From assembly GCA_016202645.1 (NCBI GenBank), contig JACQOF010000146.1, forward strand, positions 620-64,619: a stretch of 64,000 nucleotides of DNA, written 5' to 3'. Both the position numbers and the translations under genes were made by a program. A model generated the notes under the pieces. It saw nothing but the letters and a program-made list of their open reading frames with translations. It searched no databases and was not told the origin of the DNA. Positions 1 to 64,000 of this stretch are shown here, in pieces. Within the stretch, counting starts at the first letter, position 1. Every line of letters starts with the position of its first letter. The DNA comes from a bacterium (GTDB lineage Bacteria > Lindowbacteria > 2-12-FULL-62-27).

Positions 1-1
1 G

Positions 2-3000
2 TTTGCCGACACCATCGACGGGGTAATGACGAGCGACACGATTACAGGATTATACAATGACAGCTACTACTGGCGGGTGCGGGCGATCGACGACCTGGGC
101 AACGTCGGGACGAACTCGGCTGTCCGCGGATTTCTTACGGACACGGACGTTGACACCGTGGACATTACCACGCCGCTGGGATCGGTCGTCATCAATACCA
201 CGCTCGAAGTCGAGTGGGCGCCTCTGGCCGACAGTTCCGGCATCGATTCCTATGTCCTGGACATCTCCAACCAGGACTCGTTTGCCGTTCTATATTCTTC
301 AGACACGAGAGACGGAACGGAGACCAGCTTCCTCAAAAACAATCTGGTCAGCGACACCTATTTCATTCGAATGCATGCGATCGACAACCTCGTCACCCGG
401 GGCGCCTATACCATCAAATCCTTTGTCCTTGTGGACACCATGACCCGCGTGACGCTGATTTCTCCGGACACCAGTCACGAAACGAACGCCGTCCAGATCG
501 ACTTCAAATGGGGAACCCAGGACAACACGGAAACTTATACCTGGCAGATTTCAAAAACCGCCGCGTTTTCCGTTATTTCCGACAGCGTGGTGGACACATC
601 GGCCACCTCCCTGAGATACAGCCTGCCCGACGAGGATACATTCTACTGGAGAATCCTCGGCCAGGATGCCGCCGGAAACGAAGACACCTCCGAACCCCGG
701 TGGATACTGCTGGACACCCGGGTGCTTCAGACCACCGCCGCCGCGCCTCCGAACGGGCATGAGACGACCCAGACCGCCGTTGTCGTCAGCTGGTTGAAGA
801 TCGCGTCCGACAGCGTCGGGCTGGACAGTTACGTATTGGAAGCATCCAACACGTCCGGATTTATCCAGTTTGTATTTGCCGATACGCTCGACGCCGCGAT
901 CACACAGGACACGATCACAGGATTATACAACGACAGTTACCACTGGCGCGTCCGGGGCATTGACCATCTTGGCAATGCAGGTCCCAACTCGGCGGCGCGG
1001 GGATTTGTGACGGACACTCTGGTGAATGCAGTCACGCTGTCGACGCCCGCGGACGGCCACGAGACGACGGCGGTCGTGGTGGTGGCGACGTGGCTTGCGG
1101 TGTCGGACAGCGTGGGCGTGGACAGTTACGCGATCGAGGTGTCGCGGACGGCCGGATTTACCACCTTCGTGTTTACCGACACGATAGACGGACTCCTGAC
1201 GAGCGACACGATCACGGGGCTGTACAACGACAGCTACTACTGGCGCGTGCGGGCAATTGACAACCTTGGGAACCCCGGCGCGTTCGGGTCGGCGCGTGGG
1301 TTTGTCGTGACGGACACCCTCGTGAACGGTGTGACTGTGACGGCGCCGGTGGACGGCCACGAGACGACCGTGATCGCGGTGGTTGCGTCGTGGGAGGCGG
1401 TCCTGGACAGCGTGGGGATCGATTCATACGCGATTGAGTCGTCGAGGACGAGCGACTTCGGCGTTCTGGTGTTCAGCGACACGCTCGACGGACTTCTGAC
1501 AAGCGACACGATCACGGGGCTGTACAACGACAGCTACTACTGGCGGGTGCGGGCGATCGACAACCTGGGGAACCGGGGATCGTTCGGTACGGCGCGGGGA
1601 TTCGTGACGGACACGATCGTGGACGCGGTGACGCTGTCGTACCCGTCGACCGGCCACGAGACGACGGCGATCAACATCCTGGCGGGGTGGACGGCGGTAT
1701 CGGACAGCGTGGGGGTGGACAGTTACGCGGTGGAGGTGGCGAAGAACCTGACGTTCGTGAACATGGTATTCACGGACACGCTGGACCGGCTTCTGACGAG
1801 CGACACGATCACGGGACTTTACAACGACAGTTATTACTGGCGTGTGCGCGCGATCGACGATCTGGGGAACCAAGGCCCGTACTCGGACACGCGGGGGTTT
1901 GTGACAGATACGATCGTGAATACGGTGACGCTGGTGTACCCGTCGGACGGGCACGAAACGACGGCGATCAATTTCCTCGTGGGGTGGACGAGCAGTGACA
2001 GCGTGGGGATCGACACATACGCGGTGGATGTTGCGAAGAACACGGCCTTCACGAACCTGGTGTTCACGGACACGCTGGACGCTTTGCTCACGAGCGACAC
2101 GATCACGGGGCTGTACAACGACAGTTACTACTGGCGGGTGCGGTCGATCGACAATCTGGGGAACCAAGGGACGTTCGGGCCGGCGCGGGGTTTTGTGACG
2201 GACACGATTGTGTACGCGGTGACGCTGGTGTACCCGTCGGATGGTCACGAGACGACGGCGATCAATTTCCTCGTGGGGTGGACGACCAGTGACAGCGTCG
2301 GAATCGACACGTATGCGGTGGAGGTGTCGAAGAACACGGCCTTCACGAACCTGACGTTCACGGACACGATCGACGGCGTGTTGACGAGCGATACCCTCAC
2401 CGGCCTGTATAACGACACCTACTACTGGCGGGTGCGGGCGATTGATGATCTGGGCAACCAGGGATCGTTCGGCGCGGCGCGCGGATTTGTGACGGACACC
2501 CTCGTGGCGCAGGTCACGGTCGTGTCGCCCGCGGACGGGCACGAGACGACGAACGCGAAGCCCGTGGTGGTGTGGAGCGCCGTGGCGGCGGATTCAGTGG
2601 GGATCGACAGTTATGTGGTGGAGGTTTCAAACCAGTCGAATTTCGGAACCTTCGTTTTTGCGGACACCGTGGATCAGGCGCTCGCCCAGGACACGGTCAC
2701 GGGCCTGTACAACGACACCTACTATTGGCGGGTCCGGGCTGTCGACGACCTGGGAAACGCCGGCCCCAACTCCTCCGCGCGCGGATATGTGATAGACACG
2801 ATCGTGACTACGGTGACTCTGTCGTACCCGTCGGACGGGCACGAGACGACGGCGATCAATTTCCTCGTGGGGTGGACGACGTCGGACAGCGTGGGGGTCG
2901 ACACGTACGCGGTGGAGGTTGCGAAGAACACGGCCTTCACGAACCTGGTGTTCACGGATACGCTGGACGCTTTGCTCACGAGCGACACGATCCCGGGGCT

Positions 3001-6000
3001 GTACAACGACAGTTACTACTGGCGGATCCGGGCGATCGACAATCTGGGGAACCAGGGGACGTTCGCGACGGCGAGAGGGTTTCTGACGGACACGTTGGTT
3101 GACAGCGTGACGGTGATTTCGCCCCTGGATCAGGCGCAAATCAGCAGTACCCTGAACCTGCAGTGGCAGGCCCTCGCCGACAGCAGCGGCGTGGATTCGT
3201 ACGCCATCGAAATTTCCACCACCAGCGCCTTCACGACTCTCTTCTCGAGTGACACGGTGGCCGGGTCCGACACGACATTCACCAAGACGGATTTCCTCAG
3301 CGACACATATTTTCTCCGGATACGGGCCATTGACAATCTGGACAATCGCGGTACGTACACCATCATCTCCTTCGGCCTCACGGACACGTCCACCAAAGTA
3401 AAACTGGTTTCTCCGGACACAGGACACGAAACCCGGGCGGTCACCGTCGAGTTTCAGTGGGGCACGCAGGACAACACGGAAACTTTCACCTGGCAGATAT
3501 CCAGAAGTCCGTCCTTCGAAACTTTCACCGACAGCGTCGTTGACACGACCGCCACGAGCTTCAAATTCTCCCTGCCGTCGGAAGACACCTTCTATTGGCG
3601 CGTCTCCGGGGTGGATCAGGCCGGGAACCGGGACACATCGGCCAGCCGCTGGATTTTCCTGGATACCCGGGTCAGCAATGTGACGATTCTCAGTCCGGCG
3701 GACGCAGGTGAAACCAGCAACGCCGGGCTGACCGTGACCTGGGCCGCCGTGACATCGGACAGCGTCGGCATAGACAGTTACCGGGTGGAGGTCTCCAACA
3801 CCTCCTCCTTCACCATTTTTACTTTCGTTGACACTGTCGCCGCGTCGATCACCCAGAGCGCGCTGACAGGGCTCTATAACGACACGTACTTCTGGCGGGT
3901 GTTGGCCATTGACCATGTCGGCAACACCAGTCCGGTCCCGGAGGTCCGATCCTTTTTGGTCGACACCTCCGTCGAAACCGTTACCCCGGTTTCTCCGGCC
4001 GACGGCCACGAAACCACCGCCTTCTCTTTCGTCGTGACCTGGCAGGCTGTCTCATCGGACAGCACGGAGATCGACAGCTACACGGTTGACGTCTCCACCA
4101 CCTCCGCATTCACAACGACTGTTTTCTCGGACACGGTGGACAGCCCCGTCACGCAGGACACGATCACCGCGCCTTGCAACGACACCTATTTCTGGCGTGT
4201 TCGGGGGGTCGACCGGCTGGGCAATCGAAGCGCCGCCTGGACCGCGCGGACGTTCCGGGTCGACACGATGGCCTCGTCGGTTGTTCTAGCCGCCCCGGCC
4301 GGCGGGCACGAGACGACCCAGATTCAGATTGTGGTTGCCTGGAATCTGGTAACCGACGATTCCTCCGGCATCGATTCCTACGTAATCGAGGTTTCAAACG
4401 CCGCGTCTTTTACAATTTTTGTATTCGCCGACACCGTGTCGCATCCCAACGCGTCGGACACCGTGACCGGATTGTACAACGACACCTATTTCTGGCGTGT
4501 CCGGTCGGTGGACCGGCTGGGCAACGTCGGTTCGGCCGCCTCCTCAAGAAGTTTCGTCGTGGATACCGTCACCGGCCGGGTCGTTCTTTCCCTTCCGGCG
4601 AACGGTTCCAGCACCGTGGAAACCGCGCCGAATCTGTCGTGGCTGGCGACTGCCGACAGCGTCGGGATCGACACCTATGCGATGGAAGTTTCAAACGCGC
4701 CGGACTTTTCAACGCTGAATTTTTCCGATTCCGTGGCCGGAACATTGACCGACCGGACCGTCAGCCCCGGACTTGCAGGCGATACCTATTACTGGCGGGT
4801 ACGGGCCATAGACCGGCTCGGCAATCAGGGGCCTTATTCCGACAGCTACTCTTTTTATGTGGACACCTCCACGCAGCCCAATCCCGGCATTGACGCGGAA
4901 ACCTTCACCACGATTCCGGCCTCCACGCCAGCGGCCACTTCCGGTTTTACGCTGGACACCGACGGCCTTCCGGAGACATTTCTAATCAAATTGAGCGTCC
5001 GGAACGTCGGTAACGTGAGCCTGCGGATTTCCCCCGATTCGACCGACCTGGCGATCCGGAATGCGTCCGGCGAAAACATTGCCAGTCAATTCAACTTGAT
5101 TTCCCGGACTGACACATTCACCCTGGGCGCCTCGGCGGACACCACCATCCTGTATGAAGCGACCGTCCCGGGCAGCGGCGCGGGGGTCGGAGCCGTCGTC
5201 ATCGTCCTGGCGGAAAGCCGGCCCCTCAGTGTCGTGACCTCAACCCTGCAGGCGGTGGCGGACACGCGCGGCGCGGAGACTGCGACGGTGTATTTGAAAC
5301 AGTCGACCGCGGGGCAGACGCAGATCACGTCGGGCGGGATCTCCGTCGGAAGCTTGAGCAGTTTTCCGGCCAACACCGTGATTTCCATCGTCTCGGTCAA
5401 TTTCCTCAGCGACACATCGAAAACCAGCGTCACCGCCGCCAACAACAACATCTCGGCGATCGCAACGCAGATCCGGGAAATCGCGGGAAGCAGGCTCGAT
5501 CAGTCCGTGACGGAAATCAATGTCTCGAATCAGCCGGCCGCCGACATTCAAATCACCATTCCCTACGATCCCGCCGGCCTGACCGCGGATCAGGAAACCA
5601 CGCTCAAAGTTTTTACCTTGAACGAAACTGTCAATCCTCCCGTGTGGGAGGTCCTTTCGGGGTCCCAAACCGTCAACGCCGCCGGCAACACCGTTACCGC
5701 CGCCACGCCGCACTTCAGCATCTTCCGAATTTTCTCCGTCGGCCCCGGCATCCTGAATTCTCTCGGATCCGGCGTCATCGTCTTTCCGAATCCCTTCAAA
5801 CCCAACGACGGCGACGACCAGACGGGGACGAGCGGCAGCGGGATTTATTTCGGCATCAAGAGCGGCAACGGCGCCGCGGGGTTTCCGAAGGGAGCGACCC
5901 TGGAGATTTTCAACGTCCTCGGGACCCATCTCACCAAAGCCGAGGTCACCACCGACGCCGGCGGCATCCTCAACTGGGACGTCACAAACCGGGGCGGACA

Positions 6001-6085
6001 GCGCGTCGCCAGCGGAGTCTACGTCTATCTCATCCGGCTGCCGAACGGGGAGCGGGCCGTGGGAAAGTTTTCGATTATCCGATGA
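2..6085 (+). CDS. Giant repetitive cell-surface protein, 5'-partial (>=17 tandem ~95-aa FN3/Ig-like modules plus a C-terminal T9SS-type sorting domain)
   Basis: The frame is open from the window edge. Nt 2 onward encodes FADTIDGV, which continues the repeat, so the 5' end is missing. Stop is TGA 6083-6085. At least 17 modules carry 'TGLYND(S/T)YYWRVRAIDxLGNxG', most preceded by 'P(A/S)DGHETT'. A non-repeat region starts at ~4870. The C-terminus 'VFPNPFKPNDG...GVYVYLIRLPNGERAVGKFSIIR' fits the T9SS type-A / FlgD-Ig-like sorting-domain pattern as I know it. Confidence 0.85.
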   Translation, partial: FADTIDGVMTSDTITGLYNDSYYWRVRAIDDLGNVGTNSAVRGFLTDTDVDTVDITTPLGSVVINTTLEVEWAPLADSSGIDSYVLDISNQDSFAVLYSSDTRDGTETSFLKNNLVSDTYFIRMHAIDNLVTRGAYTIKSFVLVDTMTRVTLISPDTSHETNAVQIDFKWGTQDNTETYTWQISKTAAFSVISDSVVDTSATSLRYSLPDEDTFYWRILGQDAAGNEDTSEPRWILLDTRVLQTTAAAPPNGHETTQTAVVVSWLKIASDSVGLDSYVLEASNTSGFIQFVFADTLDAAITQDTITGLYNDSYHWRVRGIDHLGNAGPNSAARGFVTDTLVNAVTLSTPADGHETTAVVVVATWLAVSDSVGVDSYAIEVSRTAGFTTFVFTDTIDGLLTSDTITGLYNDSYYWRVRAIDNLGNPGAFGSARGFVVTDTLVNGVTVTAPVDGHETTVIAVVASWEAVLDSVGIDSYAIESSRTSDFGVLVFSDTLDGLLTSDTITGLYNDSYYWRVRAIDNLGNRGSFGTARGFVTDTIVDAVTLSYPSTGHETTAINILAGWTAVSDSVGVDSYAVEVAKNLTFVNMVFTDTLDRLLTSDTITGLYNDSYYWRVRAIDDLGNQGPYSDTRGFVTDTIVNTVTLVYPSDGHETTAINFLVGWTSSDSVGIDTYAVDVAKNTAFTNLVFTDTLDALLTSDTITGLYNDSYYWRVRSIDNLGNQGTFGPARGFVTDTIVYAVTLVYPSDGHETTAINFLVGWTTSDSVGIDTYAVEVSKNTAFTNLTFTDTIDGVLTSDTLTGLYNDTYYWRVRAIDDLGNQGSFGAARGFVTDTLVAQVTVVSPADGHETTNAKPVVVWSAVAADSVGIDSYVVEVSNQSNFGTFVFADTVDQALAQDTVTGLYNDTYYWRVRAVDDLGNAGPNSSARGYVIDTIVTTVTLSYPSDGHETTAINFLVGWTTSDSVGVDTYAVEVAKNTAFTNLVFTDTLDALLTSDTIPGLYNDSYYWRIRAIDNLGNQGTFATARGFLTDTLVDSVTVISPLDQAQISSTLNLQWQALADSSGVDSYAIEISTTSAFTTLFSSDTVAGSDTTFTKTDFLSDTYFLRIRAIDNLDNRGTYTIISFGLTDTSTKVKLVSPDTGHETRAVTVEFQWGTQDNTETFTWQISRSPSFETFTDSVVDTTATSFKFSLPSEDTFYWRVSGVDQAGNRDTSASRWIFLDTRVSNVTILSPADAGETSNAGLTVTWAAVTSDSVGIDSYRVEVSNTSSFTIFTFVDTVAASITQSALTGLYNDTYFWRVLAIDHVGNTSPVPEVRSFLVDTSVETVTPVSPADGHETTAFSFVVTWQAVSSDSTEIDSYTVDVSTTSAFTTTVFSDTVDSPVTQDTITAPCNDTYFWRVRGVDRLGNRSAAWTARTFRVDTMASSVVLAAPAGGHETTQIQIVVAWNLVTDDSSGIDSYVIEVSNAASFTIFVFADTVSHPNASDTVTGLYNDTYFWRVRSVDRLGNVGSAASSRSFVVDTVTGRVVLSLPANGSSTVETAPNLSWLATADSVGIDTYAMEVSNAPDFSTLNFSDSVAGTLTDRTVSPGLAGDTYYWRVRAIDRLGNQGPYSDSYSFYVDTSTQPNPGIDAETFTTIPASTPAATSGFTLDTDGLPETFLIKLSVRNVGNVSLRISPDSTDLAIRNASGENIASQFNLISRTDTFTLGASADTTILYEATVPGSGAGVGAVVIVLAESRPLSVVTSTLQAVADTRGAETATVYLKQSTAGQTQITSGGISVGSLSSFPANTVISIVSVNFLSDTSKTSVTAANNNISAIATQIREIAGSRLDQSVTEINVSNQPAADIQITIPYDPAGLTADQETTLKVFTLNETVNPPVWEVLSGSQTVNAAGNTVTAATPHFSIFRIFSVGPGILNSLGSGVIVFPNPFKPNDGDDQTGTSGSGIYFGIKSGNGAAGFPKGATLEIFNVLGTHLTKAEVTTDAGGILNWDVTNRGGQRVASGVYVYLIRLPNGERAVGKFSIIR

Positions 6086-7029
6086 ACCGATATCGAATCT
6101 GTCTCGGATTTTTGATTGTCCTGTGCCTGGCCTCCTGCGTCTCCGCCGCCGCCCGCAGTCGGACCGGAGTCAGCGCCGCCGTATTTCTGACGGATCCCGC
6201 CGGCGCCCGGTCGGTGGCCATGGGCGGCGCCGGCGTGGCGGTACCGGGGGATATTTCAGGCATTTTTTTCAATCCGGCCGGACTGGCCAGCATCGACGGA
6301 ACGGTCCTGATGGCCGAATATGACATTCGTTTCGCGGACATCCGCAAGTCGACGCTGGCGTTGAATCGAAGGATCAAAAACGGAAATCTGGGCGTCGGCT
6401 TCAATCATCTCCAGACCGGATCTCAAGACCGGACCGGCGTGACCGGCGCCGGCGCCACGGCGCAGCCGGTGGTGGGACTCGGCACGTTCGATGCGTACGA
6501 TTTCGCCGCCTCGGTCGGCTACGGGTGGCGGTGCAGTCGGAACATCAATTTCGGCGCAAACGTAAAATGGATCCGGCAGAGCATTGAATCCATCCAGGCC
6601 ACCGCCTACGCCGCGGATTTGGGAGCAATCCACTCGATGAATGTCCCCTGGTTTGACATCGCCGCCTGGGGATTGGCGGTGACGAACATTGGCACCCAGA
6701 TAAAATTCATGAAGGAGAAGGAGGACCTGCCCCGCGGATTCAAGGCCGGGATTTTTCTGACAAAATATTTTTCCCAGGACAGGTTCAACATCCTGCTGGA
6801 CATCGGCCGGAGGAAGGACGCCAACATCCACGTCAATGCGGGCGTCGAATACTGGTTCCACCGCACGCTCGCCCTTCGCGCCGGTTACAACGCACTCATT
6901 GAGAAAAGCGGGGATCTGGCGGCAGGACTGGGCATCCGGTATGGAAAAATCAGCCTGGACTACGCCTTTGTCCCGTTTACAATCCTGGACGATCAGGCCC
7001 ACCGGATGACGTTTCTCTTCCGGTTCTGA
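6082..7029 (+). CDS. PorV/PorQ-like outer-membrane beta-barrel protein
   Basis: ATG 6082 overlaps the upstream stop (ATGA). Signal peptide MNRYRICLGFLIVLCLASCVSAA. The N-terminal motif 'GARSVAMGGAGVA...GIFFNPAGLA' is typical of PorV/PorQ-family barrels. The sequence alternates like beta-strands and ends in aromatic ...FLFRF. I trimmed the 5644-6081 extension of the tracked ORF because it lies inside the upstream gene. Confidence 0.6.
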   Translation: MNRYRICLGFLIVLCLASCVSAAARSRTGVSAAVFLTDPAGARSVAMGGAGVAVPGDISGIFFNPAGLASIDGTVLMAEYDIRFADIRKSTLALNRRIKNGNLGVGFNHLQTGSQDRTGVTGAGATAQPVVGLGTFDAYDFAASVGYGWRCSRNINFGANVKWIRQSIESIQATAYAADLGAIHSMNVPWFDIAAWGLAVTNIGTQIKFMKEKEDLPRGFKAGIFLTKYFSQDRFNILLDIGRRKDANIHVNAGVEYWFHRTLALRAGYNALIEKSGDLAAGLGIRYGKISLDYAFVPFTILDDQAHRMTFLFRF

Positions 7030-7037
7030 CAAACCGG

Positions 7038-8231
7038 TCAGTCAAGATTCACCCGGACCCGGATATAGCGGGTGTCCCACGTTTCCGCGGGATGGTATTT
7101 CCATTCCGCGACGGCATTTTTCCACAGCAGGTCGATTTCCCTGAATCCCGTTGTTTTTTCGACGTCCACCGACTCGATCCGGCCCGAAGGCGCAATCAGA
7201 ACGCGGAAGAGTCCCACCGATTCGATCCCCTTTTTTTCGAACCACGGCGGGATGGCCGGATGCGGGTGATGGACAAGATTTCTGCCGCCCGTCCCCGAAG
7301 GCGCCGGGAATCCCCGGCCGGATCCCAGTTGGATCACTCCGCTGCCCATCGAGAGGTCTTCGACGGAGAATCCCGTCCCGTCCGGCCGGGATCCGCCGCC
7401 CGATCCCCGGGCGCCTTCCTCCCGGCCGGCATCGCCGCCAGTACCCACCATCGGTGTGACGCTGCCGCTCAGCAAATTCCCGCCCCCGGTGGACGACTCC
7501 GAATCAGACCCGCCCCCCGCGCCGTCACGGCCCTGTCCCCAGGAGGCCGGATTCTGACCATCGGTTTGTTTCGATCGGCCCTGACCAATCCCGCCGCCCG
7601 GAATTTCTTTTGATTTCCCCATGCCCCCGGCGCCGCCGCCGTCCCCGGCCGGCACGAAGAAGCCGGAGGCGGATGAGGGCGCCGCGCCGGCTCCGCCGCC
7701 ATTTCCACCCGGGACCAATCTGCCTCGAGAAGGCGCGGACTGAATAAGCGGAATTCCGGCAAGAGAGGCGGCCGAGGACGGCGAGCCGCCGCCGACCGAA
7801 GAGGGCGATCGTTTCGAAGCGAATTCCGCCGCGCTCTTGTCCGATGGGAGGGGCGAGAGAATCAGCGGCTCTTTTCCGAATGGCATCGCCGGCCATCCTG
7901 ACCCGGCGGGTCCGGGCCGCCGCGCCGGGATGGGCTTGTTGGAACTCACCGGCATATCAACGGTGGCCGCCGCCGGTGAACCCGATGCATCGGGACGCGT
8001 CACATCCCAAAACGCGGGGCGCCGGCCGGAGGGCGCCGGACCATCCGTTTTTTGCGATTTTTGAACCCGGGGTTTTGGCGCGGCATCGTATGCCGGGCCG
8101 ATGACTTTGACCCGCATCTTCGGAATGAGGGGTGGATACAGGGCCGCGGCGAGAACACCGAGTAAAACATAAAAAACGATTACGGCGGCCAGGGCCGACG
8201 CGGCATCGCGGTTGTTTGGGAAGACGGACAT
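7038..8231 (-). CDS. TonB C-terminal-domain protein with a long Pro/Gly/Ser-rich spacer (TonB/TolA-like)
   Basis: N-terminal TM helix (AAVIVFYVLLGVLAAALY). About 270 aa of P/G/S-rich low complexity. C-terminal 'PPWFEKKGIESVGLFRVLIAPSGRIESVDVEKTTGFREIDLLWKNAVAEWKYHP' resembles the TonB_C fold signature. Confidence 0.7.
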   Translation of the reverse strand: MSVFPNNRDAASALAAVIVFYVLLGVLAAALYPPLIPKMRVKVIGPAYDAAPKPRVQKSQKTDGPAPSGRRPAFWDVTRPDASGSPAAATVDMPVSSNKPIPARRPGPAGSGWPAMPFGKEPLILSPLPSDKSAAEFASKRSPSSVGGGSPSSAASLAGIPLIQSAPSRGRLVPGGNGGGAGAAPSSASGFFVPAGDGGGAGGMGKSKEIPGGGIGQGRSKQTDGQNPASWGQGRDGAGGGSDSESSTGGGNLLSGSVTPMVGTGGDAGREEGARGSGGGSRPDGTGFSVEDLSMGSGVIQLGSGRGFPAPSGTGGRNLVHHPHPAIPPWFEKKGIESVGLFRVLIAPSGRIESVDVEKTTGFREIDLLWKNAVAEWKYHPAETWDTRYIRVRVNLD

Positions 8232-8235
8232 CGGC

Positions 8236-8634
8236 CTAGAGCAGCGCCAAAATCACCGCGGTCAGAACCACCAGCATGCCCACGTTTAAAAAAGTTTTCC
8301 CAGGGGTGATGTCCGGTTTCTTTTTGGCGCGGAGTTCCTCAGGCGGCCGCGCCGTTCGGGCCTCATGATATTTTTCCACATCGGCGGCGGGCGATGGATC
8401 GCCCGCGGTGTCCCGCTGAATCTGGATGGCCGGCAGAATCAGACGGGTGTCGGGTTCGATGGCGGCTGATGGAGCGGACCGATCTTTTCCGATCACCGTG
8501 AATTCATCCACCTCCTCGGCCCCGCGGCTCTCCGCCGCGCATAGACAGAACCCCAGAGCGGCGATCATCGTCCTCGCCAAAATTCTCCCGCCGCCTTCCC
8601 GCATGGCCGGCCTGTTTGACCTCATCCTTTCCAT
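8236..8634 (-). CDS. Small hypothetical envelope protein (N-terminal signal/lipobox-like segment, C-terminal TM helix)
   Basis: 132-aa ORF placed 3-4 nt from both neighbours on the same strand. N-terminal 'IAALGFCLCAAE'. C-terminal hydrophobic 'FLNVGMLVVLTAVILALL'. No family recognised. Confidence 0.45.
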   Translation of the reverse strand: MERMRSNRPAMREGGGRILARTMIAALGFCLCAAESRGAEEVDEFTVIGKDRSAPSAAIEPDTRLILPAIQIQRDTAGDPSPAADVEKYHEARTARPPEELRAKKKPDITPGKTFLNVGMLVVLTAVILALL

Positions 8635-8637
8635 CTC

Positions 8638-11600
8638 TTATCGAATGGACTTTCGTATTTTTTGCGCCTGGGCGGCCTCTTTGGACCCCGGATACCTTTT
8701 GGTCATCTCCTGAATGGCGGCCATGGCTTTGTCCTTTTCTCCCAGATCAAGCCGGATGCGGATGATGCCCAGAAGCGCCGCCGGCGCGATGCCGCGGTTT
8801 TCTTCGGGAGGATAGAGGTCCAACACATTGTAATAGGCGATCAGCGCTTTTTCAGGACGATCGCTCTCCGCCTCCAGCCGGCCCAGCCGATACTGGGATT
8901 CGACGGCCAGGAGCCCGCTGTAGGTGGCCAGTTTGCCTAGAATAAGCCGGGCCTTGGGGATCTCCCTGGTCTGAATCAGCGATTCGGCGTAAATCCGGCT
9001 GACCGGGGGCTGCATGCCCACAGCTGCGACCGCGTCGAGATGCCGGACCGCCTCCGCATGATTTCCCGCCCGATGCGCCAGCCACCCGAGCGCCAGATGA
9101 TGCTCGATCTCGGAACCGTCCGGCGGCGTCTGGCCAGACAGGAATTGGAGGCCGGCCGCGTCTTCCCGCTCCACGTAAATTCCCGCTAGCCACTTGAACA
9201 ACAACCGCCGCGCGTCCGGCGAGAGGTTCGTCCGCAGGTCCCAGGCTTGCCGCAGGAGCGGTTCGGCCCGCCGGTAATTTCTTTTTGCGGATTCGTACTC
9301 TCCGAGTTTTAGCGATGCCCACGCCGTAAAAAAAGTGTCCGGCGATCTGGATTGGACCAGCGCCGAAAAATCCCGCATGGCTTTGTCCGTGTCGCCCAGG
9401 GCCAATTTGGCCACGGCGCCGTGGTATTGGACGACGGCGTCGAAAAATTTGGGATGCGGCTCCAGCTCCCGAACCAGCCCAACGGCATCCGGATGGCGGT
9501 TTTCGGTTACCGCGTCCACCACCAGTTTGCGTGAGGCGGCCCGGACCCGGTCTGGATCGAGGCTGGATCGGAGAAGTTCGCCGAGAAATCGGCGGCCCCG
9601 TTCGCCGCGGACATCGGCGAGGACCATTCGGCGGTCCAGGGCCTGATCCTTAACGGCGGCGCCGGCCGCCGGATCGTTGATGATTTGCTTGTACATCTCA
9701 TCGGCACGCCCGGTTTGACCCAGATCCTCCTGGAGAGACGCCAGCGCCAGCCTCGCCTCGGTTTTTTTATCGCCGCCCACTCCAGTCGCCGCCAGAAGTC
9801 GCTCAAGGGCGCCCGATGCCTTCGCCTTATCGCCGGATGCCAGGGCGGCCGACGCGTACACCTCCATGGCTTTTCGTTGATGGGGTTCCGACGCCAGCCG
9901 GCCGCCAAAGGCTTCATAAAATCGAACGGCTTCCCGATGCAGGCCGGCCCGATGAACGGCCGCGATACCGAATATCACCGCTTCCTCATAGAAGGGAAGT
10001 CCGGCGCCTTTTTGAAGCACCTCATCGATATGCGGCAGAATTGATCCGGTGTCACCGCGGTCCAGGAGCAGTCCCGCAAGACGATATTTGGCGGACAGAC
10101 TTACTTCCGTATCGGCGGACCGGATGAGCCGCTGATAAATATCTTCCGCGCCGTTCCGGCCCAGCTTCAGGAGGCACTCCGCCTTGTAAAAATCAGCCCG
10201 GTCCGCCGCCGGCGGACTGAACTGCGCCGGATCAACTCCATCGAGCGCGGCCAGGGCCAGATCATGGCGTTCGATGGACAAGGCGGCTTGAATCGCGGCC
10301 AGCACCAGATCCGGATCGGTCCCGTATTGCCGGAGATGCCGGACAGACTGATCATAGTGTTCTTGAGGATCGCCGCGCCGTTCCGCGATCCGGACGCGCA
10401 GTCTCGACGACTCCCGGGCAAGGCGGTGATTCGGCATTTTGTCGAGCCGGTCGAGTTTTTCCCGCGCATCGTCCAGCCGATCCATGGCAAGATACAGCTT
10501 CGCGGCCGCCAGGGCGGCGTTGGGCGCCAGAAGACCCTCCGAGGTTGTGCTCAAGTACGACTCGAACCGGTCCACGGCCTTATCCGATTGATTCAGTTTT
10601 GTGTGGCAGAGTCCCTGCGCGTAGACTGCTTCCCAGGCCCACGCCGATCCGGGAAAGCCTTCTTCCGCCTGGAGGTAAAATTTCAGGGCCGCATCAAATT
10701 GGAGTCGATTGTAGAGGCAGTCCGCATATCTCAGCGCCGATTCAGCGCGAAGTTCGGTGTCGGCATTCGCCGGCATCCGCTTAAAAATATCCGCGGCCTG
10801 CGCGTACTGCTCCTCCTTGAACCAGGTCATCCCAACCCGGTAGAGAATATGCGCCAGCGCCGCGGGATCCCGGACGGCCTTCGCATGCTTCTCGTGCAAT
10901 CTTTTCAAATCGGCGCTTCGCTCGGAACGATAGTAAAGGTCTGAAAGGACGAGGACGGTTTTGTCCAGAATCACGCGGTCGGCCGCGCTGTCTTGAAAAA
11001 TCCGGGACAACGTCTTCTCGGCGACGTCGGGACGATTCAGCAGCATCTCGACGTATCCCATGTTGTAGAGCAGGGCGGGGTGGTCCCTCAGCGCCGATTC
11101 GGATTCCACCGTTTTCAGAAGGACATTCCGGGCGCCCGGATAATCCTGACGGGTCACTTTGGTCGATACGAGATTGTCGATGGCTGCAAAATAGAGGGTG
11201 TTTTTCCGGGGATCGCCCGGAACATATCGGGCCTGCGTCAATGCGCTCCCGAACCGGCTCTCGGCTTCCTCCCAGCGGGCTTCTTCAAAGGCCAAAACGC
11301 CCAGACTGAAATGGGCGTCCATCCTCCATTTTCCGGAGGGAAATCGATTCAAATATTCCAAATAATCCCGCCGGGCGGCGGTTGGATCTTTCTCGGCCTG
11401 GGCCAATCGGGCCTGCCAGAAAAGGATGTCCGAGGCCCACAGAGCCGCGTCCGACCGAACCGCCGGCCTTTGAAGCAGATCCTGAAACATCCGCCGCGCA
11501 TCCGTGTGCCTTTGGCCTTCATAGGCCGCCAGCATGCCGTAAAAAAGAATCCGGTCGAGGGACGTGTCCGACCCCGGCAGCGCGGAACCTGCCCGCCGCG

Positions 11601-13392
11601 CGCGGTCCAGGGCTTCATCATAAAGTCCGGCATCAAAGAAGGACACTACGACAAATTGAAAACTTTGGCCGGCGGCAAGTCTCTGAAGCAGCGCGTCGGC
11701 CTGCCGTACCGCCTCCGCCGGATCGCGCTTCAGAAAACTTTCGATCAGATGGGTGTGGGCCCTGTGGATCAGATCCGGTTCCCGGGCCAGTTTGGATGCT
11801 TGGAGGTAGCGCTGGCGCGCCGCATCCGGCTGCTCCGCGGCGGCGAGAATGTCTCCCATGAGAATCAGCCCGGAGGCGCGGGCCTGCGTATCCACAGACG
11901 GCAACGCCAGCAACCGGTCCAACAGGGATTTGGCGCGGGCATGGTCGTTCAGCCTGAAATAAGCGAAAGCCGCGGCGTAAAACGCCTCACGGGCATCCGC
12001 CGGGCCGGGCCTGCCCAACAGGCGTTCAAAGGCGCCCGCCGCCTCTTGGTACCGGCCCGTCGCCAGATACAGGTTCCCGTAAAACTCATCCAGTTTTGCG
12101 CCCAGGACCGGATCCGGCTTCGTGATCCGCCCGGCCGATTCGAGGGCCCGGGAATAATCTTTTAATTGAAATTGCGCCTGGGCCAGACTCAGGAGAACAA
12201 TATTCCGCCGGTCCGGCTCAACACCGGATTCCAGGGCGGCCTGAAAGGAACGTCCCGCCTCTTCCGCGGAACCTTTCGCCAGAAAGACATGGCCTTTGAG
12301 ATAATGGAGATCATAGGTTGGGCTTGTTACCCGGCTGAGGTGGTCCAGGGCGTTGTCCATTCTTTTTAGAAGAAATTCGCCTTCCGCCAGAAACAGGCAG
12401 GCCTCGTCCTGAATGGCGGTATCCTGCGAGCGATTCGCCAGATCCAACGCCCTTCGGGCGCGGCCGCCCGACGTGTCCGGCTGGCCGGCGCGGCGGGAAA
12501 TGGCGGCCATGCGAAGCCACGCCCCGGCCTTCATTTTGACCGGGATGTGCGGCGTTTGGATCAGACGAAAAAATTCCTCCTCGGCCCGCGTGTCATTTCC
12601 CATGGACAAAAACGCCCAGGATTTGTTCCATTGCGCCGTGTCCGCCCAATTCCCGGCCGGCGTGTCCAAACCGATCACCCGGTCGTACCAGACGATGCTT
12701 TCGCCAAATTTTTTTTGCTTGAATAAAATGTCCCCGATCTCCAGCAACGCCTCCACGTGCCTGCGATGATCCGGCTCCCGGGTGAGAGGCATCAGGGCCT
12801 GGACTGCCTCCACCGGCCGGCCCGAACGGCCCAGAATGCCGCCCAGATCGTAGTGGGCATCCAGCCGGTGTTCCGGCCGCAACTTCAGATTGCCGGTGAC
12901 GGATTTCAAAACGTCCGCCGCCCGGTCCGATTCTCCAAGCCGGCCGTGGCACTCAGCGGCCAGAAGCAGGCTTTCGGCGAGGATGTCCATCTCCTCGCCG
13001 GCGTTTTGCGCTGCCGCCTGGAAATAATCGATCGCCGGCCGGAATTGCCCAAGTTGATAAGCCGCGTACCCGGCGCCGTACTGGGCTCTCGAAAGAAACC
13101 GGAATTTCGGATGCTCCCGCACGATGCGGGCGTACAGATCGTACGACCGCGCATACTCGTTCAACCGGTCGTGCGTTTCAGCCAGCCAGTAGGTTGCCTC
13201 GACCACGCGCGGATCATTCGGGTAGGTGGCGGCGATCTCCTCGAAAACCAGTTTCGCGAGCCGGTATTCGCCGCGGTTGAACAACGCAACTCCGGAATTG
13301 AATTCCCGCGGGGGAATCCGGTCCTCCGCGGCCGCTGGAGAAAGCAGGCACCAGAAAAAGAAAAGACACACAAGGACTCTGGAAGACCGCAT
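8638..13392 (-). CDS. 1584-aa secreted tetratricopeptide-repeat (TPR) protein
   Basis: Signal peptide MRSSRVLVCLFFFWCLLSPAAA. TPR-like A/Y/L-rich helical pairs run throughout. The first and last ~100 aa resemble YbgF/CpoB-type TPRs (e.g. 'ALFNRGEYRLAKLVFEEIAATYPNDPRVVEATYWLAE'). Its ATG directly follows the TAA of the upstream OmpA-like gene. Confidence 0.85.
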   Translation of the reverse strand: MRSSRVLVCLFFFWCLLSPAAAEDRIPPREFNSGVALFNRGEYRLAKLVFEEIAATYPNDPRVVEATYWLAETHDRLNEYARSYDLYARIVREHPKFRFLSRAQYGAGYAAYQLGQFRPAIDYFQAAAQNAGEEMDILAESLLLAAECHGRLGESDRAADVLKSVTGNLKLRPEHRLDAHYDLGGILGRSGRPVEAVQALMPLTREPDHRRHVEALLEIGDILFKQKKFGESIVWYDRVIGLDTPAGNWADTAQWNKSWAFLSMGNDTRAEEEFFRLIQTPHIPVKMKAGAWLRMAAISRRAGQPDTSGGRARRALDLANRSQDTAIQDEACLFLAEGEFLLKRMDNALDHLSRVTSPTYDLHYLKGHVFLAKGSAEEAGRSFQAALESGVEPDRRNIVLLSLAQAQFQLKDYSRALESAGRITKPDPVLGAKLDEFYGNLYLATGRYQEAAGAFERLLGRPGPADAREAFYAAAFAYFRLNDHARAKSLLDRLLALPSVDTQARASGLILMGDILAAAEQPDAARQRYLQASKLAREPDLIHRAHTHLIESFLKRDPAEAVRQADALLQRLAAGQSFQFVVVSFFDAGLYDEALDRARRAGSALPGSDTSLDRILFYGMLAAYEGQRHTDARRMFQDLLQRPAVRSDAALWASDILFWQARLAQAEKDPTAARRDYLEYLNRFPSGKWRMDAHFSLGVLAFEEARWEEAESRFGSALTQARYVPGDPRKNTLYFAAIDNLVSTKVTRQDYPGARNVLLKTVESESALRDHPALLYNMGYVEMLLNRPDVAEKTLSRIFQDSAADRVILDKTVLVLSDLYYRSERSADLKRLHEKHAKAVRDPAALAHILYRVGMTWFKEEQYAQAADIFKRMPANADTELRAESALRYADCLYNRLQFDAALKFYLQAEEGFPGSAWAWEAVYAQGLCHTKLNQSDKAVDRFESYLSTTSEGLLAPNAALAAAKLYLAMDRLDDAREKLDRLDKMPNHRLARESSRLRVRIAERRGDPQEHYDQSVRHLRQYGTDPDLVLAAIQAALSIERHDLALAALDGVDPAQFSPPAADRADFYKAECLLKLGRNGAEDIYQRLIRSADTEVSLSAKYRLAGLLLDRGDTGSILPHIDEVLQKGAGLPFYEEAVIFGIAAVHRAGLHREAVRFYEAFGGRLASEPHQRKAMEVYASAALASGDKAKASGALERLLAATGVGGDKKTEARLALASLQEDLGQTGRADEMYKQIINDPAAGAAVKDQALDRRMVLADVRGERGRRFLGELLRSSLDPDRVRAASRKLVVDAVTENRHPDAVGLVRELEPHPKFFDAVVQYHGAVAKLALGDTDKAMRDFSALVQSRSPDTFFTAWASLKLGEYESAKRNYRRAEPLLRQAWDLRTNLSPDARRLLFKWLAGIYVEREDAAGLQFLSGQTPPDGSEIEHHLALGWLAHRAGNHAEAVRHLDAVAAVGMQPPVSRIYAESLIQTREIPKARLILGKLATYSGLLAVESQYRLGRLEAESDRPEKALIAYYNVLDLYPPEENRGIAPAALLGIIRIRLDLGEKDKAMAAIQEMTKRYPGSKEAAQAQKIRKSIR

Positions 13393-13989
13393 TTACCGCC
13401 CGCCCTCCACAACGATGAATTCGGTCCGCCGGTTCGCTCGACGGCCCTCCGGCGTCTGAAAGGACGCCACGGGTTTCGACATCCCCCATCCAACCGCTTC
13501 CAGCCGGTTCGGCGCGATGCCGTGGGATTGGATCAGCCGGGTTTTCAGGGCCTCCGACCGGCGCCGGGAAAGTTCAAGATTATAGGCTGGGGCGCCGTAG
13601 GAATCCGTGTGGCTTTCGATTCGAATTCGGAGAGATGGAAATGTCCGGAGCGTGTCGGCGACGGTATTCAAGATCGGCTTGACCTCCTCCGGAATACCCT
13701 TGATGTTGACCCCAAAGTAAAGGATCGGAAACACCGGTTCGGCCGCGGCGCCGGCCTCAGCCGCATCCGAATCCGCGACCTCCGCCGGCCATCGATCGGA
13801 AATGTGACCCAGGTCGTATGTGCTCCGGGCGCCGCGATGGACATCATCCCGGCCGGTCGCAGTTGTTCTGTGGACGGCGGTGCAGGCGGACACACAAAAA
13901 ATCATGGCCGAAAAAAGCGCCAAATATCCCGCGGTCACCAAGCTGATGCGGGGAAATTTGATTTGGCGACCATGCACGCATAGAACCAC
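13393..13989 (-). CDS. OmpA-family / Pal-like peptidoglycan-binding lipoprotein
   Basis: Lipobox-like 'IFCVSAC'. The C-terminal OmpA_C pattern is 'RIRIESHTDSYGAPAYNLELSRRRSEALKTRLIQSHGIAPNRLEAVGWGMSKP...RRANRRTEF'. Confidence 0.85.
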   Translation of the reverse strand: MVLCVHGRQIKFPRISLVTAGYLALFSAMIFCVSACTAVHRTTATGRDDVHRGARSTYDLGHISDRWPAEVADSDAAEAGAAAEPVFPILYFGVNIKGIPEEVKPILNTVADTLRTFPSLRIRIESHTDSYGAPAYNLELSRRRSEALKTRLIQSHGIAPNRLEAVGWGMSKPVASFQTPEGRRANRRTEFIVVEGGR

Positions 13990-14007
13990 AAACGCGCAGG
14001 GTGGTCA

Positions 14008-15615
14008 ATGCCTGGGGTATTTCGGAAAGGGAGGGGGGTCCATCTATTGATGATTTCCCGGCCCCCGTGGTACACCGAAAGCATGTCCAATCCGCTCGAC
14101 AGTTTGTCCAGGCTCAGAAAGGCGGCCAGGGCCGGCGCGTGGTTCCGGGACGTGCGGCTCGTCTATCAGGGGTTTGGGCCGCTGGCCGCTCACATGTTTC
14201 ATCATTTCATGCCCGTCTCCGGGATAGTCGCGAATTTTTACGGGGAGGACGTCCAGACTTACATCGAGAAGGGCTGGGGGACGCCCGTGTTTTCGTATGA
14301 GGCGATGAAGGGCGTGCGGCATAATTCCGTGAATCTCTTCAACGATTATTTCTACAAGGACCACGGCGATGAGATCGCCCGGAAATTCAACAGGCTGGAC
14401 GGGACGGTCTGCTTTGCGCCGTTCAATACGACTCCGGCTCTCCATGATTTTTTGTTTTCCCACGGCCGGCACTACCGTCTCCTGCAAAATCCCGTCATCG
14501 TCCAGAATTACTTCGACTACAAAGCCCGCCTCGCCTGGCGCGCAGCGGAGATCGGCATTCCGATTCCGCCCGAAAGCGAAGTGAGTCTCTTCGGCGAACT
14601 CGACTACAAGCGGCTCCGCGACCGGTACAAGGGCAGTTTCGTGATTCAGATTCCGCTGTCGACGGCCGGCAGCGGCACCGATTTTGTCCATTCAGAGGAT
14701 GACTTCAAGGAAATTTGCGAGCGCCGCCGGAAGGAGTTCGGGAAGATGTTCGAAAAAACACAGGTGAAAATCACGCCGTACATGGCCGGGCCAAGCCTGA
14801 ACTGCACCGCCTGCGTGATCAACGGCGAGGTGGCGCTGTCCCAGCCCGACATCCAGATCGTCGGCGATCCGGCCATGGTCTCGACCGCCGGGCAGTACAT
14901 CGGGTCGGATTTTTCACAGCACGCAATCCCCGCGCGCATCCGGAAACAAATCCTGGACGCGATGCTCAAAACCGGCCGGTGGATGGGCGCGCACGGGTAT
15001 CGCGGGAATTTCGGCCTCGATTTCCTGACGACGACCGACAAGACCGGCCGGGTGGACGCCATCTACGTGAGCGAAATCAACGCGCGTCTCGTCGGCGAGT
15101 CCCAGTACATGGCTGATTTCCAGGCGATGAAAAACGTCGTGCCCCTGACGTTTTTTCACCTCGCTGAATTTCTCGACCTCGACATCAAACCCGCCTGGGT
15201 CCGCGCCTACAACCGCGCCCTGCCGGCGATCGAGGGATCAGCCCTGCTTGTCTACAACCGCCGGAAAGGAACCTTCCGAAGCCCCGGGAAACTCACGACC
15301 GGCATCTACCGGATGCGGGACGGCAGGCTCGAACGGATCCGCGACGGGTATCTTTTGTCCGAGACCAAATCCTCCGACGAGTTCGTCATCACCAACGGCA
15401 CCCCTTGGAAAGACCTCGTGATCGGCCACCCCCGGTACGGCGACTCGGAAGTATTCCTCTGCTACATCATGACCCGCGAGAGCATTGTCGACCCGAAAAA
15501 CTGGCGCCGGGTAAACGACAAATGGCGCGGCCTCACGGACATCGTCCGGGACGCGATCCATCTGGAGCCCTGCCCGTACCGATCTCTGGCTGAAGAACGC
15601 TCATACGCGCCTTGA
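14008..15615 (+). CDS. ATP-grasp-fold enzyme of unknown substrate
   Basis: 535-aa ORF. The central and C-terminal region has ATP-grasp-like elements ('FVIQIPLSTAGSGTDFV', 'GNFGLDFL', 'YVSEINARLVGES'). The start is ambiguous: ATGs at 14008, 14050 and 14083. Confidence 0.55.
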   Translation: MPGVFRKGRGVHLLMISRPPWYTESMSNPLDSLSRLRKAARAGAWFRDVRLVYQGFGPLAAHMFHHFMPVSGIVANFYGEDVQTYIEKGWGTPVFSYEAMKGVRHNSVNLFNDYFYKDHGDEIARKFNRLDGTVCFAPFNTTPALHDFLFSHGRHYRLLQNPVIVQNYFDYKARLAWRAAEIGIPIPPESEVSLFGELDYKRLRDRYKGSFVIQIPLSTAGSGTDFVHSEDDFKEICERRRKEFGKMFEKTQVKITPYMAGPSLNCTACVINGEVALSQPDIQIVGDPAMVSTAGQYIGSDFSQHAIPARIRKQILDAMLKTGRWMGAHGYRGNFGLDFLTTTDKTGRVDAIYVSEINARLVGESQYMADFQAMKNVVPLTFFHLAEFLDLDIKPAWVRAYNRALPAIEGSALLVYNRRKGTFRSPGKLTTGIYRMRDGRLERIRDGYLLSETKSSDEFVITNGTPWKDLVIGHPRYGDSEVFLCYIMTRESIVDPKNWRRVNDKWRGLTDIVRDAIHLEPCPYRSLAEERSYAP

Positions 15616-16287
15616 GGGTTTGACAGTCTGTCCCGCGGGCGATTCGGCGTCCGAATACGCCGCCTCAAGGTCCAGGACGAATTGCCGGACATGTTTTTCG
15701 AAAAATCGTTTGATCGTCTCCCACTTCACGCCGGCGCCGATGTAGACGGGATCGGGAGACGCTTCGGCATCATCGAAGTAAACAAGCGATTTTCCGACGG
15801 CCACGGTGGACAGCGCCGTTCCATATCTGGATTTGATGGTTTCAGCGATCTTTCCGAAAGGGATATTTTGCAGAATGAAGTAGAGGTCGACGAAGTCGCG
15901 TTTCGCGCCTCGTTGCGAGATCGCGGCCGCTTTCATCGAGGCGATGTCCAGAACGCCGGCGACTTTGACCCCCTCAAAAACATCCGTGTGAATAAAAGGA
16001 TAAGGATACCGAAATAACGAAAATTTTGATCCTGGAAATGTCACGATGAATGTGTCGTCTCTGGCCAATTCGATTTCCGGGTCAAGTCCCAATTTCCCGA
16101 CCTCCGCAAGAATCCGCCGCGCGTTGACTTTTTCAGGCGTGAAGAAATCAAAATCGAACGAGAATCTGTGCGCCAGCCGGATCGCCAGAGCCGTGCCTCC
16201 GGCCAGGACGGCTCCGTGCCGCCGGGCAATCGGCGCAAGATTCCGAAAAAGCCGCAAGGCCCCGGCCGTCAGGCAGCGTCTATCCAT
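15601..16287 (-). CDS. Nucleotidyltransferase AbiEii/AbiGii-family toxin (type IV toxin-antitoxin)
   Basis: 'GAVLAGGTALAIRLAHRFSFDFDFFTP' and 'KAAAISQRGAKRDFVDLYFIL' match the AbiEii-type nucleotidyltransferase pattern. It overlaps the upstream small gene by 8 nt. Confidence 0.7.
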   Translation of the reverse strand: MDRRCLTAGALRLFRNLAPIARRHGAVLAGGTALAIRLAHRFSFDFDFFTPEKVNARRILAEVGKLGLDPEIELARDDTFIVTFPGSKFSLFRYPYPFIHTDVFEGVKVAGVLDIASMKAAAISQRGAKRDFVDLYFILQNIPFGKIAETIKSRYGTALSTVAVGKSLVYFDDAEASPDPVYIGAGVKWETIKRFFEKHVRQFVLDLEAAYSDAESPAGQTVKPSRRV

Positions 16288-16672
16288 CCAGCCACACCCG
16301 CCAAAAGTTTCTCGATATCGGAGAGATCGCGCGGGACTCGTCGTTTACCCGCCGGATCAAGTGCCCGGGGTAAACGCGGCAAATCCAGAGGAACGCCGAA
16401 TAATTTCCAAGTTCCAGGATGCGCTCGATGACGTATTTGCGGTGCCGCCGCAGGTCGATCTTCCGGGAGTCGGTGTCCCAGAAGAACCGGCTGAACCGTT
16501 CCGGCACGGCTGCCGTCTCCCGGAACGCCGAAATTTGCGCGGCCACCGCCGGATCGCCCGCCCGGCCCAGATAGACATGCCGCACCCGGCGTCCCTCGCG
16601 GACGACCCGGTAGGCGTATTCGCGTTTGCCGATCCTGCGGATGAGAATGCTCATGTTGGACCGATTATACAC
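16280..16672 (-). CDS. Putative cognate antitoxin of the AbiEii-like toxin
   Basis: Small ORF directly upstream of the toxin and overlapping it. 'FFWDTDSRKIDLRRHRKYVIERILELGNYSAFLWI...FW' resembles partner proteins of AbiEii toxins, from memory. The start is either GTG 16672 or, more likely given the promoter below, ATG 16654. Confidence 0.5.
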   Translation of the reverse strand: MYNRSNMSILIRRIGKREYAYRVVREGRRVRHVYLGRAGDPAVAAQISAFRETAAVPERFSRFFWDTDSRKIDLRRHRKYVIERILELGNYSAFLWICRVYPGHLIRRVNDESRAISPISRNFWRVWLDG

Positions 16673-16692
16673 TACAATGTTGTGTAAATCAA
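16664..16692 (-). promoter_or_regulatory. Sigma70-like promoter TTGATT-17-TATAAT with a 19-bp imperfect palindrome in the spacer
   Basis: Read on the minus strand: TTGATT (16692-16687), a 17-nt spacer, TATAAT (16669-16664). The palindrome TACACTACA-A-TGTTGTGTA (16668-16686) fills the spacer. The ATG at 16654 is only 9 nt beyond the -10 box. Confidence 0.4.
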
Positions 16693-16785
16693 CGCCCTGG
16701 TCTTTTCTCTCTCCTCCGGCACGAATCCTCCCATCGCTCGATCGGGCTATTGATGAAATCCCGGCCGCCGTGATACATCAAAAAA

Positions 16786-18696
16786 ATGGATTTACCTGTT
16801 CGCAGGATTGTGGAACGCGTGGGGCCGAATCGGCTCTATGTCGAGGGCGCGGCGCCGGAGACGGCGGATCCGGCCCGCCCCGCGCTTTTATTTGTCGGAG
16901 GATCCTTTGACGGCAGTTGGATCTTCCGGGAGGAAGCTTCGTTTTTCGCGTCGAGGGGCTGGCCAGTCTACGCCATCAATCCCCGCGGATTTTATCTCAG
17001 CCGGTATCGCGGCGTCGCGGGACTCACGATCGAAGATTACCTCGAGGACATCCGGACCGTCCGGGAGAGTCTCGGCTTAAACCGCGTCATCCTTGCCGGG
17101 TACAGCATGGGGGGCCTGCTCATGCTCAAACACGCCGAACGCCACGGCGCGGAGGGCCTGATCCTGTACGACAGCGACGCGACCCGGGAAGTGTGGGACG
17201 CGTCCGGCCGGCCGCGTCACGTTCCGCACGTTCCGCCGGTTGTCGAGTTCTGGCCGTCGCCCGCGATCGTGGACGAGATGTGGGGCGGCCACACGAGCCG
17301 CCGGCAGTACCGGGCATTTCTGGATCTCTTCAAACAGACCCGGGTGTCCGGGCAGTGTTTCCGCCTGACCGAACACGGCGGCTTCGACGTCGATCTCGGC
17401 CGGGTCCGGTGTCCGGCCCTGATCATCGGCATTCGCAAGGACGAAAAAACCTTGGAGGAATATTTCAAACGGCTGAACGCCGCGTGGCTGGTCTTCGAGG
17501 GCAGTTCGCACGGGAGCATTCTCGTCGGGCCGCGGTCGATGGCGATCACCGAGGAAGTCGCCCGGTGGCTGGAGGCCGGCTGTCCGACCGGCGACCGCCG
17601 GATTTTTCCGCACCTGGGGTTTGTTTCCTGGGACCGGCAGATTTACCGGATGAGGCTGTCCTATCTTTCCGGATGGCACCGACCCGAAGTCGTGATCCCT
17701 CTTCCCGGATCGAAACCTCCCGCGAAAATTCCGATGGAACGGGTGGGGGACGGCCGGGAGGCGGGAGAGGCGCTGTATCGGGCGACGTTCACGCTGAGCC
17801 GCAAGTCCGGGTTTTACGTCCGGGACGGCGGGGGCGTGGACCGTCCGCCGGGCGCGGGCCTCTATCGCCCCCTGGCGCGGGAAATCCATCTGGCCGACGG
17901 CGAATTTTTCCCATACCGGCCGTCCCTGAAAAAACCGAAAATCCCGCAGTACCGCACGCTGAAAATCTTTTCGAAAGTACTTCATCACCACTTCGTCGCC
18001 CACGTCATGGTCCCCCGAAACTACAGCGCGGAGCACGGTCCCTACCCGGTCGCCGTTTTGAACGACGGGCAGAACCAGTGGAAAAATCGGGGCGCCATGG
18101 GCGGCTGGCACACCAACTCCACAGCGTCCGCGCTGGTCCGCAAGGGCCGCTGCCGGGAGATGGTCCTGGTCGGCGTTGAATCGACGCGGCTCAATCGCAA
18201 TCAATACTATTTGACCCCGCCGGCCGGCCGGGGCGATCTCTATGTGGATTTCCTGGCCGACGTTCTCCTGCCGGCGCTCCGCCGCGACTACCACATCGCC
18301 GACCGCCCCGACGACATCGGCATCATCGGGTCTTCCTACGGCGCCCACAGCGCGGTCTACGCGGGACTCAAACGCCCGGACGTCTTCGGCCTCATCGGGT
18401 CCCTCTCCTACGCCCCGGTCAAAGGCCGCCCGATCGTCGACTGGTTCCGGAAAGCCACGCGCCTGCCCTTCAAAAAACTTTATCTCGACTGCGGAACGCG
18501 CTGGACCCCCCACCAAAAAGGCCACCGCACCGACAACACCGCCGTCACCCTCGCCCTCATCCGCGCGGCCCGATCCAAAGGCCTCCGGGACGGCCGGTCC
18601 CTCATGGGCTGGATCGTCCCGGGCCACTGCCACGACGAAACCTTCTGGAGAAAACGCATCGGCAAGTGCCTGGAATTTCTCTTTCCGCTGATCTGA
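16786..18696 (+). CDS. Two-domain alpha/beta-hydrolase + esterase (esterase-D/enterochelin-esterase-like) fusion protein
   Basis: Two separate nucleophile elbows: N-terminal 'LAGYSMGG' and C-terminal 'IGIIGSSYGAHSAVYAG'. The C-terminal half has the 'putative esterase' layout, with an Ig-like pre-domain followed by the hydrolase. Confidence 0.7.
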   Translation: MDLPVRRIVERVGPNRLYVEGAAPETADPARPALLFVGGSFDGSWIFREEASFFASRGWPVYAINPRGFYLSRYRGVAGLTIEDYLEDIRTVRESLGLNRVILAGYSMGGLLMLKHAERHGAEGLILYDSDATREVWDASGRPRHVPHVPPVVEFWPSPAIVDEMWGGHTSRRQYRAFLDLFKQTRVSGQCFRLTEHGGFDVDLGRVRCPALIIGIRKDEKTLEEYFKRLNAAWLVFEGSSHGSILVGPRSMAITEEVARWLEAGCPTGDRRIFPHLGFVSWDRQIYRMRLSYLSGWHRPEVVIPLPGSKPPAKIPMERVGDGREAGEALYRATFTLSRKSGFYVRDGGGVDRPPGAGLYRPLAREIHLADGEFFPYRPSLKKPKIPQYRTLKIFSKVLHHHFVAHVMVPRNYSAEHGPYPVAVLNDGQNQWKNRGAMGGWHTNSTASALVRKGRCREMVLVGVESTRLNRNQYYLTPPAGRGDLYVDFLADVLLPALRRDYHIADRPDDIGIIGSSYGAHSAVYAGLKRPDVFGLIGSLSYAPVKGRPIVDWFRKATRLPFKKLYLDCGTRWTPHQKGHRTDNTAVTLALIRAARSKGLRDGRSLMGWIVPGHCHDETFWRKRIGKCLEFLFPLI

Positions 18697-18755
18697 TCTC
18701 AACATTCCCGTTGACACTCCCCCCACGCGCAGATAGAAGAAGCAGGTAGGCACTT

Positions 18756-20306
18756 ATGAACTTCGACATCAATCTTCCCGGGCTGGCTCTCTATGGCGGG
18801 GGCGTGGCTTTGGGAGTCCTTTTTGGGTATTTGGTCCGGCGATTTTTTGAAAAGAAGCTTCTGAGGTCCGCGGAGGATCGTGCCGAGCAGATTCGGATTG
18901 CGGCGGGCGCGGCCGCGGAGGAGCTGAAAAAAGAAAAATTGCTGGAAGGCCGCGAGATCATCCAGCTTGAGCGGGAGGACCTCGAGCAGGAGCTCGCGAA
19001 GGAGCGGATGCGGATCCAGGAGATCGAGCAGCAGGTACTGCGGCGCGGCGATTTCCTGGACAAGCGCGATGAGGAAGTCCGCGCCCGCGAGGGGGACCTC
19101 TCGAAGTCCGCCGACCGGCTGAAGGACGAGGCCGCCCGGCTGGCCGAGGGCGAGGGCCGCGTCACCCGGGAACTCGAACGCGTGTCCCGCCTCACCGCCC
19201 AGGAAGCCAAGGAAATTCTGCTCGACCGCATGTCCACCGACGCCAAGCTCGACGCCGCCAAATTCGTCAAAAAAATCGAAGGCGAGGCCAAACGCCTCGC
19301 GGAACGCAAAGCCCAGACCATCGTCGCCACCGCCATTCAGCGGCTCGCGGCGGACGTGACCCAGGAATACACGATTTCCGTGGTCACTCTTCCGAGCGAC
19401 GACATGAAAGGCCGGATCATCGGCCGGGAGGGCCGGAACATCCGGGAGTTTGAAAAGTTGACCGGCGTCGACGTCATCATCGACGACACGCCCGAAACGG
19501 TCGTCCTCTCCTCCTTTGATCCCTACCGCCGCGAAGTCGCGCGGATCTCCCTGGAGCGGCTCATCATCGACGGCCGGATCCATCCGGCGCGCATCGAGGA
19601 GATACTCGCCAAGGTCGAGCAGGAGATGCAGGCCAAGCTCATCGAGATCGGCGAGCGCGCCATGTACGAACTCGGCGTGACCGACATCCCCGAAGAAGAA
19701 ATCCGCCTCATCGGCCGTCTCCATTTCCGGACCAGCTACGGCCAGAACGTGCTCGAGCATTCCAAGGAAGTCGCCTATCTGGCGTCGCTCATGGCCGCGG
19801 AAGTCGGCGCCAACACCCGGATGGTCCGGCGCATCGGGATCCTCCATGACATCGGCAAGGTCCTGACGCAGGAGGCCGAAGGCCCGCACGCGCTGGTCGG
19901 GGCGGAATTCGCGGCGAAGCACGGGGAAACCGGCGCCGTCACGAACGGCATCGCCGCCCACCACGGCGAGTGCGAGCCGACCACCATCGAAAGCGTCCTC
20001 ATCGCCGCCGCCGACGCCATCAGCGCGTCCCGGCCGGGAGCCCGGCAGGAAAACGTGGAGTCCTACATCAAGCGCCTCGAAAACCTGGAGCAGATCGCCC
20101 GCGAATTTCCGAGCGTCGAGAAGGCCTTCGCGATCCAGGCCGGCCGCGAAGTCCGCGCGATTCTCCGAAGCGAGCAGGTGACGGACGAGCAGATGGAGGA
20201 AATCGCCCGGGCCATGGCCCAGCGGATCGAGAAGACCATCGACTATCCCGGCCAGATCAAAGTCACCTGCATCCGGGAATCCCGCATTATCGAGTACGCC
20301 CGCTGA
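18756..20306 (+). CDS. rny: Ribonuclease Y
   Basis: N-terminal TM, coiled-coil, a KH domain ('GRIIGREGRNIREFEKLTGVDVIIDDTPE') and an HD domain ('GILHDIGKV...AAHHGE'). Confidence 0.95.
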   Translation: MNFDINLPGLALYGGGVALGVLFGYLVRRFFEKKLLRSAEDRAEQIRIAAGAAAEELKKEKLLEGREIIQLEREDLEQELAKERMRIQEIEQQVLRRGDFLDKRDEEVRAREGDLSKSADRLKDEAARLAEGEGRVTRELERVSRLTAQEAKEILLDRMSTDAKLDAAKFVKKIEGEAKRLAERKAQTIVATAIQRLAADVTQEYTISVVTLPSDDMKGRIIGREGRNIREFEKLTGVDVIIDDTPETVVLSSFDPYRREVARISLERLIIDGRIHPARIEEILAKVEQEMQAKLIEIGERAMYELGVTDIPEEEIRLIGRLHFRTSYGQNVLEHSKEVAYLASLMAAEVGANTRMVRRIGILHDIGKVLTQEAEGPHALVGAEFAAKHGETGAVTNGIAAHHGECEPTTIESVLIAAADAISASRPGARQENVESYIKRLENLEQIAREFPSVEKAFAIQAGREVRAILRSEQVTDEQMEEIARAMAQRIEKTIDYPGQIKVTCIRESRIIEYAR

Positions 20307-20315
20307 TGTCCGGCA

Positions 20316-20410
20316 GTATCGGAGTATCGGGGTATCGGAGTATCGGAGTATCGGAGTATCGGAGTATCGGAGAGCCTCACCGATACTCCGATACACCGAT
20401 ACTCCGATAC
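20316..20410. repeat. Octamer array GTATCGGA x7 followed by four inverted units (NCCGATAC); long hairpin filling the rny-ymdB spacer
   Basis: Read directly. Direct units span 20316-20371 (one variant, GTATCGGG). The loop is gagcctc. Inverted units span 20379-20410, two of them perfect complements. Confidence 0.9.
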
Positions 20411-20418
20411 GCTCCGAC

Positions 20419-21240
20419 ATGAGGATTCTCTTCCTGGGCGACGTCGTCGGCCGCCCCGGCCGGACCATCGTCGCGCGGCGCGTGCCTCTGCTGAGACAGG
20501 AACTCAAGCTCGACGTCGTCATCGCCAACGGGGAAAACCTCGCGTCCGGGATCGGGATTACCATGGACAAGGCCGAGGAGATGTTCCGGGCGGGCGTCGA
20601 CGTCCTCACGAGCGGAAATCACGTCTGGAAAAAAAAGGAATTCGTCGATCACATCTCCAAACACGACGAACCCCGCATCCTCCGGCCCGCCAATTACCCT
20701 GACGGCGCGCCCGGCAAAGGCTGGCGGATCGTGCAGGTCGGTGGTACAACCCTCGGCGTGGTCAACCTCCAGGGGCGGATCTTCATGGAACCGATCGACT
20801 GCCCCTTTCAGGTCGGCCGACGCGCGGTGCAGGACTTGAAGTCCAAAGGCGTCAAGACCATTTTTCTCGACATGCACGCCGAGGCGACCAGCGAAAAACG
20901 CGCGATGGGGCATTTTATGGACGGGCAGGTCAGCGTTGTCGTCGGCACGCACACGCATGTGCAGACGTCCGACGAGGAGATTTTGCCGGGCGGAACCGCC
21001 TACATCACAGACGCCGGGATGGTCGGAGTCGCGCAATCGGTCATCGGCGTGGAGATCGCTCCGATCCTCGAGCGGTTCCTGACGCAGATGCCGGTCAAGT
21101 TCGGCGTGCCGGCCGGCGGCGAAGTGAGCCTGTGCGGGATTGTGGCCGAAACAAACGGGGACGGCCGCGCGACGATGATCAAAAGAATACAGGAACGACA
21201 TCCGTATCCGGGAACTGCAGAACGATCCACGCGGAACTGA
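20419..21240 (+). CDS. ymdB: YmdB-family metallophosphoesterase (TIGR00282-type 2',3'-cyclic-nucleotide phosphodiesterase)
   Basis: 'MRILFLGDVVGRPGR', 'ANGENLASGIGIT', 'TSGNHVWKKKE', 'FLDMHAEATSEK', 'GTHTHVQTSDE'. Sits downstream of rny, as in Bacillus. Confidence 0.9.
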   Translation: MRILFLGDVVGRPGRTIVARRVPLLRQELKLDVVIANGENLASGIGITMDKAEEMFRAGVDVLTSGNHVWKKKEFVDHISKHDEPRILRPANYPDGAPGKGWRIVQVGGTTLGVVNLQGRIFMEPIDCPFQVGRRAVQDLKSKGVKTIFLDMHAEATSEKRAMGHFMDGQVSVVVGTHTHVQTSDEEILPGGTAYITDAGMVGVAQSVIGVEIAPILERFLTQMPVKFGVPAGGEVSLCGIVAETNGDGRATMIKRIQERHPYPGTAERSTRN

Positions 21241-21271
21241 GATTCGCCTTCCGCAGAAAAAGAGGTGGACC

Positions 21272-21535
21272 ATGGCGCTCTTGAAAGTGTCGTCGAAATC
21301 AAATGCACCCAGTGTGGCAGGCGCAATCGCGGGGTTCTTGAAGGAAAACGGCCGGGTCGAGCTTCAGGCCATCGGCGCGGCGGCGGTGAACCAGGCCGTG
21401 AAAGCCATCGCCATCGCGCGGGGCTACGTCGCGGCCAACGGCATCGATCTCGTCGCCATTCCCGCGTTTGTTGACCTCAACATCGACGGCCACGAAAAAA
21501 CGGCGATCAAACTCATCGTCCGGGCGGACCGCTGA
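21272..21535 (+). CDS. spoVS: SpoVS-family protein
   Basis: 87 aa. 'LKVSSKSNAPSVAGAIAGFLKENGRVELQAIGAAAVNQAVKAIAIARGY' is the SpoVS signature. Confidence 0.9.
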   Translation: MALLKVSSKSNAPSVAGAIAGFLKENGRVELQAIGAAAVNQAVKAIAIARGYVAANGIDLVAIPAFVDLNIDGHEKTAIKLIVRADR

Positions 21536-22431
21536 AGATTCTGGATGGCCGCGCCTCCTCCGCCGCCGCGCGGGAGGCGGTGTCACGCGCGGCGTTGTTT
21601 TTAAGGAAACGGGGGATTCATCCGCGCCTCGCCGCGATCCTCGTTGGTCGAAACCCGGCGTCCGAGTCGTATGTGGCCGGAAAACGACGCGCCGCGAAAT
21701 CCTGCGGCATCGACAGCCTTCTCTTTCGGCTCCCCGCGTCCACCAGCCAGTCCGGCCTTCACGCCCTCATCGGCCGCCTGAATCGCCGGCGTGACGTCCA
21801 CGGCATTTTGCTTCAGCTCCCGCTTCCCGCACGCCTCTCGGCCGAGGAAGCCCTAGTCCGGATATCGCCCGAAAAAGACGTGGACGGCCTTCATCCCGAA
21901 AATCTCGGGCGACTGGCCGCCGGCGTTCCCCGGTTCGTCCCTTGCACGCCGAAGGGCGTCCTCCATCTCCTCGATTTTTTTCGCGTACCCGTCGAGGGAA
22001 AACACGTCGTCATCGTCGGCCGCAGCCGCCTGGTCGGCCGGCCCCTCGCTCTGCTCTTCATCCACCGAAATGCCACCGTCACCGTCTGCCACAGCCGCAC
22101 GCGCCGCCTCGCCCAGCAGACCCGCCGCGCGGATATCCTCGTGGCGGCGGCCGGCCGCAAACATCTGATCCGCGCGTCTCACGTCCAGAAAGGCGCCGTG
22201 GTCGTCGACGTCGGCATCCATGTGTCCGTGTCGCCGTCCGGCGCGAAGCGGTTCCACGGAGATGTTTCGCCCTCCGTCCGCCGCGCCGCCGGCGTTCTCT
22301 CGCCCGTGCCCGGAGGCGTCGGGCCGGAAACCGTCGCGCAGCTCCTGGCCAACACGGTCCGGGCCGCCGCCCGATGTCTCGCCGCCAAACATGCAGGCTC
22401 CTTCGAACGCTCGCATCTACACCGTCTCTGA
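21532..22431 (+). CDS. folD: Bifunctional methylenetetrahydrofolate dehydrogenase / methenyl-THF cyclohydrolase
   Basis: 'LAAILVGRNPASESYV', 'GILLQLPLP', 'KDVDGLHPENLG', 'VVIVGRSRLVGRPLA', 'PVPGGVGPETVA'. The first ATG/GTG/TTG in frame is GTG 21580, which would remove the conserved N-terminal 'KILDG' strand. That strand is encoded from CTG 21532 (CTG AAG ATT CTG GAT GGC), so the start is set there. The exact start is uncertain. Confidence 0.85.
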   Translation: MKILDGRASSAAAREAVSRAALFLRKRGIHPRLAAILVGRNPASESYVAGKRRAAKSCGIDSLLFRLPASTSQSGLHALIGRLNRRRDVHGILLQLPLPARLSAEEALVRISPEKDVDGLHPENLGRLAAGVPRFVPCTPKGVLHLLDFFRVPVEGKHVVIVGRSRLVGRPLALLFIHRNATVTVCHSRTRRLAQQTRRADILVAAAGRKHLIRASHVQKGAVVVDVGIHVSVSPSGAKRFHGDVSPSVRRAAGVLSPVPGGVGPETVAQLLANTVRAAARCLAAKHAGSFERSHLHRL

Positions 22432-23608
22432 GATCACCGGCGAGATCCGCCGGCTGGTCCTCAGGGGGTTTGACGAGATCGCGGTCAGCGGCGAAATTTC
22501 GAATTTTTCCCATTATCCCGCGTCCGGGCACATGTACTTTTCCCTCAAAGACGCCGGAGCATCGATCCGCTGTGTTTTTTTCCGCGGGGACAATGAGTCC
22601 CTGAATTTCGTACCGGAAAACGGCATGCAGGTCGTCGCCGTCGGCCGGCTGGACATCTACCAGGCGAAAGGCGAATACCAGCTCAAGGTCGGCCGTCTTC
22701 TCCCGCAGGGTCTCGGGTCGCTTGCGGTGGCCCTGGAACAGCTCAAGAAAAAACTCGCCGCCGACGGACTCTTCGATCCGTCCCGGAAACGGCCCCTGCC
22801 GGCGTTTCCGGCCTGCATTGGCGTGGTCACGTCGACGCAGGGCGCCGCCATCCGGGACATTCTCAAAGTCGGCCTGCGGCGCTGGCCGGGCGCGCAGGTT
22901 CTGGTGTACCCGGTTGCGGTGGAAGGCGCGAAGGCCGCTCCCGAAATAGCGGAAGCCATCCGCCGGATGGGCCGGTACGGCCTGTGCGACGTCCTCATCG
23001 TCGGCCGGGGCGGCGGGTCGATCGAGGATCTCTGGGCGTTCAATGAGGAAATCGTCTGCCGCGCGGCGGCGGAATGCCCGGTCCCGGTCGTCTCGGCGGT
23101 CGGGCATGAAAAAGACGTCACGCTGATCGACCTGGTGGCCGACGTCCGCGCGGCGACGCCGTCGATGGCGGCGGAAATCGTCTTTCCGGAACGGGAAGCG
23201 CTGGAGGCGGACCTCTTAAACAGCCGTCGCCGCCTGTCCCGGGAACTCAAACAGAAATTCTCGCTTGCGGCCGGCCGGCTTGATCTGATAAAAAAAAGCC
23301 GCTGGCGTCGGGACCCCCGGAGCCTCGTCGAATCCCGCTGGCAGAGGATCGACGAGCTCAAAAGGGATCTCGCGCGGATGTTCACAGGACGGATCCGCGA
23401 AACCCGGCAGATTCTGAAAACTTTGGACGCCCGCATCCGGGCGCTATCGCCGGCGGCCGTCCTCGCGCGGGGATTCGCAATGATCACGGACGAAAAGGGG
23501 GCCGTCGTCCGAAACGCCCGGCGGGTTGATCCGGGCGCCCGCCTGACAGCCCGTTTGGCCAAAGGGAAATTGGGCGTCAGGGTCGAAAAAATTTTAGCTG
23601 AGGGCTGA
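22391..23608 (+). CDS. xseA: Exodeoxyribonuclease VII large subunit
   Basis: 'IYTVSEITGEIRRLV...VSGEISNFSHYPASGHMYFSLKD', 'GVVTSTQGAAIRDI', 'IVGRGGGSIEDLWAFNEE'. The start was moved to ATG 22391. The tracked ORF's 22220-22390 extension overlaps folD. Confidence 0.9.
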   Translation: MQAPSNARIYTVSEITGEIRRLVLRGFDEIAVSGEISNFSHYPASGHMYFSLKDAGASIRCVFFRGDNESLNFVPENGMQVVAVGRLDIYQAKGEYQLKVGRLLPQGLGSLAVALEQLKKKLAADGLFDPSRKRPLPAFPACIGVVTSTQGAAIRDILKVGLRRWPGAQVLVYPVAVEGAKAAPEIAEAIRRMGRYGLCDVLIVGRGGGSIEDLWAFNEEIVCRAAAECPVPVVSAVGHEKDVTLIDLVADVRAATPSMAAEIVFPEREALEADLLNSRRRLSRELKQKFSLAAGRLDLIKKSRWRRDPRSLVESRWQRIDELKRDLARMFTGRIRETRQILKTLDARIRALSPAAVLARGFAMITDEKGAVVRNARRVDPGARLTARLAKGKLGVRVEKILAEG

Positions 23609-23636
23609 AGGCTGTCCCGGCAGTGAGGAGAGACAG

Positions 23637-23876
23637 ATGGCGGAACGCGAGTTGAAATTCGAGGAGGCGATGGAACGGCTGGAGACTATCTCCGGGAAAT
23701 TGGAATCCGAGGAGACGGCGCTGGAGGACGCCATCCGGCTGTATGAGGAAGGCATTAAACTGGTCAAGGTCTGCGAAAAGAAACTGGCCGCGGCCGAGGC
23801 CAAACTTGAAAAGGTTCTGCCGGAAAGCACGGCGGACCGCGCGGCGAAAGGGCCGCTGAACCTGCGGGAGAACTAG
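23637..23876 (+). CDS. xseB: Exodeoxyribonuclease VII small subunit
   Basis: 'KFEEAMERLETISGKLESEETALEDAIRLYEEGIKLVKVCEKKL'. Confidence 0.9.
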   Translation: MAERELKFEEAMERLETISGKLESEETALEDAIRLYEEGIKLVKVCEKKLAAAEAKLEKVLPESTADRAAKGPLNLREN

Positions 23877-23887
23877 GAGATGGCGGC

Positions 23888-24802
23888 ATGCCGGTGTCAA
23901 CCGAACCCAGAACGATGATCGATTTTATCGAGGCCCAGCGCGGCCGGATCGAAGTGGTTTTGAAGAAGGTGCTCCACCACCGGGAGACATGGCCCCAGGC
24001 GCTCACCGACGCCGCGGCCCACTCGCTCTTTGCCGGCGGCAAACGCCTCCGCCCGGTCCTCGCCCTGACGGTGGTTGAAATGCTCGGCCGGGACTACGTG
24101 AAATATGAAAATCTCTTCGCCGCGCTCGAGTGCATTCACACCTACTCCCTCATCCACGACGACCTGCCCGCGATGGACAACGACGAGCTTCGGCGGGGGA
24201 GTCCCACGTGCCACAAAAAATTCGGCGAGGCCGCGGCGATCCTCGCCGGGGATGGACTTCTGACCCTCGCGTTTGAGCTGTTGTCGGAGGACTCCTTCGT
24301 CAAGAATTTTCAGCCGGAGCATGTGGTCCAGTGCATCCGGCACGTTTCCGTGGCCGCCGGATTTTCGGGCATGGTCGGCGGCCAGTATTACGACATCCAC
24401 GGCACGGGCGGCGCCAGGGACGAAAAACAGCTTCTGAAAATTCACGCCATGAAAACCGCAAGACTCCTCTCGGCGTCCGTGGCCGCGCCGGCCGTCCTCT
24501 CCGGCGTCCACGAGATCATCCTGGCGAAACTGGTGGAATACGGCGACGCGATCGGCCTCGCGTTTCAAATCTGCGACGATATCCTGAACGTGGTGGGATC
24601 CAAGGAGAACATGGGCAAACCCGTCGGCAGTGACGACGGTCGCGAAACCCTCACCTATCCGAAAGTCGTGGGCCTCGACAAATCCGCCGCCAAAGCTCGG
24701 GAACTCTGCGAACAGGCTAAGAAAGCCATGGAAGCCTTCCCCGCCGAAAAACGCCAGCCCTTCGACCTCCTGGCCGAATTCATCATCGAACGCGTCAAGT
24801 AG
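23888..24802 (+). CDS. ispA: Polyprenyl (farnesyl/geranylgeranyl) diphosphate synthase
   Basis: First and second Asp-rich motifs: 'LIHDDLPAMDNDELRRG' and 'FQICDDILN'. The xseA-xseB-ispA order is the classical arrangement. Confidence 0.85.
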   Translation: MPVSTEPRTMIDFIEAQRGRIEVVLKKVLHHRETWPQALTDAAAHSLFAGGKRLRPVLALTVVEMLGRDYVKYENLFAALECIHTYSLIHDDLPAMDNDELRRGSPTCHKKFGEAAAILAGDGLLTLAFELLSEDSFVKNFQPEHVVQCIRHVSVAAGFSGMVGGQYYDIHGTGGARDEKQLLKIHAMKTARLLSASVAAPAVLSGVHEIILAKLVEYGDAIGLAFQICDDILNVVGSKENMGKPVGSDDGRETLTYPKVVGLDKSAAKARELCEQAKKAMEAFPAEKRQPFDLLAEFIIERVK

Positions 24803-24815
24803 CTGCCCTGAATCC

Positions 24816-24914
24816 GTCATTCCCGCGAAAGCGGGAATCCAGTCTTCTTTGCGATGGGTCTGGCTGCCCGCCGAAGTTTACACCGTGCTGGATTCCCGCT
24901 TTCGCGGGAATGAC
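24816..24914. repeat. Palindromic interspersed element, family A (full copy A1)
   Basis: GTCATTCCCGCGAAAGCGGGAATCCAG ... CTGGATTCCCGCTTTCGCGGGAATGAC. Each arm is itself a CCCGC-GAAA-GCGGG tetraloop hairpin. The internal segment and a ~25-nt right tail are shared with copy A3. Confidence 0.85.
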
Positions 24915-24956
24915 AGACACGGGATGGGCATGACGGCCTAAGCAGTTGCAGTCGGA

Positions 24957-25913
24957 CTAGTCCTTGGCGCTGGCGGCCGTCAATTCGCCGATCATCCCCT
25001 CCGGGATGTCCGCCTTGAGCGAATCCAAAATTTCTCCGAGCTGGGCGTTGGTGCTCGCGCCGACGATCGGCGAGACTACCGTCGGCTGGGCCATGATCCA
25101 GCGCAGAGCGAGTTGCAGGGGCGCGACGCCCGCGTCGTCGGCCAGTTCGATGAGCCGGCGGACCGCCCGGTCGGCTTTGTCCGAAGTGTAGCGTTTGATG
25201 TAGTCCGTCCGGTGGGTATCGGGGTTGTCCTTGCGGTGGAATTTCCCGGTGAGAAGCCCGCCGCCGAGCGGCGAATACGGGATGCAGGCGATGTTTCGGG
25301 ATTGGCAGACGGCCCGCGTCGCCTTCTCATAGTCTTCCCGGTAAACCAGATTGTACTGCGCCTGGTTCGTTTGATAGAGCGCGCCGTCCTGCCGGTCGGC
25401 GGCGTCGAGCGCGGAGGCCAGACGGTCGGCGGAGAAATTCGAAATTCCGATCGCCCGGACTTTCCCGTCCTTGACCAGCCGGTCAAACGCCGCCATCGTC
25501 TCCTCCTGCGGAACCACGTCGTCGTCCCAATGGGCCTGATACACGTCGATGACGTCCACGCCCAGCCGCCGCAGGGAGTCGTCGCAGGCCCGAAGAATAT
25601 GCGATCGCGACAGCCCCTCCCCGTCTTTTCCCTCCCACATTTTGCCCCGGCACTTGGTGGCGATCACCATCCGGTTCCGGTTTTTCCGGGATTTCAGCCA
25701 CCGCCCGATGATCTGTTCCGATACACCGCCCGGATTGCCCGGCGCCCAGTTGGAGTACATGTCGGCGGTGTCGAGAAAATTCCCGCCGGCGTCGACAAAA
25801 AAGTCCATCATCGAAAATGCGGCGCGCTCGTCCACGTACCATCCAAACTGCATCGTCCCGAGACAAATCGGCGAGACCTTGAGACCCGTTCCGCCCAGCG
25901 TTGTGAGCTTCAT
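24957..25913 (-). CDS. Aldo/keto reductase
   Basis: 'MKLTTLGGTGLKVSPICLGTMQFG', 'FLDTADMYS', 'IGISNFSADRL'. Start placed at the ATG giving MKLTT. Confidence 0.85.
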   Translation of the reverse strand: MKLTTLGGTGLKVSPICLGTMQFGWYVDERAAFSMMDFFVDAGGNFLDTADMYSNWAPGNPGGVSEQIIGRWLKSRKNRNRMVIATKCRGKMWEGKDGEGLSRSHILRACDDSLRRLGVDVIDVYQAHWDDDVVPQEETMAAFDRLVKDGKVRAIGISNFSADRLASALDAADRQDGALYQTNQAQYNLVYREDYEKATRAVCQSRNIACIPYSPLGGGLLTGKFHRKDNPDTHRTDYIKRYTSDKADRAVRRLIELADDAGVAPLQLALRWIMAQPTVVSPIVGASTNAQLGEILDSLKADIPEGMIGELTAASAKD

Positions 25914-25938
25914 CAAATCAATGGTATATCGCGTTGGC

Positions 25939-26589
25939 ATGATGACGCAAGGGAACCCGGAGGACCGTTACGTGAGCCGGGGCGGCCTGAAACTCGCCGC
26001 CGCGCTGAAAGCGTGGGCCATCCCGGTCGACGGCCGGGTGTGTCTTGACGTGGGCGCCGGCAGCGGCGGATTTACGCAGGTGATGCTCGAACAAAACCCG
26101 GCGCGGCTCTATGCCGTCGACGTTGGCTACGGCCAATTCGAATGGAAACTCCGGGGCGATCCGAGGCTGGTTCTCCTGGAACGAAAAAACGCGAGGTTCC
26201 TGACCAAAGAGGACATTCCGGACCCGGTCGATTTCTTCAGCGTCGACGTTTCCTTTATCTCCATTTTTAAAATCTTTCCGGCGATCCTGCCCCTGCTGTC
26301 CCCTGCCGCCGAGGGTGTCATCCTCTTCAAACCAAACTTCGAAGCCCGCCGGGAGGAGGTACAGAAAGGCGGCATTCTGTCAGACCCGGCGGTCCACCGC
26401 CGCCTGCTGCTCGAGGCCTCTCAGAAATTCCCATCCGCGGGCCTGACATTCGCTGAGTTGATGCCAAGCCCCATCCGTGGGTCGGGCGGAAATGTTGAGT
26501 ATTTATTGTGGTTAAAAAAAGGTTCGGATGCCCCGCCGGTGGAAACAGACCGGATTTCGTCCACGGTTACAACGGCATTTCAGAATTAA
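25939..26589 (+). CDS. TlyA-like rRNA (cytidine-2'-O)-methyltransferase lacking the S4 domain
   Basis: 'YVSRGGLKLAAALKAW', 'CLDVGAGSGGFTQVML', 'LYAVDVGYGQFEWKLRGDPRLVLLERKNAR', 'GNVEYLLWL'. The start could also be ATG 25921. Confidence 0.7.
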   Translation: MMTQGNPEDRYVSRGGLKLAAALKAWAIPVDGRVCLDVGAGSGGFTQVMLEQNPARLYAVDVGYGQFEWKLRGDPRLVLLERKNARFLTKEDIPDPVDFFSVDVSFISIFKIFPAILPLLSPAAEGVILFKPNFEARREEVQKGGILSDPAVHRRLLLEASQKFPSAGLTFAELMPSPIRGSGGNVEYLLWLKKGSDAPPVETDRISSTVTTAFQN

Positions 26590-27875
26590 AGAATCAGCCA
26601 CGTCGCCAATCCCAGGAAAACCCCCATGCTGACCACGTCCGTCGCCGTCGTGAGAAAAATGCTTGACGCGGTCGCCGGGTCCGTGCCGAGGCGCTGCAGG
26701 CCGATGGGGACCATCGCGCCCGCGATGCCGCTGACGACACAGCTCAGGACCATCGCCACGAATGCGACGATGCCCAGGGTCGCCGCCGATTCGGTATGCT
26801 GGGATACCGCGTAGATGTACATGCCGGCGGCCGCGACGACGCCGACGTGAAGGCCGTTCAGAAATCCGAGCCAGGCTTCCTTGATCACAACCATTTTTTC
26901 CCTGCCGGCGCTTAATTCTCCCAGCGCCATTCCGCGAAGCGTCACCGCGAGAGCCTGGCATCCCGCGTTGCCGGATTGGCCGGCCATCACGGGCAGAAAC
27001 GCCGCGAGGACGACGATCTTGTCGATCGTGTCCTGAAAGACGCCGACGACGGCGGCGGCAAGGAACGCCGTCAGAAGATTGATCTGCAGCCACGGCCCGC
27101 GGAATTTCAAACTGCGGGACCACGGCGTCGTCAAGCGTTCCTCCTTCTCGACGCCCACCATGCTGCCGGCCTGGATGGTGAGGTTGATGATCTCCTGCTC
27201 GAAAAGTCCCTGGCCCCGGACCAGCCCCAGGATCCGGCGCTGATCGTCGCAGACCGGGTACACGGGATAATGCAGCGTGATGACTTCCTTCATCGCCTCC
27301 TCGACGAGGAGATTCGGCCGGAGAGAAAAGGGGTCCCGGAGCATGATCCGGCCGAGCCGCTGGGTCTTGTCGGCCAGCAGAAGATCGCGCATGACCACGA
27401 GGCCGACCAATTTTTCCGATGAATCGACGACGTAGAGGTAGGTGATGAAGGCCTTCTTCACCATTTCCCGAAGCTGGGCGACCGCCTGTTCCGCCGTCTC
27501 GTCCTCGTGGAGAATCCCCGCCGGCATCTCCATCATCCGGCCGATGCTGCCTTCCGGAAAGACCCGGTTGCGCTCCCATTGGGCCCTCTGCGCGTCGCTG
27601 CAGCAGGCCAGAAGTTTTTCCCGGCGCGCGTCATCGAAGGCCGACAGGATTTTCAGGGCATTCGACGGATTGAGTCTCGACAAAACATCGGCCACGATCC
27701 CGTCCGGTTCCCGGAATAGAATCTTGTCAACGGCTTCCCGAGTCGCGTATTTTCTGACCTCCGCGTGAATCCCCGCAACCCGTTCCTCACGCTCCCGAAC
27801 CGACGCCGGCAAAATCGTCACGGATGAACTCATGTCCGCCATGTAAATATCAAATACTGTTTCGATCAAGGACAA
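26586..27875 (-). CDS. mgtE: Magnesium transporter MgtE
   Basis: MgtE_N domain, then CBS pairs, then the membrane domain 'AAFLPVMAGQSGNAGCQALAVTLRGMALGE' and 'FLTTATDVVSMGVFLGLA'. Confidence 0.9.
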   Translation of the reverse strand: MSLIETVFDIYMADMSSSVTILPASVREREERVAGIHAEVRKYATREAVDKILFREPDGIVADVLSRLNPSNALKILSAFDDARREKLLACCSDAQRAQWERNRVFPEGSIGRMMEMPAGILHEDETAEQAVAQLREMVKKAFITYLYVVDSSEKLVGLVVMRDLLLADKTQRLGRIMLRDPFSLRPNLLVEEAMKEVITLHYPVYPVCDDQRRILGLVRGQGLFEQEIINLTIQAGSMVGVEKEERLTTPWSRSLKFRGPWLQINLLTAFLAAAVVGVFQDTIDKIVVLAAFLPVMAGQSGNAGCQALAVTLRGMALGELSAGREKMVVIKEAWLGFLNGLHVGVVAAAGMYIYAVSQHTESAATLGIVAFVAMVLSCVVSGIAGAMVPIGLQRLGTDPATASSIFLTTATDVVSMGVFLGLATWLIL

Positions 27876-27918
27876 AATTCATATTGCTCTCCGGGCCGCG
27901 GGGAGCTAGTTTGGCGGG

Positions 27919-28716
27919 GTGATCAGCAGGGTTGCGATATTGGCCCATTCGGGGAAATCGGAGGCGAAACGGCTGTCGGCGAAACTTCGCCGGGTGTTGG
28001 CGCGCAAGGCGTCAGTGGTCGGTCTGGATCGCGCGGAGATCTGCTTCGTGGTCGGCGGGGACGGGACCATTCTCCGGGCCGCGCCCGAGGCCGCGCGGCT
28101 GGGGGTTCCGCTGGTTGGCGTCAACGCCGGCCGGCTCGGATTTCTGGCGGAACTGTCCGAAGACCGTCTCGGCGCGTCGATCGGCCCGATCCTTGCGGAG
28201 AAATTCTCGATCGAGGAACGAAGGATGATCGAGGTCTCGGTCGGCAAAGACCGCCGGAAGGCCCGCAAACTCGGCGTGGCGCTGAATGAAATGCTCATCG
28301 TCCGGGAAGGCCTTTCGCGCATCGCGGAACTGTCGATCTTCATCGGCGGCGAGTCCGCGGGTCTCTTCAGCCTCGACGGCGTCATCGTCGCCACCCCCAC
28401 CGGCTCCACCGGCCACGCGCTTGCGGCCGGCGGCCCGGTCCTCGCGCCGGAACTCGGCGCGTTTCTGATCGTTCCCTTGTGCCCCCACCCGCCCAGGGTA
28501 AGGCCGATGGTGATTGAGGAAAAAGAAGTGGAGATCGCGTGGACCGGCCGATACCCGGACCTGCGCGTCATGCTCGACGGCCGGAAAGCGGCCAACCTCA
28601 CCTCCGGCCCCAACACCCTCAGAATCCTGCCGTCCCCCTACACAGCCAAATTCGTCCGGCTGAACCGCCGCGAGGCCCCGTCCTTCTTCCACATTGTCCG
28701 GGAAAAACTAATCTAA
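27919..28716 (+). CDS. nadK: NAD+ kinase
   Basis: 'VVGGDGTILRAA', 'GVNAGRLGFLAE', 'DGVIVATPTGSTGHALAAGGP'. Confidence 0.9.
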   Translation: MISRVAILAHSGKSEAKRLSAKLRRVLARKASVVGLDRAEICFVVGGDGTILRAAPEAARLGVPLVGVNAGRLGFLAELSEDRLGASIGPILAEKFSIEERRMIEVSVGKDRRKARKLGVALNEMLIVREGLSRIAELSIFIGGESAGLFSLDGVIVATPTGSTGHALAAGGPVLAPELGAFLIVPLCPHPPRVRPMVIEEKEVEIAWTGRYPDLRVMLDGRKAANLTSGPNTLRILPSPYTAKFVRLNRREAPSFFHIVREKLI

Positions 28717-30650
28717 GCGATACCCGCCCAGCGGAGGCCCTGGACGGCGGCGAGGGCGGAGAGGTAGGCGAGGGCGGTGAAGGCGACGAGTTGGACGGTT
28801 GGAATGTACCATCCGCCGGTTTCCTTGCGGCTGACCGCCACGGTGGACATGCACTGAAGCGCAAATCCGAAGAAGATGATGAGGCCGACGCAGGAGGAAA
28901 ACGTAAAGAGCGGCGAGCCGTCCGCCAGAGTTGCGTTTCGCATCGCCAGAATGAGCGGGCCTTCGATGGCGTCTCCCCCCGCTGACACCATCAGCACCAG
29001 CGCGAGCGCGCCGACGAAAACTTCCCGCGCGGCGAACGCGCAGATGAGCGCCACTCCGACCCGCCAATCAAGACCCAGCGGGCGCATGACCGGTTCCAGC
29101 CACTGGCCGAGGACTGCGGCGTAGGATCCCGCGAGCTGGGCGGACTCGTCGAGGTGAGTTCTTGGCGGCAGATGCGTCAGGGCCCAGAGCGCGACGGCGA
29201 TGCAGAGGATCGTCCCGCCGGCCTTCTGAATGTAGGATTTTGTCCGGTGATACGTGGTCGCCAGGGCCACCCGGAGTTTCGGACGACGGATGGCCGGAAG
29301 CTCAAGCAGAAGCGACGGCCGGACGGATTTTTCCAGGCGGAAGATTTTTCCGAAGAGCGCCGCCGCCAGAAGACCCGCCAGGACGCTGAAGAGATAGAGC
29401 GCCGTCATGCCAAGCCCGCCGAGCCAGGCCATGCCGGGCGGCGTTAAAAACGCGATGAGGAGTCCATACACCGGCAGGCGCGCGCTGCAGACCATGAGCG
29501 GCAGAATGAAAATCGTCAGAAGCCTTTCCCGGGCGCTCGGAATGGTCCGCGTCGACAGCATGGCCGGGATGGCGCAGGCAAACCCCGACAAAATCGGAAC
29601 GAAAGCGCGCCCGCTGAGGCCGACCATCGCAAGCGGCTTGTCGACGATCATGGCGCCGCGGGAGAGATATCCGGAATCCTCGAGAAATCCGAGCGCCAGA
29701 AACAGAATGACGATCTGCGGAATAAACACGGCCACGGCGCCGACGCCCAGAATTACGCCGTCCGTCAGAAGCCGCGTCAGCCAGACGTCCGGGAGGACCG
29801 CCTGAAGCCAGGCCGCGGCGGCGGAAAAAAGCCGGTCGATGCCGTCCATCATCGGCTGGGCCAGCCAGAAGATCGACGTGAAGATGGCCGTCATGATCGC
29901 AGCGAAAACCAGAAATCCCCAGGCGGGATGAAGAAATACGCGGTCGAGCCGCGCCGTCAGCGGATCGGGCATGCAGATCGAAAGGCGGTGCTCGAGCGGC
30001 GTTTTGGAAGTGCTGGTGGTGACGACGCGGGCGGTGACGTTTTCAAGAAACTGGTAGCGCGCTGAAATGTCGCCGGCCGAGAGCGGCGCCGGCCGGGCCG
30101 CCCGGTCCGTCGTTGGCGCCTCCAGGAGGAGCCCCGTCTGCCTCCGAAGTTCTTTCAGACCGACGCCCGTCCGCGCGTCGACCCGGACCACCGGACAGCC
30201 CAGTTCGCGGGAAAGAGCCTCCGCGTCAAATGAGAGATGCTTGCGTTTGTTCAGGATATCGACCATCGTCACCGCCACCACCACCCGATACCCGGCGTCG
30301 ATCAGGCGCTTGGCCGGATAAAGATGCCGAGGGAGCTGGGTCGAGTCCGCGATGGCTACATAGACGGAGGGCGCGCCGTGCGGAGAATCTCCAAAGAGGG
30401 CGCGAATGGCCACCTGCTCGTCCGGCGACGGGCCGTCAAGACTTGTGATGCCCGGAAGGTCCATGACCCGCGCCCGGCGGTTGTCCAGGTCGGCGGCGCC
30501 GATGGCGCAGTCAACGGTTGAACCGGGATAATTGACGGTCCGATAATTGGACCCGGTCAGGGCGTTGAAGACGGTGGTTTTGCCGGAATTGGGAAGGCCA
30601 ACCAGGGCGATGAGCGGCGCCGCGGGCGCCGCCGTTGTCAGAGCAGGCAT
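28713..30650 (-). CDS. feoB: Ferrous iron transporter FeoB
   Basis: G-domain 'IALVGLPNSGKTTVFNALTG...VNYPGSTVD...DLPGITSL' followed by a polytopic membrane domain. Start set at ATG 30650 (MPALTT...), overlapping the feoA 3' end by 13 nt. Confidence 0.9.
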   Translation of the reverse strand: MPALTTAAPAAPLIALVGLPNSGKTTVFNALTGSNYRTVNYPGSTVDCAIGAADLDNRRARVMDLPGITSLDGPSPDEQVAIRALFGDSPHGAPSVYVAIADSTQLPRHLYPAKRLIDAGYRVVVAVTMVDILNKRKHLSFDAEALSRELGCPVVRVDARTGVGLKELRRQTGLLLEAPTTDRAARPAPLSAGDISARYQFLENVTARVVTTSTSKTPLEHRLSICMPDPLTARLDRVFLHPAWGFLVFAAIMTAIFTSIFWLAQPMMDGIDRLFSAAAAWLQAVLPDVWLTRLLTDGVILGVGAVAVFIPQIVILFLALGFLEDSGYLSRGAMIVDKPLAMVGLSGRAFVPILSGFACAIPAMLSTRTIPSARERLLTIFILPLMVCSARLPVYGLLIAFLTPPGMAWLGGLGMTALYLFSVLAGLLAAALFGKIFRLEKSVRPSLLLELPAIRRPKLRVALATTYHRTKSYIQKAGGTILCIAVALWALTHLPPRTHLDESAQLAGSYAAVLGQWLEPVMRPLGLDWRVGVALICAFAAREVFVGALALVLMVSAGGDAIEGPLILAMRNATLADGSPLFTFSSCVGLIIFFGFALQCMSTVAVSRKETGGWYIPTVQLVAFTALAYLSALAAVQGLRWAGIA

Positions 30651-30862
30651 ACCCGGATGGACCCGGCCTCGTATTTCCGCAGAGCGAAAACCGCGCCGCG
30701 GATGTTGACCGCGAGGGGATCGCGAAACGGCGAGGCCGCGACGACCCGGATGCATTCGCCCTCGGTGAATCCCATCTCCAGAAGCCGGCGGGAAAGAGAT
30801 TCTTCGCCGTCAACGGATTCCACCCGCGCCCAGGTGTTGTCCGGAAGGTCGAGCAGGGTCAT
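30638..30862 (-). CDS. feoA: FeoA-family protein
   Basis: 74 aa. 'LSRRLLEMGFTEGECIRVV...GAVFALRKYEAGSIRV'. Confidence 0.85.
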   Translation of the reverse strand: MTLLDLPDNTWARVESVDGEESLSRRLLEMGFTEGECIRVVAASPFRDPLAVNIRGAVFALRKYEAGSIRVCLL

Positions 30863-31350
30863 GACGCGCCGGACTTGGCGGGACTCTTCCGGGACGATTT
30901 TCTCCGGCGGAAGAAATCCTGGAATCCATCAAGGATCTTCCGGCGCTGGCCCAGGTCCGAATCAACGTATTCCATGAACTGCACCATCCGGTCGATGGTC
31001 TCCTGGCTCACCACATGCTCCATCAAACAGGCGTCGGATTTGGCGATGCCTTCCTCCACCCCGAGACACTGGCTGAAAAATTTGCCCATGATTTCACACT
31101 TGGACAAGAGATCCTCCGCGCGCCGCTTGCCTTCCTCGGTCAGCTGGACGTATTCGTAGCGGTCATGCTGGATGAGGGATTTGGCCGCCAGACTTTTCAG
31201 CGCGGCCGTCACGCTCGACATCGACACGTCCAGAGACTCGGCGATGTCCCGCACCCGCGCCACCTGGCGGTGCCGCTGGATCTGGAGGATCGTCTTTAAG
31301 TACATCTCCATGCTTTCGCTCAAGGTACTGCGGGGTCCGGTATTCCTCAT
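30859..31350 (-). CDS. DtxR/MntR-family metal-dependent transcriptional regulator
   Basis: 'MEMYLKTILQIQRHRQVARVRDIAESLDVSMSSVTAALKSLAAKSLI...YEYVQLTEEGKRRAEDL'. Its 3' end overlaps the feoA start by 4 nt (30859-30862). Confidence 0.85.
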   Translation of the reverse strand: MRNTGPRSTLSESMEMYLKTILQIQRHRQVARVRDIAESLDVSMSSVTAALKSLAAKSLIQHDRYEYVQLTEEGKRRAEDLLSKCEIMGKFFSQCLGVEEGIAKSDACLMEHVVSQETIDRMVQFMEYVDSDLGQRRKILDGFQDFFRRRKSSRKSPAKSGAS

Positions 31351-31382
31351 GATTTTCAGACCATCTTATATTGTTTGATGCG

Positions 31383-31937
31383 TCAAAGTAAAGGCTCGGC
31401 CGCCCCGTTGGCGCCGTTCGCGCCGCCGATCGGCCGCACCCAGAGTTCAAACAGGACGGCGCCGCCGCCGAGCAGGGTCGTCAGGAGAAAAAATCCGCCG
31501 GCACCGAGCGTCGCGCCGGCCCAGCATTCGGGGTGGGAGCCGAACCGGATCAGCCAGGGAAACGCCATCATGCTCAGGAAGGAAACAAACGTCAGGACAA
31601 AATAGACGATCTTGGACATTTCGCCGACGGTCGTGAGGGCCGCGAAGTGGCAGAGAATAAAAATCAGCAAGAGAAGCGTAAAGGAGTGGATATGGAAGAA
31701 CTCGAGCATCTCGCCGGTTGATTTGGCGAATTTAAGTTCCGCCGCGCTCGGAGAGCCTTCGTTCCCCAGATAGTATTCCACCACGCCGCCGGAAGTCAGC
31801 CCCGTGCGGTGATGCAGGGTATAGAGCGACAGCCAGATGGCCAGAATCGTCCCGATCAGAAAAAGCGTGATCAGGACCTTGTTCGATATCCGGGTGCGGT
31901 TCAGGGAAAATTTCGGTACGGCGTAATATTGCGTCAT
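31383..31937 (-). CDS. Hypothetical 4-TM membrane protein with conserved-looking His residues
   Basis: ATG 31937 overlaps the upstream stop (ATGA). Four hydrophobic segments. His-containing strings are 'YTLHHRTG', 'FFHIHSF', 'LCHFAAL' and 'GSHPECW'. No family recognised. Confidence 0.5.
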   Translation of the reverse strand: MTQYYAVPKFSLNRTRISNKVLITLFLIGTILAIWLSLYTLHHRTGLTSGGVVEYYLGNEGSPSAAELKFAKSTGEMLEFFHIHSFTLLLLIFILCHFAALTTVGEMSKIVYFVLTFVSFLSMMAFPWLIRFGSHPECWAGATLGAGGFFLLTTLLGGGAVLFELWVRPIGGANGANGAAEPLL

Positions 31938-33532
31938 CTGTATGTGCGATCCTCGAAGTTTTTTGTTTGAAGGCGGCCCGTCCCGCCAAGCCACAGTGCC
32001 TCAAAGCCGGCTTTTTCGACGAACCCCATCCCCTCCACGCCGGCGGCAAACAGCGCGGTCGACAGCGCATCGGCCTTCGCGGATGCGTCGGAACCCAGGG
32101 GGCCGACCACGACAGCCTGAAGACTATCAGGAGGCGGTTTGCCTGTAAACGGATTGATGATGTGCGGTCCGCGCTCGTACGCCCCGGAGACGGACAGAAC
32201 GGCGTCTTTCAAGATCAGCCGTACCAGCGGCCGGACATCCTCCCCGTGCGGCCTGCGCGCGTCCCGGACATCGACTGCCCAGCCCGCCTCGCCGTCCGGC
32301 GCCCCGATCGCCGCGATACTGCTCTCGCCGAAGTTGATGAGAGCCCGTTTGATTCCGGCCTCCTTCAAGATCCGCGCCATCCGATCCACCGCGTATCCCT
32401 TGGCGATGCCGTCGAGATCGAGCCGGACGTCTGTGTCAAGCCGGATGGTTTTTGGGGCTCCAAGAATCATAAAAAATTCCCGGTTTTGAATGAGATGAGG
32501 CGGATCGAGCGGAGCGAACGCCGCATTCGTCTGTTTCACCATTTCGAGAGCCAGCCGGCAGATATCAAAAAAGTCCCCGGAGACGGAGACCTCGGTTGAC
32601 ACCCGCCGCCGGTTGATTTTTGAAATCTCACTGGCGGTGTCATATCGGCTGAATACCGGCGTGAGGCGGTCCACTTCGTCGAAAGCCGCCTCTATGACCG
32701 CCTGCAGGTTCCCCTCGCCCCCGCCGCTGATCTCAATCGCGAGCGTCGTCCCCCAGATGACCTGCGTCCGCCGCACGGTGGAATTCCTCCCCCTGGAGGG
32801 GGGAGGCAAGGAGGGGGTGTGCCCTCGACGTTCTTCAAAAGTAACCCCCCTCCCAGCCTCCCCCTCAAGGGGGGAGGAGGTTTTGATCCCGGCTTCGTAC
32901 AGCGCGAGTATTTTCCGCACCCCCGCCGATATCGCGTTCGTCGAAATCGTCGCGCCGGCGATGTTGCGGATGTCGGTTCCGACGCGCAGCGGATCGGACA
33001 GGGTCTTGCCTGCGAACTGTTTTCGAAAGCGGTCGTACTTGATCTCAAACCCGTAAGCCTCGCGATACACGAGTACCTCCACCGCCCGGATGGTTCCATC
33101 GGCGTTCAGCGCCGCCAGATAGGTGATCATCTCATGCAGACCCTTCACTTCGTCCTCGAACGCATAACCGAGAATTCCCGACCGGTTCCGGATCTCCAAA
33201 TAGTGGACGTAGGGGGCGTCAAAAGGCAGGCGGGAGACTTCCCGGATCCGCATCTTCATCGGCTCGTCCGGCCAGAGGGTGCGCTCCTCTATGGAGGCCG
33301 CGCCGGGGAACAATCGCCGGACGACCTCCCCCGAACTTCTTGCCCCCTCGCCGGCTTCAGCCAAATGCGCGAAGGCGATGGGGGCCGCAAGGATCGCCGG
33401 ACATAAAAAAACGACGGCCTGAATTAGAATGCGGAGCCACCAGGCCCGTATAGGACCCGGTGGCTCCGCCGGTAGGGCCTTTCGGGCCTTACCGGCAAAA
33501 AGGGCGGAAGAACTCGAAATCAGAACTGCCAT
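31934..33532 (-). CDS. Fusion protein: FMN-binding domain + ApbE-family FAD:protein FMN transferase
   Basis: The N-terminal half has an FMN_bind-like end, 'DIRNIAGATISTNAISAGVRKIL'. The C-terminal half is ApbE: 'WGTTLAIEI', 'SEISKINRR', 'DLDGIAKGYAVDRMA', 'LINFGESS', 'SVSGAYERGPHIINPFTGKP', 'KADALSTALF'. Start placed at ATG 33532, which overlaps the porin gene's stop region by 13 nt. Confidence 0.75.
   Translation of the reverse strand: MAVLISSSSALFAGKARKALPAEPPGPIRAWWLRILIQAVVFLCPAILAAPIAFAHLAEAGEGARSSGEVVRRLFPGAASIEERTLWPDEPMKMRIREVSRLPFDAPYVHYLEIRNRSGILGYAFEDEVKGLHEMITYLAALNADGTIRAVEVLVYREAYGFEIKYDRFRKQFAGKTLSDPLRVGTDIRNIAGATISTNAISAGVRKILALYEAGIKTSSPLEGEAGRGVTFEERRGHTPSLPPPSRGRNSTVRRTQVIWGTTLAIEISGGGEGNLQAVIEAAFDEVDRLTPVFSRYDTASEISKINRRRVSTEVSVSGDFFDICRLALEMVKQTNAAFAPLDPPHLIQNREFFMILGAPKTIRLDTDVRLDLDGIAKGYAVDRMARILKEAGIKRALINFGESSIAAIGAPDGEAGWAVDVRDARRPHGEDVRPLVRLILKDAVLSVSGAYERGPHIINPFTGKPPPDSLQAVVVGPLGSDASAKADALSTALFAAGVEGMGFVEKAGFEALWLGGTGRLQTKNFEDRTYR
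32786..32880. repeat. G/C-tract palindromic element, family B (copy B1, inside a coding region)
   Basis: CCTCCCCC-TGGA-GGGGGGAGG (32786-32806) ... CCCCCCTCC-cag-CCTCCCCC-TCAA-GGGGGGAGG (to 32880). Same architecture as B2 and B3. Confidence 0.8.
33433..33504. repeat. Double-hairpin element, family C (copy C1)
   Basis: GGAGCCACC...GGTGGCTCC, then GGTAGGGCC-tttc-GGGCCTTACC, then GGCAAAAAGGG. Collinear with copy C2. Confidence 0.6.
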
Positions 33533-34797
33533 CCGATCCCGGCGTTGAACTTGTCGTTGTCCCGCGTCGACGAATCGGCATCCTTGAAGCTGGTGTAGTC
33601 GAATTTGACGGCCAGGTTCTGCACCGGCTTGAACGTGATGCCGTAGACCCACTGCTCGCGGTCCCGGTTGTTCTGGGCGGTGTTTGTCGAGTTCGACGGC
33701 ATTTTCTCGGCCGTGTCGTACTTCTCAAACCGGACAAACCCCGCCAGACCTGCGTCGCGCAGAAGTCCCTCGCGGTCGCCCGGCTGAATCAGCCAGTAAG
33801 CGCCCTGCGCGTACCAGCCTTCAAGCCGTTCCGCCTGGTCGGTTCCCGTCAGGGTCTTGAGCGCCGCGGCGCCGTCGACGTCGAACTGCGTCCACTCCCC
33901 CACAAAATCGATCCGGTCCTGCTTGTAGCGCGCGTCGAACGCAAGTCCCGTGATGTCCGGCTTGCCGCCCGAATCACTGACCTTGTCCCCCGCGTCCCCT
34001 CCATAATAAGAGAACCCAAGATTGAGCGGGTAGCGCTCGACGGCGTAATCGAGGCGCCCGGCGATGCCGATGTCAAAGACATTGCCGTTCGACTCCGCGC
34101 CGAACTGTTTCTGCCTGTTGTTCCGAAGACCGTCCGTTCCGAGCGTGAGGGCCGGCGTGGTGTTGTCATTCTGCGCGGCGATGAACTGCAGGGCGTTGAT
34201 CGCGTAGACCTGATATTTCAGGCCGGCCGTCAGGTTTCCGAAAAATCCGGCGCCCGCCGCGAACCAGGTGGACGGGATGATCTTGTTGTCCACGTCCGGC
34301 CGCTCCACGCCGTGAAACGTCGGGGGCTCGTGGAACTGGTTGATGACGCCCATCGGCACCACGATGACCCCGGAGCGGATGCCGAAGTCCTCTTTCGGCG
34401 TAAACTCAAGATAAGCCTGCTCGAGTTCGAATTCCCCGTGCCGGTCCCGGATGAAGGAATGCTCGAACTCCAATTCCGAATGAAACTGAATCCAGTCGTT
34501 GAAGCGGTGTCCCACATACAGGACATACCTGTGAAAATCGAGATTCTCTCCGTCGCCGTCCTGAGTCGAGAGATAGTGCATTTCCATGTAGCCGCCCATG
34601 CGGGTTTTCTGCACCGCGCCGTATTGAACCCCGCTCGCGCCCGTCCCGAGCTTTTTCATCTCCTCGATCTCCCGCGAAAGCACGTCAATGCGCCGCTCCA
34701 GATCGTCGGTCGACGCCGCCCGGGCGGGCGCCGCCCCCCACAGGGCGGCCAGGACCAGGGCGCCCAGAGCCGCCCCGAATCGTTTGAATGCCGTCAT
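33520..34797 (-). CDS. Putative outer-membrane porin (beta-barrel with N-terminal coiled-coil)
   Basis: Signal peptide ending 'APARA'. Short coiled-coil 'LERRIDVLSREIEEMKK', as in OprO/P-type porins. Alternating strand pattern. C-terminal '...AGIGWQF'. Confidence 0.65.
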   Translation of the reverse strand: MTAFKRFGAALGALVLAALWGAAPARAASTDDLERRIDVLSREIEEMKKLGTGASGVQYGAVQKTRMGGYMEMHYLSTQDGDGENLDFHRYVLYVGHRFNDWIQFHSELEFEHSFIRDRHGEFELEQAYLEFTPKEDFGIRSGVIVVPMGVINQFHEPPTFHGVERPDVDNKIIPSTWFAAGAGFFGNLTAGLKYQVYAINALQFIAAQNDNTTPALTLGTDGLRNNRQKQFGAESNGNVFDIGIAGRLDYAVERYPLNLGFSYYGGDAGDKVSDSGGKPDITGLAFDARYKQDRIDFVGEWTQFDVDGAAALKTLTGTDQAERLEGWYAQGAYWLIQPGDREGLLRDAGLAGFVRFEKYDTAEKMPSNSTNTAQNNRDREQWVYGITFKPVQNLAVKFDYTSFKDADSSTRDNDKFNAGIGWQF

Positions 34798-34837
34798 GCG
34801 ATAAACCCTCCTTTACCGTAGTTACTATCCTGAAAAC

Positions 34838-34877
34838 TTGATTGATAGATTCAATCAAAGTTAGAGGGTTCTAACTT
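34838..34877. promoter_or_regulatory. Two abutting perfect palindromes in the AT-rich region upstream of the porin operon (candidate operators)
   Basis: TTGATTGA-tagat-TCAATCAA (34838-34858) and AAGTTAGA-gggt-TCTAACTT (34858-34877), 41-80 nt upstream of the porin ATG (34797, minus strand). This is the only markedly AT-rich tract nearby. Confidence 0.45.
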
Positions 34878-34952
34878 CTTGAGAAGGTCTTGTCAATATT
34901 TTCTATTAAAAATATTTTTGGGTGGGATGGACCGAAGGGGGCGCCATAAAAG

Positions 34953-35017
34953 ACGGCTCCAACCGCCAGGCGGCCGGAGCCGTTGGTAAGGTTTTTGACC
35001 TTACCGGCAAAGAGGGG
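34953..35017. repeat. Double-hairpin element, family C (copy C2)
   Basis: ACGGCTCC...GGAGCCGT, then GGTAAGGT-ttttg-ACCTTACC, then GGCAAAGAGGGG. Confidence 0.6.
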
Positions 35018-35078
35018 TTTTCCAAGCGCATTTTACCGAATCCCCGGATCAAAATCCAATGTCATATCAGCGGTGGTT

Positions 35079-35146
35079 GGGAGGGGGGTTTATCCCATCG
35101 AGAGTACCGGTTCACCCCCCTCCTGCCCTCCCCCTCAAGGGGGGAG
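35079..35146. repeat. G/C-tract palindromic element, family B (copy B2)
   Basis: GGGAGGGGGGT ... ACCCCCCTCC-tgc-CCTCCCCC-TCAA-GGGGGGAGG. Confidence 0.8.
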
Positions 35147-35209
35147 GAACTTGTAGGCCGCTTGAAAATCCTCCCGCCGGGGAGTATGTTTAGAGCGAGG
35201 TGAACGGGC

Positions 35210-35461
35210 GTGGATATTGAGGCCATCAAAAATCGGATATCGGGGGCGATCCCGGAATCGCAGGTGTGGGCGGAAGACCTTCAGGGCGGGGACCACGTGT
35301 CGGTGACAGTGGTGTCGTCGGCGTTTGAGGGGAAATCCCGGATCCAACAGCACCAGATGGTCTATGCGCTCTTTAAATCCGAAATGGCCACCGAGGACAT
35401 CCACGCGATGGCGCTCAAGACCCTGACGCCCCGGGAGCATGCCGCCCAGACGGGCGGATAA
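35210..35461 (+). CDS. BolA-family protein
   Basis: 'DLQGGDHVSVTVVSSAFEGKSRIQQHQMVYALFKSEMATEDIHAMALKTLTP'. Confidence 0.85.
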   Translation: MDIEAIKNRISGAIPESQVWAEDLQGGDHVSVTVVSSAFEGKSRIQQHQMVYALFKSEMATEDIHAMALKTLTPREHAAQTGG

Positions 35462-35482
35462 CCGAACGAAGGAGGACGGATC

Positions 35483-35806
35483 ATGGCTGAGGACATCATG
35501 GACCGGATCAAGAAGGACATCGAGTCGAACAAGATCATTCTGTACATCAAGGGGACGAAGGAGCAGCCGATGTGCGGATTTTCCGCGCAGGCGGTCGCGA
35601 TTTTTTCACAGCTCGGCGTTCCCTTCGAAACCCGCGACGTTCTGGACGGGTCGGGCCTTCGGGAAGCCCTCCCCCAGCACTCCAACTGGCCGACGTTCCC
35701 GCAGGTTTTTGTCAACGGCGAGCTCGTCGGCGGATGCGACATCGTCACGGAGATGTACGAAAAAGGGGAATTGCAGCCTTTGGTTCAAAAGGCGATTGCC
35801 GGTTGA
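35483..35806 (+). CDS. grxD: Monothiol (CGFS) glutaredoxin, Grx4 family
   Basis: 'ILYIKGTKEQPMCGFSAQAV...WPTFPQVFVNGELVGGCDIV'. Confidence 0.9.
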   Translation: MAEDIMDRIKKDIESNKIILYIKGTKEQPMCGFSAQAVAIFSQLGVPFETRDVLDGSGLREALPQHSNWPTFPQVFVNGELVGGCDIVTEMYEKGELQPLVQKAIAG

Positions 35807-35824
35807 CGCGCTGCCGACAGATAT

Positions 35825-35861
35825 CCCCCCTCCCACCCTCCCCCTCAAGGGGGGAGGAGGG
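35825..35861. repeat. G/C-tract palindromic element, family B (copy B3, partial)
   Basis: CCCCCCTCC-cac-CCTCCCCC-TCAA-GGGGGGAGGAGG, 24 nt upstream of the acyl-CoA dehydrogenase start. Confidence 0.8.
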
Positions 35862-35885
35862 AATTAAAAGCGCTGGAGTCAATAA

Positions 35886-37757
35886 ATGACTGAACCGGGC
35901 CCCCGCAATTCCTCTGTCTCGCGCGATGAGGCGATGGCCGTCGCCGAGGCCGCGCGCGAGTCGGAGTGGGAACACCCGTCTTTCGCGGCGGAACTTTTTA
36001 TGGGACGCTTCCGGCCCGATCTGATTTTTCCCTATCCTCTCCAGAATGACGCTGACAAAAAAATCGGGGACGAATTTCTGGGGCGCCTCGAGCTGTTTCT
36101 CCGGGAGCATCTCGACCCGGACGAGGTCGACCGCACGCACGAAATTCCCGTCGAAACCATCAAGGGTCTGGCGGAACTGGGATGCTTCGCGATGAAAATC
36201 CCGAAATCCTACGGCGGCCTCGGGCTTTCCCAGGTCAACTACAACCGCGCCGTCGCGCTCGTCGCGTCCTATTGCGGCTCGACGGCGGTGTGGCTCTCGG
36301 CCCACCAGTCCATCGGCGTGCCTCAGCCGCTGAAACTCTTCGGGACGGAAGCACAGAAAAAAAAATATTTCCCGCTGTTCGCGAAGGGATTCATTTCCGC
36401 CTTCGCCCTGACCGAGCCGGACGTCGGGTCCGACCCGGCCCGGATGGCGACCACCGCAACGCCCAACGAGGACAAAAGCGAGTGGACCATCAACGGCGAC
36501 AAGCTCTGGTGCACGAACGGCCCCGTGGCCGACCTCATCGCCGTCATGGCCCGGACGCCGGACCGGATCGTCGGCGGGAAAGCCCGGCGGCAGATCACAG
36601 CGTTCATCGTCGAGCGCGACCGGCCGGGCATCGAAGTCATTCACCGCTGCGAGTTCATGGGATTGAACGGCATTCAAAACGGGCTTCTGAGGTTCACCAA
36701 CGTCAAAGTCCCCGCGGAAAATATTCTCTGGGAGGAAGGCAAGGGACTGAAACTCGCGCTCGTCACCCTCAATACAGGACGGCTCACGCTTCCCGCCGCC
36801 TGCGTCGGGATGGCCAAACAGTGCCTGCACTGGGTCCGGGAGTGGTCCAACGAACGCGTCCAGTGGGGCGCCCCGATCGGCCGGCACGAATCGATCGCGC
36901 AGAAAATCGGCTGGATGGCGTCGACGACCTTTGCCATGGAAGCCGTCACCTACTACGCGTCGGCTCTGGCCGACCGCGGCGACGCGGATATTCGCCTCGA
37001 AGCCGCGCTGGCCAAGATGTTCTGCTCGGAGGCGGCGTGGCGGATCGCGGACGAGACGGTCCAGATCCGGGGTGGCCGGGGATATGAGACATCGCGGAGC
37101 CTGCGCGCGCGCGGCGAAAAGGCAATCCCGGCCGAGCGGGCCCTTCGGGACGCGCGCATCAACACCATCATCGAGGGGTCCAGCGAAATCATGCGGCTCT
37201 TTATCGCGCGGGAGGCCGTGGATCCCCACATGCGGCTGGCTGGAGACATCTTCAAGCCCGGCGTTTCCCTTTCAGAAAAATTCCGGATGGCGGGGCGCGC
37301 CGCCCGATTCTACACGACGTGGTATCCGGCGCTCTGGGTCCACACGGCCTGGCCGCCCAAATACATGGCGACCGCCGGACCTCTCGCCAAACATCTCCGG
37401 TTCGCTCACCGCCAGACCCGGAAACTCGCCCGGACGATCTTCCACGCCATGGCGCGGTTCGGCCCGTCCCTTGAAAAGCATCAGGCGGTCCTGAACCGCA
37501 TCGTCGATATCGGATCGGAACTCTTCGCGATATCCGCGGCCGTGTCCTACGCCCGCGCCATGGTCGAAAAAAATCCGAAAGACAAAACGCCCATCGACCT
37601 CGCCGACCTTTTTTGCCGCCAGTCCCGCCGGCGCGTCCGGGCTCTCGGCTGTGCGATCTGGTGCCACGACGACGCGCGCACGTATCGCCTCGCACGAAAC
37701 GTCCTGGACGGGAAGATGGCGTGGCTGGAGGCGGGGGCGATTGGGGAGACGCCGTGA
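35886..37757 (+). CDS. Long-form acyl-CoA dehydrogenase family protein
   Basis: 'FALTEPDVGSDPARM', 'NGDKLWCTNG', 'AKMFCSEAAWRIADETVQIRGGRGYE', 'RINTIIEGSSEIMR', plus a ~170-aa C-terminal extension. Confidence 0.85.
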   Translation: MTEPGPRNSSVSRDEAMAVAEAARESEWEHPSFAAELFMGRFRPDLIFPYPLQNDADKKIGDEFLGRLELFLREHLDPDEVDRTHEIPVETIKGLAELGCFAMKIPKSYGGLGLSQVNYNRAVALVASYCGSTAVWLSAHQSIGVPQPLKLFGTEAQKKKYFPLFAKGFISAFALTEPDVGSDPARMATTATPNEDKSEWTINGDKLWCTNGPVADLIAVMARTPDRIVGGKARRQITAFIVERDRPGIEVIHRCEFMGLNGIQNGLLRFTNVKVPAENILWEEGKGLKLALVTLNTGRLTLPAACVGMAKQCLHWVREWSNERVQWGAPIGRHESIAQKIGWMASTTFAMEAVTYYASALADRGDADIRLEAALAKMFCSEAAWRIADETVQIRGGRGYETSRSLRARGEKAIPAERALRDARINTIIEGSSEIMRLFIAREAVDPHMRLAGDIFKPGVSLSEKFRMAGRAARFYTTWYPALWVHTAWPPKYMATAGPLAKHLRFAHRQTRKLARTIFHAMARFGPSLEKHQAVLNRIVDIGSELFAISAAVSYARAMVEKNPKDKTPIDLADLFCRQSRRRVRALGCAIWCHDDARTYRLARNVLDGKMAWLEAGAIGETP

Positions 37758-37811
37758 ATATCCATCATCTCTCAGCCCACAGCCCCCATCGGTCGGCCAT
37801 CAGCCCTCTAC

Positions 37812-37882
37812 GTCATTCCCGCGAAAGCGGGAATCCAGCCTGCTTCAGTATTGATCTGGATTCCCGCTTTCGCGGGAATGAC
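37812..37882. repeat. Palindromic interspersed element, family A (copy A2, short loop)
   Basis: GTCATTCCCGCGAAAGCGGGAATCCAG-cctgcttcagtattgat-CTGGATTCCCGCTTTCGCGGGAATGAC. Confidence 0.85.
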
Positions 37883-37924
37883 GACCTGAACGGTTATTGG
37901 TTGAAGGCTGAAAGCTGAGGGCTG

Positions 37925-38482
37925 ATGGCTTCCAATTACGATCAGTGGCGTTCCGAACTCAACCGGTTCCTGGGCAGCGGCGAAAAATTGCTGGTCATCC
38001 CCTACGACGGCCCCGACCTGAACCCGCGCCGGTTCTGGCACCGGCTGATCAAACGCAGTCCGCTGCGGTTTCTGCTTCAGATCACCGTGGTCTCGCTGAC
38101 GACCTACATGCCGGCCGGCGAATTCAAAAATTCCCTGCTCCGGCTTATCGGCATGAACATCGGCAAGGATGCCTTTATCGCGTCGGGGGTGATGTTTGAC
38201 GTCGAGTTTCCGACCCTTATCACCATCGGCCCCGGCGCCATCATCGGGACGATGACCAAGATTTTGACCCACGAGGTTACCATCCGGTCGGTCCGGGTCG
38301 GCCGGATCGACATTGGCCGGCAGGCTGTGATTGGCGTCGGGTGCGTTCTAAGGTCGGGCGTCTCCATCGGCGACGGCGCGGTGGTGTCGATGCAGTCTTT
38401 CGTGAACAAGGACGTGGATCCGGCAACCTTCGCGGGCGGCAAACCGGCCGAACCGATCAAGAAACTCGACCGGCTGGTCTGA
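37925..38482 (+). CDS. Hexapeptide-repeat (left-handed beta-helix) acyltransferase
   Basis: 'IGMNIGKDAFIASGVMFDV...ITIGPGAIIG...IDIGRQAVIGVGCVLRSGVSIGDGAVV' shows imperfect hexapeptide periodicity. Confidence 0.7.
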   Translation: MASNYDQWRSELNRFLGSGEKLLVIPYDGPDLNPRRFWHRLIKRSPLRFLLQITVVSLTTYMPAGEFKNSLLRLIGMNIGKDAFIASGVMFDVEFPTLITIGPGAIIGTMTKILTHEVTIRSVRVGRIDIGRQAVIGVGCVLRSGVSIGDGAVVSMQSFVNKDVDPATFAGGKPAEPIKKLDRLV

Positions 38483-38489
38483 TTTTTTC

Positions 38490-39161
38490 CTAGTGGTGTC
38501 CCCCCGGTTTGCCTTTCTCCCTTTCTCCCTTTCTCCCTTTCTCCCTCCCCAAAGGAGCGGGATCATGCCGGATTCTCGGCAACAATTCCGTAAAATTGCA
38601 CGGCCGGTGCCGGATATCGATCTGGTCGAGGATGATCTTGTCCATGGCCAGCCGCACCGCGCCGGTTGAGCCTGGCAGGACAAACACGAGGGTGTCGCCT
38701 ACGAGCCCCGCGTCGGCGCGGGACTGGATGGTCGATGTGCCGATCTCGGCGTAGGAAAGATGCCGAAAGAGCTCGCCGAATCCCGGAATGTGTTTGGTGT
38801 AGAGCGGCCGGATGGCGTCCGGCGTGATGTCGCGCTGAGTGACGCCGGTGCCGCCGGTCACGATGATGAAATCGACCTTGGGGTTTTTGACCCAAGTCTT
38901 GACCACGCGCCGAACGGCCTTCACATCATCCCGGCAGACGGCCCGATCCGCCAGAAGATGCCCGGCCTGCGACAGCCTGTCGGCGATGATCGCGCCGGAT
39001 TTGTCAGTCGTAAGGTCCCGGCTGTCGCTGACGGCAAGGACCGCGACCTGAACCGGCACGAACTCCTGCGGCAAGCCGTGTGCGTGCGGCCCTTCGCTGT
39101 GTTGGGATTTGGGATTTGGGATTTCGTTGGGATTTAGAATTTCGGATTTAGGATTTTCCAA
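38490..39161 (-). CDS. moaB: MogA/MoaB-family molybdenum cofactor biosynthesis protein
   Basis: '[10 protein letters not shown]...[20 protein letters not shown]...PGFGELFR...[15 protein letters not shown]'. The tracked start (TTG 39161) and the C-terminal tail are both encoded by short tandem repeats. An internal TTG (…GLPQEF) is an alternative start. Confidence 0.8.
38514..38545. repeat. Octamer array TTTCTCCC x4 (array E1)
   Basis: Read directly. It is the reverse complement of array E2 at 42791-42822. It encodes the '...[11 protein letters not shown]...' tail of the moaB ORF. Confidence 0.9.
39104..39157. repeat. Degenerate heptamer array (GGGATTT)n
   Basis: GGGATTT GGGATTT GGGATTT cgtt GGGATTT AGAATTT cGGATTT aGGATTTT, at the ferredoxin/moaB junction. 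Confidence 0.8.
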
Positions 39162-39524
39162 TCAGGGTTTGACCGGCCCGAATCGCGCCTCGTACTCCTC
39201 CGAAGGCACCATAACGATGGCGTCCCAGGGACAGCCTTCGAGGAACGTGTCGCTCGGGCCCTGGGTCGTGCATTTTTTACAGCCGATGCAGAGGTTTGGA
39301 TCGACGGCGATCGTGCCGAAGGGCGGATGATTTTTGTCCGGCACCCAGTACATGCAGGTATCGATCGGACAGTACTGGATGCAGGCGGGCGCGCCGGAAC
39401 AGCCGGTACAGCTTTCGATGATCAAGGCAATCTGTTTGGGTTTCTTCTTCCGCGTGCTCTTGCCGTCGCCCGGGGCCATGGGGAACGTTTTTTCAAGCGC
39501 CCCCGTCAATGCTGTGGTTTCCAT
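39162..39524 (-). CDS. 4Fe-4S dicluster ferredoxin-domain protein
   Basis: 'CTGCSGAPACIQYCP' and 'CIGCKKC...GCPWDAI' cysteine clusters. Confidence 0.8.
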   Translation of the reverse strand: METTALTGALEKTFPMAPGDGKSTRKKKPKQIALIIESCTGCSGAPACIQYCPIDTCMYWVPDKNHPPFGTIAVDPNLCIGCKKCTTQGPSDTFLEGCPWDAIVMVPSEEYEARFGPVKP

Positions 39525-39542
39525 AACGATTCAGATCCCTCC

Positions 39543-39641
39543 GTCATTCCCGCGAACGCGGGAATCCAGGCTGCCCTGCGATTGGTCTGGATGTCTGCCG
39601 GAGTTTACCCCGTGCTGGATTCCCGCTTTCGCGGGAATGAC
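39543..39641. repeat. Palindromic interspersed element, family A (full copy A3)
   Basis: GTCATTCCCGCGAACGCGGGAATCCAG ... CTGGATTCCCGCTTTCGCGGGAATGAC. The loop and right tail are near-identical to A1. Confidence 0.85.
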
Positions 39642-39691
39642 GGATACAGGGCGGGCATGACAACCTGAATCGCTACTGGATTCCATTGCTT

Positions 39692-40879
39692 CTATGGGCT
39701 GGTGGGGTGCGACGGCGGCTGTCCGAAGAGGTCGACTTCCTCGTCTGTCCCGCCGACAGACTGAACGGTTGTCTCCAATATCTCAAAAGAGAGTTCTTCC
39801 GACGTTGAATTCTCAACGGCCGCCTCCGAAACCGGCTCGTCGGAAACTTCCGTGGTCACCGTCGCCGCCACCTCCTCGGCGGCGGTCGTACCCGAGGGCA
39901 AGATATCCGGCTGGACATTCTCCAGGATAAATACGTCCGGTTCTCTGACTGCCTCGATGTCCGTGGCATCCTGCACCGCCGCCTCCTCCCCGTCGCCGAT
40001 GACGATCTCTTCGCCGCCCGCAAGCTCCTCAAATGAGAGCGCCTCCCCCGGCTCCATCATCGCCGCCGCATCCTCGGCCGGTGCTCCCTCCTCGGAAGGC
40101 GCCGCCGCGGCATCCTCTCCGGCTACCTGGTTGTCCATGACGGATCCAAGCCATTGGTCGAGCGCTTCAGCAACAGCCGGCGCGGCCGCTCCGGGCCCTC
40201 CGCCGGCCGCCGCCGTGGCGGCTTCGGACACCGCGCCGCCCGCGCCCTCCGCGCCGGCGCCGGCCGGGGGCGCCGCCGGTGCGACCCCGAGCGCCATCTG
40301 GACCGCGGGCGGCAGGTTGGCCGGGTCGGACTGCCTCATGGTTCCCTCGCCGTCCTGGATCTTGCATTCGGTCCCGAATCCCTCGCCGAAACTGATTTCC
40401 TGCTGTGTTCCCCGAATGCCCGCGACCGCGGTTGGCGTCGTCACGGTGAACCGGTTGGTCTTGCCGCCCACCTGATCGGCCTTCGATACAATCTTGCCGA
40501 CCGACAAAAAGAGTTCCGTCTGAAATTCATTGCCGCTTTCGATGGCTCGCCCGACGACGAATTGGGTGAGGGGTTTGATTTCGGTGACACTGTTGGCGAA
40601 TTTAAGAAGGGCGGAGCCATCGATGCCGCTGTTGATCTGGTCCCCGGACTTGATGGACATGCCCGGCGTTGCCTTGACCCAATCCGCGGTGGCCCGCGGT
40701 TGGACTTCAACCAGACCATTGACTTCCATCAGAGTCCCGGTCATGGCGGTTTTTTGTTCCGCCGCCAGGGCCGGAAACCCGCCGGCCATCAAAAGGCACA
40801 GCCCGGCAGTGACGAACAAGCGAAGTCCCGCACTCTCTGATGGATCGCGCCGGCCTGTGACATGAGTTTTTTTCGTCAT
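39692..40879 (-). CDS. Secreted FecR-domain protein with an acidic Ala/Glu-rich C-terminal region
   Basis: Signal peptide ending 'PALAAE'. FecR-like core 'VNGLVEVQP...WVKATPGMSIKSGDQINSGIDGSALLKF...FTVTTPTAVAGIRGTQ'. The C-terminal ~190 aa is low-complexity A/E/G. Confidence 0.7.
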   Translation of the reverse strand: MTKKTHVTGRRDPSESAGLRLFVTAGLCLLMAGGFPALAAEQKTAMTGTLMEVNGLVEVQPRATADWVKATPGMSIKSGDQINSGIDGSALLKFANSVTEIKPLTQFVVGRAIESGNEFQTELFLSVGKIVSKADQVGGKTNRFTVTTPTAVAGIRGTQQEISFGEGFGTECKIQDGEGTMRQSDPANLPPAVQMALGVAPAAPPAGAGAEGAGGAVSEAATAAAGGGPGAAAPAVAEALDQWLGSVMDNQVAGEDAAAAPSEEGAPAEDAAAMMEPGEALSFEELAGGEEIVIGDGEEAAVQDATDIEAVREPDVFILENVQPDILPSGTTAAEEVAATVTTEVSDEPVSEAAVENSTSEELSFEILETTVQSVGGTDEEVDLFGQPPSHPTSP

Positions 40880-41382
40880 TTACTTTTCTCCGTCTGTTCG
40901 ACGGCGCGGCCGACCATGGCCATCAGTTCCGCGCCGCTCATGAACTCGTTGGCGTAGCTTCCCGCCGGGAGAAGCTTCTGCGCCATCCCGTCCCGGGCCG
41001 CGAAGCGGCGGCTGCCGGTAAAGATGCGGCCAAAAAGCCCCCGTTTGTCGGCGGCCGACCGCATCGCGTTCAAAAACATATTCGACGCCTCCCCCTTGGT
41101 CAGGGGCTGACGGGCATTCCTTCGAATGCTGCGCGGAAGCCGAACGCCCTCATCATACAAAAATCTCAGTTCGGCGTCCAGCAGATCCTGCCCGCGGTAT
41201 CCCTTGAACCGGGCGACGGCGCGGATGCCGTCCTCATGCGTTGCAACGGGCGCTTTCACAAGGGCTCGAAAAAAATCGTTCCCGCTCTGCGCCCGTGCAC
41301 CGGTTGGAAAAAAGAGAAGCGCAAAAACAAGGATCCTCGCTGCAAAGACAACTCCCCCGCCCTCGTAACTGTACGGATTCAT
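40876..41382 (-). CDS. Small secreted hypothetical protein
   Basis: 168 aa with signal peptide 'ILVFALLFFPTGARAQ'. It has 4-nt start/stop overlaps on both sides. No family recognised. Confidence 0.5.
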   Translation of the reverse strand: MNPYSYEGGGVVFAARILVFALLFFPTGARAQSGNDFFRALVKAPVATHEDGIRAVARFKGYRGQDLLDAELRFLYDEGVRLPRSIRRNARQPLTKGEASNMFLNAMRSAADKRGLFGRIFTGSRRFAARDGMAQKLLPAGSYANEFMSGAELMAMVGRAVEQTEKSK

Positions 41383-42896
41383 AGGTCGAACGACACTTTC
41401 AGCTTGAAATACTCTTCACTGCCCCTCAGCCCCCGGTAGGCGGGGCCGGGCTGAAAAAATCCGAACTTGAATTGGTACTTGACGTCGTCAAAAAATTTCC
41501 AGGAAATGACGGCGTCGTACTCGTCGCCGATGTCGTTGTCCGAGACCGCGGCGGCGGCGGCCGCGCTGGTCACGACTGCCGGGTCCGAGGTGGCGCCTCC
41601 CGGGGCGGCCGTCCAATAGGTGTATGCGGTGACCTGAAATGACATGTCGTTCCACCGGGCGCCCATCCTTGCAAAAGGCTTGACGCTCGCGCCTGCCTTC
41701 AAAATCCGGATATTGGCCAGGCTTGGCGAGAGGGCGTTGCCCATGCTGAGACCGCCGAAAGACCGGAAGAGCGAATCATCGCCGAAACTGGATCCGCCGC
41801 GCGAGGACGACGCGTTGGACCGGTCGGCGTCGCCGCTGCCGTAGGCGTATTCCGTATAGAGGGTGGGCGCCAGGTCCCCGCCGAAGAGATACCGGAGTCC
41901 CACGTCGAGCGCCTCCGCGTCGACGTTCACCTTGGACGACATGAGACCGGGGACGCTGTTGGCGTCGTCATACGTTTTGCCGCGGGCCATGATGAATTCC
42001 GACCAGTACTTGAGTTTTTTGAAAAACGTTCCGTCCAGGCCGAGGCCGTAGTACTGCGAATCGAATCGGTGGCGCTGGGTGCCGGCGCCGGTGCTGTAGG
42101 CCTGTTCCGTGTTGCGGTCCTTGTTCCAGAGCGTATAGACGCCCAGCTTGGCCCATGAACGGAACTTGTGATTGTATTCGGCGCCCCAAAACCAGCGTTT
42201 GGTGCGGCCGGATCCGGGCGAGAGCGCGTCGATGTTGTTGTCTCCCGGTTTTTGGCGCATGAACAACAGGCTTGCCGTCATTTTCCGGCCCTTGGATTCC
42301 CAATAAATCCCGTCGGCCGTCAGGCCGTAGGCGATGCCGCGGCCCACCATGGAAAACTGCCGGCCAAGCGTCAGCGTGTGTTTGAGAGCGGCGCCTTCGA
42401 ACTTCCGCTCGAAATAGGCCATGTCGATTTTGGCGTTGTTGAAATCGGAACCCCGGATGGCCGGCGAATTTTTTTTGGTTTCGGTGTAGAGGGTCCGGGT
42501 CCGCGCGTAAAATTTGGTCCGGCGGTCGACGCTGGAGAGCACAGAAAAAAGATTGACCTCGTAATCCCAGGAATGGTCCTGGCTGTCCGGCGTCGTCCGG
42601 TCCCGGTCGTTGTCGTTGGAGCCGGTGTAGGCGAAAGATGAATTTCCGCCATAATCAAACAGCCAGCCGCGTTTGTCCCGCCGCGCGCGGAGGGCTGCCG
42701 CAGTCAGTTCCTCCGTCCGGCGGAGGTCTTCCGTCGTTTCGATCCGTTCGCGGCGGAGTTCTTCTTCGGAGATCTGGGCGTTAGCCGGGAGGGAGAAAGG
42801 GAGAAAGGGAGAAAGGGAGAGAGGAAAATAGAGAAAGGACATGGAGAAGATAAATAGGGAGAAAGGGAAACCCCTGGCCAGATAGAGAGTCTTCAT
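41379..42896 (-). CDS. Outer-membrane beta-barrel protein (alginate-export-like by eye)
   Basis: Signal peptide ending 'LPANAQ'. A charged coiled segment is followed by a long alternating beta pattern, including 'LTLGRQFSMVGRGIAYG', which resembles the Alginate_exp family. ATG 42896 overlaps the upstream stop. Confidence 0.6.
   Translation of the reverse strand: MKTLYLARGFPFSLFIFSMSFLYFPLSLSPFLPFSLPANAQISEEELRRERIETTEDLRRTEELTAAALRARRDKRGWLFDYGGNSSFAYTGSNDNDRDRTTPDSQDHSWDYEVNLFSVLSSVDRRTKFYARTRTLYTETKKNSPAIRGSDFNNAKIDMAYFERKFEGAALKHTLTLGRQFSMVGRGIAYGLTADGIYWESKGRKMTASLLFMRQKPGDNNIDALSPGSGRTKRWFWGAEYNHKFRSWAKLGVYTLWNKDRNTEQAYSTGAGTQRHRFDSQYYGLGLDGTFFKKLKYWSEFIMARGKTYDDANSVPGLMSSKVNVDAEALDVGLRYLFGGDLAPTLYTEYAYGSGDADRSNASSSRGGSSFGDDSLFRSFGGLSMGNALSPSLANIRILKAGASVKPFARMGARWNDMSFQVTAYTYWTAAPGGATSDPAVVTSAAAAAAVSDNDIGDEYDAVISWKFFDDVKYQFKFGFFQPGPAYRGLRGSEEYFKLKVSFDL
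42791..42822. repeat. Octamer array GGGAGAAA x4 (array E2), inside the barrel gene's signal-peptide coding region
   Basis: GGGAGAAA x3 plus GGGAGAGA, with further degenerate copies up to ~42872. On the coding (minus) strand this reads TTTCTCCC and encodes '...[14 protein letters not shown]...'. Confidence 0.9.
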
Positions 42897-45800
42897 ACCA
42901 GCCCGTAGTACATCTTTGTCAGGCGCCGGCCGACGGGATGAGACAGGATCGTGTCACGCAGGTTGCGCAGGGCGCGGGTCAGGAAGGAATCCGATCCAAA
43001 AGTTTGGCGGATGACGCAGACCGCCGGGAGTTTGACCTTGCTGAGAAGGCTCGGTTCTTCGGCGGCCAGGCTGAAGGAACGGACTTCGCCCGCGGCGGAT
43101 GAGTAGGTGTAGGAGGAATTTTTTCGAAGGTCCGTTTCGATCCCGGTCGTGCGGTCGGTCAGGGTGAGGGGCACGTCCGACGGGACGGACGCGACGTTCC
43201 CCGCGCGGACCGTGACGTTGCCGGCCTTGCCGGACGAAACTTCGATTTCCCAGGCCGGCTCTTCGACGCCGGACAGGAACGCGCTTGAATATCTCGCGTC
43301 GCCGCTCCGGATGGCCAACTGTACGCCGTCGGGAGAATTCGGGGCTTTGAAAATCGGGTCTGTCGGCTGCGGCCGGACGCCCACGACGTTCATCAGATCG
43401 GAATATTTTCCGGACTGGGCGATGAGCTGGATCGTCCAGTCGTCGCTTTTTTTCGGCGCGAGGGGAGCCGCGGCGACGGCGAGGCTCGGGGCGGAGTAGT
43501 CGGAGTGGATCGGCGCGCGATAGGTGGCCGTCGTGATCCGGGCCGCTCCCTGGGCACTCCCGCTGGATACGGGCGGCGGAATGACAAGCGTGCAGGAGGA
43601 ATTGGCGTAGACCCACTGGCCTTCGAAGGGATAGAAATAACACTGGGTCCGGCCGAAGGACGCGTTCGGGCAGTCCTCGTAGCCGAAGGACGCGCCGAAA
43701 TAAGCGTGAAATCGTTTGACGAGAATCCCGCTGTCGGCGGCGGTGTCGAGGTCGACGATGTTTCCGGCCGCCGTCTGAACCCGCATCCAGTCGATCGAAT
43801 AAACCTGCTCGAACGGCGTTCCGACCTGGTTCCAGCCGGGGTCGAGCGGGAGGTACTGGGTGTCGGTGAGCGCGCTGGAGTTTGTCGCATCGACGATGAT
43901 GAGTTCGGTTGCCAGGGTCTTGAGCCAGTAACCCCGGCCCGTTTTCAGGGAAGACGGTTCTGATATGGCGTCCGTCGTCGGATCATAGCCGTACATCTTC
44001 CATGTGCCGGAGGGAATGCGGCTGTTGGTGGTGAGGATCGTCGAGGGGCTTGCGCTCGCCGGCTGACGCGGCAGGGCAAACATGAACCAGTCATCGCCGG
44101 GCCAGAGTGTGATGCCGGAGGACGTCGCAAAGAGCAGGACGTCCCCGCCGCCGCTGTCGCCCGACAGGGATGCTTTGACGGTGTAGATGCCCGGTTTGTT
44201 GCCGAGCGTGAGGCGCGTATAAGCGAGGCCAAATGCGTCGGTGGTGGTCTGCTCCGTATCGAGGTCCTGTCCCGTTGCGCCCGAAGGGGTTTTGAATATG
44301 CTGAAAGTCACGGTCACGCCCGGAAGGGGAATGGAATTTTGATCGGTGAAAACTCCAAAGGGAGAGTTTGTGTCTGGATAGACGAGCAGTTCATTAACCT
44401 TCACGACGAAATCCTGGTCCAGGGCCGTACCCGTGTCGCCCGACAGCCAGCTGACGATCCCTTCGATCTGCGTCGAATCCGTCGGCGTCGCCGGCGCGCC
44501 GGCGACGAACCAGCCGAGCAGGCCGGCGTTGGCGGAGAGCAGGGTCGTGTCATTGGTTACGTCCTTGACGACGGTCGTCGACAGGGTATCGAACTGCGGT
44601 CCCGCGTTGGCCATCTGGAAAATGGCGACGGTGTCGGCGGCGTAGTTGAGCCAGGCGTTTTCGAGAAGCACGGAGGAAAATTTGTTCTGAAACGTGGTGG
44701 CATCCGACCCCGCGTCCGCCGCCAGGCCGTTCGTCGCGGTCCACGGCACCACGCGGACGGCCTGGCCGGCGAAGTGGCCGAAGTTTTTAATCTTGTACGT
44801 CTCGAACGGCTGAAGTCGCTTGGGGTTGCTGAACATCACCCGCACGTGATGCCCGCTGGCGGTTTCTTGCGGCGTGAAGGTCAGTTTCCAGTAGTCGCTG
44901 CTGCCGTAAGTGGTCCTGCGGATCAGAGTCACAGCCGCGCCGGTCGCGCCGAACTTGATGTCGACGTTATCCGGCAGCCACCAGGAATTGGAATAGATGC
45001 TGTTGAGGTCGATGGTTTGCGTCGTAGTCACGATGAAGTAGGTGTCCGGCTCGTGGATATGCAAAAACAGATTTTCCGCCGTCATCCCCGGCAGGATGCC
45101 GCTGAAGGTCGCGTCAAAACCGGCGAACTCGCCCCATTCCGGAGACCGGCCGCGCGGCGGGTCCAGGTCGTGAAGCGTCGTCCTGTCCGGCGGATCCAAA
45201 AACAACGTCTCGGGCGCGACGGCCACGCCCCCGATGTCCAGATTCGCCTTGTTGGGCTTGAATGTGTAGGTGTCTCCCATCAACAGACGCCCGACCGTGT
45301 CGGAATGCCATCTGAAAAAATCGGCCAGATGCGTGTCGGTGACGAAGCGGTCGTCCCACGTGTCGGTCAGGACGATGCGGCGGATGAAGTCGGTGTTGGT
45401 CGTGCTTTCGGAATCGGATTTGGCGTCGAGAAACAGCAGGGCCTCGTTGACCTTCGAATCGATCTCGATGATCGACTTCCATGCCGTGTCCCAGCTGTGG
45501 TTCGCGGTCAGAAGGTTCGGGTGGTTCGCCCGGAATTCCTCCCAGGAGGTGGTGTCCGGAATGTTTTCCGGGGTCTCGGTCACGTCCAGATTGTAGGACG
45601 TGAGAATCGTGAGGATGGCCTTGTACCCCAAAAGGACGGAGTGCATGAAAAGAATTTCGGTTTTGTCGATTTCGTAAGTGTCGGAGCCGCCGGCGTCGTC
45701 GTTCAGGTTGCCCGGAAAGGCAAACGCCGTGTTCGCGTTGGCCGCTGCTGTGAGATGCGCTTCGACATGAGGAAACGTATCGGCCAGAATCCGATCAAGG

Positions 45801-46288
45801 ATGGCTTGGGCCGTGGAGGCCGTCGGATCCGTGCCCCAGGAATATTCCCGATAGGTGTGGCCTTCCCCCGAAACAATGATCGAATCAATGTCCTCCCCTT
45901 GATTGACGCGGGACAGATATTGGCTGATCGTCGCCGAATCGGAACCGTTGGAAAAATCCAGCCGAAGCGAGGCGAGGGCGGGGTCGTCGACGATTTGCGC
46001 CAGTTCCAGAATCGCCGCGAAGACATTCGCGCCGGCGTGGGTCGGATCGAGAGCCAAAGCGGCATGAAACCGCCCCAGCGCCGATGGAATGTCAATCGCG
46101 CGGGAATCTTCCAGATAGGCTAGACCACTATCGTACTCGTCACCCGCAGTTGCCTCGGCCGGGACACACGGAGACACACCGGCCACAAATAGCAGACCAA
46201 CCACAAGCCAGGCAATGGACCTGCCCGGCCAGAATACCAACGGACGCACCCTCCCTGCGCCCCAAAGGGGGCTTCTGATCATATACAT
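42893..46288 (-). CDS. 1131-aa secreted protein of unknown function (helical N-domain, beta-rich core with an Ig-like segment, Cys-initiated C-terminal box)
   Basis: Signal-like 'IAWLVVGLLFVAGVSPCVPAEA'. Ig-like stretch 'LPGVTVTFSIFKTPSGATGQDL...GIYTVKASL'. C-terminal 'CVIRQTFGSDSFLTRALRNLRDTILSHPVGRRLTKMYYGLV'. First gene of a four-gene operon with 4-nt start/stop overlaps. Confidence 0.7.
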   Translation of the reverse strand: MYMIRSPLWGAGRVRPLVFWPGRSIAWLVVGLLFVAGVSPCVPAEATAGDEYDSGLAYLEDSRAIDIPSALGRFHAALALDPTHAGANVFAAILELAQIVDDPALASLRLDFSNGSDSATISQYLSRVNQGEDIDSIIVSGEGHTYREYSWGTDPTASTAQAILDRILADTFPHVEAHLTAAANANTAFAFPGNLNDDAGGSDTYEIDKTEILFMHSVLLGYKAILTILTSYNLDVTETPENIPDTTSWEEFRANHPNLLTANHSWDTAWKSIIEIDSKVNEALLFLDAKSDSESTTNTDFIRRIVLTDTWDDRFVTDTHLADFFRWHSDTVGRLLMGDTYTFKPNKANLDIGGVAVAPETLFLDPPDRTTLHDLDPPRGRSPEWGEFAGFDATFSGILPGMTAENLFLHIHEPDTYFIVTTTQTIDLNSIYSNSWWLPDNVDIKFGATGAAVTLIRRTTYGSSDYWKLTFTPQETASGHHVRVMFSNPKRLQPFETYKIKNFGHFAGQAVRVVPWTATNGLAADAGSDATTFQNKFSSVLLENAWLNYAADTVAIFQMANAGPQFDTLSTTVVKDVTNDTTLLSANAGLLGWFVAGAPATPTDSTQIEGIVSWLSGDTGTALDQDFVVKVNELLVYPDTNSPFGVFTDQNSIPLPGVTVTFSIFKTPSGATGQDLDTEQTTTDAFGLAYTRLTLGNKPGIYTVKASLSGDSGGGDVLLFATSSGITLWPGDDWFMFALPRQPASASPSTILTTNSRIPSGTWKMYGYDPTTDAISEPSSLKTGRGYWLKTLATELIIVDATNSSALTDTQYLPLDPGWNQVGTPFEQVYSIDWMRVQTAAGNIVDLDTAADSGILVKRFHAYFGASFGYEDCPNASFGRTQCYFYPFEGQWVYANSSCTLVIPPPVSSGSAQGAARITTATYRAPIHSDYSAPSLAVAAAPLAPKKSDDWTIQLIAQSGKYSDLMNVVGVRPQPTDPIFKAPNSPDGVQLAIRSGDARYSSAFLSGVEEPAWEIEVSSGKAGNVTVRAGNVASVPSDVPLTLTDRTTGIETDLRKNSSYTYSSAAGEVRSFSLAAEEPSLLSKVKLPAVCVIRQTFGSDSFLTRALRNLRDTILSHPVGRRLTKMYYGLV

Positions 46289-46301
46289 ATACAGTATTAT
46301 A

Positions 46302-47756
46302 TTAGGGCTGCTGTGTCAACGCGAATAGATGCACATCATATCCGCCCAGATCCAGATAGAGCCCATTCGACCGGACGTCACCCGCGTCCCGGTCGTAGGT
46401 TCGGTCACTGAGAAGATCCCGGAACCGGATCGTTGTGGGGCCTTCCGGCAAGGGCAGTCGGACGCGGCATTGGGAAGGATCGCCGGCGTAATTGGCGACC
46501 GCCAGCCGGCGGTCCTTGCCGTTTTCCCACCAGAAACAGAACATCCGTTCATGGCTGAAATTTTCTTCCCAAGCTTGGAGACTTTCCAACATTTGCCAGG
46601 ACTGCTCCCAAGCCGCGCCGGTCGGAAGCGCCGCGATCAGTTTTTCATAGAATTCGGAAACGTCTGGGTCGGGCGTTTCGTGCGGCCGCCGCCGGAGTTG
46701 CACGGGAATTTTGGCCTGCCGGCCCTCCAACTGGCCTTCGTAAAAAAAGCGGATGCCCGGGAGCGCATACGTGATGACCGCCGCCGCGCGGAAGCGATCG
46801 CCGAGAAAGACCGCCGCGGCCCGGGGTTCGTCGTGATTTTCAAGAAAGTGCGCCGAGCGCGCGTGGAATTCCGGGCCGGCCTCAAGATGAGCGCGGATTG
46901 GAGCGGCGTGCCCGTCGCGCAGGCGGTCGCCCAGGCGTTTGTCGTAGGTGAAATCAAATCCGAGTTTCTGCAGATCCGATTCGAGGTCCCAGTAGACTTC
47001 GGCGAGAAACAGGAAATCCTTCCGCCGCGCGCGCACCGCCGAGATCACGTCCGCCCAGAACTCCGTGGCCGGTTCGGGGCCGGCCCGGTCTCCCCAGGTT
47101 TGTTTGAAAATCCGGTTCAACAGAAGCATCGCCATGTCACAGCGGAGGCCGTCGCAGAGTTTGGTCAGGCCGAGGATCTGGGCAATCATGGCCTTGCGGG
47201 CGTCCGGCGAGAAAACATTGATCTGCACCGTGTCGGACCAGCCGTCGAAGTAGGGGTCCCGGCCGTGCGCGAAGATCCGGGCGCCGGCGCGCGTCCTGGC
47301 CCTGAAAAAATTCTGAGGCGCCTGTCGCAGATCCTCCTCCGTGCCCTGTACGAACCGGCCGGGATGGCTCGTGACCCAGGGATGGTCCGGCGCCATGTGG
47401 TTCGGCACCAGGTCCAGCATGAGGTGGAGGCCGCGCCGCCGGAGTTTGTTTCGGAAACGTCCAAGCGCCGCCTCGCCGCCGAGTTTGGAGTTTACCCGGT
47501 AGGATTTGATCGCGTAGGGAGACGCGACGACGTCGGCCTTTTTCGCGTCGGGCAGAACCGCCCGGATTTCTTCGTTCAGCCCCCGGTGCGCTTTCGCGAT
47601 CCGTTCGCCCTTTGGGCTGGGCTCCCACACGCCCATGAGCCAGATGACGTCAAAGCGGCCCGCCCACTCGGCCACCTCCGCGTCCGGGACGTCGTCCAGG
47701 GTGGACCATCCCTGCTCGCGCAGCCAGACGCGGGTGTTGATTTCGTAGAGGCGCAG
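46302..47756 (-). CDS. GH13 alpha-amylase-family glycoside hydrolase (probable CTG start, or read-through from the upstream ORF)
   Basis: GH13 regions 'DLVPNHMAPDHPW', 'GLRCDMAMLL', 'FLAEVYWD' and 'FLENHDEPR'. The tracked start (GTG 47675) would omit the first barrel strand, 'LYEINTRVWL', which is encoded in frame upstream. The only start-like codon before that strand is CTG 47756-47754. Confidence 0.8.
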   Translation of the reverse strand: MRLYEINTRVWLREQGWSTLDDVPDAEVAEWAGRFDVIWLMGVWEPSPKGERIAKAHRGLNEEIRAVLPDAKKADVVASPYAIKSYRVNSKLGGEAALGRFRNKLRRRGLHLMLDLVPNHMAPDHPWVTSHPGRFVQGTEEDLRQAPQNFFRARTRAGARIFAHGRDPYFDGWSDTVQINVFSPDARKAMIAQILGLTKLCDGLRCDMAMLLLNRIFKQTWGDRAGPEPATEFWADVISAVRARRKDFLFLAEVYWDLESDLQKLGFDFTYDKRLGDRLRDGHAAPIRAHLEAGPEFHARSAHFLENHDEPRAAAVFLGDRFRAAAVITYALPGIRFFYEGQLEGRQAKIPVQLRRRPHETPDPDVSEFYEKLIAALPTGAAWEQSWQMLESLQAWEENFSHERMFCFWWENGKDRRLAVANYAGDPSQCRVRLPLPEGPTTIRFRDLLSDRTYDRDAGDVRSNGLYLDLGGYDVHLFALTQQP

Positions 47757-47759
47757 TGG

Positions 47760-48809
47760 TCAGGAGCCGAGCTGGTACAGCTCGATGCCGCGAAAGAGAA
47801 ACAGGATTTCTCCGGGTTCCCGCGAAATGGGGCGGCCGGAAAAAATATACTCGCCGGGCTGGGAAAAAAGCATGGGAACGAGCAGCACCGATTCCGAACT
47901 GGCAAACGGCCAGGAAGTCGCCGGTTCGAGAGTCCCCCGCGAGATGGACCGGGTTTCAATTTCCATCGCCGTCAGACGCGGCATTTCTCCGGGATAGGCC
48001 GTGAAAGGCTCCATCTGCATCGCCATCAGATACCACCCGGGAATTTCGGCGCGGATCACGATCTCGAAACTCGTCTCCGGGCCGCCGGAGATCGATTCCT
48101 GAAGGTTCACGTTCTGGGCGGGCGTGAGGGTGATGTTCCGGACCGTGAGAGAGAGGCTTCCGTAGCGGGTTCGGATTTTTCGGACGGCCGGCGTGACCGT
48201 GAGGCCGAGGGGCCGGACGTGAAGCTTGTCGGATTTTTTTCCGACCGTGATTTTTTCGACCCAGGGCTTGTAGTAGGGCGTTTCCAGAAACGTCCGCCGC
48301 ACCCGCAGGCCGAATTCGTCGAGCGGCAGGGACGGCATTTCGTCTTTTTTCGGGGGCGCGATCTGGCCCGCCGGAACTTCCTGCCCGGGCGGCGCGCCGG
48401 GCGTCTCTTCGGATTTTGGTTTCTCGCCGGCCGGATCAACGGCGGATCCGGTCACGCTCGCTTCCCCGGTCGCCTCCCCGCGCCGGGCGCGAAGGACGAT
48501 CTTCCAGGGCCTCCGCGATTCCTCAAGGTCCCGCTCGGATATGTCCCAGGAGTATTCGAAGGGGTTCTTCGAGGCCGTCCCGCGCCACCGCGAGAGAAAC
48601 TGGCTGGGATCGTAGAGCGCAACGTCCAGAGACTTCGCGCTCCCCTCCCACTTGCCCGTTAGAACAACCTTCCCCGGTCCCTTCGGCTGGAACACCAGGG
48701 TCTGCTTGTCCTCGCGGTTTTTCAGACTGAACGGCTCGGCGCCGGCGTACGGCCCGGAACAGAGGACCCACGCCGCCACGAGTACGCACACACCAAGAAT
48801 GCGGTTCAT
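47760..48809 (-). CDS. Secreted hypothetical protein (two domains joined by a Pro-rich linker)
   Basis: Signal peptide MNRILGVCVLVAAWVLCSGPYAGA. Linker 'EKPKSEETPGAPPGQEVPAGQIAPPKKDE'. No family recognised. Its TGA is in the same frame as the GH13 gene. Confidence 0.6.
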   Translation of the reverse strand: MNRILGVCVLVAAWVLCSGPYAGAEPFSLKNREDKQTLVFQPKGPGKVVLTGKWEGSAKSLDVALYDPSQFLSRWRGTASKNPFEYSWDISERDLEESRRPWKIVLRARRGEATGEASVTGSAVDPAGEKPKSEETPGAPPGQEVPAGQIAPPKKDEMPSLPLDEFGLRVRRTFLETPYYKPWVEKITVGKKSDKLHVRPLGLTVTPAVRKIRTRYGSLSLTVRNITLTPAQNVNLQESISGGPETSFEIVIRAEIPGWYLMAMQMEPFTAYPGEMPRLTAMEIETRSISRGTLEPATSWPFASSESVLLVPMLFSQPGEYIFSGRPISREPGEILFLFRGIELYQLGS

Positions 48810-48968
48810 GTTTCGAACAACTAAAACTTACCCCCGGGCGGAGGGCAAGGGGGTTCGTCCCCGGCATTGGAAGAGGATTCATTTTTCATGATTGCCGACC
48901 TGACCCGCCAAAGGTATCGTCTGCCGGATGAATCTTTCCGACACCGAAAAGCGGGAGGTGGAGATGAT

Positions 48969-49262
48969 ATGGGGAAATTGTCGATTGTTCCGGCCAAGCG
49001 GATCGAGCATTCAATTCTTCTTATCCGGGGTGAAAAAGTGATGCTCGATTCGATCCTCGCCGAATTGTACGGAGTATCGACCGGGGCGTTGAATCAGGCG
49101 GTCAAGCGTAACGCAAAGCGATTTCCCGAGGATTTTATGTTTCGACTGACCAACGAGGAATCCGAATGTTTGATATCACAAATTGTGATATCAAAAATCG
49201 GCCGTGGCGGCCGACGAAAACTGCAGAATCGGATTCTGATGGAGATCCATCCAAACCGATGA
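48969..49262 (+). pseudogene. Truncated ORF6N-domain (KilA-N-like) protein
   Basis: '[49 protein letters not shown]...SQIV...GGRR' is the ORF6N core. The reading frame ends ~12 codons after 'GGRR', where full-length members continue, as I recall them. Confidence 0.5.
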
Positions 49263-49837
49263 AAAAAATCCGTGTTCGAAGAGGGGTCTGCCTTATTGCC
49301 CATCCGGAACTCAGGGATCCCAATTTTCGCCGGACGGTGGTTCTCATTTGCGAGCACGGGCCGGAGGGGTCCATGGGCCTCGTCCTTAACCGCGCGGGGA
49401 ATGCCGCCGCGGGCAAGATGCTGTCGGAGATCGAGGATCTGCCCGAGTGCGGATATCCGATCCTGTCGGGCGGTCCGGTGGGGCTGGACCAGATTTATGT
49501 GCTGTACCGACGATCAGGACAAACCCTGGAGGACTCGGAGGGCGTCCGCCTCGTCGGGGCCGGCGTCCATCTCGTCGGCAATCTCGCCGCGCTCCAGGAT
49601 ATTGTCGGGTCGGACGAGGACGCCTCGCGGAAGTTCCGGCTCTACGCCGGTTACGCCGGCTGGGGCCCGGGCCAGCTCGATCATGAAATGGATATCGGAT
49701 CCTGGTTTGTGGCGCGCGCCCGGCCGGAATTCGTGTTTGACATGACCCATGAGGAAGTCTGGTCCGGCGTTCTCAAATCGATGGGCGGCGAGTATCGCCT
49801 CATTGCGGCGATGCCCGACGACCTTTCCGTAAATTGA
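49259..49837 (+). CDS. YqgE/AlgH-family protein (UPF0301)
   Basis: '[34 protein letters not shown]...GGPV...[17 protein letters not shown]'. ATG 49259 overlaps the upstream stop. Confidence 0.85.
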
Positions 49838-49847
49838 CAGGGAAAAT

Positions 49848-51044
49848 ATGAATCCGATGCCGGCGCTCCTGATCGTTCACTACGGCGAAATCGCCCTCAA
49901 AGGCCACAACCGGAAATGGTTTGAGGTCCAGCTTGCGATGCATCTTGCGTCGGCCCTGGGCGGCCAGGCGGCGGGGCCCGCCCTGCGCTACCGCGGCCGG
50001 CTCGGCGTTCCACTCGTGGAGGAATTTGATCCGGAAAAAATTTACGACGCCATGTCCCGCGTTTTCGGCGTCACCTATTACGCGATCGGCCGGCGGTGCG
50101 AGCGGAATATCGACGTCTTAAAGTCGCGGATCGTCGAAGACCTCCGGGCTCGATCCGCGCCCCCGCGGAGTTTCGCGGTCGTGACGCGCAGATCGGACAA
50201 GATGTTTCCCATGAATTCCGAAGCCATCAGCAGGGAGGTCGGCGCGGCGGTGCACGACACGCTGGGCATCGCGGTCGACCTGGACGAACCGGACTTGACC
50301 ATCTGGATTTCGGTTACCGAGTCCGACCTTCTCTACAGTCTCGGCCGGATTCGCGGCCCGGGCGGTCTGCCGGCGAACTCGGCGGGCCGGGTCCTCAGCT
50401 TGTTTTCCGGCGGGATCGACTCGCCGGTCTCGAGTTTTCTTCTGGCGCGCCGCGGCGCCCAGGTCGACCTCCTGCACGTTCACACCTACCGCACGAACGC
50501 GGAACTGGTTGAGGATGACCAGGGGAAAAAAATTCTAGATTTGAAGTCCGCCCTCGACCGGCACCTCGTCGGCTCCCGTCTGTTTCTGGCGCCGGCCTAT
50601 CCGTTTTCGATCAAAGCGGCGCTGTCGCTCGGCGAAAAAATCGAAATGATCCTCTTCCGGCGGTTTCTCCTCCTGCTCGCGCAGGCCTTCGCGTCCAGGA
50701 TCCGCGCCGAGGCCCTCGTGACGGGCGACAATCTCGGCCAGGTCGCGTCCCAGACCCTGTCCAACCTCGCGGCGGTCGATTTCGACCTCTCCCTGCCCGT
50801 GCTCCGGCCGCTGATTGCGATGGACAAGGTCGACATCGTGGCCTTGGCGAAAAAAATATCGACTTACGACATTTCGATCCGCCCCTACAAGGATTGCTGT
50901 TCGCTCATGTCCCGCCACCCGCGAACCCGGGTGCCGGTCGAGCTGGTCAAAAAAATCGAAGCGGACATCGGCATGCCGGCTATGGTGGAGGAGGCGCTGT
51001 CGCTCGTCGAGTCGGTCCCTTGTCAATCGGCACGAAAAAGTTAG
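49848..51044 (+). CDS. thiI: tRNA 4-thiouridine(8) synthase ThiI
   Basis: 'LIVHYGEIALKGHNRKWFE' (THUMP region) and the PP-loop 'LFSGGIDSPVSSFLLARRG'. 'VTGDNLGQVASQTL'. Confidence 0.9.
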   Translation: MNPMPALLIVHYGEIALKGHNRKWFEVQLAMHLASALGGQAAGPALRYRGRLGVPLVEEFDPEKIYDAMSRVFGVTYYAIGRRCERNIDVLKSRIVEDLRARSAPPRSFAVVTRRSDKMFPMNSEAISREVGAAVHDTLGIAVDLDEPDLTIWISVTESDLLYSLGRIRGPGGLPANSAGRVLSLFSGGIDSPVSSFLLARRGAQVDLLHVHTYRTNAELVEDDQGKKILDLKSALDRHLVGSRLFLAPAYPFSIKAALSLGEKIEMILFRRFLLLLAQAFASRIRAEALVTGDNLGQVASQTLSNLAAVDFDLSLPVLRPLIAMDKVDIVALAKKISTYDISIRPYKDCCSLMSRHPRTRVPVELVKKIEADIGMPAMVEEALSLVESVPCQSARKS

Positions 51045-51065
51045 GATAAGAAAAAGGAGGAATCC

Positions 51066-51677
51066 ATGAGCGCGAACGTGAAAGCAACGAATGTGACCTG
51101 GCATGAAGGCGTCGTCTCGAGAGAGCAACGCCAGGATCTGATGAAACAGCGGGGGGTGACCCTCTGGCTTACCGGGCTTTCGGCTTCCGGCAAATCGACC
51201 ATCGCCCGGGATCTTGAGAGAAAATTGTTTCTCGACCGCAGGCTTTGCTATGTCCTCGACGGCGACAACGTCCGGCACGGCCTCAACAAGGATCTCGGGT
51301 TTTCGCCCAAGGACCGCGAGGAAAACATCCGTCGGATCGGAGAGGTGGCCGCGCTCTTTACCGACGCGGGATTCATCACCCTTACGGCGTTCATCTCGCC
51401 ATACCGGCAGGACCGCGACAACGCCCGGAAGCTGATGAAGCCGGGGGATTTTATCGAAGTCCTCGTCGACTGCGACATCGCGACCTGCGAACAGCGCGAC
51501 CCGAAGGGCCTCTACAAAAAAGCGCGGGAAGGCAAAGTCCCGGAATTTACGGGGATCTCCGCGCCCTACGAGGCGCCGCTTCAGCCGGAACTCGTCATCG
51601 ATTCGGCGAAACTGGGCGTCGACGAGGCGTCGAACGTGCTGATGGAGTATTTGAGGGAAAAAAAGGTTTTGCTCTGA
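51066..51677 (+). CDS. cysC: Adenylyl-sulfate kinase
   Basis: 'GVTLWLTGLSASGKSTIA', 'LDGDNVRHGLNKDLGFS', 'FISPYRQDR'. Confidence 0.9.
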   Translation: MSANVKATNVTWHEGVVSREQRQDLMKQRGVTLWLTGLSASGKSTIARDLERKLFLDRRLCYVLDGDNVRHGLNKDLGFSPKDREENIRRIGEVAALFTDAGFITLTAFISPYRQDRDNARKLMKPGDFIEVLVDCDIATCEQRDPKGLYKKAREGKVPEFTGISAPYEAPLQPELVIDSAKLGVDEASNVLMEYLREKKVLL

Positions 51678-52414
51678 TGAAGTTCCGCGGCCACGACCTC
51701 TCGGCCCTCGAATCCCTCGATGTTGACGGGCGGCTCACGTGGGCGGCTGAGCGGTTCCCGGGCCGGACCGGGATCGGCACGAGTTTTCAGCACAGCGGCA
51801 TGATTCTCATCGACGCCCGGGTCCGGCTGAAGCTGGACGGCATACGGGTCTACACAATCGACACCGAACGGCTCCTGCCGGAAACGTATGACTTCATCCA
51901 GACCGTGGAAAAGCGATACGGCATCCGGATCGAATGCCTCAAACCCGACCCGGCCGAGATCCGGAAAATGGTCGCGGACCATGGGCTCTATTTGTTTTTT
52001 GACAGCAGGGAAAAACAGGAGTATTGCTGTTATCTCCGCAAGGTCAAACCCAACGAACAGGCCCTGGACGGCCTCGACGTCTGGATCACCGGACTACGGC
52101 GCGGCCAGTCCGAAAGCCGCGGCGCAACGCCCCTCTACGAAATTCTCGACCGGCCGAACGGGCAGGTCCTGAAATTGAATCCGCTGTATGATTGGCCGGA
52201 AGAGCGGATTCAGGCCGAGGTCAAAAAAAGAAACATCCCCGTCCATCCTCTCTACGCCCAAGGCTACCCGAGTTTCGGCTGTGTGATCTGCACAACGCCC
52301 ATCCGCCCCGGAGAAAATCCCCGGGCGGGGCGATGGCGGTGGTTCAATGCCGTCGACGATAAAAAGGAGTGCGGTCTTCATGTGCCGGAATCCGCGCGCA
52401 CGAAGGAAATCTGA
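51677..52414 (+). CDS. cysH: Phosphoadenosine/adenosine 5'-phosphosulfate reductase
   Basis: 'TSFQHSGMILID', 'EYCCYLRKVKP', 'ITGLRRGQS', 'GYPSFGCVICT', C-terminal 'KECGLH'. ATG 51677 shares one base with the cysC stop codon. Confidence 0.85.
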   Translation: MKFRGHDLSALESLDVDGRLTWAAERFPGRTGIGTSFQHSGMILIDARVRLKLDGIRVYTIDTERLLPETYDFIQTVEKRYGIRIECLKPDPAEIRKMVADHGLYLFFDSREKQEYCCYLRKVKPNEQALDGLDVWITGLRRGQSESRGATPLYEILDRPNGQVLKLNPLYDWPEERIQAEVKKRNIPVHPLYAQGYPSFGCVICTTPIRPGENPRAGRWRWFNAVDDKKECGLHVPESARTKEI

Positions 52415-52419
52415 CCCGG

Positions 52420-53898
52420 ATGTGGACTCCGGCGCGGCTCCAGGAGGTCGTCAAAACCAAACTGGCTGACCGGCTCTTTGTGGTGGTCTCAAACCGCGAG
52501 CCCTACATCCACCGATACGCCGAGGAAACGGTGGTCTGCGACTCTCCCAGGTCCGGACTCGTCGTCGCCCTCGATCCGGTCATGCAGTCCTGCGGCGGGG
52601 TCTGGGTCGCGCATGGATCGGGTCCGGCCGACCGGGACGTGGTCGACTCGGCGGACCATATCGAAGTCCCGCCCGAAGATCCGAAGTACACGCTCCGGCG
52701 CGTGTGGCTCTCCAAGGAGGAGGAGGACGGGTATTATTACGGTTGTTCCAACGAGGCGCTCTGGCCTCTCTGCCACATCGCCTACACGCGGCCTAAATTT
52801 GACGAATCGGACTGGGAGATGTACCGCAAGGTGAACGAAAAATTCGCCGCCGCCATCGCCGATGAGATCGGCGACCGGTCGGCTTTCGTATTCATTCAGG
52901 ACTACCATTACGCGCTTCTCCCGCGGTTTTTGAAAGAGCGCTGTCCCAACGTCGTCACCGCCCACTTCTGGCATATCCCATGGCCCAACGCGGAGGCCTT
53001 CCGGATCTTTCCGTGGAAGGAGGAACTCCTCCAGGGCATGCTGTACAACGACCTTCTCGGGTTTCATATTCTCTATCACTGCCAGAATTTTCTCGAAACG
53101 GTCGACCGGACCATGGAGTGCCTCATTGACCGGGAGCAGTCGACGGTCACGGTCGGCGGAAAGTCGACGCTTGTGAGGCCGTTTCCCATCAGCGTTGACT
53201 TCGAGGGAATTTCCCAGGCGGCGGACACGCCGGAGTGCGCGGCGGAAATGAAGCGGCTGAGGAAACACTTCGGGCTGAAAACGGAATTCATCGGTGTGGG
53301 CGTCGACCGGCTTGATTACACCAAGGGCATCCCGGAACGGCTGATGGCGATCGACCGCTTTCTCGAAAAATATCCGGCCTACCGCAAGCGCTTTACCTTC
53401 CTGCAGATCGCCGTGCCCAGCCGCACCCATATCGATACCTACAAGGAGATCGACCAGAGGGTTTTTGAGCTGACGGAGGAGATCAACTGGAAGCACGGGG
53501 AAGGCGCGTGGCGGCCGATCGTGCTGGAAAGGCAGAGCCATCCGCCGCACGCCCTGCGGGCGCTTTACCGGCTCGCCAATGTCTGCGTTGTCACGTCCCT
53601 CCACGACGGGATGAACCTGGTCGCCAAGGAATTCGTCGCGGCGAGAACGGATGAGGACGGCGTTCTGGTCCTCAGCCAGTTCACCGGCGCGTCCCGGGAG
53701 CTCACCGATGCCATCCTCGTGAACCCCTTCGCCGTCGACCAGATGGCGTCGGCGCTCGCCGAGGCGCTTGCAATGCCGGAGCCGGACCGAAAAAAGAGAA
53801 TGGCGAAACTGCGGGACCAGGTCCGGTTCAACAACATCTACCGATGGGCGGGCAAGGCCCTGTCGACCCTGTTCCGGTTTGAATTTGTCGAAGCGTAG
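52420..53898 (+). CDS. GT20 trehalose-6-phosphate-synthase-like glycosyltransferase
   Basis: 'LFVVVSNREPY', 'GGVWVAHGSG', 'YYYGCSNEALWPLCH', 'IQDYHYALLPRFLK', 'FWHIPWPNAEAFRIFPW', 'GVDRLDYTKGIPERL', 'SLHDGMNLVAKEF'. Confidence 0.85.
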   Translation: MWTPARLQEVVKTKLADRLFVVVSNREPYIHRYAEETVVCDSPRSGLVVALDPVMQSCGGVWVAHGSGPADRDVVDSADHIEVPPEDPKYTLRRVWLSKEEEDGYYYGCSNEALWPLCHIAYTRPKFDESDWEMYRKVNEKFAAAIADEIGDRSAFVFIQDYHYALLPRFLKERCPNVVTAHFWHIPWPNAEAFRIFPWKEELLQGMLYNDLLGFHILYHCQNFLETVDRTMECLIDREQSTVTVGGKSTLVRPFPISVDFEGISQAADTPECAAEMKRLRKHFGLKTEFIGVGVDRLDYTKGIPERLMAIDRFLEKYPAYRKRFTFLQIAVPSRTHIDTYKEIDQRVFELTEEINWKHGEGAWRPIVLERQSHPPHALRALYRLANVCVVTSLHDGMNLVAKEFVAARTDEDGVLVLSQFTGASRELTDAILVNPFAVDQMASALAEALAMPEPDRKKRMAKLRDQVRFNNIYRWAGKALSTLFRFEFVEA

Positions 53899-54591
53899 AT
53901 GACGGTTTCATTTCAGAAAGCCCGGCATCCGTTTTTTTTCTCCACGCACGTGGACCTCACGGAACTGACGGGGCTCCGCGCGCGCAACCTCCGGGAATTT
54001 TTGGCCCACCTCAAAACCGTCCCGGGGGCCGTGATCTATCACCATACCCACCGCTTTCTGAAACAGCACCAGTACCTCTCCCCGGAACCGCCCAACGATT
54101 TCGCGTTCTGGGCGGCCGAGGCCACCCAGGAGCCGCATCTGGCCGAACGGCTCGCGGCGGTCGATACGGTCCGGTTTTCCAGCATCCGGACGCTTCGCGA
54201 CAGGATCGTGGACATTGTCGAATCGCATCTGCGGCAAAGCCCGGACCGGGGGAACGTGGCGGCGGGCGCCGAATTTTATTTCATGAAATCGGTCAGTTTC
54301 GTCCTCCCGACGCCGCACCGGGCGGTCGACCTCGGAGAATTTGCCGAGGCTTTGAAAAAAGTGTCTCTCCACGCGATTTACCACCACGTCTTCGAAGCGC
54401 GCCTGCGCCTGGAGGATGGCATCAACGATTTTTCCAGGTGGCTGGAGGCGGAACTCGGCGAGACGGAACTCGCCAGGGCCTTCGCCCGGCTCGATCCCTA
54501 CACGCATACTCTCGAGGCGCTCCGCCGGAGGCTGATCCAGCTCACGGACCGTCGGATCCGGGAAATCCAAGCGGGGCCGCATGGCGCTTGA
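53899..54591 (+). CDS. Conserved-looking hypothetical protein overlapping or abutting both glycosyltransferase genes
   Basis: Its ATG directly follows the GT20 stop codon, and its 3' end overlaps the next gene by 11 nt. 230 aa, helical, His-rich ('YHHTHRF', 'IYHHVFE'). The family name is not verified. Confidence 0.5.
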   Translation: MTVSFQKARHPFFFSTHVDLTELTGLRARNLREFLAHLKTVPGAVIYHHTHRFLKQHQYLSPEPPNDFAFWAAEATQEPHLAERLAAVDTVRFSSIRTLRDRIVDIVESHLRQSPDRGNVAAGAEFYFMKSVSFVLPTPHRAVDLGEFAEALKKVSLHAIYHHVFEARLRLEDGINDFSRWLEAELGETELARAFARLDPYTHTLEALRRRLIQLTDRRIREIQAGPHGA

Positions 54592-55804
54592 TCAGTACGC
54601 TCCGATCGTCGGGGAATCGGTCATCGACGAACTGCGCCTCATTGCGCGGAAACTCGGAGGCCGGGTAGTCCGAAACGTCAACTCAACGGCCATCGGAGGA
54701 GGCGTCGCGGAAATCCTGAATCGCATGGTGCCGCTTCTCCGGGAACTGGGAATCGACGCGCGGTGGGACGTCATCAAGGGCGGGGAACGGTTCTATGCGG
54801 TGACCAAAAAAATTCACAACGCCCTGCACGGCGCGGCCCAGGACTTCACGGCGGAGGACCGGGACGTTTTTCTGGATACCCAGAAAACCAACGCCGCGGC
54901 GATGGACTTGGGCGCGGACGTCATGTTCATTCACGACCCCCAGCCGGCCGGCCTCATCCATTTCCGCAAAAAAAATGGCGGGCGATGGATCTGGCGGTGT
55001 CACATCGATCTTTCCGCGCCGCAGTCTGATGTCTGGGAATTTCTGAAACCGACCGTCGAGAAATATGACGTCAGCGTGTTTTCAGCTCCGGCATTTTCCC
55101 AGTCCCTTCCCATCCCGCAGGTTTTGATCTCGCCGTCGATCGATCCTCTCAGCGACAAAAACCGGGACTTGGAGGAATCGGAAGTGTCGGCCATCTGCGA
55201 CCGGCTGGACATCCCCAGGGACAAACCCCTCGTCACGCAGGTGTCCCGGTTCGACTACTTGAAAGACCCGGTCGGCGTCATCGAGGCTTTCAAAATGGTC
55301 AAGGACCACGTCGACGCGCGCCTGCTTTTGGTCGGCGGATCAGCCGACGACGATCCGGAGGGCGCGAAGGTTCTTGCGGAAGTCCGGGAACGAGCGGCCG
55401 GTGATCCGGACATCCAGGTGCTGTGTCTTCCGCCGACCTGCAACATCGAGATCAACGCGATCCAGCGGGCGTCCGACATCATTCTGCAAAAATCGATCAA
55501 GGAGGGATTCGGCCTCACGGTCTCGGAGGCGCTCTGGAAGGCCAAGCCGGTCATCGCCGGCGCGGTCGGCGGGATACCTCTTCAGATCGCGCACAAATAC
55601 TCGGGCATCCTCACGCGGTCCGTCGAAGGCACCGCCTACTGGCTCAAACAACTCCTCCAGTCCCCGGACTTCGCGCGGAAACTCGGCGAGAACGGCCGCG
55701 AACACGTCCGGGAAAATTTCCTACTCACCCGCCACCTCCGCGATTACCTCCTGATGTTTCTCTCCCTGGACCACCCGGGCAAGGACCTGATCTATCTGCA
55801 GTAG
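54581..55804 (+). CDS. TreT-like (trehalose glycosyltransferring synthase-like) GT4 glycosyltransferase
   Basis: 'VNSTAIGGGVAEILNRMVPLLRELGIDARWDVIKGGERFYAVTKKIHNALHG' is the characteristic TreT N-terminal pattern as I recall it. The C-terminal GT-B motif is 'QKSIKEGFGLTVSEALWKAKPVIAGAVGGIP'. Confidence 0.75.
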   Translation: MALDQYAPIVGESVIDELRLIARKLGGRVVRNVNSTAIGGGVAEILNRMVPLLRELGIDARWDVIKGGERFYAVTKKIHNALHGAAQDFTAEDRDVFLDTQKTNAAAMDLGADVMFIHDPQPAGLIHFRKKNGGRWIWRCHIDLSAPQSDVWEFLKPTVEKYDVSVFSAPAFSQSLPIPQVLISPSIDPLSDKNRDLEESEVSAICDRLDIPRDKPLVTQVSRFDYLKDPVGVIEAFKMVKDHVDARLLLVGGSADDDPEGAKVLAEVRERAAGDPDIQVLCLPPTCNIEINAIQRASDIILQKSIKEGFGLTVSEALWKAKPVIAGAVGGIPLQIAHKYSGILTRSVEGTAYWLKQLLQSPDFARKLGENGREHVRENFLLTRHLRDYLLMFLSLDHPGKDLIYLQ

Positions 55805-55848
55805 GGGGTACATTTGACTTCTTATAACACTTACGTTATAGTTTTGAC

Positions 55849-56199
55849 GTGACGATTGCCGTAAAGATCCAATTCTCCCCGGAGGGTGAGTCCGGCCCTG
55901 TCTTCGATTATTTGGATGAACTACAGCGGGACAATCCCAAGGCCGCGGCCAAATTGGCGGTGGATTTGCAGGTGCTGGGATCGGAAGGTATTCGGTGCCG
56001 GAAAATTTCCATCGCGCCGCTGGGCGGCGGCCTTTGGGAACTCAAACGATTGTACGCCAGGCTCGAATATAGAATCCTGTTCTGCATTCATGAAGGCGAG
56101 GTTTGGCTGTTGCACGCGTTTATCAAGAAGACTCGAAAAACACCCGCCAGGGATTTGGAACTGGCGCGGCAAAGAATGAAAGAGGTGATGTCCAGGTGA
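55849..56199 (+). CDS. RelE/ParE-superfamily toxin (HigB / phage Gp49-like)
   Basis: 'GGGLWELKRLYARLEYRILFCIHEGEVWLLHAFIKKTRKTPARDLELARQRMKE'. Confidence 0.75.
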   Translation: MTIAVKIQFSPEGESGPVFDYLDELQRDNPKAAAKLAVDLQVLGSEGIRCRKISIAPLGGGLWELKRLYARLEYRILFCIHEGEVWLLHAFIKKTRKTPARDLELARQRMKEVMSR

Positions 56200-56492
56200 A
56201 ATCGGTCAGCGGATTCGACGAATGGCTCAAAACCACGCTGCGCAAAAATAAGGATTTCCGGCGCGCCTATCGAGTCGAGTTTTCGGCGTTGCCCATCTCA
56301 ACGCAGATCAAAATTCTGCGCAGGCATAAAGGTCTGTCCCAGACATCCCTGGCTCGCCGGGCAAAACGCCCCCAGCCGGAAATCGCCAGAGCCGAACGCC
56401 CCGACTACAACATTACCGTCAATACCCTGAACCGCATAGCCGCCGCCCTCGGCGCGAAACTGGCTATTATTCCTCAAGAGGCATTGGATTAG
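56196..56492 (+). CDS. XRE-family HTH antitoxin (HigA-like)
   Basis: GTG 56196 overlaps the toxin stop (GTGA). 'IKILRRHKGLSQTSLARRAKRPQPEIARAE...TVNTLNRIAAALGAKLAI'. Confidence 0.7.
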   Translation: MKSVSGFDEWLKTTLRKNKDFRRAYRVEFSALPISTQIKILRRHKGLSQTSLARRAKRPQPEIARAERPDYNITVNTLNRIAAALGAKLAIIPQEALD

Positions 56493-56522
56493 TTCCCGTA
56501 TCTTTCCGGCGTTGCGGCCCCG

Positions 56523-57650
56523 TTACTGCTTTTCGATGTACAGCGTCCGGGTCGGGTATGCGAACTCGATGCCTTCCTTTTGAAATCGTTCCATCAAGGC
56601 GAGATTGATCCGCTCCTGGCAGTTCATGTAAATGTTGTAGTCCGGTTTCTTCACGTAATAAACGACCTCGAAATCCAGGCTTGAATCGCCGAACTTGAAA
56701 AAATTCGCCCGGTCGAGCCGGGTTTCTCCAATCCCGCCGATGATTTCCCTCACCATGTCCGGAATCCGTTTGACTTTGTCCAGCGGCGTCTGATAGACGA
56801 CGCCGAATTGGAACAACGCCCGGCGCTCGAACATCTGCTTGAAGTTCCGGATCCGGCTGCTCGTCAGATCGGCGTTGGAAAACACCAGCTGTTCACCGCT
56901 CAGGCTCCGCACCCGCGTCGTCTTGATCCCGATCTGCTCCACCGTCCCCATCAGGTCCCCGACGATGATGAAATCGCCCGGCTGAAAGGGCTTGTCGAGA
57001 AATATCGAAAACGACGCGAACAGATCCCCCAGCACCGCCTGGGCCGCCAGCGCGACCGCGATCCCGCCGATCCCAAGGCCCGCGACCACCGCCGAGACGT
57101 TCACGCCCATGTTGTCGAGCAGAAACACGACGCCGCCGGCGAAAATGACCCAGTTCGTGATGGCGGACATCGTCTTCACCGTCGCCACGCTCCCCGGATC
57201 GGCCTCGCGGCCCTTGAGATAGATCTTCTCCAAGCCGTAGGAAACCGCCATCTGAAGCATCCGAACGCCGCGGTAGGTCACCGCCGCGACCAGCAGGATG
57301 AGGATGACCTTGTGAAGGGTGGGATTCAGAGCGAGAGACCGCGTGGAAAGATACAACGCCACCGTGACGTAGACAGGCGCTCCGATCTGGCCGATCAGGC
57401 CCACCAGAAAATCGTCGAAGGTGGTCGCGCTCTTCTCTGCCAGCCGCTTGAGACGCGCTACAACCACGTCCTTGAATAGAATCAGCCCGTAGACAATGAC
57501 CAGAAACGTGACCAGCGCGACCGCATAGTCCCAAACGGTATTGCCGAAAATCCCCCGCTTCAAAATGTCAGCCAGCCGCCCCGTCCCGATGAAAACCTCC
57601 ATGGAGGATATCCTAGTAGCCGACGATTTAAAAATCAACACCGATTCCAC
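56523..57650 (-). CDS. Small-conductance mechanosensitive channel (MscS family)
   Basis: TM helices followed by 'FQPGDFIIVGDLMGTVEQIGIKTTRVRSLSGEQLVFSNADLTSSRIRNF'. The start may be the internal ATG at 57602. Confidence 0.85.
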   Translation of the reverse strand: MESVLIFKSSATRISSMEVFIGTGRLADILKRGIFGNTVWDYAVALVTFLVIVYGLILFKDVVVARLKRLAEKSATTFDDFLVGLIGQIGAPVYVTVALYLSTRSLALNPTLHKVILILLVAAVTYRGVRMLQMAVSYGLEKIYLKGREADPGSVATVKTMSAITNWVIFAGGVVFLLDNMGVNVSAVVAGLGIGGIAVALAAQAVLGDLFASFSIFLDKPFQPGDFIIVGDLMGTVEQIGIKTTRVRSLSGEQLVFSNADLTSSRIRNFKQMFERRALFQFGVVYQTPLDKVKRIPDMVREIIGGIGETRLDRANFFKFGDSSLDFEVVYYVKKPDYNIYMNCQERINLALMERFQKEGIEFAYPTRTLYIEKQ

Positions 57651-57709
57651 CCATGATCAGGGAGCGGCTGGGGAATCGTGGCCGGTAAACGCCGAAATCA
57701 CCCCTTTCC

Positions 57710-57736
57710 GTCATTCCCGCGAAAGCGGGAATCCAG
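57710..57736. repeat. Family A element, single arm (copy A4)
   Basis: GTCATTCCCGCGAAAGCGGGAATCCAG. It overlaps the last codons and the stop codon of prfC. Confidence 0.8.
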
Positions 57737-59318
57737 GAGAATCGGATAATTCGATGGAAGCGTTCTTTTCCAGAAAATACTTGAAGGTCCATTCCGTATC
57801 GAAGAGAACAACCTTCCGGCCTTGATCATCCTGCGCCAAAGCTGTTCCGCTCGGCAGAAGTCGCTTTAGATCTTCGGTTTCAAGGGCCGACTTTACCCAT
57901 CGCAGGATTTTCCACGGCATCATCTCCAAGTTCGACTCCACCTTGTATTCATCTTTCAAGCGATATTGAAGAACTTCAAATTGCAGGGGCCCGACAGCTC
58001 CCAACAGCGGCGTCGTTCGCCCCGAGTTTTGGAGAGAAAAAGTCTGAACAATGTTCTCGGCAAGAAGATGTTCCAATCCTTTACGAAAAGACTTGTAGCT
58101 CGCCAATGACGTATTTTGCAGAAAACCGAAACATTCCGGCGCGAACCGGGGGATTTCATCAAAGGAAAGGCCCGGATCCGTGCTGATGGTATCGCCAATG
58201 CGAAAATCCAGCTTCGTAACAAACCCGATAATATCCCCCGGATAGGCCTCGTTCATGATTTCACGGTCCCGGCCAAAAAGATTGTACGAATCCGATAACC
58301 GAACCGTGTGGCCGGATCGGGCATGATGAATTTTCATATCCCGGTAAAATTTCCCGGAGCAAACTCTGGCAAAAACCACCCGGTCCCGGTGCCGGGGGTT
58401 CATATTCGTCTGGACCTTGAAAACAAAAGAGGAAAAATGCGGATGATCGAGAGGGATCATCTCTCCGGTCGCTTTTCTGGGGCCCGGCTCCGGGGAATAC
58501 TTCAAAAAGTTTTTTAACAGAAACTCCACTCCGAAATTATTGGACGCGCTCCCGAAAAAAACCGGCGTTGTCTTTCCCTGCGACACGTCCTTTACATCAA
58601 ATCCGCCGTGAGCGCCGTCCAGCATTTCCAGGTCTTCAACAATTTCCCGATAGGATTGTTCATGCAAAAGATCTTTCACCAAAGGATCGGAAAGATTTCG
58701 AACGGATACAGGGGCCCGGTATAAACCTCCGGGGACTCGCTCAAAAAGATGCACCTGTTTTTCCATTCGGTCATAAATACCCTTAAAATCCGCGCCGTTG
58801 CCCAGAGGCCAGTTCACGGGAAACGCGTGAAGCTTGAGCACCTTTTCCAGTTGATCCATTAGTTCAAGCGGAGATTTTGCGGGGCGGTCGAGTTTATTCA
58901 TAAAGGTAAATATCGGGATGCCGCGTTTGCGGCAGATCTCGAAGAGTTTGATTGTTTGGCTCTCGATGCCATTAACGGCATCGATCACCATGACAACCGA
59001 GTCCACCGCCATCAATACCCGATAGGTATCCTCGGAGAAATCTTTATGACCCGGCGTATCGAGTAAATTCAAGCGGTACCCCTCGTAATCAAACTGCAGT
59101 ACGGTCGAGGAAATCGAAACCCCGCGAGTTTTTTCAAGCTCCATCCAGTCGGAGGCGGTTTCACGCTGTTTCTTTTTCGCTGTCACCGATCCGGCCAGAT
59201 GCAGAGCTCCGCCATACAACAACAGCTTCTCGGTCAGCGTTGTCTTGCCGGCATCGGGATGCGAAATAATCGCGAATGTCCTTCGCCGCGCCGCCTCTTT
59301 TCTTATCTGATCATCCAT
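57711..59318 (-). CDS. prfC: Peptide chain release factor 3
   Basis: 'RRTFAIISHPDAGKTTLTEKLLLYGGA', 'LLDTPGHKDFSEDTYR', 'NKLDR'. Full-length translational GTPase layout. Confidence 0.95.
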   Translation of the reverse strand: MDDQIRKEAARRRTFAIISHPDAGKTTLTEKLLLYGGALHLAGSVTAKKKQRETASDWMELEKTRGVSISSTVLQFDYEGYRLNLLDTPGHKDFSEDTYRVLMAVDSVVMVIDAVNGIESQTIKLFEICRKRGIPIFTFMNKLDRPAKSPLELMDQLEKVLKLHAFPVNWPLGNGADFKGIYDRMEKQVHLFERVPGGLYRAPVSVRNLSDPLVKDLLHEQSYREIVEDLEMLDGAHGGFDVKDVSQGKTTPVFFGSASNNFGVEFLLKNFLKYSPEPGPRKATGEMIPLDHPHFSSFVFKVQTNMNPRHRDRVVFARVCSGKFYRDMKIHHARSGHTVRLSDSYNLFGRDREIMNEAYPGDIIGFVTKLDFRIGDTISTDPGLSFDEIPRFAPECFGFLQNTSLASYKSFRKGLEHLLAENIVQTFSLQNSGRTTPLLGAVGPLQFEVLQYRLKDEYKVESNLEMMPWKILRWVKSALETEDLKRLLPSGTALAQDDQGRKVVLFDTEWTFKYFLEKNASIELSDSPGFPLSRE

Positions 59319-59445
59319 TGAGGTCGAGCATCCAGAGGATGTTCTTGCAAGCCGCGGATGACGCGTCCATCTGCCCCAGCCCCGCGCCGGCGAGAAGTCC
59401 CACCAGCATCCCGACGAAAATCAGGTTTCGGAGATCAAATCGCAT
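59311..59445 (-). CDS. Possible 44-aa single-TM micro-protein overlapping the prfC start
   Basis: My own translation, because the ORF is below the track's length cut-off: MRFDLRNLIFVGMLVGLLAGAGLGQMDASSAACKNILWMLDLNG*. Its TGA overlaps the prfC ATG (ATGGATGA). The Shine-Dalgarno sequence is weak. No homology evidence. Confidence 0.25.
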   Translation of the reverse strand: MRFDLRNLIFVGMLVGLLAGAGLGQMDASSAACKNILWMLDLNG

Positions 59446-59460
59446 TTAGACTCTTCTAAC
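59446..59460. promoter_or_regulatory. Palindrome TTAGA-ctct-TCTAAC (second copy of the motif seen at 34861-34876)
   Basis: Read directly. It abuts the start codon of the micro-ORF/prfC unit and lies ~55 nt from the predicted divergent promoter. Confidence 0.35.
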
Positions 59461-59514
59461 AAACACGGCCGGGATGCGCCAGCGCGGACACCCGTTTTTT
59501 GGGGGCGTCAAATG

Positions 59515-59543
59515 TTGAAATTATACGGCGCCTTGTATAGAAT
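59515..59543 (+). promoter_or_regulatory. Sigma70-like promoter TTGAAA-17-TAGAAT upstream of the BI-1-like gene
   Basis: TTGAAA at 59515-59520 and TAGAAT at 59538-59543, followed by AAGGAG ~11 nt before ATG 59581. Confidence 0.35.
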
Positions 59544-59580
59544 GAAGGCAGACTTTTACAACAAAGGAGCGTGTTGAACC

Positions 59581-60354
59581 ATGATGAGATCGGCCAATCC
59601 GGCGCTGAATGCCGGGACGTTTCAGGGATTGCCGCGGACGGCGGGAATGCAGGATGCCATGACCATTCAGGGTGCCGTCAACAAGACGGGTCTGATGTTG
59701 ATCCTGTTGATTCTCACGGCGTCTTATACGTGGGGCCAGTTTTTCAGGCTCATGGACATGGGCGATCCGGCGGGCGTATCGGCGCTGATGCCGCTCTTTT
59801 TGGGCGGCATGATCGGCGGCCTGATCGCGGCGCTGGTGACGATGTTCAAGAAAACGTGGTCGCCCATCACGGCGCCGATCTACGCGCTCTGCCAGGGCCT
59901 GTTTCTTGGAGGTCTTTCGGCGATGTTCGAAGCGCGATATCCGGGTATCGTCATTCAGGCGGTGGCCCTCACGTTCGGCACCCTCTTTGCGCTTCTCATG
60001 GCGTACAAATCCGGGGCGATTCGGCCGAATGAAAATTTCAAGCTGGGCCTCGCGGCGGCTACCGGCGGAATTTTCCTTGTATATATGGCCAACCTGATTT
60101 TCAGCTTCTTCAGCCCGGGCGGATTCGGCTTCATGCACCAGCCGAGCCTCTTCGGCATCGGCTTCAGCCTCTTTGTCGTGATCATCGCGGCGCTCAACCT
60201 CGTGCTCGATTTCGATTTCATCGAGCACGGCGCCGAGGCGGGCGCCCCGCGATACATGGAATGGTTCGCGGCCTTCGGGCTCATGGTCACGCTCATCTGG
60301 CTCTACATCGAATTTCTGAGGCTCCTGGCCAAACTGAACGACCGGCGAAGTTAG
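59581..60354 (+). CDS. Bax-inhibitor-1/YccA-like integral membrane protein
   Basis: 'MMRSANPALNAGTF...MTIQGAVNKTGLMLILL' plus ~7 TM segments. Confidence 0.75.
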   Translation: MMRSANPALNAGTFQGLPRTAGMQDAMTIQGAVNKTGLMLILLILTASYTWGQFFRLMDMGDPAGVSALMPLFLGGMIGGLIAALVTMFKKTWSPITAPIYALCQGLFLGGLSAMFEARYPGIVIQAVALTFGTLFALLMAYKSGAIRPNENFKLGLAAATGGIFLVYMANLIFSFFSPGGFGFMHQPSLFGIGFSLFVVIIAALNLVLDFDFIEHGAEAGAPRYMEWFAAFGLMVTLIWLYIEFLRLLAKLNDRRS

Positions 60355-61544
60355 CGGCGGGCGGCCATCTCCAGAACTTTTTCCACGCCCGAGATCGTGT
60401 CCGACACGTCCCGCGGGGTCATGGAGGGGTAGACAGGGAGGCTGATTTCAGAAAGGCCGAGCGTTTCGGCGTTCGGGTAATCGCCCTTTCGAAGGCGGAG
60501 GATTTTCCGGTAATGGGAGAATAGGTGAACGGGCGTAAAGTGCACGCCGCAGCCGATGTTTTCCGCCGAGAGCGCCGCGAGGAATTCGTCCCGGGTTTTG
60601 TTCAGGCGCGCCAGATTCAAAAAAATCGGAAAAAAATGATAGGCGTTCGTTCCGGGCCCGTAAGAGAGCGTCCGGACCAGCGGGTGCCCCGCGAAATACT
60701 TCTCATATCGCCGGACCACGGCTTGGCGGCGTTTCCAGAAGACCCGCACTTTCTTGAGCTGTTCCCGCGCGATGGCCGCCTGAAGGTCCGTCAGGTTGTA
60801 CTTGAATCCCATCTCCGGCACGTCGTACCCGCCCGAGACTTTCGAGCCATACCGCTTCCACGCGTCCTTGCTCATGCCGTGCAGGCGCATCATCCGGAGT
60901 TTCCCGGCCAGCTTTGAATCTTGGAGCGTGATCATGCCGCCTTCAGCGCAGGTCAGATTTTTTGTGGCGTAGAAACTGAAACAGGTGTAATCCCCGATCC
61001 GCCCGACTTTCCGCCGTCCGGACCAAGTCTCGACCGCATGCGCGGCGTCCTCGATCACGGTCAGGCGCCGGCGGCGGGCAATCCGCATCAGGGCGTCCAT
61101 CGGCGCCGGATAGCCGGCGTAATGCACCGGCACGATCGCGCAGGTCTTCCGGTTCACCCGACGCGCGACGTCTTCCGGATCGATCTGGCCGGTCCGGAGA
61201 TCAACGTCGGCGAACACCACCCGCGCGCCCGTATAGAGAATTGCCTCGGCCGTCGCGACAAACGTCAGCGGCGTCGTGATAACCTCCCGGCCGCGCTGCG
61301 CCCCGGCCAGAACGAGCGCCAGGTGAAGCGCCGCCGTGCAGGAACTGACCGCGACGCCTTCGCGCGCGCCGACGTAAGCCGCGAACTCCTTTTCAAACGC
61401 GTGCGACTCCCGGCCCGTCGAGATCCACCCGCTCCGAAGCACCCGGACGGCCGCGCGCTCCTCCGCCGAATTCATGCAGGGCTTGCCGAACACGAGAAAC
61501 TTTTTTCGGACGGGCTTCCCGCCGTCGATCGCGAGTTTGGCCAT
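60351..61544 (-). CDS. DegT/DnrJ/EryC1/StrS-family PLP-dependent aminotransferase
   Basis: 'AVRVLRSGWIS', 'VPVHYAGYPAPMD', 'VIEDAAHAVE', 'FSFYATKNLTCAEGGMI'. Confidence 0.9.
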   Translation of the reverse strand: MAKLAIDGGKPVRKKFLVFGKPCMNSAEERAAVRVLRSGWISTGRESHAFEKEFAAYVGAREGVAVSSCTAALHLALVLAGAQRGREVITTPLTFVATAEAILYTGARVVFADVDLRTGQIDPEDVARRVNRKTCAIVPVHYAGYPAPMDALMRIARRRRLTVIEDAAHAVETWSGRRKVGRIGDYTCFSFYATKNLTCAEGGMITLQDSKLAGKLRMMRLHGMSKDAWKRYGSKVSGGYDVPEMGFKYNLTDLQAAIAREQLKKVRVFWKRRQAVVRRYEKYFAGHPLVRTLSYGPGTNAYHFFPIFLNLARLNKTRDEFLAALSAENIGCGVHFTPVHLFSHYRKILRLRKGDYPNAETLGLSEISLPVYPSMTPRDVSDTISGVEKVLEMAARR

Positions 61545-61697
61545 GCCCGCGACTCTAATCTATCCCCGGGGCAACTTCAATGGTCGGCGGGGTCTTGCCA
61601 TCCCCCGGCGGATTTGGTCAGATGCTTGGCATGGACGAACAACCGGACATCAGCATCATGCTGTCGATCTGTGGAGGCTCTGGCGCGGGAAAAACGG

Positions 61698-63029
61698 ATG
61701 ACGGCTGAACTGCCGCCGCCGGCGCTGATTGTTCCGTTTGTCCTGCTGTTGGGGCTCATCGCCATGGGCCCGCTTTTTTTTCCCAAGGTCTGGCATTCGT
61801 TCTATCCGGCGATCTCCCTGGTCCTCGGGGTATCGGTCGCGGGGTACTACCTCGGGATTCTCCACGACGCCCACCGGGTCGTCCACGCGATGTCGGAATA
61901 CGTTTCCTTCATCGCGCTCCTGACGGCGCTTTTTTTCGCCGCTGGCGGGATTTTCATCAAAGTGAACGCGAAGGGAACCGCGGTCGAAAACGTCATCTTC
62001 CTGCTCATCGGGGGGATCCTGGCCAATTTTATCGGCACGACGGGCGCTTCGATGCTTCTCATCCACCCGTACATCCGTCTCAACAAAGGCCACATCCGGC
62101 CGTATCACATCGTGTTTTTCATTTTTGTGGTGAGCAATGTCGGCGGCTGTCTAAAACCCATCGGGGATCCGCCGCTGTTTTTGGGATTTCTCAAAGGTGT
62201 TCCGTTTTTTTGGACGTTCCACAGCCTGTTTTTTCACTGGCTCGTGGCCATGACCCTCATTCTCGCCGTGTTCTACGTCATCGACAAGCGGGACGAGAAG
62301 ACGCGGGAATGGGCCATCAGTTTTCCGGAGCGGTTTGAGATTCTCGGCGCGCGAAATTTTGTGTGGCTGGCCGTCACGAATGTCTCGGTGTTTCTCGATC
62401 CCAATCTGTTCGAGTGGGTGCCGTCGATCGATTATCATGGAAGCAAGATCTCGTTTCTCCGGGAGGCCATCATGTTCGGCGCGGCGGCGGCGGCCTACCG
62501 GACGGCAAACCGCGAAGCGCTGGAGGGCAACGAGTTTTCCTTTGAGCCGATCCGGGAAGTGGCCTGGCTGTTTATCGGGATATTTCTCACCATGATCCCC
62601 GCTCTGCAGTGGGTGTCCCACTACGCGGGTCTGAGGGGAGACATCCTCACGGTCCATGCCTTTTACTGGGGTACGGGGATTTTGTCGAGCATCCTGGACA
62701 ACGCGCCAACCTATCTCAATTTCCTGGCGGCGGGACTCGGCAAAGCGGGACTTTCCATCGAATCGATCGCGGACGTCCGGAAATTCGCCGCGGGCGCGCC
62801 GATGGGCGCGTCGGAATCCACGACGACGTATTTGATCGCGATCTCGGTCGCGTCCGTGTTCTTCGGCGCCATGAGCTACATCGGAAACGGACCGAACTTC
62901 ATGGTGAAATCGATCGCCCAGCACATGGGCATTCACATGCCGAGTTTCCTGGGCTACGTCGGCCGGTATTCCCTCCCGGTGCTCCTGCCGATTCTCACCA
63001 TCGTCTGGGCGGTGTTTTTCCTCAGATAA
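61698..63029 (+). CDS. Polytopic ion transporter (sodium:proton antiporter / ArsB-NhaD-permease-like)
   Basis: Start set at ATG 61698 (MTAELPPPALIVPFVLLLG...). The tracked 60921-61697 extension is antisense to the DegT gene. About 11 hydrophobic segments. 'GTTGASMLLIHP' and 'GDPPLFLGFLKGVPFFW'. Confidence 0.65.
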   Translation: MTAELPPPALIVPFVLLLGLIAMGPLFFPKVWHSFYPAISLVLGVSVAGYYLGILHDAHRVVHAMSEYVSFIALLTALFFAAGGIFIKVNAKGTAVENVIFLLIGGILANFIGTTGASMLLIHPYIRLNKGHIRPYHIVFFIFVVSNVGGCLKPIGDPPLFLGFLKGVPFFWTFHSLFFHWLVAMTLILAVFYVIDKRDEKTREWAISFPERFEILGARNFVWLAVTNVSVFLDPNLFEWVPSIDYHGSKISFLREAIMFGAAAAAYRTANREALEGNEFSFEPIREVAWLFIGIFLTMIPALQWVSHYAGLRGDILTVHAFYWGTGILSSILDNAPTYLNFLAAGLGKAGLSIESIADVRKFAAGAPMGASESTTTYLIAISVASVFFGAMSYIGNGPNFMVKSIAQHMGIHMPSFLGYVGRYSLPVLLPILTIVWAVFFLR

Positions 63030-63085
63030 GACCGGCGCCTGGGGCGCGGGAGGCATGACATCATACAACCAAGGGAGGTGCTGAC

Positions 63086-63988
63086 GTGACGGATGTGGCG
63101 GTTTTGGGAGGAACGGGATTTATCGGCCGTGAGGTCGTTCGGGAACTTCTGTCGGCGGGGAAATCCGTGCGGATCGTTACGCGACAGGTTGACCGCGCGC
63201 GGGCGTCCGCCGGTGATGTGGAACTCAGGGAAGGCGACGTGCGGAGGCCTGATGGGTTGACCGCCGCGTACTCAGGTTGCTCGACAGTGATCCACTGCGT
63301 CCAGTTTCCGAACCATCCATTTGAAAATCCCCGGAAGGGGTATACCTATATGAAGATCGACGGCGAGGGTACCGCCGGTTCTGTCCTGGCGGCCAAACAG
63401 GCCGGGGCGAAACGGTTTGTCTACGTCAGTGGCGCGGGCGTGGACGGGCCGAGCTTGGAAACATGGTTTCAGGCCAAGCGTCTTGCCGAGAAGGCGGTGA
63501 GAGAAAGCGGCATGGAATTTACCATCGTGCGCCCTTCCTGGATCTGCGGCGAGCACGACCGGTCCCTCAATAAGTTCGTCCTCTTCGCGAAGTTTCTCCC
63601 CTTCATCCCCATGATCGGCCCGTGCGACCGGCAGAAGGTGTCGCCGGTGTTTGTGAAGGATGTGGCGCGGGTGCTGGCGCTGTGTGTCGACAATCCAAGG
63701 GTTGTGAATCAAACATTTGAACTGGGAGGTCCGGAGGTTCTGACGATGAACGAGATCGTTCAGACGATGCTGGAAGTCCTCGGCAAACGCCGGATCCTCA
63801 TTCCCCATCCGGTTGCGTTCATGAAAGTCGTGGCGTTTTTTCTGCAGGTTCTGCCCACGCCGCCTCTCACCCCCAGGGGGATTGATTTTGTCTGCATGGA
63901 CGGCGTGGTGGATTTAAAACCGTTTTATAAATTATTCCCGGATTTCCGGCTGACCCCCCTCAAGGAAGCCCTGCGCTCATATTTGTAG
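63086..63988 (+). CDS. NAD(P)-binding SDR-family protein (NmrA / NDUFA9-like)
   Basis: Rossmann motif 'VAVLGGTGFIGREVVRELL'. 'FVYVSGAG' and 'FTIVRPSWI'. Confidence 0.8.
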   Translation: MTDVAVLGGTGFIGREVVRELLSAGKSVRIVTRQVDRARASAGDVELREGDVRRPDGLTAAYSGCSTVIHCVQFPNHPFENPRKGYTYMKIDGEGTAGSVLAAKQAGAKRFVYVSGAGVDGPSLETWFQAKRLAEKAVRESGMEFTIVRPSWICGEHDRSLNKFVLFAKFLPFIPMIGPCDRQKVSPVFVKDVARVLALCVDNPRVVNQTFELGGPEVLTMNEIVQTMLEVLGKRRILIPHPVAFMKVVAFFLQVLPTPPLTPRGIDFVCMDGVVDLKPFYKLFPDFRLTPLKEALRSYL

Positions 63989-64000
63989 GGCGGCGCCTAC

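Follow-up and report, generated by a model that had tools for sequence, protein, structure and literature searches.

A probable motor-less paralogue in a Lindowbacteria family of TPR–TonB-like envelope modules

Energy is brought to the outer membrane of diderm bacteria by proton-driven 5:2 motors (ExbBD, TolQR and AglRQS) together with periplasmic transducers. Surveys show that many systems with 5:2 motors are uncharacterised and that TPR genes recur beside them (PMC12204202); the pairing of TPR genes with TolQR-like motors and their transducers is a known genomic pattern (Williams-Jones et al. 2025, PMC12204202). A TPR gene beside a TolQR-like motor and transducer was likewise observed in Phycisphaerales. 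In the literature, the histidine of the SHLS motif (S-x3-H-x6-L-x3-S) is a hallmark of motor binding, and the concept of a 'motor box' has been put forward (PMC12204202). The published model of the Myxococcus Glt complex comprises a TPR pillar (GltD), a protein with a transmembrane segment, a disordered region and a TonB-type C-terminal domain (CTD; GltG) and a small, largely disordered protein (GltF); in the AlphaFold model, GltF has a β-strand predicted to pair with the GltG CTD and a C-terminal helix lodged in a TPR crevice (PMC11761067). The gliding core also occurs outside gliding bacteria, where its role is obscure (PMC3169522). Here we characterize an operon with comparable parts from a Lindowbacteria genome (2.9 Mb, 82% complete), which is very probably a motor-less paralogue of a Lindowbacteria module family.

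Operon organization

We analysed a window of 64,000 nucleotides (C124:620–64619) in which the operon consists of four genes, listed here in the direction of transcription with coordinates of the window.

13393–13989, minus strand: P0001, OmpA_C lipoprotein (198 aa)
8638–13392, minus strand: P0002, all-TPR secreted giant (1584 aa)
8236–8634, minus strand: P0003, small protein (132 aa)
7038–8231, minus strand: P0004, TonB-like protein (397 aa)

A preliminary description of this DNA reported four same-strand genes spaced by 0–4 nt, and the reading frames were confirmed with gaps of 0, 3 and 4 nt. The true start of P0003 is probably Met11 at position 8604 (122 aa, matching database entry P0017), so that one intergenic gap would grow to about 33 nt. 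A Shine–Dalgarno-like ggaggg lies within the 3′ end of the P0001 gene, directly before the P0002 ATG, and the GTG start of P0001 is 18 nt from the start of a divergent ATP-grasp ORF. Scanning 6800–14400 for promoters and terminators gave no excess over the shuffled expectation. The operon is convergent with genes for a 2019-aa fn3/Ig protein (bearing a weak T9SS-type CTD) and a PorV/UPF0164-like barrel. A minus-strand ORF of 258 aa (6256–7032) was rejected as a fifth gene corresponding to a downstream lipoprotein of the relatives (p204, below), because p204 had no tblastn match in the genome and the plus-strand PorV-like gene accounts for this DNA.

Three colinear modules in one genome

The genome contains three colinear modules, each with a TPR giant, a small protein and a TonB-like protein. 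The window operon (type A) encodes, in order, a TPR protein of ~1600 aa, a small protein with the motif ExTVxGxD[RK]S and a TonB-like protein with an RDxxS transmembrane helix (TMH). In the two paralogous modules (types B and C), ExbB–ExbD genes stand between the small-protein gene and the TonB-like gene; the neighbourhood comparison that the preliminary description had proposed for locating the motor genes thus found them inside these paralogues. The TPR giants align over ~1590 aa (30–36% identity between type A and types B or C, 30–31% for P0002 itself; 53% between B and C), and the CTDs of all three types align with 13 invariant positions. Outer-membrane partners vary by module (BamA in one, a TPR protein with a small predicted barrel after it in another, a lipoprotein in the third), and the type B module is followed by the only Omp85/BamA detected in the genome. 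These arrangements are best explained by an ancestral order of TPR giant, small protein, (ExbB, ExbD), TonB-like protein and outer-membrane partner. The earlier view of the operon as a stand-alone, re-ordered and expanded Tol-Pal system must be given up, because the operon belongs to a set of three paralogous modules, two of which carry ExbB–ExbD in the same gene order.

The type A trio keeps its gene order and lacks a motor in each of four Lindowbacteria genomes and on one metagenome contig (the relatives being G001, G003, G002, where it is split across two contigs, and the contig L026), which indicates that the motor-less state is old. The four-gene synteny anticipated earlier thus holds in all relatives examined for the TPR, small and TonB-like genes, and fails for the OmpA_C gene. 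No P0001 orthologue lies beside the type A modules of G001–G003; in the relatives, a lipoprotein of 204–212 aa (p204) is encoded downstream in place of the OmpA gene, and the best matches to P0001 lie elsewhere and are orthologues of a different paralogue (G000:C95 in the genome studied here, with a thrombospondin-type Asp-rich motif). P0001 is a genome-specific addition to the module.

Among G001–G003, type A CTDs share 59–64% identity, comparable with the 58–71% of type B, indicating purifying selection. The CTD from the window is 44–49% identical to other type A CTDs, compared with 62–75% for type B in the same genome pairs. The window's copy is the most diverged of type A, and in its P0004 the Gly/Ser-rich linker is shortened and the cytoplasmic N-terminus truncated; this divergence could mean a changed or relaxed function. 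A contig scan with the type B/C CTD pattern returned only Lindowbacteria and three ordinary TonB loci, from Synergistaceae, a gammaproteobacterium and Steroidobacteraceae; the last (L025) had the look of an ordinary tonB-exbB-exbD-exbD locus by ORF order and sizes alone and was dropped.

Profile searches with MotA_ExbB, ExbD and TolB_N gave no match within the window, in agreement with the previous statement that it holds no ExbB, ExbD, TolQ, TolR or TolB gene; the nearest ExbB–ExbD pair is at C124:105497–106215. TolB_N (PF04052) had no match in the whole genome at its 82% completeness. The genome encodes five ExbB–ExbD pairs, each with an adjacent transducer, and an orphan motor for type A was rejected because all five are already paired in this way. 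Further MotA-like matches comprise a MotA/MotB pair on C41 and a MotA-like gene on C85, and a CobN/TBDT operon on C17 includes an ExbB-like gene with an ExbD-like ORF behind it. At the C99 locus, ExbB, ExbD and a TonB with an SHLS-type His are followed by a TPR protein and then an amidase. There are only two TBDTs in the genome, each adjoining a canonical ExbB–ExbD–TonB with S-x3-H; the modules are probably not nutrient importers.

Protein features

The profile searches on all four proteins that had been suggested at the outset matched OmpA_C and TPR/YbgF models, and TonB_C weakly by single-sequence HMM. P0001 matches PF00691 (OmpA_C; E = 8e-20) and has a VSAC lipobox (Cys near residue 36) and the HTD...RRR peptidoglycan-binding motif. 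Its previous label, 'Pal-like', is borne out by the OmpA_C domain and the lipobox; it is not borne out by the Pal model (TIGR02802; 65.9 bits, below the cut-off of 125) or by gene position, which is outside the conserved unit.

P0002 has a signal peptide ending in AAA/ED and consists of TPRs throughout (many TPR Pfam families). TIGR02795 (YbgF) scores 198.6 bits across six TPR stretches, passing its cut-off only when the six are summed; the best stretch is residues 30–96, and PRK10803 (the CpoB model) matches residues 1498–1579, so that the reported all-TPR protein with CpoB/YbgF-like ends was recovered. P0002 is colinear over its full length with its G001 and G002 orthologues (38–39% identity). 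A word-seeded search among 5.8 billion clustered proteins found one full-length relative, a true orthologue, the other matches being generic TPR proteins, and a search seeded with the P0004 C-terminus returned only P0004 itself; with both near-empty, no wider family is traceable by sequence. P0002 is presumed to be a periplasmic scaffold.

Within P0003 and P0004, the following features were delineated.

8473–8514, minus strand: conserved motif EEVDEFTVIGKDRS at the predicted mature N-terminus of P0003
8239–8304, minus strand: P0003 C-terminal hydrophobic helix (residues 111–132; Kyte–Doolittle peak 2.48)
8121–8210, minus strand: P0004 transmembrane helix by hydropathy (residues 8–37)
8097–8117, minus strand: MRVKVIG, predicted short β-strand after the P0004 TMH, 'motor box'-like
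7041–7280, minus strand: P0004 TonB C-terminal domain (residues about 318–397)

P0003 starts with a signal peptide and ends in a hydrophobic helix, its middle being disordered; AF2 predicted disorder at residues 42–81 and helices at 82–94 and 111–131 (pLDDT 82–92 for the last). It has no match in Pfam or NCBIfam. A word-seeded search identified a family of 14 members, and the family HMM run against 1.84 billion representatives gave nine matches, seven of them family members; the other two have only the short motif in common and are not members. In the searches made, the family was seen only in Lindowbacteria-type sequences. The motif has the consensus ExTVxGxD[RK]S, with T46, G49, D51 and S53 invariant across type A, B and C small proteins, and within the genome its strict pattern is confined to the small proteins of types A and B. 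By eye, the motif looks like a TonB box or like the N-terminal stretch with which TolB binds TolA, making it a candidate β-strand ligand; the TonB boxes of the genome's own TBDTs are LPEVVVTASR and LPTVQVTATR. The modelled C-terminal helix is a candidate tail anchor or a helix docking into a TPR groove, and type A orthologues have a shorter amphipathic WKLxLLIGLLES at this position.

P0004 consists of an N-terminal TMH, a linker rich in Gly, Ser, Pro and Ala (21%, 14%, 11% and 11%, respectively) and a TonB CTD. The TMH has an R-D-x-x-S...F signature common to types B and C, with R8, S12 and F20 invariant in the alignment. It lacks the SHLS motif and has no His; the motor-linked type B and C paralogues likewise lack the SHLS His, and the canonical TonBs of the genome (C17, C146 and C99) have S-x3-H. 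Every type A, B and C protein has an equivalent alternating strand after its TMH (such as RTLTVRF, RAIAVRF or EVRIKII), and MRVKVIG, in its sequence, appears to resemble a motor box. For the CTD, TonB_C scored 19.1 bits against a cut-off of 24.6 with the single-sequence HMM, the family profile matched TonB chains in the PDB (E = 3.5e-6) and the type B paralogue passed TIGR01352 (35.9 against 27.1 bits). The AF2 model of the CTD (pLDDT 84–93) had TonB/FusB CTDs as its top 16 Foldseek matches in the PDB, with target-normalised TM-scores of 0.54–0.82 and r.m.s.d. values mostly of 1.8–4.1 Å (7.8 Å for one NMR model); E-values were ~1e-3 for TonB and >1 for TolA. The inner-membrane-anchored spacer ending in a TonB_C-like domain, as well as the TonB_C fold foreseen for the C-terminus of the 397-aa protein, were thereby recovered.

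Comparison with known envelope machines

The analogy with Glt drawn in the preliminary description is apt given the published model. The operon shares with Agl–Glt a large TPR protein, a small, mostly disordered secreted protein, a protein with TM, disordered and TonB-CTD parts, their gene order and a TolQR-type motor encoded elsewhere or adjacent. This likeness is one of design and does not show homology; NF033756 (GltC) reached 12.1 bits against 450, and NF033768 (AgmX/PglI tail) did not match P0004 and gave the type B paralogue 22.1 bits against 40. Agl–Glt uses AglR plus AglQ/S, whereas the Lindowbacteria motor modules have one ExbB and one ExbD; it has FHA/ZnR cytoplasmic domains, which P0004 lacks. 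The TPR protein of the operon has 1584 aa, and no equivalents of GltA/B/H/K or CglB were identified.

With Tol-Pal/CpoB, the operon has in common an OmpA_C peptidoglycan-binding lipoprotein, a YbgF-type TPR protein and an anchored transducer with a TolA/TonB-family CTD, and a further proposed likeness is a partner bound through an N-terminal strand, as TolA binds the TolB N-terminus. However, the operon lacks TolQR, TolB was not found, the Pal-like gene is unconserved in relatives and the P0004 CTD is structurally nearer to TonB than to TolA. CpoB, at about 260 aa, joins a coiled coil to a short TPR region, whereas P0002 is about six times longer and TPR throughout. The canonical TonB–ExbB–ExbD system resembles the operon in its TonB-CTD fold, single N-terminal TMH, disordered spacer and candidate N-terminal 'box' on the partner. 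Canonical TonB has the SHLS His, a TBDT partner and a Pro-rich linker, whereas P0004 has no His, no apparent TBDT partner and a Gly/Ser-rich linker; its candidate ligand is on a 12-kDa tail-anchored protein instead of a barrel plug.

The TPR–TolQ–TolR–transducer clusters of the PVC group and others (PMC12204202) likewise have a TPR gene syntenic with a 5:2-type motor and a transducer of TMH, linker and globular CTD. Their transducers have a vWA domain at the end and retain the SHLS His, whereas those of Lindowbacteria have a TonB-type CTD without the His; Lindowbacteria also add a dedicated small protein, and one paralogue has no motor. PorE and PorW/SprE share TPR and OmpA_C parts near CTD-type cargo and a PorV-like barrel, but the operon spreads these domains over different proteins, the model scores fall far short of their cut-offs and the neighbourhood is unconserved.

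Proposed mechanism and alternatives

Our tentative reading, to which we give a little less than an even chance, is that the operon encodes a motor-less trans-envelope connector that would be energised in trans by the motor of a paralogue. For this connector, we infer protein–protein contacts, energisation in trans and a physiological role as follows. P0004 would sit in the inner membrane, its disordered linker spanning the periplasm, and its TonB-type CTD would capture the N-terminal ExTVxGxD[RK]S strand of P0003 by β-strand addition. P0002 would be the scaffold that docks the P0004 linker and the P0003 C-terminal helix, as predicted for GltD–GltG–GltF. P0001 would supply the outer-membrane and peptidoglycan anchor here, for which relatives would use the 204–212-aa operon lipoprotein, and P0004 would be energised by ExbB–ExbD from the type B or C module. 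The TMH signature and post-TMH strand seen in the motor-linked paralogues are both preserved in P0004, which makes energisation in trans probable. The absence of the SHLS histidine and the divergence of the window's copy count against this reading. The role of the operon is probably to tether the envelope or maintain the outer membrane, not to import nutrients.

Alternatively, the operon might form a passive tether, a static periplasm-spanning strut that never engages a motor, the loss of ExbB–ExbD marking a switch to scaffolding. Consistent with this are the missing motor genes at every type A locus seen, the peptidoglycan-binding lipoprotein gained in this genome and linkers far longer in type A than in type B (TonB-like proteins of about 590 aa in the type A relatives against 305–318 aa). 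We nevertheless consider a static strut rather unlikely, as the TMH signature and post-TMH strand are kept across lineages. The missing SHLS histidine of P0004 also fits a strut, but it is equally missing from motor-adjacent paralogues, so motor coupling in the family as a whole may be unconventional or absent. As for the missing motor genes, tonB genes unlinked from exbBD are commonplace, for example in E. coli.

A bolder extension, to which we give little probability, would place the modules in a distinct, TBDT-independent class of TonB-type transducers, with the 'TonB box' on a small tail-anchored adaptor to a TPR scaffold and motor binding free of His; a housekeeping copy would serve BamA/outer-membrane biogenesis, and the motor-less copy would time-share motors to hold or deliver giant CTD surface proteins through PorV-like barrels without SprA.

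It is improbable that the operon is an accessory or energiser for the surface display of the neighbouring CTD giant through the PorV-like barrel, in a system without detectable SprA. The convergent 2019-aa CTD protein and PorV-like barrel suggest such a role, as do a second locus, on C99 (with CTD cargo, a PorV-like barrel, ExbB, ExbD, TonB and a TPR protein of ~1000 aa encoded on a single strand), the 2075-aa protein that follows the G002 type A operon on the same strand and at least 11 Por_Secre_tail proteins in a genome where SprA was not found (best TIGR04189 match of only 13.6 bits, limited to the 82% of the genome that is complete). However, cargo and PorV-like genes are absent beside type A in G001, G003 and L026, and as the 2.9-Mb genome has at least 13 cargo genes, one could plausibly lie beside the operon by chance. 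The PorE and PorW/SprE models also fail (NF052230, 49.1 bits against 600; NF052312, 74.3 against 250), and the T9SS-accessory link of the preliminary description is accordingly weak.

Decay of a duplicate that lost its motor and drifts towards loss without a specific function is very improbable. The window's copy is the fastest evolving and has a truncated P0004 N-terminus, a low-complexity linker and no p204 partner, but all four ORFs are intact, including the 4.7-kb, 1584-codon frame (chance P ~4e-22 at 61% GC), spacing is tight, a ribosome-binding site is present and the invariant motif residues are retained; moreover, the motor-less state is old and type A equals type B in conservation among G001–G003. 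Least probable of all is that the operon, which does unite an OmpA_C lipoprotein, a YbgF-type TPR protein and a TolA/TonB-type protein, is the true Tol-Pal system of the organism with Pal, CpoB and TolA re-ordered and tolQR elsewhere, considering that TolB_N is absent genome-wide (82% complete), the Pal model is below cut-off, the OmpA gene is unconserved, the CTD matches TonB and not TolA, the 'CpoB' is six times too long and the ExbB–ExbD–TonB–TPR–amidase locus on C99 is a better candidate.

Implications

The operon is a fresh variant within the Tol-Pal/TonB/gliding-core type of machine, not a separate type. Three colinear copies of one module in a single genome, two bearing a motor and one without, constitute a natural experiment. 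P0003 represents a previously unnamed family of small proteins, whose N-terminal strand is a testable candidate ligand of a TonB-type domain. If the proposed contacts are true, a TonB-like domain would have switched from binding transporter plugs to binding a scaffold adaptor, and the Lindowbacteria modules would provide an independent parallel to the GltD–GltF–GltG arrangement.

Organization of the window operon

Four minus-strand open reading frames in the window (C124:620–64619 of the 2.9-Mb metagenome-assembled genome G000), separated by 0, 3 and 4 nt, form a tight operon as described in the preliminary description:

13393–13989, minus strand: P0001, OmpA_C lipoprotein, 198 aa
8638–13392, minus strand: P0002, TPR giant, 1584 aa
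8236–8634, minus strand: P0003, small protein, 132 aa
7038–8231, minus strand: P0004, TonB-like protein, 397 aa

A ggaggg ribosome-binding site lies directly ahead of the P0002 ATG, within the 3′ end of P0001, and the chance probability of an open frame of 1584 codons is about 4e-22 at 61% GC. Profile searches, hydropathy and composition all agreed with the parts list proposed earlier. P0001 combines a signal peptide and a VSAC lipobox with an OmpA_C domain (E = 8e-20); P0002 is a signal-peptide protein built of TPR along its entire length, with YbgF/CpoB models matching both ends; P0003 has a hydrophobic C-terminal helix and no match among Pfam and NCBIfam profiles; and P0004 has an N-terminal transmembrane segment, a linker containing 21% Gly, 14% Ser and 11% Pro, and a TonB_C match below threshold. 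As described, the window contained no motor or TolB gene: MotA_ExbB and ExbD had no match within it, and TolB_N had none across the whole G000 genome. Given that G000 is 82% complete, absences of TolB, SprA and the p204 lipoprotein (204–212 aa in relatives) are read as 'not found'. The GTG start of P0001 lies only 18 nt from a divergent 535-aa ATP-grasp-like frame (window 13989–14008), so that promoters lie inside coding sequence or one start is miscalled.

Motor-bearing paralogues of the operon

Two paralogues of P0003 are encoded in G000, each directly 5′ of an ExbB gene, in modules whose gene order and sizes match those of the window operon:

C124:99919–109578: type B; TPR giant (1631 aa), small protein, ExbB (187 aa), ExbD (140 aa), TonB-like protein (306 aa), then a five-POTRA Omp85
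C106:93447–102763: type C; TPR giant (1599 aa), small protein, ExbB, ExbD, TonB-like protein, then a 693-aa TPR protein

Given these modules with motors, the window operon is most probably the motor-less member, type A, of a three-member family. Across ~1590 aa the TPR giants align colinearly (30–36% identity between A and B or C; 53% between B and C). Type B, located on the same contig outside the window, occurs in 4/4 genomes (ExbB identity 80–84%) and type C in G000 and the related genome G003. The Omp85 directly 3′ of type B is the sole BamA detected in G000, and in the relative G001 type B is preceded by mcsB–clpC and followed by BamA, which suggests a housekeeping outer-membrane role for this motor-bearing copy. 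Type C proteins of G000 (C106:93447–102763) and G003 (C70, L017) are 90–95% identical, whereas type B proteins of the same genomes are ~60–80% identical. Either the module was recently transferred horizontally, it would seem, or a contig was mis-binned in G003 (6% contamination).

The TonB_C-like end described for P0004 was confirmed by modelling: AF2 gave pLDDT 84–93 across the domain in the last 130 residues, and the top Foldseek matches in the PDB (16/16) were TonB or FusB C-terminal domains (CTDs; target-normalised TM-scores 0.54–0.82), with TolA domains only at E > 1, so the end does model as a TonB_C fold. A profile of the type A, B and C C-termini matched solely TonB chains in the PDB (best E = 3.5e-6), and the type B protein exceeds the TIGR01352 cut-off. 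All three types share an R-D-x-x-S...F signature in the transmembrane helix (TMH) and a short alternating strand after it (for example, MRVKVIG and RTLTVRF); a 'motor box' strand following the TMH has been described (PMC12204202). The SHLS histidine, regarded as the hallmark of motor binding (PMC12204202), is absent from the type A, B and C TMHs and present in 3/3 canonical TonB-type proteins of G000.

Conservation and remodelling of type A

Close relatives among GTDB species representatives comprise only three genomes, all of one family and including Candidatus Lindowbacteria RIFCSPLOWO2_12_FULL_62_27. Genes for the TPR giant, small protein and TonB-like protein stand in the same order in G001, in G003 (at a contig start), in G002 (divided over two contig ends) and on an unrelated metagenome contig (L026), although these counts are not independent because the sample, four genomes and a few contigs, is mutually related. 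No motor gene separates the small-protein and TonB-like genes at any of these loci. The four-gene synteny proposed earlier as a check thus stands for this trio and fails for the OmpA_C gene: the upstream gene in G001 is bacA, on the opposite strand, and the relatives' best P0001 matches are located elsewhere, clustering not with P0001 but with a G000 paralogue on C95 with which they share a DxDxDG...CP motif. In G001, G002 and G003, the TonB-like gene is instead followed by the p204 lipoprotein (42–43% mutual identity; no Pfam match), a homologue of which was not found in the 82%-complete G000:

L028:12140–12754: p204-type lipoprotein, 3′ of the type A TonB-like gene
L013:3038–3664: the same
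L012:9402–10040: the same

What is conserved is therefore the three-gene set, together with a lipoprotein partner that varies. Also in G002, the gene after the type A operon, in the same orientation, encodes a 2075-aa protein (L012:3095–9322) that shows local similarity to the 2019-aa fn3/Ig cargo of the window.

Type A CTDs are 59–64% identical among G001–G003, similar to type B (58–71%), a sign that the motor-less module is under purifying selection. Among type A modules the window copy is an outlier: its CTD is 44–49% identical to other type A CTDs (type B, same genome pairs, 62–75%) and forms the longest branch of the CTD tree, its TPR giant is 38–39% identical to orthologues (G001 versus G002, 56–57%), and P0004 has a truncated cytoplasmic N-terminus and a shorter, Gly/Ser-rich linker (whole protein 397 aa versus ~590 aa in relatives). 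The G000 lineage has thus remodelled the module, with p204 not found, an OmpA_C lipoprotein present and the P0003 tail more hydrophobic than in relatives.

A restricted small-protein family

Proteins of the P0003 family have an AxA-type cleavage site directly followed by a conserved ExT[VI]xGxD[RK]S motif, a Lys/Glu/Pro-rich stretch and a hydrophobic or amphipathic C-terminal helix; AF2 predicted P0003 to be disordered at 42–81, weakly helical at 82–94 and confidently helical at 111–131. The distribution is very restricted: a word-seeded search of 5.8 billion proteins recovered 14 clusters, an HMM search of 1.84 billion representatives gave 9 matches (7 of them true members), and the family matched neither Pfam nor NCBIfam. 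The two TonB-dependent transporters of G000 have TonB boxes (LPEVVVTASR and LPTVQVTATR) to which the motif is similar, as it is to the N-terminus of mature TolB, which binds TolA; both likenesses are leads only. An unrelated 441-aa protein in the representative library (P0023) carries six tandem ELPEVTVVG(K/Q)DKSKPN copies of the same short motif, which suggests a candidate portable linear ligand.

Possible functions

Nutrient import by the TPR-giant modules is unlikely because the only two TonB-dependent transporters of G000 each lie directly 3′ of their own canonical ExbB–ExbD–TonB genes. The most favoured reading, a tentative one, is that type A is a periplasm-spanning connector energised in trans. 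P0004 would be anchored in the inner membrane and its CTD would capture the N-terminal strand of P0003, with P0002 as scaffold and the lipoprotein linking the assembly to peptidoglycan and outer membrane; energy would come from a paralogous ExbB–ExbD pair, since P0004 keeps both the TMH signature and the strand that follows it. In an AlphaFold model of the Myxococcus Agl–Glt periplasmic complex, the TPR protein GltD forms a pillar wrapped by a disordered region of GltG, whose TonB CTD docks on GltD and pairs with a β-strand of the small, mostly disordered GltF (PMC11761067), an arrangement that P0002, P0003 and P0004 would mirror. The connector would also be consistent with the Glt 'core complex' of unknown function outside gliders (PMC3169522).

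A purely static tether without motor drive would fit the histidine-free TMH, the lack of a local motor and the long type A linkers, yet the retained signature and strand leave us doubtful of it. Display of the neighbouring giant protein with a weak T9SS-type CTD is improbable: the 2075-aa protein in G002 favours it, as does a one-strand cluster in G000 that places such cargo and a PorV-like barrel beside a motor, but the cargo neighbourhood is not kept in G001, G003 or L026 and such genes are numerous in G000 (at least 11 giants with a Por_Secre_tail CTD above the curated cut-off, and 4–6 PorV/UPF0164-like barrels; SprA/Sov not found in the 82%-complete assembly).

G000 C99:~9500–17800, one strand: 3268-aa Por_Secre_tail cargo, PorV-like barrel, ExbB, ExbD, TonB (SxxxH TMH), TPR protein (~1000 aa), 405-aa protein, small TPR protein, AmiC-type amidase

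The earlier suggestion of a re-ordered Tol–Pal system is not favoured: TolB was not found in the 82%-complete G000, the Pal-like gene is unconserved and fails the curated Pal model, and the CTD is TonB-like, making a genuine Tol–Pal system unlikely. The C99 cluster is a better Tol-like candidate; it could serve this lineage as its Tol-like system, or else be a cargo/PorV unit with its own motor. A decaying duplicate is likewise unlikely, as the frames are intact and the module conserved. The comparison drawn earlier with Glt and T9SS parts holds for the Glt-like design, but curated GltC, AgmX/PglI-tail, PorE and PorW models all fail; Glt, Tol–Pal and PorE/PorW are analogues in design rather than families that include this operon.

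In two Phycisphaerales genomes, another TPR-plus-motor module recurs:

L036 and L037: BlaR1/M56-like or unannotated protein (~1150 aa), TPR protein (~1050 aa), ExbB, ExbD, PD40/CarboxypepD_reg protein (1535–1604 aa)

A 2025 paper described TPR genes adjoining TolQR-like motors and novel transducers (PMC12204202), and TPR-associated TonB/Tol/Glt-like trans-envelope modules are a known kind of system. What is new here is the small-protein family and the informative split of paralogues with and without motors.

What the first reader, a model, noticed from the sequence alone, without database searches (positions are those of the whole stretch)
28713..34877. Candidate undescribed iron-acquisition module: porin / self-contained flavinylation unit / His-rich 4-TM protein / DtxR regulator / FeoAB
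Six same-strand genes form the block: porin (34797-33520), FMN_bind-ApbE fusion (33532-31934), 4-TM His-rich protein (31937-31383), DtxR/MntR-family regulator, FeoA and FeoB (to 28713). The junctions are a 13-nt overlap, a 4-nt overlap, a 32-nt gap, a 4-nt overlap and a 13-nt overlap. The block is preceded by an AT-rich region with two perfect palindromes. The divergent neighbours are BolA and a CGFS monothiol glutaredoxin, which in other organisms form an Fe-S/iron-status pair. Established background: ApbE enzymes covalently attach FMN to periplasmic or extracytoplasmic FMN_bind domains (NqrC, RnfG, Listeria PplA via FmnB). Flavinylated extracytoplasmic proteins can reduce Fe(III). FeoB imports only Fe(II). 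Inference: the porin admits Fe(III) chelates. The His-rich membrane protein, possibly haem-binding, passes electrons to the flavinylated domain. That domain reduces Fe(III) in the periplasm for uptake by FeoAB, all under a metal-responsive repressor. Fusing the flavin transferase to its own substrate domain is itself unusual.
Basis: partly seen in the sequence, partly recalled or inferred. Interest (0 to 1): 0.72.

Follow-up and report, generated by a model that had tools for sequence, protein, structure and literature searches.

The report
Flavin redox cassette joined to FeoAB
An iron-regulated operon in an uncultured Lindowbacteria-like bacterium joins the ferrous-iron importer FeoAB to a three-gene envelope cassette found in several phyla (outer-membrane pore, self-flavinylating periplasmic flavoprotein, uncharacterised four-helix membrane protein), which most likely reduces ferric iron for uptake; this is a new variant of a known theme.

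Summary
All six minus-strand genes, every junction and the upstream palindromes are as described.

The first three genes form a cassette of their own:
- an OprP-like porin;
- an RnfG-like FMN_bind domain fused to ApbE;
- a four-helix membrane protein of Pfam family PF27139 (Aq_1264_TM).

This cassette recurs in Lindowbacteria, Planctomycetota (including anammox Brocadiales), Binatia and Deltaproteobacteria. Every Aq_1264_TM context I examined sits beside FMN_bind/ApbE genes. Some family members are fused to ApbE or FMN_bind, or carry a c-type haem motif.

Proteobacteria and Verrucomicrobia have the same layout, but a different four-histidine, DUF4405-like membrane protein takes that position.

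Only Lindowbacteria link the cassette to dtxR-feoAB. There a palindrome over the promoter is conserved, and the regulator keeps DtxR's primary-site ligands (Met, Cys, Glu, His). Two proteobacterial versions lie near feoAB, with fur and bfr or with FTR1.

Not supported:
- haem binding by the membrane protein is unproven, because only an HxH motif on one helix is invariant;
- the BolA/Grx adjacency is not conserved;
- the fusion is not unique.

Periplasmic ferric reduction feeding Feo is plausible (about 0.5) but inferred. Flavinylation clusters next to iron transporters are already published, so this is a new variant of a known kind.

The parts
34891..34896 (-). Perfect TTGACA -35-like hexamer upstream of the porin gene
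   Evidence: Read directly from the sequence. The consensus scan did not call a full promoter because the -10 is weak.
34858..34877 (.). Operator-like palindrome AAGTTAGA-N4-TCTAACTT, with DtxR/IdeR-like GTTAG/CTAAC half-sites at non-canonical spacing. It overlaps the expected -10 position.
   Evidence: the only exact match in the window; 0.28 matches expected by chance at up to 2 mismatches. The near-identical AAGTTAAAATACTCTAACTT lies upstream of the fusion gene in the Lindowbacteria locus L001.
34838..34858 (.). Second perfect palindrome, TTGATTGA-N5-TCAATCAA
   Evidence: TTGATT flanks are also present in L001.
33520..34797 (-). Outer-membrane beta-barrel, a distant OprO/P-like porin, with signal peptide, N-terminal coiled coil and C-terminal ...GWQF
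   Evidence: Homologues sit immediately upstream of the FMN_bind gene in at least 15 loci from several phyla. Eight of 18 homologues hit Porin_O_P. OprP is the top PDB match at E 0.03.
33431..33497 (-). Two tandem stable hairpins just after the porin stop codon, within the first 34 codons of the fusion ORF
   Evidence: -62.6 kcal/mol for the 121-nt stretch, z = -5.3.
31934..33532 (-). Fusion protein: N-terminal membrane anchor or signal (residues ~26-55), RnfG/NqrC-like FMN_bind domain, disordered linker, ApbE flavin transferase domain
   Evidence: Foldseek matches Ftp/FmnB/ApbE at E 4e-19 and RnfG/NqrC at E 3e-7.
32948..32950 (-). Codon of Thr195, the predicted flavinylation site in the motif D-I-R-N-I-A-G-A-T-I-S
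   Evidence: G193, A194, T195, I196 and S197 are invariant in 17 fusion homologues. The motif definition is from PMC8238504.
32786..32877 (.). Two inverted copies of a GC-rich palindromic repeat inside the inter-domain linker. They form a ~95-nt hairpin and encode the disordered residues 221-249.
31383..31937 (-). Four-helix inner-membrane protein of Pfam family PF27139 (Aq_1264_TM), the candidate membrane partner of the flavoprotein
   Evidence: AF2 pLDDT 92.4. Context and fusion evidence.
31686..31694 (-). Codons of the invariant H82-x-H84 motif at the predicted periplasmic end of TM2
   Evidence: 78 of 78 family members. Topology is inferred from the positive-inside rule, from the CxxCH insertion in the TM1-TM2 loop of P0307, and from the extra TM/lipobox in the TM4-ApbE fusions.
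30859..31350 (-). Two-domain DtxR/MntR-family regulator with DtxR-type primary-site ligands M16, C108, E111 and H112
30638..30862 (-). FeoA
28713..30650 (-). FeoB ferrous iron transporter
   Evidence: TIGR00437 above its cut-off.

Best explanation
A DtxR-type, probably Fe(II)-responsive operon in which feoAB has acquired a self-contained, widely conserved envelope redox cassette. The cassette has three parts:
- an OprP-like outer-membrane barrel;
- a membrane-anchored periplasmic RnfG-like FMN_bind domain that carries its own ApbE flavin transferase;
- the inner-membrane four-helix protein Aq_1264_TM.

Proposed mechanism:
1. The ApbE domain attaches FMN covalently to Thr195 of the neighbouring domain.
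2. Aq_1264_TM docks the flavoprotein and supplies electrons from the membrane.
3. The reduced flavin converts Fe(III), which enters through or is held at the porin, to Fe(II).
4. FeoB imports the Fe(II).
5. When iron is replete, the regulator shuts the operon by binding the palindrome over the promoter.

Shown: gene content, domain identities, motif conservation, the structure models, cross-phylum synteny of the cassette, the gene fusions, and conservation of the operator-like palindrome.

Inferred: every electron-transfer step, any cofactor in Aq_1264_TM, the porin's substrate, and iron as the substrate.
For: - Domains and junctions are as described.
- The fusion model has a TM helix, then an RnfG/NqrC-like domain, then an ApbE-like domain.
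- Thr195 and the GATIS motif are invariant. H457 and the DALST motif of ApbE are conserved.
- Fusion-TM4-DtxR-FeoA-FeoB is conserved in Lindowbacteria relatives.
- Porin-fusion-TM4 is conserved in Planctomycetota. The order porin-FMN_bind-TM4-ApbE occurs in Binatia and Deltaproteobacteria.
- Family members are fused to ApbE or to FMN_bind. One carries CxxCH in the periplasmic loop next to the HxH motif.
- The equivalent position in proteobacterial cassettes holds a four-His, DUF4405-like protein. DUF4405 has been shown experimentally to be a flavinylation-associated haem b protein (PMC11334425).
- Independent iron links: L056 has the cassette next to feoB-feoA-fur-bfr; L074 next to feoAB-FTR1-cupredoxin; L045 has a bfr-like gene; L075 has a fur-like gene. 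No such neighbour occurs in 52 ApbE-only loci (Fisher p = 0.017).
- DtxR primary-site ligands are conserved.
- The palindrome is conserved upstream in L001.
- Published analogues: VciB ferric reduction and flavinylation/iron-transporter clusters (PMC8238504); B. breve SifE and apbE iron phenotypes (PMC5449479).
Against: - In most lineages the cassette stands alone among unrelated, variable neighbours, with no iron genes. Iron reduction therefore cannot be read from context in general.
- Aq_1264_TM has invariant His only on TM2, and H97 is present in 68% of members. It shows no homology to known flavinylation-associated cytochromes and no solved-structure match. A few members lack the HxH motif.
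- The Lindowbacteria ApbE domains lack about 15-20 residues, including part of the FDxTxGPL region kept by the Planctomycetota fusions.
- Three related Lindowbacteria loci have lost the porin to an integrase/transposase insertion, so the porin is dispensable there.
- No electron donor is encoded in the block.
- The Feo co-occurrence statistics rest on few loci. For feoAB alone it is 2 of 31 against 0 of 52, p = 0.14.
Confidence: 0.5

Rival explanations
1. The cassette is a general-purpose extracytosolic electron-transfer module whose substrate is not iron, for example a periplasmic repair, detoxification or respiratory acceptor. Its position in the Lindowbacteria feo operon would then reflect co-regulation or operon shuffling, not a shared pathway.
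For: Most cassette loci have no iron genes. Their neighbours are heterogeneous (DUF6662, cytochrome c, CCP_MauG, GGDEF and others). Flavinylated systems serve many functions (PMC8238504).
Against: The genes overlap translationally with a DtxR-type regulator and feoAB in all Lindowbacteria relatives. A single conserved operator-like site lies upstream. feoAB/fur/bfr/FTR1 neighbourhoods recur independently in Proteobacteria.
Confidence: 0.24
2. Porin-flavoprotein conduit. The FMN_bind domain engages the outer-membrane barrel, as MtrA engages MtrB, and delivers electrons to extracellular or surface Fe(III) minerals. The released Fe(II) then diffuses back in to FeoB. This is a spatial variant of the best explanation.
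For: An outer-membrane barrel gene (this porin family or DUF6662) sits immediately upstream of the FMN_bind gene, often overlapping it, in most of the 31 cassette loci: this porin family in at least 15 loci, and DUF6662 for 9 neighbour proteins. The porin family has invariant Glu/His clusters (E108, E110, E112, H113, H156). Flavinylated outer-membrane barrels (DUF3570) are known (PMC8238504, PMC11334425).
Against: No structural or co-folding evidence could be obtained here. The porin is missing from three Lindowbacteria loci that keep the rest of the operon.
Confidence: 0.12
3. Flavin trafficking or salvage. The ApbE/Ftp-like domain hydrolyses or handles FAD in the periplasm, the porin admits flavins, and the four-helix protein moves flavin across the inner membrane.
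For: The closest structural match is T. pallidum Ftp, a bifunctional FAD pyrophosphatase/FMN transferase. A self-contained flavinylation unit needs a periplasmic flavin supply.
Against: A dedicated acceptor domain with an invariant flavinylation motif is fused to the enzyme. The analogous position in other phyla holds a four-His cytochrome-like protein, not a transporter. One family member carries a c-type haem motif.
Confidence: 0.06
4. The operon handles manganese rather than iron. The regulator scores best against MntR models, and some FeoB paralogues transport Mn.
For: The best NCBIfam and PDB matches are to MntR. The regulator has two domains and no SH3 domain, like MntR.
Against: The metal ligands are DtxR-type: Met and Cys stand where MntR has Asp and Glu (M16, C108, E111, H112). 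The top PDB hit is in fact the MntR D8M mutant. FeoB passes the TIGR00437 equivalog cut-off.
Confidence: 0.04

Closest known systems
Flavinylation-associated gene clusters colocalised with iron transporters (MsrQ-like, PepSY-like, DsbD or NQR/RNF-like with VIT1; P19/FTR1 with FMN_bind), Meheust et al. 2021, PMC8238504
   Same: An extracytosolic FMN_bind substrate plus ApbE, encoded next to a ferrous-iron transporter. The proposed role is assimilatory iron reduction.
   Different: The transporter here is FeoAB, which does not appear in that paper's text or in its held supplements. The membrane partner belongs to none of the five described classes. A dedicated outer-membrane barrel is part of the unit. 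The substrate and the transferase are one polypeptide.
DUF4405 and FezC flavinylation- or ferrosome-associated haem b proteins (Huang et al. 2024, PMC11334425)
   Same: A small inner-membrane helical protein encoded next to apbE. In proteobacterial and verrucomicrobial versions of this same cassette, the slot is filled by a four-His protein with weak DUF4405 similarity.
   Different: Aq_1264_TM shows no detectable homology to that family (hhalign probability 0.5%). It has invariant His only as HxH on one helix. Haem binding is untested.
Vibrio cholerae VciB, an inner-membrane ferric reductase (described via PMC8238504)
   Same: The functional logic: reduce Fe(III) outside the cytoplasm.
   Different: VciB is a PepSY-like protein and is not associated with flavinylation components. 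There is no sequence relationship, no porin and no flavoprotein.
RnfG / NqrC plus a stand-alone ApbE
   Same: An N-terminal membrane anchor, the FMN_bind fold, and a Thr in an xGAT motif. The ApbE fold with its catalytic His and DALST motif.
   Different: None of the other Rnf/Nqr subunits is encoded in the block. ApbE is fused in cis. The Lindowbacteria ApbE domain has a deletion of about 15-20 residues.
Trypanosomatid fumarate reductase with an N-terminal ApbE domain (PMC12052999; bioRxiv 10.1101/2020.12.30.424822)
   Same: The flavin transferase is fused to the protein it flavinylates.
   Different: That protein is eukaryotic and intracellular, the domain order is reversed, and the target domain and function differ.
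Bifidobacterium breve SifABCDE and apbE (PMC5449479)
   Same: A membrane-associated FMN_bind protein (SifE) lies in an iron-uptake cluster, and an apbE mutant is impaired when ferrous iron is chelated.
   Different: Gram-positive organism, ABC-type transporter, no porin, no Aq_1264_TM, no fusion.

Membership tests
ApbE (FAD:protein FMN transferase, PF02424) | Sequence and fold match to the family | tested here: met
   Pfam E 1e-41 over residues 261-514. Foldseek matches Ftp, FmnB and ApbE at E 4e-19 with target TM-score 0.73-0.77.
ApbE (FAD:protein FMN transferase, PF02424) | Catalytic His in HxIxP and the D-A-L-S/A-T metal-binding motif | tested here: met
   PHIINP (H457) aligns to HHIIDP of T. 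pallidum Ftp, and DALSTA aligns to DALATA. H457 and D488 are invariant, and T492 is nearly invariant, across 17 fusions. The roles of these residues are from my own knowledge of the ApbE literature.
ApbE (FAD:protein FMN transferase, PF02424) | Complete N-terminal flavin-pocket region (AFDxTxGPLxxLW) | tested here: inconclusive
   All six Lindowbacteria-type sequences lack about 15-20 residues here and read AFAPLDPP. The Planctomycetota fusions keep the motif. The AF2 model still folds this domain with pLDDT mostly 80-98.
ApbE-flavinylated FMN_bind substrates (PF04205; RnfG/NqrC type) | FMN_bind domain above the curated threshold | tested here: met
   34.3 bits against a cut-off of 22. RnfG and NqrC are structural matches at E 3e-7.
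ApbE-flavinylated FMN_bind substrates (PF04205; RnfG/NqrC type) | Flavinylation motif Dxx(s/t)gA(T/S) | tested here: met
   D187-I-R-N-I-A-G-A-T195-I-S. D187, N190 and A192 through S197 are invariant in the alignment.
ApbE-flavinylated FMN_bind substrates (PF04205; RnfG/NqrC type) | Extracytosolic location | tested here: inconclusive
   A hydrophobic helix (residues 26-61 in the model) and signal-like N-termini in the homologues support export. However, this depends on the ATG at 33532: NCBI's 459-aa call (P0017) starts after the anchor. No signal-peptide predictor was available.
ApbE-flavinylated FMN_bind substrates (PF04205; RnfG/NqrC type) | Covalently bound FMN | not testable with these tools
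   Needs protein expression and a UV-fluorescence or mass-spectrometry assay.
Feo ferrous-iron transport system | FeoB with G domain, Gate domains and FeoB_C; FeoA partner | tested here: met
   FeoB_N, Gate x2 and FeoB_C are present. TIGR00437 scores 389.9 bits against a cut-off of 315.65. FeoA scores E 1.5e-18.
DtxR/IdeR-type iron-dependent repressors | N-terminal wHTH domain plus metal-binding/dimerisation domain | tested here: met
   PF01325 and PF02742 are both above their cut-offs.
DtxR/IdeR-type iron-dependent repressors | Primary metal site M10, C102, E105, H106 | tested here: met
   An ungapped BLASTP alignment to DtxR places M16, C108, E111 and H112 at those positions.
DtxR/IdeR-type iron-dependent repressors | Ancillary site (H79, E83, H98) and C-terminal SH3-like domain | tested here: not met
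   The equivalent residues are C85, G89 and K104. The protein is 163 aa with no third domain. In architecture it resembles MntR.
Phosphate-selective porin O/P superfamily (PF07396) | Profile match | tested here: inconclusive
   The window protein has no hit even at E 1. Eight of 18 homologues do hit (best E 2.7e-10). OprP 2o4v is the top PDB match for the family profile at E 0.03.
Aq_1264_TM (PF27139) | Profile match | tested here: met
   The precomputed Pfam assignment for the identical protein P0001 and for all homologues is PF27139. The model is absent from the local Pfam copy. I found no paper on the family in the searchable library.
[quoted passage not shown] | Pairs of conserved axial His on two helices; homology to one of these families | tested here: not met
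   Invariant His occur only on TM2 (H82, H84; H97 in 68% of members). There are no Pfam hits to these families. hhalign against the DUF4405-like family of the sister cassettes gives probability 0.5%. No PDB fold match was found. A homodimeric haem site, as proposed for FezC, could not be tested.

The most novel reading that the evidence does not exclude
Aq_1264_TM would be a previously unrecognised class of flavinylation-associated inner-membrane redox protein, additional to the NapH-, MsrQ-, PepSY-, DsbD-, NQR/RNF-like and DUF4405 classes. Together with the dedicated outer-membrane barrel and the self-flavinylating RnfG-like protein, it would form a minimal three-protein, flavin-based trans-envelope conduit. 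This would be a flavin counterpart of porin-cytochrome complexes. Bacteria from Lindowbacteria to anammox Planctomycetota would use it to reduce Fe(III) at or beyond the outer membrane, and Lindowbacteria would have wired it directly to FeoAB.
Probability: 0.2. Interest if true: 0.8.

Novelty: new variant of a known kind. Interest (0 to 1): 0.55.

Why it matters
FeoB imports only Fe(II), yet how bacteria in oxic or micro-oxic habitats obtain periplasmic Fe(II) is known for few systems.

This locus is a compact, testable candidate: four proteins plus a regulator. It also gives a functionless Pfam family (PF27139) a concrete context, because every member I examined is embedded in, or fused to, flavinylation machinery.

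The same cassette occurs in anammox Brocadiales, organisms with a very high iron demand. In Proteobacteria it occurs with a different membrane partner. The result therefore extends the published catalogue of flavin-based extracytosolic electron-transfer systems, and it points to outer-membrane barrels as regular components of them.

If the function is not iron reduction, the cassette is still a widespread three-component envelope system with no described function.

Tried and rejected
- **Local Pfam and NCBIfam on the 4-TM protein and the porin:** no usable hits.
- **Foldseek of the high-confidence Aq_1264_TM model against the PDB:** nothing significant. The best match is MAPEG at E 0.63. A weak MAPEG Pfam hit in P0307 (E 0.042) is noted but not trusted.
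- **Homology of Aq_1264_TM to the four-His family of the proteobacterial cassettes:** rejected; hhalign probability is 0.5%.
- **The search for related loci with Aq_1264_TM alignments:** failed because no stretch was conserved enough. I used the fusion alignment instead.
- **Riboswitch or other known RNA in 28000-36000:** none found. The only hits were sub-threshold miRNA-like matches caused by the linker hairpin.
- **BolA/Grx as part of the system:** rejected, because they are not adjacent in either relative with upstream sequence.
- **A wider regulon for the palindrome within the window:** one 2-mismatch match at 59444, next to prfC and a Bax-inhibitor-like gene, which is consistent with chance.
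- **Literature searches:** Aq_1264/PF27139, DUF6662 and flavinylation+FeoB all returned nothing. The supplements of PMC8238504 that are held contain no FeoB or Lindowbacteria entries.

Full report
**1. Observation**

The ORF table and the sequence reads confirm six co-directional minus-strand genes:
- porin 33520-34797;
- FMN_bind-ApbE fusion 31934-33532;
- 4-TM protein 31383-31937;
- regulator 30859-31350;
- FeoA 30638-30862;
- FeoB 28713-30650.

The junctions are exactly as reported: overlaps of 13 and 4 nt, a 32-nt gap, then overlaps of 4 and 13 nt.

Pfam and NCBIfam confirm FMN_bind (34.3 bits, cut-off 22), ApbE (E 1e-41), both DtxR-family domains, FeoA, and FeoB (TIGR00437 above its cut-off). 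They also confirm BolA and a CGFS glutaredoxin on the other strand.

The upstream region is relatively AT-rich and contains three perfect palindromes.

The window's own proteins are identical to proteins of a MAG deposited simply as 'bacterium' (HY522 locus tags, 110-kb contig). The closest named relatives are Candidatus Lindowbacteria.

**2. The fusion protein**

The alignment of 17 fusion homologues shows G193-A194-T195-I196-S197 invariant within DIRNIAGATIS. This matches the published flavinylation motif (PMC8238504).

In the ApbE domain, H457 (PHIINP) and DALSTA align to HHIIDP and DALATA of T. pallidum Ftp.

The AF2 model has mean pLDDT 77.8. It shows:
- a long N-terminal helix (residues 26-61);
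- an alpha/beta domain (residues 67-219);
- a disordered linker (residues 221-249);
- a well-folded C-terminal domain (residues 252-522).

Foldseek matches the C-terminal domain to Ftp, FmnB and ApbE (E 4e-19, target TM-score 0.73-0.77). It matches the N-terminal part to RnfG and NqrC (E 3e-7).

The homologues have signal-peptide-like N-termini. The ATG at 33532 is the only canonical in-frame start that keeps the hydrophobic segment. NCBI's 459-aa call starts after that segment.

One caveat: all six Lindowbacteria-type sequences lack about 15-20 residues, including part of the AFDxTxGPL region that the Planctomycetota fusions retain.

**3. The membrane protein**

It has no hit in the local Pfam copy. 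The precomputed annotation places it, and all its homologues, in PF27139 'Aq_1264_TM'.

An exhaustive profile search found 233 representative clusters at E ≤ 0.001. In a 78-member alignment, H82, H84 and G58 are invariant, and H97 is present in 68% of members.

AF2 gives a confident four-helix bundle (pLDDT 92.4). It has no significant match among solved structures.

The topology appears to be N-in with the HxH motif at the periplasmic end of TM2. Three lines of evidence support this:
- the positively charged N-terminus;
- a family member (P0307) with a CxxCH motif, carrying weak Cytochrom_C hits, inserted in the TM1-TM2 loop;
- TM4-ApbE fusions (P0126, P0172) that keep an extra TM/lipoprotein-signal segment before the ApbE domain.

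**4. Synteny and the real unit of conservation**

*Lindowbacteria relatives* (about 70% identical). These keep fusion-TM4-DtxR-FeoA-FeoB and the downstream NAD kinase neighbourhood. One relative also has the 422-aa porin-like gene. In three others an integrase and a transposase occupy the porin's place. BolA/Grx are not next to the block in either relative with upstream sequence.

*Planctomycetota.* Fusions about 33-35% identical are flanked by a porin homologue upstream and an Aq_1264_TM gene downstream. None has Feo or DtxR nearby.

*A scan of species-representative genomes followed by local HMM searches* gave three architectures:
- (A) porin - fusion - TM4, in Lindowbacteria and Planctomycetota, including Brocadiales.
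- (C) porin - FMN_bind - TM4 - ApbE as separate genes, in a Binatia genome and a deltaproteobacterium.
- (B) porin or DUF6662 barrel - FMN_bind - ApbE - a different 140-160-aa four-helix protein, in Proteobacteria, Verrucomicrobia and one planctomycete.

Four more distant Aq_1264_TM members again sit directly after an ApbE or FMN_bind-ApbE gene. In the three contigs that extend further upstream, a 430-480-aa unannotated protein precedes that gene.

Every Aq_1264_TM context I examined is therefore a flavinylation context. Pairwise fusions exist between all three components: FMN_bind-ApbE, TM4-ApbE and TM4-FMN_bind.

**5. The type-B partner**

The type-B partner has four invariant His: two on TM2, 18 residues apart, and two on TM4, 14 residues apart. 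It shows weak DUF4405 similarity (E 1.4e-3). DUF4405 proteins were shown experimentally to be flavinylation-associated haem b proteins (PMC11334425).

Aq_1264_TM is not detectably homologous to this family (hhalign probability 0.5%). The two look like alternative occupants of the same functional slot. This is the best indirect argument that Aq_1264_TM links the flavoprotein to the membrane electron pool. It does not show that Aq_1264_TM binds haem.

**6. The porin**

The window protein has a signal peptide, an N-terminal coiled coil and a C-terminal GWQF. Its family hits Porin_O_P in 8 of 18 members, and OprP is the top PDB match, though weakly. The family has invariant acidic and His residues: E108, E110, E112, H113, E126 and H156. 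Its substrate is unknown.

**7. The iron link**

*In Lindowbacteria the link is structural.* The genes overlap, a single promoter region serves the block, and a regulator gene lies inside the operon. The regulator is MntR-like in architecture, but it has Met16, Cys108, Glu111 and His112 at the positions of DtxR's primary site. The ancillary site is not conserved.

The palindrome AAGTTAGA-N4-TCTAACTT lies where a -10 element would follow the perfect TTGACA. It recurs as AAGTTAAAATACTCTAACTT immediately upstream of the fusion gene in L001, where the porin is absent.

*Outside Lindowbacteria,* probes for Feo, Fur, Bfr and FTR1 found:
- L056: the cassette followed by DUF6587, feoB, feoA, fur and bfr;
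- L074: feoAB, FTR1 and a cupredoxin nearby;
- L045: a bfr-like gene;
- L075: a fur-like gene.

No such neighbour was found in 52 loci that matched only through ApbE. Fisher's test gives p = 0.017 for any iron gene and p = 0.14 for feoAB alone. A Pfam census of 147 neighbours of 31 cassette loci is otherwise heterogeneous.

Iron is therefore a recurrent partner of the cassette, but not a universal one.

**8. Mechanism and comparison with known systems**

The most likely reading is that Lindowbacteria have coupled a pre-existing envelope flavin redox cassette to Feo, so that it acts as an assimilatory ferric reductase. All electron-transfer steps are inferred.

The idea has published relatives:
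- flavinylation clusters next to VIT1 or P19/FTR1, and the VciB reductase (PMC8238504);
- DUF4405/FezC cytochromes (PMC11334425);
- SifE and apbE phenotypes in B. breve (PMC5449479);
- ApbE fused to its target in trypanosomatid fumarate reductase (PMC12052999).

What I did not find described in the searchable literature:
- Feo as the partner transporter;
- the Aq_1264_TM family as a flavinylation partner;
- the regular presence of an outer-membrane barrel gene (for DUF6662; 'porin' is absent from both key papers).

I therefore rate it a new variant of a known kind, of moderate interest.

**9. Other features seen**

- A GC-rich palindromic repeat occurs four times in the window. Two inverted copies lie inside the fusion's inter-domain linker, where they form a roughly 95-nt hairpin and encode the disordered segment.
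- Two stable hairpins follow the porin stop codon.
- No known riboswitch is present.

Noticed in passing
window 32786-32805, 32857-32876, 35127-35146, 35837-35856: A GC-rich palindromic repeat (core CCTCCCCCTCAAGGGGGGAGG, shared over ~35-40 nt) occurs four times, where none is expected by chance. Two inverted copies lie in-frame inside the FMN_bind-ApbE linker. They fold into a ~95-nt hairpin (-76.8 kcal/mol, z = -4.9) and encode the disordered residues 221-249. The other two copies are intergenic, one between the porin and bolA genes and one after grx. None of the 91 fetched loci has the element. It looks like a REP/MITE-like element tolerated in a coding linker.
   Followed up: partly
window 33431-33497 (- strand): Two adjacent strong hairpins, with stems of roughly 11 and 15 bp in the fold, start about 25 nt after the porin stop codon, inside the first 34 codons of the fusion ORF (z = -5.3). 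They could be a processing or stability element that sets the porin-to-downstream stoichiometry. They could also mean that the annotated overlap start needs checking. Relatives share a KALPxxP peptide at this position.
   Followed up: partly
window 31934-33532; protein P0017: The public annotation of this gene (459 aa) starts at Leu74, after the hydrophobic anchor. That start would wrongly predict a cytoplasmic protein. Homologues and the AF2 model support the longer form.
   Followed up: yes
L001 2793-6101, L002, L003: In three Lindowbacteria contigs a Transposase_mut gene and a phage-integrase gene sit where the porin gene lies in the window. The operator-like palindrome is retained directly upstream of the fusion gene.
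   Followed up: partly
L056 7768-8214; L047 8199-8624; L044 8251-8715; L036, L011 and others: A family of 140-160-aa four-helix proteins with four invariant His (two on TM2, two on TM4) lies immediately downstream of apbE in proteobacterial and verrucomicrobial cassettes. It has only sub-threshold DUF4405 similarity, so it is probably an unannotated dihaem cytochrome b family.
   Followed up: partly
L047 5901-6812 and eight other neighbour ORFs in cassette loci: DUF6662 (PF20367), a family of unknown function with beta-barrel-like features, is the most frequent neighbour family (9 of 147 proteins, best E 2e-103). In L047, the one locus checked, it takes the porin's place upstream of the FMN_bind gene. 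No literature on it was found.
   Followed up: partly
protein P0307 (363 aa, metagenomic): An Aq_1264_TM family member has a ~150-residue insertion in the periplasmic TM1-TM2 loop. The insertion contains CVRCH, a c-type haem-binding motif, just before the THAH motif.
   Followed up: partly
L008, L009, L010, L013, L087: The cassette (fusion with or without porin and Aq_1264_TM) is present in anammox lineages: Brocadiaceae, Brocadiales and Candidatus Scalindua.
   Followed up: no
porin family alignment A8 (window residues 108-113, 126, 153-156, 166): The porin family has an invariant acidic/His signature (ELExEH, NxxHEP, GVERP), unlike the basic ladder of phosphate porins. This might indicate cation or metal selectivity.
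   Followed up: no
window 59444-59461: The only other match in the window to the operator-like palindrome has 2 mismatches (ATTTAGACTCTTCTAACA). It lies between prfC and a Bax-inhibitor/YccA-like membrane protein gene and is compatible with chance.
   Followed up: yes
L056 8240-8575: A DUF6587 protein is encoded between the cassette and feoB in a Burkholderiales MAG. It may be a Feo-associated small membrane protein.
   Followed up: no

Follow-up and report, generated by a model that had tools for sequence, protein, structure and literature searches.

The four-gene operon described here lies in a 64,000-nucleotide stretch of DNA (the window) from an uncultured Lindowbacteria-like bacterium, and its genes have been inherited together as a unit that was multiplied within Lindowbacteria genomes. 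The conserved evolutionary core of this cassette consists only of an outer-membrane beta-barrel and a small secreted protein, an older two-gene unit that is common to other phyla. The many copies per genome, which lie beside giant surface proteins, make it probable that the cassette is a so far undescribed means of keeping these proteins on the envelope. We tentatively propose, as a reading that may well be right, that the operon encodes a putative outer-membrane docking station, tethered to the wall and serving the neighbouring large protein, in which a split OmpM/SlpA is joined to the cognate-barrel logic of type IX secretion system (T9SS) PorP proteins.

Table 1. Features of the operon and its 3' flank, in window coordinates
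Feature	Position (nt)	Strand	Basis or remark
Large secreted protein, 1131 aa	42893..46288	-	ORF; orthologues 46-53% identity
Conserved cassette module of large protein, aa ~647-1089	43022..44350	-	jackhmmer and alignment
C-terminal tail of large protein, aa 1090-1131 (~45 aa), pI 10.9	42896..43021	-	Three predicted helices; alignment
Outer-membrane beta-barrel, AlgE/Alginate_exp family, 505 aa, signal peptide	41379..42896	-	PF13372
Charged N-terminal segment of mature barrel, about aa 41-80, SEEELRRERIETTEDLRRTEEL...	42657..42776	-	Barrel-family alignment
Small basic secreted protein, 168 aa, pI 10.4, predicted triple-SLH-like fold	40876..41382	-	AF2, Foldseek, family profile
LipL45/FecR-domain protein, 395 aa, with signal peptide	39692..40879	-	PF04773, NF047849
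FecR-type beta domain, aa ~45-195	40295-40747	-	PF04773
Acidic disordered tail, 200 aa, residues 196-395	39695-40294	-	Composition
Inverted pair, REP-like 20-nt palindrome ATTCCCGCGAAAGCGGGAAT	39546..39638		54 nt 3' of last stop codon

The ORF listing of the window contains four minus-strand ORFs (1131, 505, 168 and 395 aa), and their three junctions (ggtATGA, cctATGA and taaATGA) are each a 4-nt start/stop overlap, exactly as an earlier note on this DNA had claimed. Third-position GC is 0.66-0.77 across all four ORFs, which matches the coding frames of the window. No other start/stop overlap is as common as ATGA in prokaryotic operons, so that the three overlaps by themselves are unremarkable; overlaps of this translational-coupling type are kept in several paralogous cassettes (e.g. 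L001, L011 and L014) and also in the Omnitrophota pairs L020 and L022. The signal sequences attributed to every product can be read directly at the four N-termini as an n-region, a hydrophobic core and an AxA-type site, with putative cleavage at ANA↓Q, ARA↓Q, ALA↓A and AEA↓T. The source annotation begins the large and small genes at internal GTG codons (P0030, 1094 aa; P0024, 127 aa), which would cost both products their signal peptides and, for the small gene, would also abolish the overlap with the barrel gene. The longer starts are favoured because homologues of the two proteins (1077-1141 aa and 159-190 aa, respectively) align across their N-terminal hydrophobic segments.

A genome scan combined with tblastn and phmmer searches identified 16 Lindowbacteria-type cassettes with the same gene order, namely barrel, small protein, FecR-domain protein. 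The small gene follows the barrel in 16/16 of these and the FecR-domain gene comes next wherever there is enough sequence (14/14), while a protein bearing a conserved module (see below) is encoded upstream of the barrel in 11 of the 14 assessable cassettes. At least six cassettes are present in the metagenome-assembled genome (MAG) RIFCSPLOWO2_12_FULL_62_27 and at least five in nzgw232, and the genes flanking different cassettes are unrelated. The earlier note had suspected a co-inherited unit, to be refuted by a lack of co-occurrence; instead, co-occurrence is strong across Lindowbacteria cassettes with differing flanks. Three cassettes (L005, L016 and L017) have no upstream module protein, so the concept of a "cargo" may be too simple. 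L016 and L017 instead encode FecR-domain proteins of very large size (1292 and 1552 aa), and the FecR-domain ORF of L005 continues past the contig end. Beyond Lindowbacteria, the core pair occurs in 14 loci of Omnitrophota, Planctomycetia and a Gemmatimonadales MAG, where the small gene immediately precedes the barrel gene, and in a Scalindua locus (L033), where it lies just downstream of the barrel. The impression that this is no described system also held, in that none of the genes scored above the cut-off set for a characterised system, except for the generic Alginate_exp fold family.

That exception is the barrel, whose proposed likeness to alginate-export proteins was confirmed by a PF13372 match of 64.6 bits (cut-off 25.2, E 9e-18) over profile positions 11-384 of 395. 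The same family is assigned by precomputed annotation to 22 of 23 barrel homologues, which are 62-67% identical in Lindowbacteria and about 30% identical in Omnitrophota. The charged N-terminal segment of the mature barrel is kept across the family, Omnitrophota members included, and is presumed to form a periplasmic helix or stalk, a helical or coiled-coil character that is read from its sequence pattern only. Membership of AlgE's Pfam family, together with a helical TPR-like region at the N-terminus of the large protein (weak PrsT TPR-lipoprotein matches in 2/7 orthologues), recalls AlgE-AlgK and the TPR-porin exporters PelB, BcsC and PgaA. The operon could accordingly be read as an exopolysaccharide export unit, in which the barrel exports and the large protein acts as AlgK, PelB or BcsC. 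We consider this very unlikely, since no synthase, glycosyltransferase, polymerase, PCP/OPX or modification genes lie in or beside any cassette, the cassettes number six or more per genome, each adjoining a different giant Ig or PKD protein, and what the paralogues retain of the large protein is a beta-rich C-terminal module and not the TPR-like part. The AlgE alginate export system itself was rejected, as no alg8/44/K/X/G/L genes or equivalents were found among the scanned neighbours and the flanks of orthologous cassettes are unrelated. Between the two roles that the earlier note had offered, the evidence therefore favours protein handling or anchoring over polymer export.

The 168-aa protein, previously taken simply to be periplasmic, turned out to be SLH-like by both a Foldseek check and a family profile, despite having no Pfam match. 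Its AF2 model (mean pLDDT 69, core above 80) has the form of a three-pronged helical spindle at moderate strength, and the ten best Foldseek matches in the PDB are all triple-SLH domains of Sap or SpaA (6bt4, 3pyw, 6cwn, 7sv4 and others), with probabilities of 0.6-1.0, TM scores of 0.43-0.51 and E values of 0.03-0.7 over 149-178 aligned columns. Independently of structure, a profile of 80 family members matches Sap SLH (E 3.9e-4) in three repeat-wise sub-alignments, which is its sole significant match among PDB sequences. The Pfam SLH model matches 0/80 family members at E<=1, and the canonical TRAE motif is degenerate in the small protein (THED, TKGE and SGAE). The agreement of the two methods, Foldseek and profile against PDB sequences, provides moderate evidence for a divergent triple-SLH-like protein. 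The family is rare, with 99 representatives among 1.84e9 proteins, the longest of which (516 aa) is a FecR fusion; one family member is fused to the peptidoglycan-binding domain LysM. A natural SLH-like::FecR fusion (P0051), which links the two proteins physically in one lineage, is encoded directly after a barrel and is present in both NCBI and JGI assemblies, while no SLH-like::barrel fusion was found among the 99 representatives.

With its SLH-like module, outer-membrane barrel and presumed periplasmic helix, the core pair resembles OmpM of Negativicutes and SlpA of Deinococcus, which are SLH-barrel tethers between the outer membrane and the wall (PMC10628300, PMC9388160). In addition, Omnitrophota-type loci have the SLH-like gene ahead of the barrel gene, which is the same order as that of the domains in OmpM. 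The differences are considerable: OmpM and SlpA are single chains with one SLH per trimerising chain, whereas here there are two polypeptides, encoded by separate genes in all loci, with three SLH-like repeats per chain in the style of Sap and SpaA. The barrel belongs to the Alginate_exp family and is neither an OmpM nor a SlpA barrel, the SLH motif is degenerate and missed by the Pfam SLH model, and wall binding here is only predicted. The barrel and SLH-like pair also sits in phyla reported to be without OmpM and SLH/CsaB (10.1101/2021.05.31.446380).

The third conserved product carries a FecR-type beta domain that is kept among its homologues in all cassettes, although the match to PF04773 itself is weak (22.4 bits against a cut-off of 24). 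The strongest family matches are to the Leptospira surface/lipoprotein families Lsa33 (NF047849, E 5e-12, 45.6 bits against a cut-off of 420) and LipL45 (NF033165, 34 bits against 350), which likewise have the FecR-type domain directly after an export signal. The cassette protein differs from these in being far below the family cut-offs, in the absence of a lipobox at its signal peptide (FPALA↓AE) and in its 200-aa acidic tail; the literature searched did not describe LipL45 or Lsa33 as fixed partners of a barrel and an SLH-like protein. Lindowbacteria have been described as the phylum closest to Spirochaetes (10.1101/2025.07.04.663154). The acidic, disordered nature that had been noticed for the tail is borne out by its composition (pI 4.05, 42 D/E against 1 K/R), and the protein ends in the motif D-L-F-G-Q-P-P-S-H-P. 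The weak FecR match could be taken to signify trans-envelope signalling, with this protein sensing the state of the barrel and controlling a sigma factor, but this is close to refuted. A FecR-type anti-sigma factor was rejected because the domain starts ~45 aa from the N-terminus, right after a cleavable-type signal peptide, with neither a cytoplasmic anti-sigma domain nor a transmembrane anchor, and the best family matches are not anti-sigma factors. As already remarked in the earlier note, there is no partner sigma factor or TonB-dependent receptor among the scanned ORFs flanking the operon in the window, and the genes with Pfam annotation at the orthologous locus L001 include no ECF sigma factor or TonB-dependent transducer.

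The large protein comprises, in order, a signal peptide, a ~400-aa helical TPR-like N-terminal region, a beta-rich middle, the cassette module and a basic helical tail, a layout that is partly based on a low-confidence AF2 secondary structure (mean pLDDT 44.6) and is to be taken as approximate. The module (~440 aa) consists of a Big_1-like Ig domain (aa 646-712, 29.9 bits, under the gathering score of 34.9) and about 370 aa of beta-rich sequence, and apart from Big_1 it has no Pfam or PDB sequence match. It is the sole part common to the large proteins of all paralogous cassettes: jackhmmer matched it in 11 distinct cassette-linked proteins (466 to 3310 aa), once per protein and always at the C-terminal end, while the N-terminal parts of these proteins are unrelated. 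No further ORF of the window or of the 42 loci searched contains it. One locus has an ORF that consists of module and tail alone. The description of this protein as passenger-like is thus to be amended, as there is not one conserved passenger, but a conserved module that is preceded by a variable N-terminal part. The tail features an invariant motif, C..(x6)G..R..RD..(x7)GR.L...YY, with invariant columns C1091, G1098, R1108, R1111, D1112, G1120, R1121, Y1127 and Y1128. It occupies the position where paralogues have a T9SS type-A sorting domain, and at motif level only it resembles the CFI-box: NF041770 (CFI-box-CTERM) scores 12.2 bits against a cut-off of 40, over positions 16-41 of 69 only, with weak matches (E<=1) in 3/7 orthologues (best 0.04).

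Sorting domains link the cassettes to a second known arrangement, in which PorP-like barrels anchor adjacent type-B T9SS cargo at the surface (SprB-SprF; PG1035-PorP) (PMC9143113, PMC12618676). As in PorP/SprF systems, a gene for a large surface protein lies beside that of its own outer-membrane barrel, which is proposed to hold the cargo at the surface (PMC9143113, PMC12618676), and there are many such pairs per genome. Genuine T9SS-type sorting domains are present in sister cassettes, where six paralogous cargos match TIGR04183 at 28.9-38.1 bits (cut-off 23), while Pfam and NCBIfam profiles gave no TIGR04183/PF18962 match for the large protein of the window. Paralogue cargos also feature PKD and Big domains, and parallel-beta-helix-like repeats are readable in the sequence of the L009 cargo; the barrel of that locus is 62% identical to the window barrel and goes with a CTD-type cargo. 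PorP/SprF systems differ in that the barrel here is of the Alginate_exp family, the sorting domains are type A rather than type B, and there are two additional partners, the SLH-like and FecR-domain proteins. The lack of a T9SS domain and the TPR-like N-terminus mean that the window's large protein could be a periplasmic scaffold and not a surface protein.

If that protein is surface-exposed, the lack of a T9SS domain would call for another route, and the barrel could itself be a translocon, which recognises the C-terminal module of the adjacent protein and threads it to the surface, helped by the SLH-like and FecR-domain proteins in the roles of a periplasmic chaperone and a scaffold anchored to the wall. 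There is one cognate barrel per cargo and a conserved C-terminal module in every cargo, as in two-partner secretion and Slam (type XI) systems, where the cargo gene adjoins a dedicated barrel and a conserved cargo domain is the recognition element, and an AlgE-type 18-strand pore has the width to let an extended polymer through. The families differ from those systems, however, with no POTRA, TPS, autotransporter beta-domain or DUF560 on the four proteins (Pfam and NCBIfam, E<=1), and translocation via the cassette barrel is hypothetical; we know of no AlgE-family member that translocates protein. Most sister cargos already have the sorting domain of another secretion system, above the curated cut-off, and the cassette provides no energy source of the kind that would be needed to move cargos with folded Ig and beta-helix domains and lengths of up to 3310 aa. 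A dedicated secretion system of this kind is thus unlikely. We regard as still less probable a wall-tethered nutrient porin resembling a polysaccharide-utilisation locus, in which the giant protein binds or degrades a polymer whose products enter via the barrel. OmpM joins tethering to uptake (PMC10628300), PKD domains and parallel-beta-helix-like repeats are common among glycan-active surface proteins, and an alpha-amylase-family gene stops 13 nt upstream of the operon. This gene is not kept beside orthologous cassettes, though, and no catalytic domain was recognised in the window's large protein or in the scanned C-terminal parts of cargos (only L006 was scanned over its full length among paralogue cargos). 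A simple porin role would also leave the module and the FecR partner unexplained.

In the docking station that we propose instead, all four products would be exported by Sec. The AlgE-family barrel would be inserted in the outer membrane, its charged N-terminal helix reaching into the periplasm, and the basic SLH-like protein would bind both peptidoglycan, or a wall-linked polymer, and the barrel. Together, these two gene products would do what single-chain OmpM or SlpA does, tying an outer-membrane barrel to the wall. The LipL45/FecR-type protein would bind the SLH-like protein and add a long, acidic, flexible arm with its short proline motif at the end. The C-terminal module of the large protein would be an adaptor that docks on the barrel complex, leaving the variable N-terminal part to perform a lineage-specific job. 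Most paralogue cargos have a type-A T9SS sorting domain, so these probably cross the outer membrane by a T9SS-like route and once across might be held by their cognate barrel, in parallel with type-B cargo and PorP/SprF barrels. In the large protein of the window, the CFI-box-like basic helical tail stands in place of the sorting domain.

A broader and rather doubtful reading is that a "split OmpM", made up of a triple-SLH-like protein and an AlgE-family barrel, exists outside Terrabacteria in Omnitrophota, Planctomycetota, Gemmatimonadota and Lindowbacteria, and that in Lindowbacteria it was multiplied into cargo-specific docking stations with a LipL45/FecR-type arm and an adaptor module, including for T9SS-type cargo. 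Outer-membrane tethering has been described as relying on SLH/OmpM in Terrabacteria but on Pal, OmpA or Lpp in Gracilicutes, from which SLH and CsaB are "practically absent" (10.1101/2021.05.31.446380). If true, the split-OmpM reading would be a counter-example to the reported lack of SLH-based tethers in Gracilicutes-side phyla, as well as a new class of surface-protein anchoring apparatus. Coupled to a barrel, the conserved SLH-like protein of Omnitrophota, Planctomycetota, a Gemmatimonadales MAG and the Spirochaete sister phylum would offer a concrete object for testing how tethering evolved. The cassette is also a candidate answer to how uncultured lineages keep surface proteins of 1000-3300 residues on the cell, could be a second example of "one barrel per cargo" after PorP/SprF, and gives FecR/LipL45-type domains, which are routinely mis-annotated as iron regulators, a defined partner context.

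At the 3' end of the operon, the REP-like inverted pair is the probable transcript boundary, with a putative role as terminator or stabiliser; the palindrome is dispersed, with 7 sites in the window where 0.16 would be expected. The scanned neighbours comprise alpha-amylase-family, MoCF, hexapeptide transferase, acyl-CoA dehydrogenase, ThiI and similar genes, and the alpha-amylase-family gene is in keeping with the trehalose and glucan genes that the window encodes at other places. The other giant CTD protein of the window does not contain the cassette module, and fn3 was found in the window's other giant ORF.

Four open reading frames (ORFs), all held in the high-GC3 coding frame, were found on the minus strand exactly where an earlier note on this DNA had placed them, and an ATGA start/stop overlap was read at each of their three junctions, as it had described. 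Such overlaps are frequent in operons, so they are weak evidence when taken alone. Putative Sec-like signal peptides, which the same note had assigned to every product, were recognised at all four N-termini by eye rather than with a predictor. In the source annotation the large and small genes begin at internal GTG codons; the lengths and aligned N-termini of homologues speak for the long forms instead. On the upstream side, 13 nt separate the end of an alpha-amylase-family gene from the operon's first ATG, and an inverted pair of a REP-like palindrome just 3' of the FecR-domain gene marks the downstream bound. This 20-nt palindrome, ATTCCCGCGAAAGCGGGAAT, is dispersed (7 sites in the window vs 0.16 expected by chance), forms inverted pairs with 45-73 nt spacing at most sites, and lies between predicted genes or at their ends at the three sites checked. 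Directly 5' of the first start codon, and overlapping it, is an AT-rich stretch, TAATATAATACTGTATATGTATATGATCAG. A TATAAT hexamer is found in it, along with part of a CTGT-N-CAG palindrome, and no Shine-Dalgarno sequence is evident. The alpha-amylase-family ORF shares one frame with a 355-aa ORF that matched no family, separated from it by a single TGA. Its conserved amylase-like N-terminal sequence, LRLYEINTRVWL, starts right after this TGA with no canonical start codon nearby, and the in-frame TGA could reflect a pseudogene, a sequencing error or read-through.

Coordinates of the operon and of other features of the window
Feature	Position	Strand	Source or remark
Large secreted protein, 1131 aa	42893-46288	-	ORF listing
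Barrel, 505 aa	41379-42896	-	ORF listing; Alginate_exp
Small protein, 168 aa	40876-41382	-	ORF listing
FecR-domain protein, 395 aa	39692-40879	-	ORF listing
AT-rich stretch	46289-46330
355-aa ORF and alpha-amylase-family ORF	46302-48827	-	one frame
In-frame TGA	47760-47762
REP-like palindrome	24819-24911
REP-like palindrome	37815-37879		checked
REP-like palindrome	39546-39638		checked
REP-like palindrome	57713-57732		checked (57713)
Giant ORF, >2027 aa	2-6085	+	runs off window start
TPR-repeat protein, 1584 aa	8638-13392	-

The four genes form a cassette that is co-inherited and has multiplied within genomes. The barrel alignment was scanned against one genome per GTDB species and the fetched loci were then searched by tblastn, phmmer and iterated HMM searches, whose E-values on these loci include training sequences and are good for detection only. 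Genome scan and locus searches combined gave 16 distinct Lindowbacteria-type cassettes. Co-occurrence, on which the earlier note had staked its proposal, was borne out: the small gene follows the barrel gene in 16/16 cassettes, in all 14 with sequence beyond it the small gene is itself followed by the FecR-domain gene, and in 11 of the 14 assessable cassettes a large protein bearing a shared C-terminal module is encoded ahead of the barrel. At least six cassettes are present in MAG RIFCSPLOWO2_12_FULL_62_27 (L007, L009, L011, L012, L014 and L017) and at least five in MAG nzgw232. Flanking genes differ among orthologous cassettes, so the four genes travel together. Two candidate fifth members were rejected. 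Adjacency of the alpha-amylase-family gene is not kept at other cassettes, and this neighbour fits the trehalose and glucan genes found elsewhere in the window; a ~240-aa lipoprotein is encoded upstream in L008 and L010 and absent from the window and L001, with a relative elsewhere in L012. In one divergent cassette (L005, 2830-5575), four small secreted proteins are encoded in tandem ahead of the barrel, and a module-bearing large protein is absent; three of the four show weak or faint matches to Metal_resist (Spy/CpxP-like).

The alginate-export-like barrel proposed earlier is a solid full-length Alginate_exp match (Pfam, 64.6 bits vs a cut-off of 25.2), although by its defining tests the cassette falls outside the alginate export system; polymer export, one of the functions previously suggested, is very unlikely. 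The barrel profile matched no PDB sequence, and a porin-cytochrome conduit was rejected since CxxCH motifs are absent. Its closest homologues, at 62-67% identity, belong to Candidatus Lindowbacteria MAGs and to metagenome contigs, followed by an Omnitrophota group at about 30% identity. A charged segment, SEEELRRERIETTEDLRRTEEL, is conserved right after the barrel signal peptide, in Omnitrophota members too. In loci outside Lindowbacteria, the small protein is the one partner that the barrel retains; the small gene lies immediately upstream of the barrel gene at 14 loci (Omnitrophota, Planctomycetia and one Gemmatimonadales MAG), in some with the 4-nt overlap, and downstream of it at a Scalindua locus. 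This core pair of barrel and small protein is the smaller, older conserved part of the cassette. Family F2 of the Omnitrophota loci, considered as a FecR equivalent, proved unrelated on testing. A third conserved gene family, unrelated to FecR, sits beside the pair in Omnitrophota, Planctomycetia and Gemmatimonadales loci (L019, L020, L022, L024, L026, L027, L030, L032, L036 and L038), mostly in divergent orientation to it; its secreted product carries the motif W.YNPNDDRGQGN..MLDPYGHDKDSDR..YGNRGR and ends in a Pro/Glu-rich tail in some members and in a CarboxypepD_reg domain instead in others.

The small protein has no Pfam match. When its AF2 model (mean pLDDT 69, core >80) was compared with the PDB by Foldseek, the ten best matches were all triple-SLH domains, those of B. 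anthracis Sap (6bt4, 3pyw) and P. alvei SpaA, with a probability of 0.6-1.0 and a TM of about 0.5; the alignments covered almost the entire domain. Against PDB sequences, a shallow alignment gave no match, whereas an 80-member family profile matched the Sap SLH domain repeat by repeat (E 3.9e-4) and nothing else significantly. Three SLH-like repeats are readable (ATHEDGIRAVARF, PLTKGEASNMFLNAM and MSGAELMAMVGRAV), in which the TRAE motif is degenerate, and the Pfam SLH model matched none of the 80 relatives. Only 99 relatives at E<=1e-3 were found when 1.84 billion representatives were searched exhaustively with HMMER; nearly all of them are stand-alone proteins of 150-230 aa, and one is fused to LysM. 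The small protein is probably a divergent SLH-type wall-binding module, a call of moderate strength. A wall-tethered barrel could also be an uptake porin working with a capture protein, a reading that we consider improbable.

The FecR match of the 395-aa protein is sub-threshold (Pfam, 22.4 bits vs 24) and no PDB sequence was matched. Weak NCBIfam similarity to Leptospira Lsa33 and LipL45 fits the treatment of Lindowbacteria as the phylum closest to Spirochaetes (10.1101/2025.07.04.663154), although the protein falls outside the LipL45/Lsa33 equivalogs, as it does outside FecR anti-sigma factors, by their defining tests. It lacks an anti-sigma N-domain and a transmembrane anchor, and the scanned neighbours of its gene include, as previously observed, neither a partner sigma factor nor a TonB-dependent receptor; the protein is therefore not a FecR regulator, and FecR-type signalling by the cassette is extremely improbable. 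The acidic tail that had been claimed is indeed present (aa 196-395, pI 4.05, 42 acidic vs 1 basic residue) and ends in a proline motif, DLFGQPPSHP, which is kept in the closest cassettes and replaced by PPxRP-like variants in others. A natural fusion, P0051, with its SLH-like part at aa 82-209 and its FecR domain at aa 242-390, supports a link between the SLH-like and FecR-domain proteins; it is encoded directly downstream of an Alginate_exp barrel on three contigs, NCBI and JGI assemblies among them. In L016 and L017, the FecR domain instead heads a protein of 1292-1552 aa, with thrombospondin-type-3 repeats in that of L017, and no separate large protein is encoded upstream. A minimal cassette (L043, 147-4341, and L044; MAG binchicken_co21_210 / JGI 3300009444) consists of a 400-aa ORF, the barrel and one SLH-like::FecR fusion; this ORF holds only the cargo module and a CFI-like tail, its N-terminus being uncertain near the contig edge.

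The large proteins, or cargos, share a C-terminal module (aa ~647-1089 in the window), the only part of the large protein common to the cargos of other cassettes. Eleven different proteins, 466 to 3310 aa long, each carry a single copy of it at their C-terminal end, and it occurs in no further ORF of the 42 fetched loci or the window. The N-terminal parts of these proteins are mutually unrelated, with PKD, Big and Big_1 domains in L006 and parallel-beta-helix-like repeats in L009. The Ig-like segment suggested for the window's protein corresponds to a sub-threshold Big_1 match (Pfam, 29.9 bits vs 34.9). In seven paralogues a ~95-aa domain follows the module, and all six scanned matched the T9SS type-A sorting domain (CTD) at 28.9-38.1 bits vs an NCBI curated cut-off of 23. 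The window cargo and its orthologues (L001, L008, L010 and the short L043 ORF) carry instead a 45-aa basic tail with three predicted helices and invariant C, G, R..RD, GR and YY positions. The resemblance of this tail to the CFI-box-CTERM model spans the model's first 40 positions and scores far under the cut-off, and a literature search on 'CFI-box' returned no paper; by the defining tests, the window's protein is neither a T9SS cargo nor a CFI-box-CTERM protein. The type of tail does not follow the barrel clade, since L009 pairs a CTD-type cargo with a barrel 62% identical to that of the window. In the PDB, the sole match of the cargo-module profile was to the PorU CTD, and it came through the paralogues' CTD. 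An AF2 model of the large protein (7 sequences) was unreliable (mean pLDDT 44.6), gave only generic tandem Ig-like Foldseek matches (intimin D0-D1 and complement C3, TM <0.1) and was left out of inference.

We tentatively read the cassette as a docking station, in which the barrel would be an outer-membrane platform, with the SLH-like protein tethering it to the wall and the FecR-type protein extending it with an acidic arm, and the module of the neighbouring large protein would dock on the barrel complex. Anchoring of the large protein, among the functions first suggested for the operon, thus ranks first. CTD-bearing paralogues may cross the outer membrane by a T9SS-like route and then be retained on their cognate barrel; no T9SS components were found among the ORFs scanned in the window, whose CTD-less cargo could be surface-exposed or act in the periplasm as a TPR-like scaffold. 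The barrel could itself be the translocon, which appears unlikely, and by defining tests the cassette lies outside TPS, autotransporter and Slam systems. Some other explanation takes up the remaining probability.

Each of the cassette's parts is a member of a known fold family or looks like one. The combination, which the earlier note did not recognise, is without match among described systems in the profile libraries and literature that could be searched, and no paper describing it was found in the literature on the alginate export family or LipL45/FecR. It is proposed to unite two known kinds of device, a split SLH-barrel tether and a cognate cargo barrel. OmpM and SlpA are outer-membrane tethers with the domain order SLH, helix, barrel (PMC10628300, PMC9388160), which is matched here across two genes by the SLH-like protein and the barrel with its charged, presumably helical segment; by its defining test, however, the cassette is not a single-chain OmpM. 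PorP/SprF barrels are paired with type-B T9SS cargo (PMC9143113, PMC12618676), which the proposed retention of CTD paralogues would parallel. The cassette is not categorically new, because these proposed working principles have precedents. Its main interest is that the core pair sits in the sister phylum of Spirochaetes and in phyla of exactly the kind, Gracilicutes, from which a published survey reports OmpM to be absent and SLH/CsaB practically so (10.1101/2021.05.31.446380).

Two further ORFs of the window were observed. A giant ORF with fn3 and Ig-like domains ends in a T9SS-CTD-like domain (TIGR04183, 21.7 bits vs a cut-off of 23; CHU_C, 23.1 bits) and has neither an adjoining barrel cassette nor the cassette module. 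The second encodes a protein composed almost wholly of TPR repeats.
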